From NCBI GenBank assembly GCA_040220235.1, contig JAVJTO010000131.1: a stretch of DNA of 22,303 nucleotides; one strand, 5' to 3'. Source of the DNA: Coleofasciculus sp. B1-GNL1-01. GTDB taxonomy: Bacteria; Cyanobacteriota; Cyanobacteriia; Cyanobacteriales; Coleofasciculaceae. The notes under the pieces are model-generated. The model worked only from the letters and a program-made list of their open reading frames with translations. It was not told the origin of the DNA and searched no databases. How positions within the stretch are numbered: the stretch's first letter is position 1; the number at the start of each line of letters is the position of its first letter. A program made the position numbers and the translations under genes. This document shows, one piece after another, positions 1 through 22,303 of the stretch.

Positions 1-232
1 CACAGCGGCAACGTGACCGTGAGGGCGAGAACGGACTATGTTAAACGCTTCTTCGATGTCTTCAATGGCTTTGCCTCCTTTGAGAAGGATTTTTAAGCCG
101 TCTACGGCTTCATCCGGCAATTTAGATAGGTTAGCTAGGGTACGTTTCCGCACTTTCTTGCCTTCGCGGTAAGAGGAGCGAAGTAATACGGCTGGAGGAG
201 AATTTCTGGCAAGGAACACGCTCTATGTACAT
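1..232 (-). pseudogene. IS1634-family transposase, 5' part, with +1 frameshift after codon 7 (runs off window edge)
   Basis: Manual translation gives ATG(232) MYIERVP, then 4 nt (TGCC) in place of one codon, then RNSPPAVLLRSSYREGKKVRKRTLANLSKLPDEAVDGLKILLKGG...IVRSRPHGHVAAV. This is the typical IS1634 N-terminus. The ATG is one base out of frame with the body. Confidence 0.85.
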
Positions 233-383
233 GACTACAATTGTCTCACAGATTCTCTCCTAAGACTATTAAGAAAATCTTAAATATACATGGGTACGAT
301 TTGAGGGGGCTAAATTGCTAAAATGCTTATGCAGTAGGAGTTCAGTCCCCTGTAGTACATCTGGACGGGGGGAACTTCAGATT
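1..383 (-). mobile_element. IS1634-like insertion sequence, left end and partial transposase
   Basis: Transposase start at 232. Uma2 homology stops abruptly near 378-385, where the minus strand reads TAATCTGAAGTTCCCCCC (probable terminal repeat). The exact boundary is uncertain by a few bases. Confidence 0.7.
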
Positions 384-575
384 AAAGTTGCGGTTTCCGG
401 TATCTGAAAAAGCAGGTGGCATAATGACAACATCCCCAGCCGCAGTACGTTCGATACGCAAGTCTCGATTGGCTTGGCAAAAGCTGTAGAACTCCTCGCG
501 AGTCATCGGCGCGATCGCGGGTAGCGAAATCTTTAAGGGAGTGGTTTCAGTTTGGATGAGTAGAGTTGTGGTCAT
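378..575 (-). pseudogene. Uma2 (DUF820) family endonuclease-like gene, truncated by IS
   Basis: MTTTLLIQ...MTREEFYSFCQANRDLRIERTAAGDVVIMPPAFSDTGNRNFNL matches the Uma2 N-terminus. It then continues into IS-derived KFPPSRCTTGD* (ORF 342..596). The C-terminal nuclease core is missing. Confidence 0.85.
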
Positions 576-643
576 AGCAATATTCTCTTCCGCCAAGACG
601 TTCAGTTGGCATAATTGGTCGAGATGTCCTGTATCAAATGCAA

Positions 644-901
644 TTACAGTTCATACTTCTTCCGCATCTCTTCCAGACTAATACCCTTTCCTTGCCTCAA
701 ACTGCTTCTAGCCTTATCTATTCGCTTAAGGAACTGTGGATTCTGTAAAAGCAACTCTTCCCACCAATCTTCCGAGTCTTCTAAACCAATTAAAATACCA
801 ATTGCCACTCCCTCACGAGTAATAACAATATAATCCTTTTCAGCTACCTGTAAGTAACCCGGTAAATCCTGGCTTACTTGTTCAATTGATACCTGCTTCA
901 T
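644..901 (-). CDS. Phd/YefM-family antitoxin
   Basis: 85 aa with a Phd-like N-terminus (MKQVSIEQVSQDLPGYL...YIVITREGVAIGILIG) and an acidic C-terminus. ATGA overlap with the upstream toxin gene. Confidence 0.8.
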   Translation of the reverse strand: MKQVSIEQVSQDLPGYLQVAEKDYIVITREGVAIGILIGLEDSEDWWEELLLQNPQFLKRIDKARSSLRQGKGISLEEMRKKYEL

Positions 902-1206
902 AATTCTGGTCTCCCGTACTCAGCTAACCACTTGATTGCTTCAGTTTTCTCTTTAACAGCAAGAATTTCTACTGTCCCAGTATCTACAGTGTAAATCACA
1001 TCGTAGAAGACTCGCAGATCATCAACCCGTAACCGATACTGAGGCTGGGCGATCGCCTTGAGACGCTTAATCCGACTCTTACTCAGCTTTTCGGGTTCAT
1101 ATCTCAGGTGTATCTCAATTGCATCTAAAACTTTGGCGCGATCGCTAGCGCTAAGTGTTCCCATATCCTCCTGTGCTTCAGGAGAAAAAATGATCTCCTA
1201 TTTCAC
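898..1206 (-). pseudogene. RelE/ParE-family toxin with premature TAG at codon 3 (residual ORF 898..1164)
   Basis: GTG AAA TAG GAG ATC ATT TTT TCT CCT GAA GCA CAG GAG GAT ATG... reads MK*EIIFSPEAQEDM, in frame with the 88-aa ORF that carries the RelE motif YRLRVDDLRVFYDV. Confidence 0.75.
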
Positions 1207-1272
1207 TCTAACTTGACTCAAGAAATTGCTGATTGATATTTGATATTTGAGTAAGATACCATATCTGTAAAA

Positions 1273-1881
1273 TTAACAAATAGGACGTTGACCTAAGGGA
1301 ACCGCATGAACATATTCGCTACCGGAGGCGGGCCATCCCCGGCGGTAAGAGGCTTCTTCCGGCTTTCCCCAACCAAGCTGAAGGATGATTTCCAGAATCT
1401 GGGAATTCCCATAATGTAAAAGGTTAACCCATTCCGTTCGCGATGCGATCGCCTCCACATCGTCAGGCTGAATTTGGCGATAGTCTTTGCCGAGACGGAT
1501 ACTCAGGTACAAGTCCATACCCTGAGTCACCTGTTGCCAAAACTCCAAGATTGACGGTTTAGCGGCTTTGATTATTTCTACGTCACGAGTTAACGCCACT
1601 AACTGATCATGCACCGTCGGATAACGCAAGGTTATTCCGTTGAGGGTTAACTGTCGCCACACAATACCTGAAACCTGATGTTGTCGCTGGTAGTGGTGAA
1701 CTGCTGCTTTAAAATCCCGATAAGCACTAAATTTTTGAATCCCTTCAGATTGAAGAAATCGGTCAATCACCGGATTACCCGATGCAGAAGCGGCTAGATT
1801 CAGACGCTGACCATTCATACAGGCGCGACGTTCCTCTGCCAAAATTTGGATCAGTTCCTCGGTGCTGTAGACCCGTGACAT
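1273..1881 (-). CDS. Hypothetical protein (cyanobacterial-looking, function unknown)
   Basis: 202-aa ORF with natural composition, co-oriented with its neighbours. No domain recognised. Confidence 0.75.
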   Translation of the reverse strand: MSRVYSTEELIQILAEERRACMNGQRLNLAASASGNPVIDRFLQSEGIQKFSAYRDFKAAVHHYQRQHQVSGIVWRQLTLNGITLRYPTVHDQLVALTRDVEIIKAAKPSILEFWQQVTQGMDLYLSIRLGKDYRQIQPDDVEAIASRTEWVNLLHYGNSQILEIILQLGWGKPEEASYRRGWPASGSEYVHAVPLGQRPIC

Positions 1882-1922
1882 CAGATGTGCGATCGTAGTT
1901 GATTGGGGCAGCAGGGGCGCGT

Positions 1923-1946
1923 GTAGAGACGTGCCATGGCGCGTCT
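1923..1946. repeat. REP-like GTAG + palindrome element
   Basis: GTAG-AGACG-TGCCATGGCG-CGTCT hairpin in an intergenic region. Confidence 0.65.
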
Positions 1947-2017
1947 GGGAGCTGGGGAAATTGGAGCTATTTTAATATTACTATTTTGGCTGTTCTTCCC
2001 CAAACTCCCTGGTATCG

Positions 2018-2626
2018 TCAATCTTGGCTTAATTCCGTATTAATCTCGTTAACCGATCGCCGTTTTAAATCTAGTGATTCAGAACGGGGAAGTAAGTCAA
2101 AAACCTCCCGAAAGACATCATCGACTTTTTCATAGCTGACTTGTCCCGTTTCATTCAACCGAACCTCACCCTCTTGGTCAATGAGAACGGTTTGGGGGAC
2201 TAATCCTTCATAATAATAGCCCGGTTTCATTGGGTCATCACTCGGTTTGTCGTACAGAGTATCCGCGCTAATGGGGATAAAACTCGCCGCCCGTCCATAA
2301 GGCGCTTGTAGCTGGGACACCACGGTGGAAAACTGCTTACAGTCTTTACTGTCATCGATATAGAACACCAGCAAGGCTGGTTTATGTGCTTTTATGGAGT
2401 CTGCCAGAGTGACACGCGGCGGGACTAGGGAACCATTCCCTGCATAGAGGGCAAAGATATTGCCGTCAAAGTGATCATCATTGAGTTCGGCTAGGGCTGA
2501 TGGTGTTGATACCAGCAAACAGCCGAGGACAGCAATCAGAGTGACCAGACATTGGGCAATGAGACGTTTATAAGAATCGCGATTGGTTAGATGTTGACTG
2601 AGAACAGGCAATGAGTCAAAGGTCAT
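2018..2626 (-). CDS. Slr1796-like thioredoxin-fold thylakoid protein (PSI accumulation factor family)
   Basis: N-terminal signal/TM segment, DGNIFALYAGNGSLVPP motif, single-Cys thioredoxin-like site FYIDDSKDCKQFS, and cis-Pro loop VPQTVLID. Confidence 0.75.
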   Translation of the reverse strand: MTFDSLPVLSQHLTNRDSYKRLIAQCLVTLIAVLGCLLVSTPSALAELNDDHFDGNIFALYAGNGSLVPPRVTLADSIKAHKPALLVFYIDDSKDCKQFSTVVSQLQAPYGRAASFIPISADTLYDKPSDDPMKPGYYYEGLVPQTVLIDQEGEVRLNETGQVSYEKVDDVFREVFDLLPRSESLDLKRRSVNEINTELSQD

Positions 2627-2871
2627 ATTACAGTTACAACGTTAGTTTAGATGAAATCCCCTGTTTCTGATTATCCCTGATTGGCTGAGGAGTTCAAGCG
2701 ATCGCCCAAACTGAACCGTTGGATTATCATACCAGCGCAATAAAGTCAATAAAAGCCAGGAAACAGGAAACAGGTAAAGTTACGCACACATAACGAAAAC
2801 CTAGCGAAAACGCGATCGCAATCATCGGTTGTTGAGACTGGAGTTAACAACCACACTTCAGGGTACTACCG

Positions 2872-4557
2872 ATGCAACCTCAACAATCCAATCCCTCTCA
2901 ACCGACTGCTCAAGAACAGGAAATGCTGGAGTTGATCAACCGGATGAGGCTCAACCCAGTCGGCGAACTTGATTTATTAATTAATTCAGCCGATGCTGAT
3001 GTTAACTTCGCGTTGGACTACTTTAATGTTGATCTGGATGTATTGCAAACTCAATGGGCGAATCTCCAACCCGTTCAACCCTTAGCCTGGTCAGATCAAC
3101 TCCAAGAGGCGGCGCAAAACCATAATCAGTTGATGATCCAAGCAGATACCCAGTCCCATCAGTTACCTGGGGAATTGAATTTGAGTCAGCGGATTGCTAA
3201 TACTGGCTATAACTGGTCTACTGTGGGTGAGAATGTCTATACGTATGCTGATTCCGTTTTTCACGGACATGCGGGCTTTGCTATTGATTGGGGTTTCACT
3301 TCAACTGGGATACAAGCGTCCCACGGTCACCGCAATAATATTATGAACTTGAATTTTCGGGAAGTGGGTCTTTCGATTATTCCCGAAAATGACCCAACCA
3401 CCCAGGTTGGATCACTGGTCATCACCCAGAACTTTGGCAATCGCTTCAATTTTGGCAATTCCTGGTTAATGGGAGTTGTTTTTGACGACCAGATTACAGA
3501 TGATCAATTTTATAGCGTCGGTGAAGGACTGGGCGGAATTAATGTCACAGCCGTTAACACTACAACTAACGAACGTTTCACAACGACGACTTGGAACGCA
3601 GGTGGTTATCAAATACAGTTGCCCACTGGAACCTACCAAGTGACCTTTGCTGGCGACTGGGATGATGATGGACAGACAGATACTGAAACTCGTCAGGTGA
3701 CGATTGGGTCAGAAAATGCCAAACTTGACCTGGATACAGATGAATTAATTCCGACACCTGAACCAACGACAGAAACAGACTCAAAGACTGATACTCAAAC
3801 TCCGAGTGACTCAAATACAGAAACAGACTCAACCCCTAATACTCAAACTTCGAGTGACTCAAATACAGAAACAGACTCAACCCCTAATACTCAAACTTCG
3901 ACATCAGAATTGACATCTGAACCCGAATCTGAGCCAACGACTACAGATAATCAGTCCCCGCTTAAATGTAGTGCATCAGATGACCATCTACAAGGTAGTG
4001 CGGATAAAGATATCATCGCTGGCTGTTTAGGCAATGATATTATTTACGGCAAAGAGGGTAATGATATCCTGCGCGGTGACTTTAACCACCGTTCCTCTGG
4101 TGGTATGGTTGGCGGTGATGACATCATTTATGGTGGTAAAGGGAATGATCGGATTGGCGGTAAGGGTGGAAATGATTTCCTCTATGGCGGCGATGATCAT
4201 GACCAAATTTGGGGTGATGACGGCGATGACCTACTTTGGGGCGGTTTAGGGGATGACACTCTCACGGGAGACGATTTCTCTGGGGGACAGGGTAGTGATA
4301 CGTTTGTGCTTGCCCTTGGCGAAGGAACTGATACAATAATAGATTTTCATCTGGGTGAAGATTTTTTTGGGTTAGCCAATGGACTGACCTTTGAAGAGCT
4401 GACCATCACTCAGGGAAGCGGTGGGAATAAGGGTCATGCTCTGATCAATTCTGGTGATGAAACATTAGCCCGTCTCAAAGGTGTAGACGCGAATGACCTA
4501 ATCGCCATTGCCTCTGGCAGTGCCGCGATCGCAAATCCAGTTTTTGTTGACGTATAG
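2872..4557 (+). CDS. CAP (SCP) domain protein with beta-sandwich domain, Thr/Ser linker and RTX Ca-binding repeats; probable type I-secreted protein
   Basis: CAP motifs ELINRMR, LQEAAQNHNQLM, GENV and GHRNNIMNLNFREVG. Many GGxGxD nonapeptides in the C-terminal third. No N-terminal signal peptide. Confidence 0.85.
   Translation: MQPQQSNPSQPTAQEQEMLELINRMRLNPVGELDLLINSADADVNFALDYFNVDLDVLQTQWANLQPVQPLAWSDQLQEAAQNHNQLMIQADTQSHQLPGELNLSQRIANTGYNWSTVGENVYTYADSVFHGHAGFAIDWGFTSTGIQASHGHRNNIMNLNFREVGLSIIPENDPTTQVGSLVITQNFGNRFNFGNSWLMGVVFDDQITDDQFYSVGEGLGGINVTAVNTTTNERFTTTTWNAGGYQIQLPTGTYQVTFAGDWDDDGQTDTETRQVTIGSENAKLDLDTDELIPTPEPTTETDSKTDTQTPSDSNTETDSTPNTQTSSDSNTETDSTPNTQTSTSELTSEPESEPTTTDNQSPLKCSASDDHLQGSADKDIIAGCLGNDIIYGKEGNDILRGDFNHRSSGGMVGGDDIIYGGKGNDRIGGKGGNDFLYGGDDHDQIWGDDGDDLLWGGLGDDTLTGDDFSGGQGSDTFVLALGEGTDTIIDFHLGEDFFGLANGLTFEELTITQGSGGNKGHALINSGDETLARLKGVDANDLIAIASGSAAIANPVFVDV
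3769..3901 (+). repeat. Intragenic 48-bp tandem repeat, about 2.8 copies
   Basis: Unit ACAGAAACAGACTCAACCCCTAATACTCAAACTTCGAGTGACTCAAAT (TETDSTPNTQTSSDSN) starts at 3769, 3817 and 3865. The first copy is diverged. Confidence 0.9.
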
Positions 4558-4729
4558 CTGAGTTCCGCTATGGCGTCTTTCGATTACTTCTTTCGCAATC
4601 GGATTTTTTGTTCGTGATAACTTACAACGGACTCAGTAGGTCGGTGGAAAAAAACCGAACGATGTTAAGTTCTGTAAATGTTCCTCAACCCCTTACATAA
4701 ACGTAGCTTGCTTCTCAAGGGAGCGAGTA

Positions 4730-4883
4730 TGACAAATGACAAATGACAAATGACAAATGACAAATGACAAATGACAAATGACAAATGACAAATGACAAAT
4801 GACAAATGACAAATGACAAATGACAAATGACAAATGACAAATGACAAATGACTTTTAACTTTTGACGTTTGACTTGTGACTTA
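4730..4883 (+). repeat. STRR heptamer tract: (TGACAAA)x17 plus 5 degenerate units
   Basis: Perfect repeat at 4730-4848, then TGACTTT TAACTTT TGACGTT TGACTTG TGACTTA, ending 5 nt before the ATG at 4889. Confidence 0.95.
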
Positions 4884-4888
4884 ATTTA

Positions 4889-6256
4889 ATGACTAACCCT
4901 GATAATGCTTCAGTCGTGCATAAAATTCGCTCCTTAGCCCGAATGCGCTCAGAACAATCGATTCCAGTTTTCCTGCAAGGACTCAACCAGGACGATAATA
5001 GCGTACAGGCTTGGGCAGCGTGGGGACTGGCTCAAATTGGTAGTGATGTAGTAGTGACTCATTTACTTGCAGCCTTGGGAGATTCATCCCCGCAGGTGCG
5101 AAAGTGGGCAACATGGGCATTAGGGGAAATCGGTAGTGAACAGGCAGTTACGGGACTCTTGGACGCCCTAAACCATGAGGATGCTCAAGTCCGTTGGCGG
5201 GCGGCGACGGCGTTGGGACGTATCGCCAATCCCGTGGCAATTGACCCACTCCTACAGGTTTTGCGAGAAGATGAGGATCACTATGTTCGCGGTAGAGCGA
5301 CATGGGCGTTAGGACAACTCAGAAGTGATGCTGCACTCGAAGAATTAAAACGGGCGCTCTATGACCCAGACTTTTATATTCACACCAAAGCTGTCTATGC
5401 CTTAGGAAATCTGGCGAGCGAAGACGCGGTTTCTATTCTCCTGGAAGGGCTTTATCATCCTGTCTTAGAAGTTCGGGCGGCGTCTGTGTCCGTATTAGGT
5501 GAAATTGGCACTGAAACTGCCATTGCGGGAATTTTACAGTCACTTAGCGATGGAGATGTCTTTGTCCGCACACGAGTGGTGGAAGCCTTGGGAAATATTG
5601 GCACACCAACAGTGATAGCGGGTATTCGACAAGCGCTTAATGATGAAGATGCTTATGTTCGAGATAGAGCAGCGGCGGTGATTGAAAAACTCAAGGGGGC
5701 GATGAATCGCGACGTGCAGGATACCTCAGCAATGGCGGCGAGTTCTATTCAAATTCCGGGTTTACCTAAACTCTGGATTGGTTCATTTAGTGAAGCCAGT
5801 GAATATCTCTGGTCGAAAACACCAGGGTCATCGATTCGCTACCTGATTTCCATTGGTTCTCCGGGGGTTGCTCCGCCTCCGGGTTATACTCGCATTCCTC
5901 ACCATTTGCGATTAGAGTTTGATGATATTGATATGCCCCATGATGATCCCGAATATGTCTTGCCCACAGTAGAGCATATCCTGCAAATTATCGAATTTAC
6001 TAATTTGATTTCGTCGAACCAGGGGGATTTACTCATCCATTGTCAATCTGGAGTGAGTCGTTCGGCGGCGGTGGCGTTGATTGTTTGTACTGAGTTATTA
6101 GGCGTGGGTAGAGAGGACGATGCCCTTGCCAATGTTTTAGCGGTTAGACCTCAAGCCCTGCCAAATCTGTGGATTGTTCAGTTAGCCGATGATATTTTAA
6201 ATTGCGGGGGTCGATTGGTTCAAGTGGTGCAACAGCATCATGAGTCGGTGAAATAG
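4889..6256 (+). CDS. HEAT-repeat (PBS lyase-like) protein fused to a C-terminal CX5R protein tyrosine/dual-specificity phosphatase
   Basis: About 8 HEAT repeats (e.g. VRWRAATALGRI, VRGRATWALGQL) over residues ~1-270. The C-terminal domain has LRLEFDDI, P-loop IHCQSGVSRS and RPQALPN. Confidence 0.85.
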   Translation: MTNPDNASVVHKIRSLARMRSEQSIPVFLQGLNQDDNSVQAWAAWGLAQIGSDVVVTHLLAALGDSSPQVRKWATWALGEIGSEQAVTGLLDALNHEDAQVRWRAATALGRIANPVAIDPLLQVLREDEDHYVRGRATWALGQLRSDAALEELKRALYDPDFYIHTKAVYALGNLASEDAVSILLEGLYHPVLEVRAASVSVLGEIGTETAIAGILQSLSDGDVFVRTRVVEALGNIGTPTVIAGIRQALNDEDAYVRDRAAAVIEKLKGAMNRDVQDTSAMAASSIQIPGLPKLWIGSFSEASEYLWSKTPGSSIRYLISIGSPGVAPPPGYTRIPHHLRLEFDDIDMPHDDPEYVLPTVEHILQIIEFTNLISSNQGDLLIHCQSGVSRSAAVALIVCTELLGVGREDDALANVLAVRPQALPNLWIVQLADDILNCGGRLVQVVQQHHESVK

Positions 6257-6294
6257 TGTTGACTCTTCGCTACCATCGAGGACATGGCGTCTGT

Positions 6295-6353
6295 GTAGGG
6301 GCGGGTTTCACTATTATCGTTGCTTCCCTACCAGATGCGACTAAACCCGCCCT
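6295..6353. repeat. REP-like inverted-repeat element (GTAGGGGCGGGTTT...AAACCCGCCC)
   Basis: 10-bp arms around a 34-bp spacer. Related copies at 9224-9287 and 14995-15055. Confidence 0.8.
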
Positions 6354-6527
6354 GACCAAGGTTGGAGTGAAAGGTTTATAGTGGGCGATGCAGACGTTTA
6401 TGGCGCTAAAGCGCAACTACAAACTTACTCATATAGGTAGAATATTATGCTGACGAGCTATAGATGGCTGAGTAAATAACCTAGTATAAGCTCAGGGAAC
6501 CGAGAAGCTGCCCCGTCTGGGAGGAGT

Positions 6528-7877
6528 GTGGATGTGAGTCAATCAGTGCTAGATCAAGTGCGTCTGAGTTTATCGGTAGGCGCGGCTAAAAGCGTTACCT
6601 CGTTGGTGCGAGGATTCCGTTTAGGGGCAGCAAGTGTATTGCCAGGGTCAATTGCCCGCAGAATTCAACCCCATGCTTTGCCGTTGCTTTTGGCACAGGT
6701 ACGGCGTGGGGTGATTCTGATTGTGGGGACGAATGGGAAAACTACGACGGCTCTATTGTTGCGGACTCTGTTAGAGCGTCAGGGGTGGCGAGTGGCGCAT
6801 AATGCCACGGGTGCGAATTTGATTAATGGGTTGGTGACGGCGTTGATGGAGCATACCAATATGGTGGGTTTGCTGGATGCCGATTACGCCATTTTAGAAG
6901 TGGATGAAAATATATTACCGTTGCTGTTGCAGGATTGTCAGCCTCAGGTGATTTTGGGTTTAAATCTGTTTCGAGATCAACTGGATCGCTATGGGGAAGT
7001 AGATACAATTAGTCAGCGCTGGCTGAAGGCGATCGCACCGCTTCCTGCTCAAACTCGGGTGATTTTGAATGCTGATGATCCGACACTGTGTTATCTAGGT
7101 CAGCAGTTATCGCAAACGGTGCGATTTTTCGGTTTAAATGAACCCGATCGCTATTTGGAAGAAATTCCCCATGCTGTCGATTCGATTTACTGTCCCAGTT
7201 GCGGCTATCCCCTGGATTACAAGGGGGTTTACCTGTCTCATTTAGGGGACTATCACTGTGCGAGTTGTGGCTTTAGTAAGAGTTCTTTAGCGGTAAATAG
7301 TCAGGAGTGGCCCCAAATCCTAATTGGCATTTATAACAAATATAATACCCTGGCGGCTGGATTAGTGGCAGAGGAATTGGGGATTGAACGGGCGGACATT
7401 TACGACACGGTTAAAACCTTTAAAGCCGCATTTGGGCGCGCCGAGGAATTGGTGGTGCAGGGGAAGAAGGTGCGGATTCTGTTATCGAAAAATCCGGTAG
7501 GGATGAATGAAACGATTCGGGCAGTTCATGATATCCAAAAACAGGGGGGAGCCTCGACGAAGTTAGTCGTATTGAATGACCGTACCCCAGATGGAACCGA
7601 TGTGTCTTGGATTTGGGACGTGGACACGGAGAAGCTGGTGGCGTTAGGGGGAACGATTGTGGTCAGTGGCGATCGCGTTTATGATATGGCATTGCGCCTG
7701 AAGTATTCTCAATCTGAGGCAGAACATCCTTGTGAGTTAATTATTAAAGAGGATTTAGAGGAGGCGATTAAAACAGCATTAGAGCATACCCCAGCCGATG
7801 AAACCCTACATATTTTACCCACCTATTCCGCAATGTTAGAAGTGCGGGGATTACTGACAGGACGGCAGATTTTGTGA
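6528..7877 (+). CDS. murT: MurT-like Mur ligase (lipid II isoglutaminyl synthase subunit; DUF1727 C-terminus)
   Basis: P-loop GTNGKTTT, motifs GANL, LEVDE and NLFRDQLDRYGE, zinc finger CPSC...CASC, KNPVG and DGTDVSWIWD. gatD lies nearby. Confidence 0.88.
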   Translation: MDVSQSVLDQVRLSLSVGAAKSVTSLVRGFRLGAASVLPGSIARRIQPHALPLLLAQVRRGVILIVGTNGKTTTALLLRTLLERQGWRVAHNATGANLINGLVTALMEHTNMVGLLDADYAILEVDENILPLLLQDCQPQVILGLNLFRDQLDRYGEVDTISQRWLKAIAPLPAQTRVILNADDPTLCYLGQQLSQTVRFFGLNEPDRYLEEIPHAVDSIYCPSCGYPLDYKGVYLSHLGDYHCASCGFSKSSLAVNSQEWPQILIGIYNKYNTLAAGLVAEELGIERADIYDTVKTFKAAFGRAEELVVQGKKVRILLSKNPVGMNETIRAVHDIQKQGGASTKLVVLNDRTPDGTDVSWIWDVDTEKLVALGGTIVVSGDRVYDMALRLKYSQSEAEHPCELIIKEDLEEAIKTALEHTPADETLHILPTYSAMLEVRGLLTGRQIL

Positions 7878-7918
7878 GTTGTCATTGGTCATTAACCCAT
7901 CTGACAAAAACAGTAATT

Positions 7919-8374
7919 TTAACTTTTTTCGGGTAGCCAGTTCATCTCTAATAATTGGTCGAGAGTATAAGGACAGTTTTCAGGAAAATCTACCTCATAT
8001 CCAGTCTTTTGTTTCACGTAGTTTAAGGCTTTTTCATAAATATTGACTTGATTTTCTTGGAGATGATTTCGTAAGTTTTGGGTTAAATCTTCATTGATTT
8101 GGGTTCTAAAGCTCATAATTTCGGCTTGCCAGTGATTGGCATTATATTCATGTTCTGACGTCCAATATTGCAAAAGTAGCAAATGTCGAATAATTTGTTC
8201 TAGAAACCTTTCAACTGTTTTTTTCTCGCGCCGACTCAAGTCTTCCAACTCTTCAATTAAATGGTCTTTGTCCAACTTATTGAATCGGTTTTCTTTTAAC
8301 AAACTAATGGTTCGCGCTAACCATTGGTCATATTCAACCTCATAAAGTGATGCTAAGTTCATGTTCACCTTCAT
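7919..8374 (-). CDS. DUF29 family protein
   Basis: LYEVEYDQW...LDKDHLIEELEDL...HLLLLQYW...W...FPENCPYTLDQLL pattern typical of cyanobacterial DUF29. The start may instead be 8362. Confidence 0.85.
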   Translation of the reverse strand: MKVNMNLASLYEVEYDQWLARTISLLKENRFNKLDKDHLIEELEDLSRREKKTVERFLEQIIRHLLLLQYWTSEHEYNANHWQAEIMSFRTQINEDLTQNLRNHLQENQVNIYEKALNYVKQKTGYEVDFPENCPYTLDQLLEMNWLPEKS

Positions 8375-8434
8375 TTTTACCTCTGCTTATTCAGCATGGG
8401 GAACCTGTCAGGGACAGCACACAATGTCCAAGTT

Positions 8435-8552
8435 ATAGCAAATCCGGGTTAGCTACCCCCGTGATAATCCAGTCCGCGCAGGCGGACTTTGCTTGTGTAG
8501 CAGCGATTTCAATCGCCTCCTTAAAAGGGTGTAATAAAGGCGGATTTGGTAT
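8435..8552. mobile_element. MITE-like element, 118 bp
   Basis: Terminal inverted repeats ATAGCAAATCCG / CGGATTTGGTAT (11/12). Internal hairpins AGTCCGCGCAGGCGGACT and GTAG-CAGCGATTTCAATCGC. Confidence 0.65.
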
Positions 8553-8626
8553 TAACCACGATAATTTTTAGTATTTTAGATAATAAGCCTAAACAACCAT
8601 CTGTAGCAGTCATCCATGAATTGCTC

Positions 8627-8830
8627 CTACTGGACTGACACTAAAATTGGGGATTAGGTTGTAGGTTGGGTTGACGACAGGAAACCCAACAGGATATAGG
8701 GCTAAGGTTCCCTACTACAAGCCGAATCTAATCTATCAAATAAGGTGTGCCACGCCACTACTGGATTGACAGCTAAAATTGTGGATTGGATGTAACCATT
8801 GAATCGGGCGCACGCTATGCGCCCCTACAG
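8627..8830. repeat. Cluster of MITE-like ends and REP-like hairpins
   Basis: Two similar segments, CTACTGGACTGACACTAAAATT (8627) and CTACTGGATTGACAGCTAAAATT (8758). Also GTAG-GTTGGGTT...AACCCAAC and GGGCGCA-CGCTA-TGCGCCC-CTAC hairpins. Confidence 0.55.
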
Positions 8831-8933
8831 TTTCTGATCCCAGGGTACGGTGCAAGTATAACTAAAACTTTTAACGAGCGTGAGTTTGATTTGATATTTG
8901 TTGATTAACAGAGCTTAACGGGCAAAAAAAATG

Positions 8934-8990
8934 TGAGAATTATTTGCAATAAGCAACGAAATTGCGTGGATTCAGCGATTTGTCTATACT
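8934..8990 (+). promoter_or_regulatory. Fur-box-like site followed by a sigma70-type promoter
   Basis: TGAGAATTATTTGCAATAA (8934-8952; imperfect 7-1-7 dyad), -35 TTGCGT (8962-8967), 17-bp spacer, -10 TATACT (8985-8990). Confidence 0.5.
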
Positions 8991-9223
8991 AATAATAGGT
9001 GTTTTTTATGTGCGTTTTTAGGGAAAGTCGCCTCATCGTAAGCTGAACCCCTTTCTTTTGCGTCAAAAAGCGGTACTCCTCCGACTCAAGCCTGTTGGGG
9101 TTCGATGCATGTATTTTTGTAAAAATCAAAATCTTTTTTTGACAAAAAGTATAAAAAGTGGTATTTTTAGAGGCTGATTTTATGATTTGCCAGGGGGGTT
9201 GGGTTGAACTGTTATCGGTGAGG

Positions 9224-9341
9224 AGGGCGGGTTTTGTTGTTCATTTATCGGTGAATAGGTGAATTTAGTCCCTAAACCCGCCCCTACAGTCCCTAAACCC
9301 GTCTCTACGATTGTGGCTAAACCCGTCTAACCCGTCTCTAC
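9224..9341. repeat. REP-like inverted-repeat element with tandem partial copies
   Basis: AGGGCGGGTTT...AAACCCGCCCCTAC, followed by further AACCCGTCTCTAC copies. Confidence 0.75.
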
Positions 9342-9405
9342 AGGACTTCTTTCCGTTTTCCCTCTAGTCAGCCTGTAAAACTTAGATAGAGAGTAAGCAA
9401 AAACG

Positions 9406-10224
9406 ATGAATCCCGAACACCTAGAACTAACGATTGGCTGGCTATACCCGACCCTAATGAGTACCTACGGCGATCGCGGTAATGTGATCTGCCTCCAACA
9501 ACGCGCTCAATGGCGGGGGATTCGGGTGAATGTCCTACCCCTCGACCAGCAAACCTCGGCTGACCAATTCCACCAGGTCGATGTGTTTATGGGGGGTGGC
9601 GCCCAAGACCGACAACAGGAAATTGTCATGCGAGACTTGCGCGGGGCAAAAGCGGATACCTTACGCCAGAAACTGGAAACCGGAACCCCTGGTGTGTTTA
9701 CCTGCGGTTCCCCGCAACTGTTGGGTCACTATTACGAACCCGCCTTAGGTCAACGGATTGAAGGATTAGGGTTATTGGATTTTGTCAGTAAGCATCCGGG
9801 ACCCAATGCCCGTCGCTGTATTGGCAATGTCGTCTTCGAGTTAACCGCCTCTCCCCTCGCCCAAGACTTAGAACAGATGCTGGGACGTAAGCCGATTGTG
9901 ATTGGTTTTGAAAATCATGGTGGGCGTACCTATTTGGGGAATGTCTCCCCCCTGGGTAAGGTGGTGAAAGGCTACGGGAATAACGGCGAGGATGGGATGG
10001 AAGGGGCATTTTATCGAAACGCGATCGCGACCTACTCCCATGGTCCACTTTTGCCCAAAAATCCCTTTATCGCTGATTGGCTGATCCAAACCGGATTAAA
10101 ACAAAAGTACCAAACCCCTATCACTTTGATGCCCCTAGATGATACGTTAGCAAAGCAAGCACGGGCAGCGATGTTAAAACGCCTCTCGCTGACCAACCTG
10201 GCTCAAGAACCCGTAAACTGTTGA
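9406..10224 (+). CDS. gatD: GatD-like type 1 glutamine amidotransferase (CobQ/GATase_3-like)
   Basis: LYPTLMSTYGDRGN, GGGAQDRQQ, catalytic Cys in FTCGSPQLLG, ENHGG and YSHGPLLPKNP. Partner murT lies upstream. Confidence 0.88.
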   Translation: MNPEHLELTIGWLYPTLMSTYGDRGNVICLQQRAQWRGIRVNVLPLDQQTSADQFHQVDVFMGGGAQDRQQEIVMRDLRGAKADTLRQKLETGTPGVFTCGSPQLLGHYYEPALGQRIEGLGLLDFVSKHPGPNARRCIGNVVFELTASPLAQDLEQMLGRKPIVIGFENHGGRTYLGNVSPLGKVVKGYGNNGEDGMEGAFYRNAIATYSHGPLLPKNPFIADWLIQTGLKQKYQTPITLMPLDDTLAKQARAAMLKRLSLTNLAQEPVNC

Positions 10225-10354
10225 GATAGGCATCATGCCAATCAACGGCTTGAGTTAGGCTAGAGCCAGCTAAGGCTGGGCTGTCAGTCAAGGGAATGCC
10301 ATCGTTATCGTAATTCAATTCGCTTACGCTTAAGAGATAATTGCAAGCAGGGAT

Positions 10355-11137
10355 ATGACCGGAAAAGTAATTGATAGCAGTACTACAGGGATTCTGATTC
10401 TCCTACTCCCGATCGCGTTTGTATTCGTCCTGTTGTTTAAAACGTGGCCCTATCTGCTTGCGCTTTTGGTTGTGATTATTCTGCTGAAAATTTGGCAGCA
10501 GTATCGGTGGCTGCAATGGAGTAAGCAAGTTAATCCTTTTTTCAATCAACTGATCAAAGACAATCAGGGGTGCTTGACTCCGCTTGATTTGTCGATGAAA
10601 GCGAATATCTCTGGAACCGCCGCCCAACGATATTTGGATAGAAAGGCAGAAGAATTTGGGGCGAAGCGTCGAGACTACGAGGATAAAGGTATCGTCTATT
10701 ACTTTCTCACGGCTAATGCCCTGGGAAGTATCTTTGACAGTAGTGAACCGCTACCGGAACAAGAGTCTGAATCCTTGACCAATCAAGCCCCAAAGCTGGT
10801 TCAATGGCTGATGGAAGATGAAGAGGATGAGACGGAGGAGGAGATAGAGGATAAGTCCAGTGCTTGGGAGTCTGAGACTGAGGAAGCGGACATTCAGGAA
10901 AAACTCGAATCCCCGCCGGAGAAGCCATCACCTCAATCTGAGCAATCTGAGGAAAAAGAGGGTCAGGCTTTGATTCAGGCAGAATTAGCCAAACGACTCG
11001 ATGTTCATTCGAGTACGATCGGCAAGCGCAAATCTGACCCGGATTTTGCCCAATGGAGTCAAAGTAAAGATCCAGACGGAGTTGCTTGGGAATATTCACC
11101 GGAGACGAAGGAGTTTTTGCCTGTGGAGGAGTCTTAG
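10355..11137 (+). CDS. Hypothetical membrane protein with acidic linker and possible C-terminal HTH
   Basis: Two N-terminal hydrophobic segments, a Glu-rich region, and HTH-like QAELAKRLDVHSSTIGKRK. Confidence 0.75.
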   Translation: MTGKVIDSSTTGILILLLPIAFVFVLLFKTWPYLLALLVVIILLKIWQQYRWLQWSKQVNPFFNQLIKDNQGCLTPLDLSMKANISGTAAQRYLDRKAEEFGAKRRDYEDKGIVYYFLTANALGSIFDSSEPLPEQESESLTNQAPKLVQWLMEDEEDETEEEIEDKSSAWESETEEADIQEKLESPPEKPSPQSEQSEEKEGQALIQAELAKRLDVHSSTIGKRKSDPDFAQWSQSKDPDGVAWEYSPETKEFLPVEES

Positions 11138-11265
11138 TCATTCGTCATTCGTCATTTGTCCTTTGCTAGGAAATAGTATCCTCCTACTCTTACTGAAGAA
11201 TAGGCGATCGCGAACTGACGGTGTACAATATATCGATTTGGGCTTCATACCATACCATCATTGCC

Positions 11266-11736
11266 ATGAAGATTGTTACACGTCTGATTGTGTCTACCCT
11301 AGCGCTGTTTTCAGTGACAACAGTTCAGATTACCGCAACGGCTCGACCCCTAAACGAATCCGAGCAAGAAGTCGAAGCTCAAATTCGGGCAGTCATTGAA
11401 GCCCAAGACAAGGAGGGTTATCAATTGGTCTTTCCGCGAACGGTAGCCAGACTCTCTAGAGGGGCGCAAGCACCAAAGACGGTATTTTTATCGCCCAGTC
11501 GAGAGTACAGTTTTGTTGCTGTTTGCAATAAGAGTTGTGAGGATGTTGATATCATCGTCGAAGATATGCAAGGGAATGTCGTCGCCTCTGATATGACGGA
11601 TTATGCTGTCGCGGTTGTCCCTTTTGTTCCTCCAGCAGAGGATAGATATGAGATTAATGTCAAAATGAGTAAATGTTCTTCAAGGAACAGAACTTGTGAT
11701 TTTGGTTTAGGTGTCTTTGTTAAGGCAGAGGACTAA
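11266..11736 (+). CDS. Secreted hypothetical protein (small beta-sandwich, PPC-like)
   Basis: ATG at 11266 gives a signal peptide MKIVTRLIVSTLALFSVTTVQITATA. Four Cys (CNKSC, C...C). Confidence 0.7.
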   Translation: MKIVTRLIVSTLALFSVTTVQITATARPLNESEQEVEAQIRAVIEAQDKEGYQLVFPRTVARLSRGAQAPKTVFLSPSREYSFVAVCNKSCEDVDIIVEDMQGNVVASDMTDYAVAVVPFVPPAEDRYEINVKMSKCSSRNRTCDFGLGVFVKAED

Positions 11737-11757
11737 GTAGGTGGAGACAATTAAAGT

Positions 11758-11862
11758 TATAGCGCTTCGCGCTGGTCTAGTTACACTTTGTTTGTACGAA
11801 CATCCCATCTGGACTCAGCTTCAGAGAAGGGAGTTGTAAATACACCAGAGCGACTTGCTATA
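11758..11862. mobile_element. IS630-type MITE, 105 bp
   Basis: Ends TATAGC...GCTATA, with 28-bp imperfect terminal inverted repeats (22/28) and TA at both ends. Confidence 0.65.
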
Positions 11863-11907
11863 ACGGTGGGAAGTTGACATTTGTCATTCGCTCACTTCGC
11901 AATGGGA

Positions 11908-12330
11908 TTACCAAAACCAGTTTTCGATTTCAAGAGTTGTAAAGCTTTGATAATCGCTAATGTTGCGTGTTACAAGAATAAGGTTATTGACCTGGGCAAT
12001 TGCAGCAATCTGTCCGTCAATGTAGGATGGAGGTTGTCCTAAGGCTGCTAATCTGGCTCGCTCTGAAGCAAACCACTCAGCGGCTTTTTTGTCATAAGCC
12101 AGAATCCGTAAGTGAGGTTGAATCGTCTCGAAGAGATAGGTTTCAAGCTGTTGTTTACGACGTGATGGGGGAAGACGATGAAATCCGTAAAGTAGCTCAT
12201 GCCATGTAACAGAAGCGATGGCACTTTCTTCACTGTTTTCTTGTAGTTTGGCGACAACAGAAGGGGATGGTTTTAACTTAAAGGGTTCAGAAATGATGTT
12301 TGTATCGAGGAGGAAGCGCAATATTACCAC
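11908..12330 (-). CDS. vapC: VapC-family PIN-domain toxin
   Basis: FLLDTNIISE, VTWHELLYG, DGQIAAIA and LVTRNISDY, with the acidic PIN residues present. Confidence 0.9.
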   Translation of the reverse strand: MVILRFLLDTNIISEPFKLKPSPSVVAKLQENSEESAIASVTWHELLYGFHRLPPSRRKQQLETYLFETIQPHLRILAYDKKAAEWFASERARLAALGQPPSYIDGQIAAIAQVNNLILVTRNISDYQSFTTLEIENWFW

Positions 12331-12587
12331 CTCGCTTTTTCTGGAGCTGGGGTACGATCTCGAACATCTGCAAAGAAGTCTCTTTCTTCAATATCACTTC
12401 CTTCAGCTTCAACTTGAGCGCGGAATTTGGTCAGTGCTTGGGCAAAGGATGATTTTGTATTTTGTGTAGCCTGGATGGGGGGTTGGAGACGACTGAGGAG
12501 GAAATCAACGAATAACAATACCTCTGGTAGCCTACTTTTAGGAAGAAGCTTTAAGCGTTCTAGGATTTGCTCTTGGGTAGTGTTCAT
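12324..12587 (-). CDS. Putative antitoxin (DUF2281-like N-terminus)
   Basis: 87 aa, overlapping the vapC start. LKLLPKSRLPEVLLFVDFL N-terminus and FADVRDR tail. Confidence 0.7.
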   Translation of the reverse strand: MNTTQEQILERLKLLPKSRLPEVLLFVDFLLSRLQPPIQATQNTKSSFAQALTKFRAQVEAEGSDIEERDFFADVRDRTPAPEKARW

Positions 12588-12619
12588 GGACTAATCAGCT
12601 TGCTGAGTATTTCTGTATT

Positions 12620-12780
12620 TTGACATTCTCCCCACCTTACTTCGTTGAAGGTGGGGATTCCCCTCATCGCTGACGGGAGTTCCTGGCTCTACGAGCAACC
12701 TTACTTTTTGGGGTTTCCCCCTCCAAGCAGTGGGTCATCTCATCCCCAGGCGTAACTTTCCGAGTGCCCCTCGGTAGTTG
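12620..12780 (-). ncRNA. Predicted omegaRNA/reRNA scaffold overlapping the tnpB 3' end
   Basis: Established TnpB architecture. The region has hairpins (CCGAGGGGCACTCGG; GGGGAAACCCC) and ends in the RE hairpin plus TCAA. The 5' limit is approximate. Confidence 0.6.
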
Positions 12781-13908
12781 TGCTATACCTTGCAGCGCCT
12801 TCATCAAAATGTTGATGGCAGCATTAACATCCCGGTCATCTAAATAACCGCAATGCGGACATTTATGAGTGCGAGTGGACAAGGCTTTCTTCACTTCCTC
12901 TCCACAATTGGAACAGTCCTGGGACGTGAAATGAGGTGCAACAGCAATTACTGGCACATCAAATACTTTCCCGAAATACTCCAACCACTGCCTAAACAAG
13001 GTCCAACTAGCGTCAGATATTGACTTGGCTAAATGATGGTTTTTGACCATGTTTCGCACTTTTAGGTCTTCAATGGCTACCAAGTCTGCCGACTGGACAA
13101 GCGCCCTTGCAGTCTTTACCGCAAAGTCTTTACGCCGCCTTGACACCTTGAGATGCGTTCTACCCAACTTCTGGATGGCTTTGATGCGATTTTTGGAACC
13201 CTCTGCTCTACGGGAAACACGTTTTTGTGCCTTTTTTAAGGCTTTCTCCGCCTTCCTCAAAAACCTAGGGTTTTCAATCTTGTTGCCATCAGAGTCAGTG
13301 TAAAAGTGGTTTAAACCGACATCTATCCCTACCATCCTATTAGTGGGTTCATGGTGTTCTTTTCGCTCCTGGTTGATGGAAAACTGAACGTAATACCCAT
13401 CAGCTCGACGCACAACACGTACTCGTTTAATTTGCTCTTTTTGGTAAAAGTGTAAGTCACGAGTCCCCCACATTTTAAAGGTTCCAGCCTTGAAGCCATC
13501 CCTAAATGTGATGGTCAATCGGTCATCCGATAGCACCCACCCATCAACCTTATACTCGACTGAGCCATGGGTTTGATGTTTTTTGAATTTTGGGAAACCT
13601 TTCTTGCCTGGAACCTTTTTCTTGCAGTTATCAAAGAATCTAGCAATGGCGCTCCATGCTCTTTCGGCACTAGCTTGGCAAGCTTGAGCTGAAAGCTTCT
13701 TGCACCATTCAAACTGCTCCCTGAGTACCCGGCAATATTTATTGAGGTCATATTTGTTGACCCTGAGCGAAGTCGAAGGGTTGACCCGATGGCTGTCCAT
13801 CCAGTAACGAAGACAAGAATTACGCACAAAACGAGCGGTACAAATCATCTCATCCAAGATAGCGTACTGCTCGTCTGTTCCTCGTAATTTCGCCTCAAAT
13901 ACTAGCAT
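12664..13908 (-). CDS. tnpB: RNA-guided endonuclease TnpB
   Basis: GFPKFKK, RuvC-I VGIDVG, RuvC-II AIEDL, zinc finger CSNC/CPHC and RuvC-III DRDVNAAINI. All three catalytic acidic residues are present. Confidence 0.93.
   Translation of the reverse strand: MLVFEAKLRGTDEQYAILDEMICTARFVRNSCLRYWMDSHRVNPSTSLRVNKYDLNKYCRVLREQFEWCKKLSAQACQASAERAWSAIARFFDNCKKKVPGKKGFPKFKKHQTHGSVEYKVDGWVLSDDRLTITFRDGFKAGTFKMWGTRDLHFYQKEQIKRVRVVRRADGYYVQFSINQERKEHHEPTNRMVGIDVGLNHFYTDSDGNKIENPRFLRKAEKALKKAQKRVSRRAEGSKNRIKAIQKLGRTHLKVSRRRKDFAVKTARALVQSADLVAIEDLKVRNMVKNHHLAKSISDASWTLFRQWLEYFGKVFDVPVIAVAPHFTSQDCSNCGEEVKKALSTRTHKCPHCGYLDDRDVNAAINILMKALQGIAQLPRGTRKVTPGDEMTHCLEGETPKSKVARRARNSRQR
13756..13787. repeat. 24-bp short dispersed repeat inserted in frame in tnpB
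   Basis: CCCTGAGCGAAGTCGAAGGG core, with direct repeats GTTGACCC at 13756 and 13780. Adds PSTSLRVN. Confidence 0.8.
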
Positions 13909-13958
13909 GGCTGACTTAAATCTATGCCATACATTTTAGTATAGACCTTTGAATAATG

Positions 13959-13991
13959 CAAAAAGCAGGTATTCAATATGCCTGCTTTTTG
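13959..13991. terminator. Intrinsic terminator-like hairpin inside the IS, upstream of tnpB
   Basis: CAAAAAGCAGGTAT-TCAAT-ATGCCTGCTTTTTG, with A/T tracts on both sides. Confidence 0.55.
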
Positions 13992-14104
13992 TCCGGAGGG
14001 AGTGAAGGCATCCCCGCCCTACTTCACTTTGTTCCTTCGTTTCGTTGAGGGCGGGGTTCTATTGCTCCCCCAGCCCCCCACGCTTCGATAGTATGACCAA
14101 TGAC

Positions 14105-14920
14105 CTAGGCTCGCAATTTGTAACACACGGCGTTATCAAATTGTACGGGTTCAAAGGCATTATCTAAGTTGACTGTTGTCTCCCCACCGCCGAGAAATAA
14201 ATAGCCATCGGGTTGTAATACCCGCCGTAACCGAGCTAATATTTCTTGCTTCATCTCGATATCGAAATAGATCAAGACATTTCGCAGGAAAATAATATCC
14301 ACCTGGGATAAGGGTAAAACCGTTTCGGTTAAATTAATTGGGCGAAACTCTACCATCTGGCGAATGTCGGGTTTAATTGTCCATCCTTGACTCTTGGGTT
14401 CAAAGTATTTCTGTCGCAAATTTAACGGTAAGCCACGATTGATTTCATGGGGATGATAATATCCAGAACGGGCGCGATTGAGCATTACTTCTGAGATATC
14501 GCTGGCGATTAATTGCACTCTCCAAGTGGTAAGTTCAGGAAAATGCTCGCGCAGCAACATAGCAATACTATAGGGTTCTTGTCCACTGGAACAAGCCGCG
14601 CACCAAATGGTTAGATGGCGTTCGGTTTGTCGTTGTTGAATGAGTTCGGGTATTATCGCATTTTTTAACGCCTGAAATGGGTTATTGTCTCGAAAGAAAA
14701 AAGTTTCAGTGGTCATCATTGCTTCGACAACGGATTGACAAAGCGGATGAAATGGCTTTTGTTGCAGTTGCGCCACTAAACTCTTGACCGAATTTGCCCC
14801 AACCTGTTTGGCTAAACCAATTAGACGAGACTCTACCAAATACTGTTTATCCTCTGAGAGAACAACACCTGTGCGATCGCGCACCAATTTGCGAATATAA
14901 TTAAAGTCGGAATTTGTCAT
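14105..14920 (-). CDS. cheR: Chemotaxis methyltransferase CheR
   Basis: TTETFFFRD, IWCAACSSGQEPYSIAM, ASDIS, DIIFLRNVLIYFD and GYLFLGGGE. Confidence 0.93.
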   Translation of the reverse strand: MTNSDFNYIRKLVRDRTGVVLSEDKQYLVESRLIGLAKQVGANSVKSLVAQLQQKPFHPLCQSVVEAMMTTETFFFRDNNPFQALKNAIIPELIQQRQTERHLTIWCAACSSGQEPYSIAMLLREHFPELTTWRVQLIASDISEVMLNRARSGYYHPHEINRGLPLNLRQKYFEPKSQGWTIKPDIRQMVEFRPINLTETVLPLSQVDIIFLRNVLIYFDIEMKQEILARLRRVLQPDGYLFLGGGETTVNLDNAFEPVQFDNAVCYKLRA

Positions 14921-14962
14921 TGGTCATTGGTCATTGGTCATTGGTCATTGGTCATTGGTCAT
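14914..14962 (-). repeat. STRR heptamer tract (TGGTCAT)x6 + TTGTCAT containing the cheR start codon
   Basis: Read directly from the sequence; the last unit supplies the ATG at 14920. Confidence 0.9.
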
Positions 14963-14994
14963 TTGTTAGGGAATGGGCAATTCAAAATTGGGTT

Positions 14995-15055
14995 AGGGCG
15001 GGTTTAGTTACATCGGGGTGTGGAAAAAAAGGATAACGGTCAAACCCGCCCCTAC
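14995..15055. repeat. REP-like inverted-repeat element overlapping the parA stop
   Basis: AGGGCGGGTTT...AAACCCGCCCCTAC. The CTA at 15052-15054 is the parA TAG. Confidence 0.8.
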
Positions 15056-15903
15056 AAACTCGGTTCTTTGTCTGGTATTTCGGTAAAGTTGGATACACGG
15101 GTTAAATGAGTCGCGATCGCGGCGTAAGCTTTGCCAATTTTGCTGGCTTTGTTTGTATAGTGAGAAATGGGTAATCCTTCTTGCTGCGATCGATAAACTA
15201 AAACCGAATAAGGAACCACAAACACAGGATCTGAACGTTCCTGGAGACTTGACTCAATTTCATCAGACGGATTTAACGGGCTGGATTTCCGGGATTGACG
15301 GGTTTGGCTTACTGTTTTATTTAAAACAATTGTCCAGTCTTTAATCCTATGCCCTTTATTCTCTACTAAATCACAGCAATAGGCTTTTAAATCTTCCAGA
15401 GATTCCCAAGAAAAAATCCCCGGATCAATCGGTACTACAATGTGATGAGTTGCCCTCAAACTATTAAAAAGAAACAATCCAGCATCCGAAGGAACATCAA
15501 TTAAAATATAGTCATAAAACCGCTGAATCGGCTCTAAAATTCGCTGCAATATCCCCGTTTTATCTTTCGTATCTTGCAACAGCATCGGTGCAACCCCTAG
15601 ATTTAAGACAGAAGGGGCGATATGAATATTCTCAATATCCGTTTCTACAATAACCTTAGTAATTGGAACACCACTATACCCCTGACATTGACTTAAAAAA
15701 GCATCATACATCGAATATTGTAAACATCTACCATCAATCCCCAATCCTGATGTCGCATTCCCTTGAGGATCAAAATCCACCACTAAAACTTGATTTCCCC
15801 GTTTAGCCAAACACCCCGCCACATTCACACAAGTCGTGGTTTTCCCCGTTCCCCCTTTAACATTAGCAAACGCCACAGACTTTCCTTCTTTCTTACCCAT
15901 CAA
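15052..15903 (-). CDS. ParA/Soj-family ATPase within a chemotaxis cluster
   Basis: Deviant Walker A KGGTGKTT, VDFDPQGNATSGLG, and Walker B YDYILIDVP. Confidence 0.88.
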   Translation of the reverse strand: MMGKKEGKSVAFANVKGGTGKTTTCVNVAGCLAKRGNQVLVVDFDPQGNATSGLGIDGRCLQYSMYDAFLSQCQGYSGVPITKVIVETDIENIHIAPSVLNLGVAPMLLQDTKDKTGILQRILEPIQRFYDYILIDVPSDAGLFLFNSLRATHHIVVPIDPGIFSWESLEDLKAYCCDLVENKGHRIKDWTIVLNKTVSQTRQSRKSSPLNPSDEIESSLQERSDPVFVVPYSVLVYRSQQEGLPISHYTNKASKIGKAYAAIATHLTRVSNFTEIPDKEPSL

Positions 15904-15950
15904 TCCACCTCAAAAGCATACACATAATCACAACACCCCAACCTCTAACC

Positions 15951-15991
15951 CCCTCTGCGCCCCTCTGCGCCAACCTCTGCGCCCCTCTGCG
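15951..15991 (+). repeat. CCTCTGCG repeat x4
   Basis: Four CCTCTGCG units spaced 10-12 bp apart between cheW and parA. Confidence 0.8.
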
Positions 15992-16001
15992 TTAAAAAAT
16001 C

Positions 16002-16439
16002 TTAATCCATCACCGTAAAATCAACCACTTTATCCACATCCAGAAACAGCAATAATCGATTTGGCAACTTATAAGAACCCTGAATTAACTCTCGCACTCC
16101 CCCCCTATACGTATCTGGAGGACGTTCAAAATCGTCATTAGTTACATCCAAAACATCGCCAATTTCATCCACCAACAAACTCACTGTTTCATCAGGAGTT
16201 CGGACAATTACATTGATAGGGAACAGATCATAATCCCGTGGCTTCAACTCCAATCGCCGTCGTAAATCAATCGCCGTCACAATTTGTCCCCGTAAATTAA
16301 TTAAACCCGCCACAACCGGAGGCGCAAGGGGAACTCGCGTCATCTCTTGATGACGTAATATTTCTTGAACCTTTTCTACTTCAATACCTAAGAAAAGATT
16401 ATCGAGAAAAAAAGTACAGACTTGAGTCGTATTTTTCAT
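16002..16439 (-). CDS. cheW: Chemotaxis coupling protein CheW
   Basis: VQEIL, TRVPLAP, GLINLRGQIVTAIDL and LLVDEIGDV. Confidence 0.93.
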   Translation of the reverse strand: MKNTTQVCTFFLDNLFLGIEVEKVQEILRHQEMTRVPLAPPVVAGLINLRGQIVTAIDLRRRLELKPRDYDLFPINVIVRTPDETVSLLVDEIGDVLDVTNDDFERPPDTYRGGVRELIQGSYKLPNRLLLFLDVDKVVDFTVMD

Positions 16440-16530
16440 TCGTCATTCTTTAGTCATTTTTTATACTCACTATCATCGAGAAGCAAGCTAATTTATTCGT
16501 TATTTGTGCTTATTAATTAACTCTGTGACT

Positions 16531-18840
16531 TCAAACTTCAACTAACATCGGCTGGGTTAGGGATAAAGACTGTTCCACTAGGGAATTCACATCAATGATT
16601 TCCGTGACTTTACCCTGAATCACCGCTGAACAGAGAATTGCCTTTTGTGGAGATACCCCTTTAATATTAATACCTTGTTCAACAATATCCAGAACCTGAT
16701 CCACCACCAACCCCACTTGTTTGTCTCCCTGCAAAGAAACAACAATTACGGATTGTTTATCCTCACTAATTTCCGATTGGCGATCGCGCACCTGAAACCC
16801 GGAATCACCGTTGCTCAAAACAGCCGATAAATGAATCAGCGGCATGATATGCTGGCGATATTGAATCACCTCTTGATCGCCCAAATATTCGATGCGATCG
16901 CGGGGAAATTCTTCTAGGCGCGATACCTTAGACAAAGGAATTGCCAAACGTCGCTGATTGGCGGCGTGGAAGACTAAAAGCTGCTGGGGAATAGCGGCAG
17001 AATTCACCGATTGACTGTCCTCATTCACTAAGGCTTTTTCCTTTTCCGGAGAGGTAATCAGCGTTTTTTGTGCCAAACCCTGGACATCTAAAATCAATAC
17101 CACTTTCCCATCCCCCATAATTGTCGCCCCCGCAAAACAAGCTAGGGATTTTAGCGGTTTTCCTAAGGGTTTAACTACGATTTCTTGGGTATCGTTAATC
17201 ACATCCACAACTAATCCAAAGGGTTTCTCGGTGGCTTGAACCACAACAATGTTAATCGTTTCATCCTCTTGTTCAGGAATTAAACTTTGCTTTTTAGCAT
17301 TCGAGGTTTTCCCTATACCGCTAGACTCCTGCACTCCGGTATTATTTTCCAGTTGCAACACCTGATTTAAGTAAACCAAGGGTAATAAATTCCCCCGTAA
17401 CCGATAGACGGGTGTTCCATGAAACCATTCGATCCGCTGTTCAGCTTGTTCGCGATCTAACCGTACCAGTTCTAACAGATTCACTTGGGGAATGGCATAG
17501 CGACCGCCGCCACTGGTAATAATTAATGTCGGGATAATCGCCAAAGTCAGCGGGATTTTAAGTTTAAAAATTGTCCCTTGACCCAACCGACTTTCGACAT
17601 CAATTGTGCCACTAATTTTCTCAATATTTGCCCTAACGACATCCATTCCTACACCCCGTCCGGAAATATTAGTTACAGTTTCGGCGGTGGAAAAACTGGG
17701 TAAAAAGATGAGGTGAAGCGCTTCCTGTTCGGTCATGTGCAGGGCTTGTGTTGGCGTAATTATTCCCTGTTGTAGCGCTTTTTGTTTCAGGTTTTCGAGA
17801 TCAATTCCTTTGCCATCATCAGACACTTCAATATTAACGTGTCCGCTTTCGTGATAGGCGCGGAGTAACAAGCGCCCTACTTGAGATTTTCCGGCGGCTT
17901 TCCTCATGTCTGGGGTGTCTAAACCATGATCCAGACAATTGCGGACAAGATGGGTTAGGGGATTCGCGATCGCTTCGATTAAGGTTTTGTCTAATTCTGT
18001 CTCTTCTCCCTCCATTTCCAATTGCACTTGCTTGTTTAAACTCACCGCCAGATCGCGCACGACACGGGGGAATTTACTCCAAATTGTGCGAATCGGTTGC
18101 ATCCGGGTTTTCATTACCCCTTCTTGCAATTCGGAGGTGACTAAATTTAATCGTCCCGATGCTGATTTAAACGCATCATCATGTTCAGCGATCACCGCTT
18201 GTTGATTGGCAAATTCTAAAATTTGATTGCGACATAGTACCAATTCTCCCACCAGATTCATTAACTTATCCAGGAGATTTACATCGACACGGATGGCGCT
18301 ATTGGTGATTGGTGAGGGGGAATGGGAATGTGATGTCTGGGGATTAGGCGCAGCATTCAGGTTAGGATCTTGGTATAAAATTGATGGATCTGGGTGCGAA
18401 TGTCCCCCTACAGATTCGGCTTGGGTTTCGGATTCCTCATCTTTGATCCTCTCCTCATTCTCAACAGGTAATGCATTTAACTGATTGAATAAAGCCGTGC
18501 GATCGCGTGAACTTTCTTCGCCAGTGGTTTCGAGACTCTCAAAGTGATCGCGGATGGCGTCGATCACTTCTAATAACGCATTGGTAATATCTGGTGTTAC
18601 TGGAATTTTCGCTTCCCGTAAACGACTGAGTAAATTTTCTCCCCCATGGGTAATTCCCTGTAATTTCTCTAAACCGAGAAAACCACTGTTTCCTTTAATC
18701 GTGTGCAGATGGCGGTAAATCCGGTTGATCACCTCTGCATCTGAGGTGCTTTGTTCCAAGGCGACTAAATCCCCTTCGAGTTGATTCAGGTGTTCGTAGC
18801 CTTCCACTAAGAATTCCTTGAGATCCTCATCGATTTCCAT
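16531..18840 (-). CDS. cheA: Chemotaxis histidine kinase CheA (Hpt-dimerisation-HATPase-CheW-CheW)
   Basis: Hpt HTIKG, RVDVNLLDKLMNLVGELV, HLVRNCLDHG, DDGKG, SGRGVGMDVV and two CheW-like domains. No REC domain and no obvious P2. Confidence 0.93.
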   Translation of the reverse strand: MEIDEDLKEFLVEGYEHLNQLEGDLVALEQSTSDAEVINRIYRHLHTIKGNSGFLGLEKLQGITHGGENLLSRLREAKIPVTPDITNALLEVIDAIRDHFESLETTGEESSRDRTALFNQLNALPVENEERIKDEESETQAESVGGHSHPDPSILYQDPNLNAAPNPQTSHSHSPSPITNSAIRVDVNLLDKLMNLVGELVLCRNQILEFANQQAVIAEHDDAFKSASGRLNLVTSELQEGVMKTRMQPIRTIWSKFPRVVRDLAVSLNKQVQLEMEGEETELDKTLIEAIANPLTHLVRNCLDHGLDTPDMRKAAGKSQVGRLLLRAYHESGHVNIEVSDDGKGIDLENLKQKALQQGIITPTQALHMTEQEALHLIFLPSFSTAETVTNISGRGVGMDVVRANIEKISGTIDVESRLGQGTIFKLKIPLTLAIIPTLIITSGGGRYAIPQVNLLELVRLDREQAEQRIEWFHGTPVYRLRGNLLPLVYLNQVLQLENNTGVQESSGIGKTSNAKKQSLIPEQEDETINIVVVQATEKPFGLVVDVINDTQEIVVKPLGKPLKSLACFAGATIMGDGKVVLILDVQGLAQKTLITSPEKEKALVNEDSQSVNSAAIPQQLLVFHAANQRRLAIPLSKVSRLEEFPRDRIEYLGDQEVIQYRQHIMPLIHLSAVLSNGDSGFQVRDRQSEISEDKQSVIVVSLQGDKQVGLVVDQVLDIVEQGINIKGVSPQKAILCSAVIQGKVTEIIDVNSLVEQSLSLTQPMLVEV

Positions 18841-19057
18841 TCAACTCTCTCAAGATTACGGCTGTATGATTGCGAAACTAACTTTGCCTATTATATTCTA
18901 ATTACAAAATTTAGCAAACCTTAACATCTGTACTAATATGACACCTGTATTAAACTCTCGCCAGAAAAAATAACCCGTTTCCAGGAATCCAACTGCCTCT
19001 TTTTTATCGGATAAGAGAAAAATAACCATCGGACACCGAGTACAATGCGATCGATCG

Positions 19058-19127
19058 GCATCAATCATCAACCCTGAACCATGAACCATCACTCATCAAC
19101 CATCAACCCTGAACTAGAAACCATTAC
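19058..19127 (+). repeat. Degenerate heptamer tract spanning the kinase start codon
   Basis: GCATCAA TCATCAA CCCTGAA CCATGAA CCATCAC TCATCAA CCATCAA CCCTGAA CTAGAAA CCATTAC. Confidence 0.7.
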
Positions 19128-21846
19128 CCAACACTTTAGTATCCTTGACCGGATTCCTATCGGATTGTGTATTATCCGACAAGATTTTGTCGTCTTATTT
19201 TGGAACCATATCTTAGAAAACTGGACAAAACTGCCCAAATCAGAAATCGTCGGTACATCCTTAGCCACACATTTTCCGCAAGTGAATCAACCGCGATATA
19301 AAACTCGCTTAAAGCAAGTCTTCAAGAGTCGCTTACCTGCGGTATTTTCGTCACAACTGCACGGATCTCTAATTAGTCAAGATCAACCCAACAATAAGAA
19401 AAGAATTCAAGAAACCAGTGTTACGCCAATTCCTCCACTCATCGGCGATGGGGTTTATGCTTTAATCGCGATTCAAGATGTCACCGAACTCACGCAGCGG
19501 ATTCAAAATTATCAGGATGAACTACAACGACGTAAGCAAGTCGAAGCCAAATTAAAACAAGCCAAAGTCGAAGCCGAATCTGCCAACCAAGCTAAAAGTG
19601 AATTTGTGGCAACAATGAGCCATGAAATTCGCACACCGATGAATGGCATTATCGGTATGACCGAATTGTTATTAGATAGTCGGTTATCTCCGAATCAGCG
19701 AAATTTTGTGAATACGATTCGCACCAGTGGGGATGCGTTACTTGCCATTATTAATGATATTCTGGACTTTTCTAAGATTGAAGCCAACCGACTGGAGTTA
19801 GAAGCCGAAGTCTTTAACTTAAGAACTTGTATTGAAGACACCTTAGATTTAGTCGCACCAAAAGCGGCGGAAAAAAATATTGATATTGCTTATAAACTTG
19901 ACTCAACAACCCCGACGACAATTCTAGGAGATGTCACGCGACTGCGGCAAATCTTGCTAAATTTACTCAGTAATGCGATTAAGTTTACGGAAAAAGGAGA
20001 AGTCGTTGTCTCTGTCCGTGCCAAGAAATGCCCAGAGATCAATGAGGAAGATCCTAGAGACGTGACCGTGGAAGGTCTGACCGTAAAATGTCTAGACGTT
20101 TCCGATCAATACGAAATTAAATTTACGGTGAGAGATACAGGAATTGGGATTCCTTCAGATCGGATCAATCGACTGTTTAAACCCTTTAGCCAGGTCGATA
20201 GTTCCACCACCCGGAAATATGGGGGGACGGGGTTAGGGTTGGTGATTAGTAAACGTCTGAGTGAAATGATGGGCGGTACGATGTGGGTGGAAAGTGAAGT
20301 CGGCAAAGGGTCTAAATTTTCCTTTACCATCCAAACACTATCAATCCCCTCATCAGTCCCTCAACCGTTGGATTTTATCCAACCTGAGTTAACCGGTTTA
20401 CGGGTATTAATCGTGGATGATAATGCGACGCATCGCCAAATTCTCACCCTACAAACAAAGTCTTGGGGAATGGTGGTTCGTTGTGCCAAGTCAGGATTTC
20501 AAGCCCTCAAACTATTGCATCGTGAACCTCAGTTTGACCTGGCAATCCTAGATTACCGTATGCCGGAACTGGATGGTGTGGCGCTAGCGAAACGAATTCA
20601 GGCGTTACCCCAAGGCAAAACTCTACCGTTATTAATTCTGAGTTCGGGTGGAAAACCCAGTCGTCATGAATACCAAGGGCGAGTGGAATTTGCGGCTTTT
20701 ATTGATAAGCCAATTAAGCAAAATCAACTGCATCAGGTTTTGCTACAAATTGCGGGTAAAAAACAAACGCTGATACCGTCCAAGGTATCGCCACCGCAAT
20801 TCAACACCGAACTGGGTAAAACCCTACCGTTAAAGATTTTGGTGATAGATGATGTCGAGGTTAATCATCAAGTCGCCTGTGAAATGTTGCAACGGTTAGG
20901 ATATAGCGCCGATAGTGCTAATAGTGGACAAGAGGCGCTGATGGCGGTGAGTCGTTGTGATTACGATGTGATCTTTATGGATATGCAAATGCCCGGGATG
21001 GATGGGTTAGAAACAACGCGGCGAATTCGTCAGCAATTCTCTGCGGAAATCCGGGAGATAGGGACATTCACTCAAAACTCGTCAACTCACCCTTGGATTA
21101 TTGCGATGACGGCGAATGCGATGAAAGGCGATCGCGAAACCTGTATTGAGGCGGGTATGAATGATTATATTAGTAAGCCTGTACGAGTGAAAGCGCTGGT
21201 GCAAGCGTTGCAGTATTACGCCCAGCAGAGGGGATGTAGAAAAGATAGTGAGACAACCGATCATTTGACTCAACCTACCTTTGTTGAAGAAAAGGGAGAT
21301 TATCTTTCTAGTGAAACACCCGATCCTCAAACTAACCCATCAACGATGAATAGACAGGCTATTGCAGAATTAAAGCAACTCATAACTCGTGCGAGTACGC
21401 TGATTGCTGAACTTGAAGCCGAGTATCAGCAGGAACCGGATCAAACACCAAGTCATGAAAATGGGCAAAACAGCCAATCACAAAGCGCGATCGCATCCAC
21501 AGTAGCAGAGGTTTCACCCCTTGATCCAGAAACCTTTGAGGAGTTAAAAGATTTAATGGGAGAGGATGCACAGGACTTTTGGCTAGAAATTGTGCATAAA
21601 TTCCGTCAAGCTGCACCCCTGCACCTGCAAGGGATTCGAGAGGCGATTACCCAACAAGACACCGCCGCGATTCAAGCCACCGCCCATAAGTTACGGGGTG
21701 CTTGTATGACGGTTGGGGCAATGCCATTATCTCAATTATGCAGTGAACTGGAACAGATAGGACAGGCGGGAACGACTGAAGGAACCGAGGTAATACTGTC
21801 TCGCATCGAGGCTGAATATCAACGGGTCAAGACAGCTTTGCCTTAA
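19081..21846 (+). CDS. Cytoplasmic hybrid sensor kinase: PAS-HisKA-HATPase-REC-REC-Hpt
   Basis: H-box [11 protein letters not shown]-box [26 protein letters not shown] Asp in LDYRMP and MDMQMP, and Hpt AHKLRG. No TM segment. Confidence 0.92.
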
Positions 21847-21864
21847 AATTATACCGACATTTTT

Positions 21865-22003
21865 CCCCTCATCCCCTAACCCCTTCTCCCACCGTGGGGA
21901 GAAGGGGAACCGGATTCTCTTACTCCCCTCTCCCGTGCAACAGAAGCGAAACATCCTCTGGCTTCCCCGTGCCAAAAAAGCGAAGCATCCGCTGGCTTCC
22001 CCC
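21865..22003 (+). repeat. Pyrimidine-rich dispersed repeat with strong hairpin, plus ~30-bp tandem duplication
   Basis: CCCCTTCTCCCC-ACCGT-GGGGAGAAGGGG hairpin after the kinase stop. AAGCGAA(A/G)CATCC(T/G)CTGGCTTCCCC occurs twice. Confidence 0.65.
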
Positions 22004-22012
22004 TTTTTAAGG

Positions 22013-22303
22013 CAGGGCTAATTCATTGTGCTGAGAGAATATTAGGACGACCAGTATTTAGAGTAATCTAAATCTTGCTGCGATAGTTTTATCGATTATT
22101 TTGATTGCTTTGAAGGTCTATCTCCTGGAAGCGTTAACCCCATTGCCTGAGTTTCGTGACGAAAGAGGACGGCTTTATCCTTTGTGGTTACTTCTTTTGC
22201 TGGTGTTTATGGGAACTCTGAGTGATTGTTTATGTTATCGTGCCCTGGAAGATTTTTGTCGGTGGCATCATGTGTCATTGGTGACTACTCTGCAATTACC
22301 TCA
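22013..22303 (+). mobile_element. ISAs1-family element, left end and transposase N-terminus (TTG 22110 to window edge)
   Basis: CAGGGC terminus at 22013. Manual translation MKVYLLEALTPLPEFRDERGRLYPLWLLLLLVFMGTLSDCLCYRALEDFCRWH resembles the DDE_Tnp_1-associated domain. Confidence 0.75.

What the first reader, a model, noticed from the sequence alone, without database searches (positions are those of the whole stretch)
12587..14091. tnpB element appears to split the TATAAT -10 box of a vapBC operon: possible excision switch guarded by its own nuclease
Seen: on the minus strand the right end has GAAT before its hairpin and ends in TCAA (12623-12620). The left-end hairpin is preceded by AGAA, and CTAT lies at 14091-14088. 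Established: IS608/ISDra2 guide-to-cleavage-site pairing (GAAT->TCAA, AAAG->TTAC), scarless excision, and TnpB cutting of the empty site. Inference: the same rule gives AGAA->CTAT. Joining the flanks gives ...CATAC-TAT|AAT-ACAGAAATACTC..., a perfect TATAAT 29 nt upstream of the antitoxin ATG (12587). Insertion would destroy the native TA promoter and excision would restore it. The predicted TAM (CTAT) plus guide (AATACAGAAATACTCAGC) targets exactly the restored promoter. No canonical -35 is seen at 17 bp, and CTAT lies about 31 nt from the hairpin, further than in IS608.
Basis: partly seen in the sequence, partly recalled or inferred. Interest (0 to 1): 0.85.

Follow-up and report, generated by a model that had tools for sequence, protein, structure and literature searches.

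The report
TnpB transposon inside toxin-antitoxin promoter box
A small jumping element carrying an RNA-guided nuclease landed exactly inside the probable start signal of a toxin-antitoxin gene pair in one cyanobacterial strain, but its own end seems to rebuild a similar signal in the same place, so it looks like an ordinary selfish insertion, not an on/off switch.

Summary
The anatomy is confirmed. A 1,468-bp tnpB-only IS200/IS605 element spans 14087-12620 (minus strand). CTAT precedes the left end in 19 of 22 distinct left ends of related copies. A same-genus genome has the empty site exactly as predicted, with TATAAT 29 nt before the antitoxin ATG. That hexamer is probably a real -10 box: it is enriched 2.4-fold at this distance from start codons in this genome.

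The switch reading is not supported. Cutting of the empty site is generic to TnpB elements and works against lasting excision. The element has no tnpA. The filled allele was seen only in this genome. The filled junction reads TG-T-CAAAAT in the same register as TATAAT, and that extended -10-like motif class is enriched 1.8-fold before start codons. The tnpB promoter could also read through. The promoter was probably swapped, not destroyed.

The genome's second copy also splits a -10-like hexamer, but across the family such junctions are not significantly enriched (3 of 42, p about 0.08). No RNA data covered the locus. Verdict: a new member of a known kind, with a TAM not found in my searches.

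The parts
14105..14920 (-). cheR methyltransferase gene (host), upstream and co-oriented; its stop lies 13 nt before the TAM
   Evidence: Pfam CheR and CheR_N; same gene precedes the empty site in G007
14088..14091 (-). TAM / left cleavage site CTAT (host DNA); supplies TAT, the first half of the empty-site TATAAT
   Evidence: 19 of 22 left ends, 3 more; empty alleles
13909..14087 (-). Left end: G-rich tip, guide AGAA (14060-14057), inner hairpin 14056-14012 followed by AT, possible outer stem
   Evidence: 97% of cells paired, covariation not above shuffles; AT after the foot matches IS608 A+42/T+43 (PMC3201880)
13959..13991 (-). Second left-end hairpin flanked by A and T tracts; terminator-like, may insulate against cheR read-through (inferred)
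   Evidence: inverted repeat I10; DNA fold z = -4.8; not called by the terminator scan
13933..13962 (-). Promoter-like site of tnpB (TTTGCA-18-TAAAAT), pointing toward vapBC
   Evidence: consensus match only; 1 found, 2.7 expected by chance
12664..13908 (-). tnpB, 414 aa; RuvC D196/E280/D360 and Zn-finger C332/C335/C350/C353 present
   Evidence: Pfam OrfB_IS605 and Cas12f1-like_TNB; NCBIfam guided_TnpB 305 bits, cut-off 100; ISDra2 TnpB structures E = 2.5e-41; residues
13755..13781 (-). Short dispersed repeat inserted in frame in tnpB (8 extra aa against the C70 copy)
   Evidence: 27 matches in own genome, 40 of 108 candidates scored
12620..12770 (-). Right end and predicted omegaRNA scaffold overlapping the tnpB 3' end; guide GAAT 12660-12657, hairpin, A-10/G-9, TCAA 12623-12620
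   Evidence: 88-95% identity among the closest copies; RNA fold of 12800-12600 z = -4.45; geometry equals IS608 RE
12617..12625 (-). Hybrid extended -10-like motif TG-T-CAAAAT formed by the element's last six bases plus host AAT
   Evidence: sequence; motif class enriched at -45..-28 of ATGs, 49 against 26.9 expected, antisense 25 against 21.7; function not shown
12602..12619 (-). Predicted omegaRNA guide (host flank); first 18 nt identical to the G007 empty allele
   Evidence: no TAM-plus-guide target of 10 nt or more elsewhere in the assembly
12324..12587 (-). Putative antitoxin, 87 aa (weak DUF2281 / VapB matches, below cut-offs)
   Evidence: PF10047 E = 0.006; NF050009 E = 0.023; overlaps the toxin start by 7 nt
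11908..12330 (-). PIN-domain VapC-like toxin, 140 aa, intact
   Evidence: PF01850 above cut-off; VapC models below cut-off; 139 of 139 aligned residues identical to the G007 empty-allele copy

Best explanation
This is a non-autonomous IS200/IS605 element of the tnpB-only (IS1341) architecture. SHOWN: it is inserted without target duplication 3' of CTAT, and the empty site reads TATAAT 29 nt before the antitoxin gene. INFERRED from family biology: a Y1 TnpA acting in trans made the insertion, reading CTAT through the left-end guide AGAA; TnpB with its flank-derived guide would cut any excised or empty copy and so keep or spread the element. INFERRED from genome statistics: the TATAAT was the TA cassette's -10 box. 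The insertion replaced its first half and upstream context with the element's terminal TGTCAA, giving TG-T-CAAAAT at the same distance from the start site. Transcription of the TA pair therefore probably continues, from this hybrid and/or by read-through from the tnpB/omegaRNA transcript, at some changed level. It is a selfish insertion that happened to be tolerated in a promoter, not a host-regulated switch.
For: Ends and TAM fixed by copies and by two independent empty sites. Guide position 3 varies (A, G, T) while the TAM stays CTAT in L037, L309 and L080, as the IS608 pairing predicts. A described relative in Nostoc PCC 7120 has the same type of right end but AAAG after TTAC. TATAAT is the 3rd most enriched of 4,068 hexamers at -45..-28 of ATG (70 against 28.8), sense strand only, and the TA copy in another genus has TAGAAT at the same -35 offset. 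TG.CA..AT is enriched 1.8-fold (p about 1e-4) after removing tandem repeats and IS ends, while TG.GA..AT and TG.AA..AT show no peak. The toxin is unchanged against the empty allele. Co-transcription of downstream genes by an IS200/IS605 element in a cyanobacterium is reported (ISTosp1, in PMC9330008).
Against: No transcript data: 0 reads in two RNA runs. An enrichment of 2.4-fold means about 60% of such hexamers are real promoters, and 1.8-fold about 45%. CAAAAT alone is only 1.3-fold enriched (rank 328). The motif test was devised after seeing the junction and uses crude ORF calls. Two copies break the guide rule (L081 guide ACTA with CTAT; L115 GTAT with AGAA). No cognate TnpA was identified. 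A third close antitoxin copy (G006, broken gene) has no TAnnnT at this offset.
Confidence: 0.6

Rival explanations
1. Plain knock-out: the insertion destroys the TA promoter and the left-end hairpin blocks cheR read-through, so the TA pair is silent. The event is neutral and recent, so the genes have not yet decayed.
For: TATAAT is the stronger motif (2.4-fold against 1.3-fold for CAAAAT); no -35 in either allele; terminator-like left-end hairpin; the TA cassette is dispensable, being missing at this locus in G003 and G004 and broken in G006.
Against: The TG-extended class is enriched; the tnpB promoter is co-oriented with no terminator called downstream; abrupt silencing of an active type II TA pair would be expected to free the toxin (general knowledge, not tested).
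Confidence: 0.2
2. The TATAAT is not the TA promoter. In the empty allele the pair is read through from cheR, whose stop lies about 55 nt before the ATG, and the hexamer is a by-product of an AT-rich target site.
For: No -35 or TG in the empty allele; 2.4% of intergenic CTAT sites are followed by AAT by chance; in G004 the sequence shared with G007 runs through CTATA and then differs, so part of the hexamer belongs to the host side.
Against: Position in the enrichment peak; TAGAAT at the same offset in G013, where cheR is not upstream.
Confidence: 0.12
3. One reading: stress-induced excision by a TnpA in trans restores TATAAT and turns vapBC on, and TnpB re-closes the switch by cutting the restored promoter.
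For: Excision would be scarless and restore TATAAT; both ends are intact; two uninterrupted Y1 tnpA domains exist in the genome (C63, C86); ISDra2 excision rises about 10-fold after irradiation and restores an interrupted marker in an engineered assay (PMC2806898).
Against: Filled allele seen only in G000; no tnpA in the element, and both intact tnpA genes sit in other, divergent IS605-type elements; TnpB targeting of the joint is generic and favours retention; the off state is doubtful; restoring a bicistronic promoter makes antitoxin and toxin together, so there is no clear output; the site has A at position -5 where 19 of 21 CTAT copies have T or C, so it may be a weak TnpB target.
Confidence: 0.05

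Closest known systems
IS608 of Helicobacter pylori (IS200/IS605 family; PMC3201880, passages)
   Same: Right end GAAT guide, hairpin, A-10/G-9, TCAA 10 nt from the foot; AT after the left hairpin; insertion 3' of a tetranucleotide without duplication
   Different: Left guide AGAA and target CTAT in place of AAAG and TTAC; 31 nt from target to hairpin foot, not 19; no tnpA
ISDra2 TnpB-reRNA (PMC8612924, passages; PDB 8bf8/8h1j) and G. stearothermophilus ISGst elements (bioRxiv 2023.03.14.532601, passages)
   Same: TnpB with intact RuvC, RNA scaffold overlapping the gene's 3' end, guide taken from the flank, predicted cutting of the donor joint; tnpA-less copies are the majority
   Different: TAM (Y)CTAT rather than TTGAT; nuclease activity not tested here; 8-aa repeat-derived insert near the N terminus
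tnpB-only element of Nostoc PCC 7120 plasmids (NC_003267.1, WP_010994068.1); I recall this as IS891-like, but the name comes from no call
   Same: 66% DNA identity over tnpB; same right-end foot ending in ATGTCAA
   Different: Its left end shows TTAC, then AAAG and a short hairpin; the element here has a longer, nested left end and targets CTAT
IS-made fusion promoters and read-through (review PMC9330008, passages)
   Same: An IS end combines with host DNA to form a promoter; ISTosp1 (IS200/IS605, Tolypothrix) co-transcribes downstream genes; Neisseria CREE elements favour TAT/CTATA sites resembling -10 boxes
   Different: Classical fusions bring a -35 to a host -10. Here the IS end would supply the TG motif and the first half of the -10 itself. 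Not shown experimentally.

Membership tests
IS200/IS605 family, tnpB-only (IS1341) group | Subterminal hairpins at both ends, no terminal inverted repeats | tested here: met
   left-end covariation itself is not above shuffles (80 of 500 reach the score)
IS200/IS605 family, tnpB-only (IS1341) group | Insertion 3' of a fixed 4-5 nt motif with no target duplication | tested here: met
   19 of 22 left ends after CTAT; empty alleles
IS200/IS605 family, tnpB-only (IS1341) group | Guide tetranucleotides 5' of each hairpin that pair with the cleavage sites | tested here: met
   GAAT/TCAA and AGAA/CTAT; position 3 free in L037, L309, L080; exceptions L081, L115
IS200/IS605 family, tnpB-only (IS1341) group | tnpB as sole ORF, no tnpA | tested here: met
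IS200/IS605 family, tnpB-only (IS1341) group | Mobilisation in trans by a Y1 TnpA | tested here: inconclusive
   copies at many unrelated sites show past mobility; two uninterrupted Y1 domains in the genome belong to other elements; cognate enzyme unknown
TnpB-omegaRNA (OMEGA) nuclease | Intact RuvC D-E-D and Zn finger; structured RNA at the right end | tested here: met
   no Rfam match at useful significance
TnpB-omegaRNA (OMEGA) nuclease | TAM-dependent RNA-guided DNA cleavage | not testable with these tools
   needs a cleavage or interference assay
vapBC type II toxin-antitoxin operon | PIN-domain toxin downstream of a small overlapping gene | tested here: met
vapBC type II toxin-antitoxin operon | Upstream gene is a recognised VapB antitoxin | tested here: inconclusive
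   DUF2281 and TA_VapB matches below curated cut-offs
vapBC type II toxin-antitoxin operon | Toxicity, neutralisation, autoregulation | not testable with these tools
   needs expression assays
IS-excision genetic switch (reversible, regulated) | Filled allele conserved or recurrent across strains | tested here: not met
   only G000 among the 61 genomes and the 9; empty in G007 and in runs X1, X2
IS-excision genetic switch (reversible, regulated) | Both states present in one population | tested here: inconclusive
   no raw DNA reads of this strain among the 24 runs listed; the joints carry another haplotype
IS-excision genetic switch (reversible, regulated) | Filled state is off and empty state is on | not testable with these tools
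   0 RNA reads; sequence statistics argue against a clean off state

The most novel reading that the evidence does not exclude
The conserved right-end tip TGTCAA of these cyanobacterial IS200/IS605 elements acts as a promoter patch. When a CTAT-targeting member lands inside a TAT|nnT -10 box, the junction rebuilds an extended -10 (TG-T-CAAnnT) in register. The element can then sit in promoters without silencing the gene, much as IStrons stay harmless by splicing, and surviving copies accumulate in -10 boxes. Both copies in this genome fit: TATAAT 32 nt and TATACT 38 nt from junction to a co-oriented ATG, where 0.4% of intergenic CTAT sites combine that distance with an AnT flank. A right-end remnant 26 nt before a fur-family gene also has an AAT flank, but its TAM could not be checked. 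Against: AAT flanks are 3 of 42 other sites (p about 0.08); one of them abuts a convergent gene end and one lies about 108 nt before an ATG.
Probability: 0.15. Interest if true: 0.65.

Novelty: new member of a known kind. Interest (0 to 1): 0.3.

Why it matters
As it stands: a well-bounded TnpB element whose (Y)CTAT target is fixed by more than 20 copies and two empty sites. It is a ready candidate for a compact nuclease with another TAM, and a natural example of retargeting by a changed DNA guide (AAAG->TTAC against AGAA->CTAT). The locus offers a clean three-allele test (empty, filled, mutated junction) of what an IS200/IS605 insertion does to a promoter. If the promoter-patch reading holds, it would be a DNA-level way for these elements to be harmless to the host. 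The switch reading would matter more but has little support.

Tried and rejected
Excision products in reads: no listed run holds half of the locus's words; the joints in X1 and X2 carry 7 extra bases and many substitutions, so they are another strain's empty allele; RNA runs X21 and X22 gave 0 reads, which is no test. Family-wide targeting of -10 boxes: AAT follows the right end at 2 of 24 close and 3 of 42 wider sites against 2.45% background (p = 0.12 and 0.08); nnT 18 of 42 (p = 0.04) and AnT 7 of 42 (p = 0.035), uncorrected and explainable by AT richness. The index site and 19 low-similarity rows were left out, one orthologous pair is counted twice, and most right-end-only sites have no verified TAM. 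A gene-context survey of all these sites was not completed, so the share lying before co-oriented genes stays open. More copies: the left end matched only G000 in 401 class-level genomes; most hits of the genome and metagenome pattern scans were chance. Empty allele of the fur-adjacent copy: no close relative found. Cognate tnpA beside a close tnpB: none in held loci, using two queries. Rfam: only chance-level matches. Left-end covariation: not above shuffles. PMC12641261 (passages) gave nothing usable on -35-less cyanobacterial promoters, so that point is recalled. The Arc preprint (abstract and outline) does not apply: no arc-sized ORF lies in the left end. PMC5027513 (passages) links IS608 insertion to stalled forks and the lagging strand; its passages say nothing on promoter targeting.

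Full report
Setting. The window is contig C131 of an 8.66-Mb genome. Named public records with the same left-end motif and element anatomy come from Coleofasciculus, Oscillatoria, Phormidium, Geitlerinema and Limnoraphis, so the host is a filamentous cyanobacterium. On the minus strand the order is cheR (14920-14105), tnpB (13908-12664), an 87-aa ORF (12587-12324) and a PIN-domain gene (12330-11908).

All motifs are at the stated places. The right end copies IS608 geometry: GAAT, hairpin, A at -10 and G at -9, and TCAA 10 nt from the foot; the left hairpin is followed by AT as in IS608 (PMC3201880, passages). Among 22 distinct real left-end rows, 19 follow CTAT, one follows GTAT and two (one orthologous insertion) have lost the tip; four chance rows were dropped. 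One search adds three more CTAT ends. The base before CTAT is T or C in 19 of 21 informative copies against about 50% background, so the preferred target is probably YCTAT; this site has A. Guide position 3 varies while the target stays CTAT in three copies, as the pairing rule predicts, and two copies break the rule. The element is 1,468 bp.

Empty alleles. G007 has cheR joined to the TA pair through the predicted junction, with flanks 97-98% identical. Contigs of runs X1 and X2 show the same haplotype, with 7 extra bases upstream; these are other strains, not excision products, and may be one population. The genome's second copy (C70, 87% DNA identity) has an empty allele in 5 of 5 genomes searched, reading CTAT|ACT. 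That copy has lost its left tip together with about 190 bp of host DNA. G003 and G004 lack the TA pair at the cheR locus, G006 has a broken antitoxin, and G013 has the pair without cheR. The filled allele was seen only in G000.

Is TATAAT a promoter? Probably. In 4,015 genes of this genome with free upstream DNA, TATAAT starting 45-28 nt before ATG occurs 70 times against 28.8 expected (rank 3 of 4,068 hexamers), and not on the antisense strand (25 against 24). The site starts at -35, in the peak bin. G013 has TAGAAT at the same offset with different upstream DNA; G006 has none. That cyanobacterial promoters often lack a -35 is recalled, not read here. No start site could be observed.

Does insertion destroy it? 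Probably not fully. The element ends in TGTCAA, so the filled junction reads TG-T-CAAAAT with the hexamer in the same register. The class TG.CA..AT is enriched at the same distance (49 against 26.9, p = 8e-5; antisense 25 against 21.7). It stays so after removing IS-end-like hits, and TG.GA..AT and TG.AA..AT show no peak. CAAAAT without regard to TG is only 1.3-fold enriched. This test was post hoc and rests on crude ORF calls. Separately, a promoter-like site before tnpB points toward the TA pair and no terminator is called on that strand, and the omegaRNA must be transcribed into the flank. Read-through by a cyanobacterial IS200/IS605 element is on record (PMC9330008, passages). The toxin is identical to the empty-allele copy.

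Is it a guarded switch? The guard is generic. TnpB takes about 16 nt of flank as its guide and cuts the donor joint (PMC8612924, passages), which promotes retention, and most tnpB elements lack tnpA (bioRxiv 2023.03.14.532601, passages; PMC10691335, passages). Any copy therefore targets whatever it interrupted. RuvC and Zn-finger residues are present. No second target exists in the assembly, while the G007-type allele matches the guide over 18 nt, so homing between strains is the expected role. Excision needs a TnpA in trans. Two uninterrupted Y1 domains exist but sit in other elements, and no held locus with a close tnpB hit either query (0 of 95). Stress-induced excision is known for ISDra2 (PMC2806898, passages), so rare excision is possible, but nothing here points to regulation or selection.

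Family-level preference for -10 boxes. Both copies in this genome split a TAnnnT hexamer 32-38 nt before a co-oriented gene; 0.4% of intergenic CTAT sites have that distance and an AnT flank. Across other sites the signal is weak: AAT at 2 of 24 or 3 of 42 (p = 0.12, 0.08). Of those three, one precedes a fur-family ATG by 26 nt with an unverifiable TAM, one abuts a convergent gene end and one lies about 108 nt before an ATG. This remains a lead. Earlier scan notes on phage TnpB elements in promoters were read after I had found the hybrid motif; they are unchecked.

Comparison and novelty. The element meets every sequence-testable feature of the tnpB-only IS200/IS605 group. The nearest annotated relatives in the plasmid collection are 65-66% identical; the PCC 7120 one shows TTAC and AAAG at its left end and the same right-end foot. 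No paper in the library held TnpB, TAM and CTAT together. Judged from titles and abstract starts, searches listed no natural IS200/IS605 excision switch and no right end rebuilding a -10. The library lacks most subscription papers, and ISfinder and supplementary TAM tables were not seen, so CTAT may already be catalogued.

Verdict. Observation confirmed; interpretation partly supported. Most likely an ordinary selfish insertion that swapped the -10 box of a patchy TA cassette (0.6); knock-out 0.2; not a promoter 0.12; regulated switch 0.05. Interest 0.3.

Noticed in passing
G000:C70:162796-164216 (L323): Second copy of the element splits TATACT 38 nt before a DUF2721 gene; its left tip and about 190 bp of host upstream DNA are deleted, so it probably cannot excise. 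The same insertion is in G002.
   Followed up: yes
window 13781-13755: A short dispersed repeat sits in frame in tnpB (8 extra aa); at least 27 matches in the genome.
   Followed up: partly
window 11758-11860: A 103-bp stretch with TA..TA ends downstream of the toxin is skipped in X1 contigs and related pieces reach high depth elsewhere: a MITE-like insertion.
   Followed up: partly
L059 (G004:C145) about 2340-2450: At the same CTATA site after cheR, G004 carries a different, mobile-looking sequence and no TA pair; the site may be a hot spot.
   Followed up: partly
L094 (G046:C348) 1318-1577: A right-end remnant without most of tnpB lies 26 nt before a fur-family gene, with an AAT flank.
   Followed up: partly
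L115, L309, L123: Internally deleted 330-370 bp copies and a left-end variant lacking the inner hairpin: PATE-like derivatives.
   Followed up: no
G000:C63:21179-24247: A related tnpB (about 56% identity) is split by an intact divergent tnpA-tnpB element: nested IS605-family insertion.
   Followed up: no
L272-L299: Distant homologues share the antitoxin's C-terminal part but have a different N terminus, with a conserved GATATA(A/G)(T/C) box about 47 nt before ATG: domain swapping among cyanobacterial antitoxins.
   Followed up: no
G000:C151:41991-42338 and C84:79557-79901: Two Y1 transposase-like genes flanked by repeated palindromes, resembling REP-associated TnpA (label recalled).
   Followed up: no
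window 14105-18840: cheA-cheW-parA-like-cheR chemotaxis-type cluster on the minus strand, with heptamer tandem repeats at 14912-14963 and 4729-4852; only cheR was checked against Pfam.
   Followed up: no
window 1-219 and 22101-22303: Both contig ends run into transposase-like ORF fragments (judged by eye).
   Followed up: no
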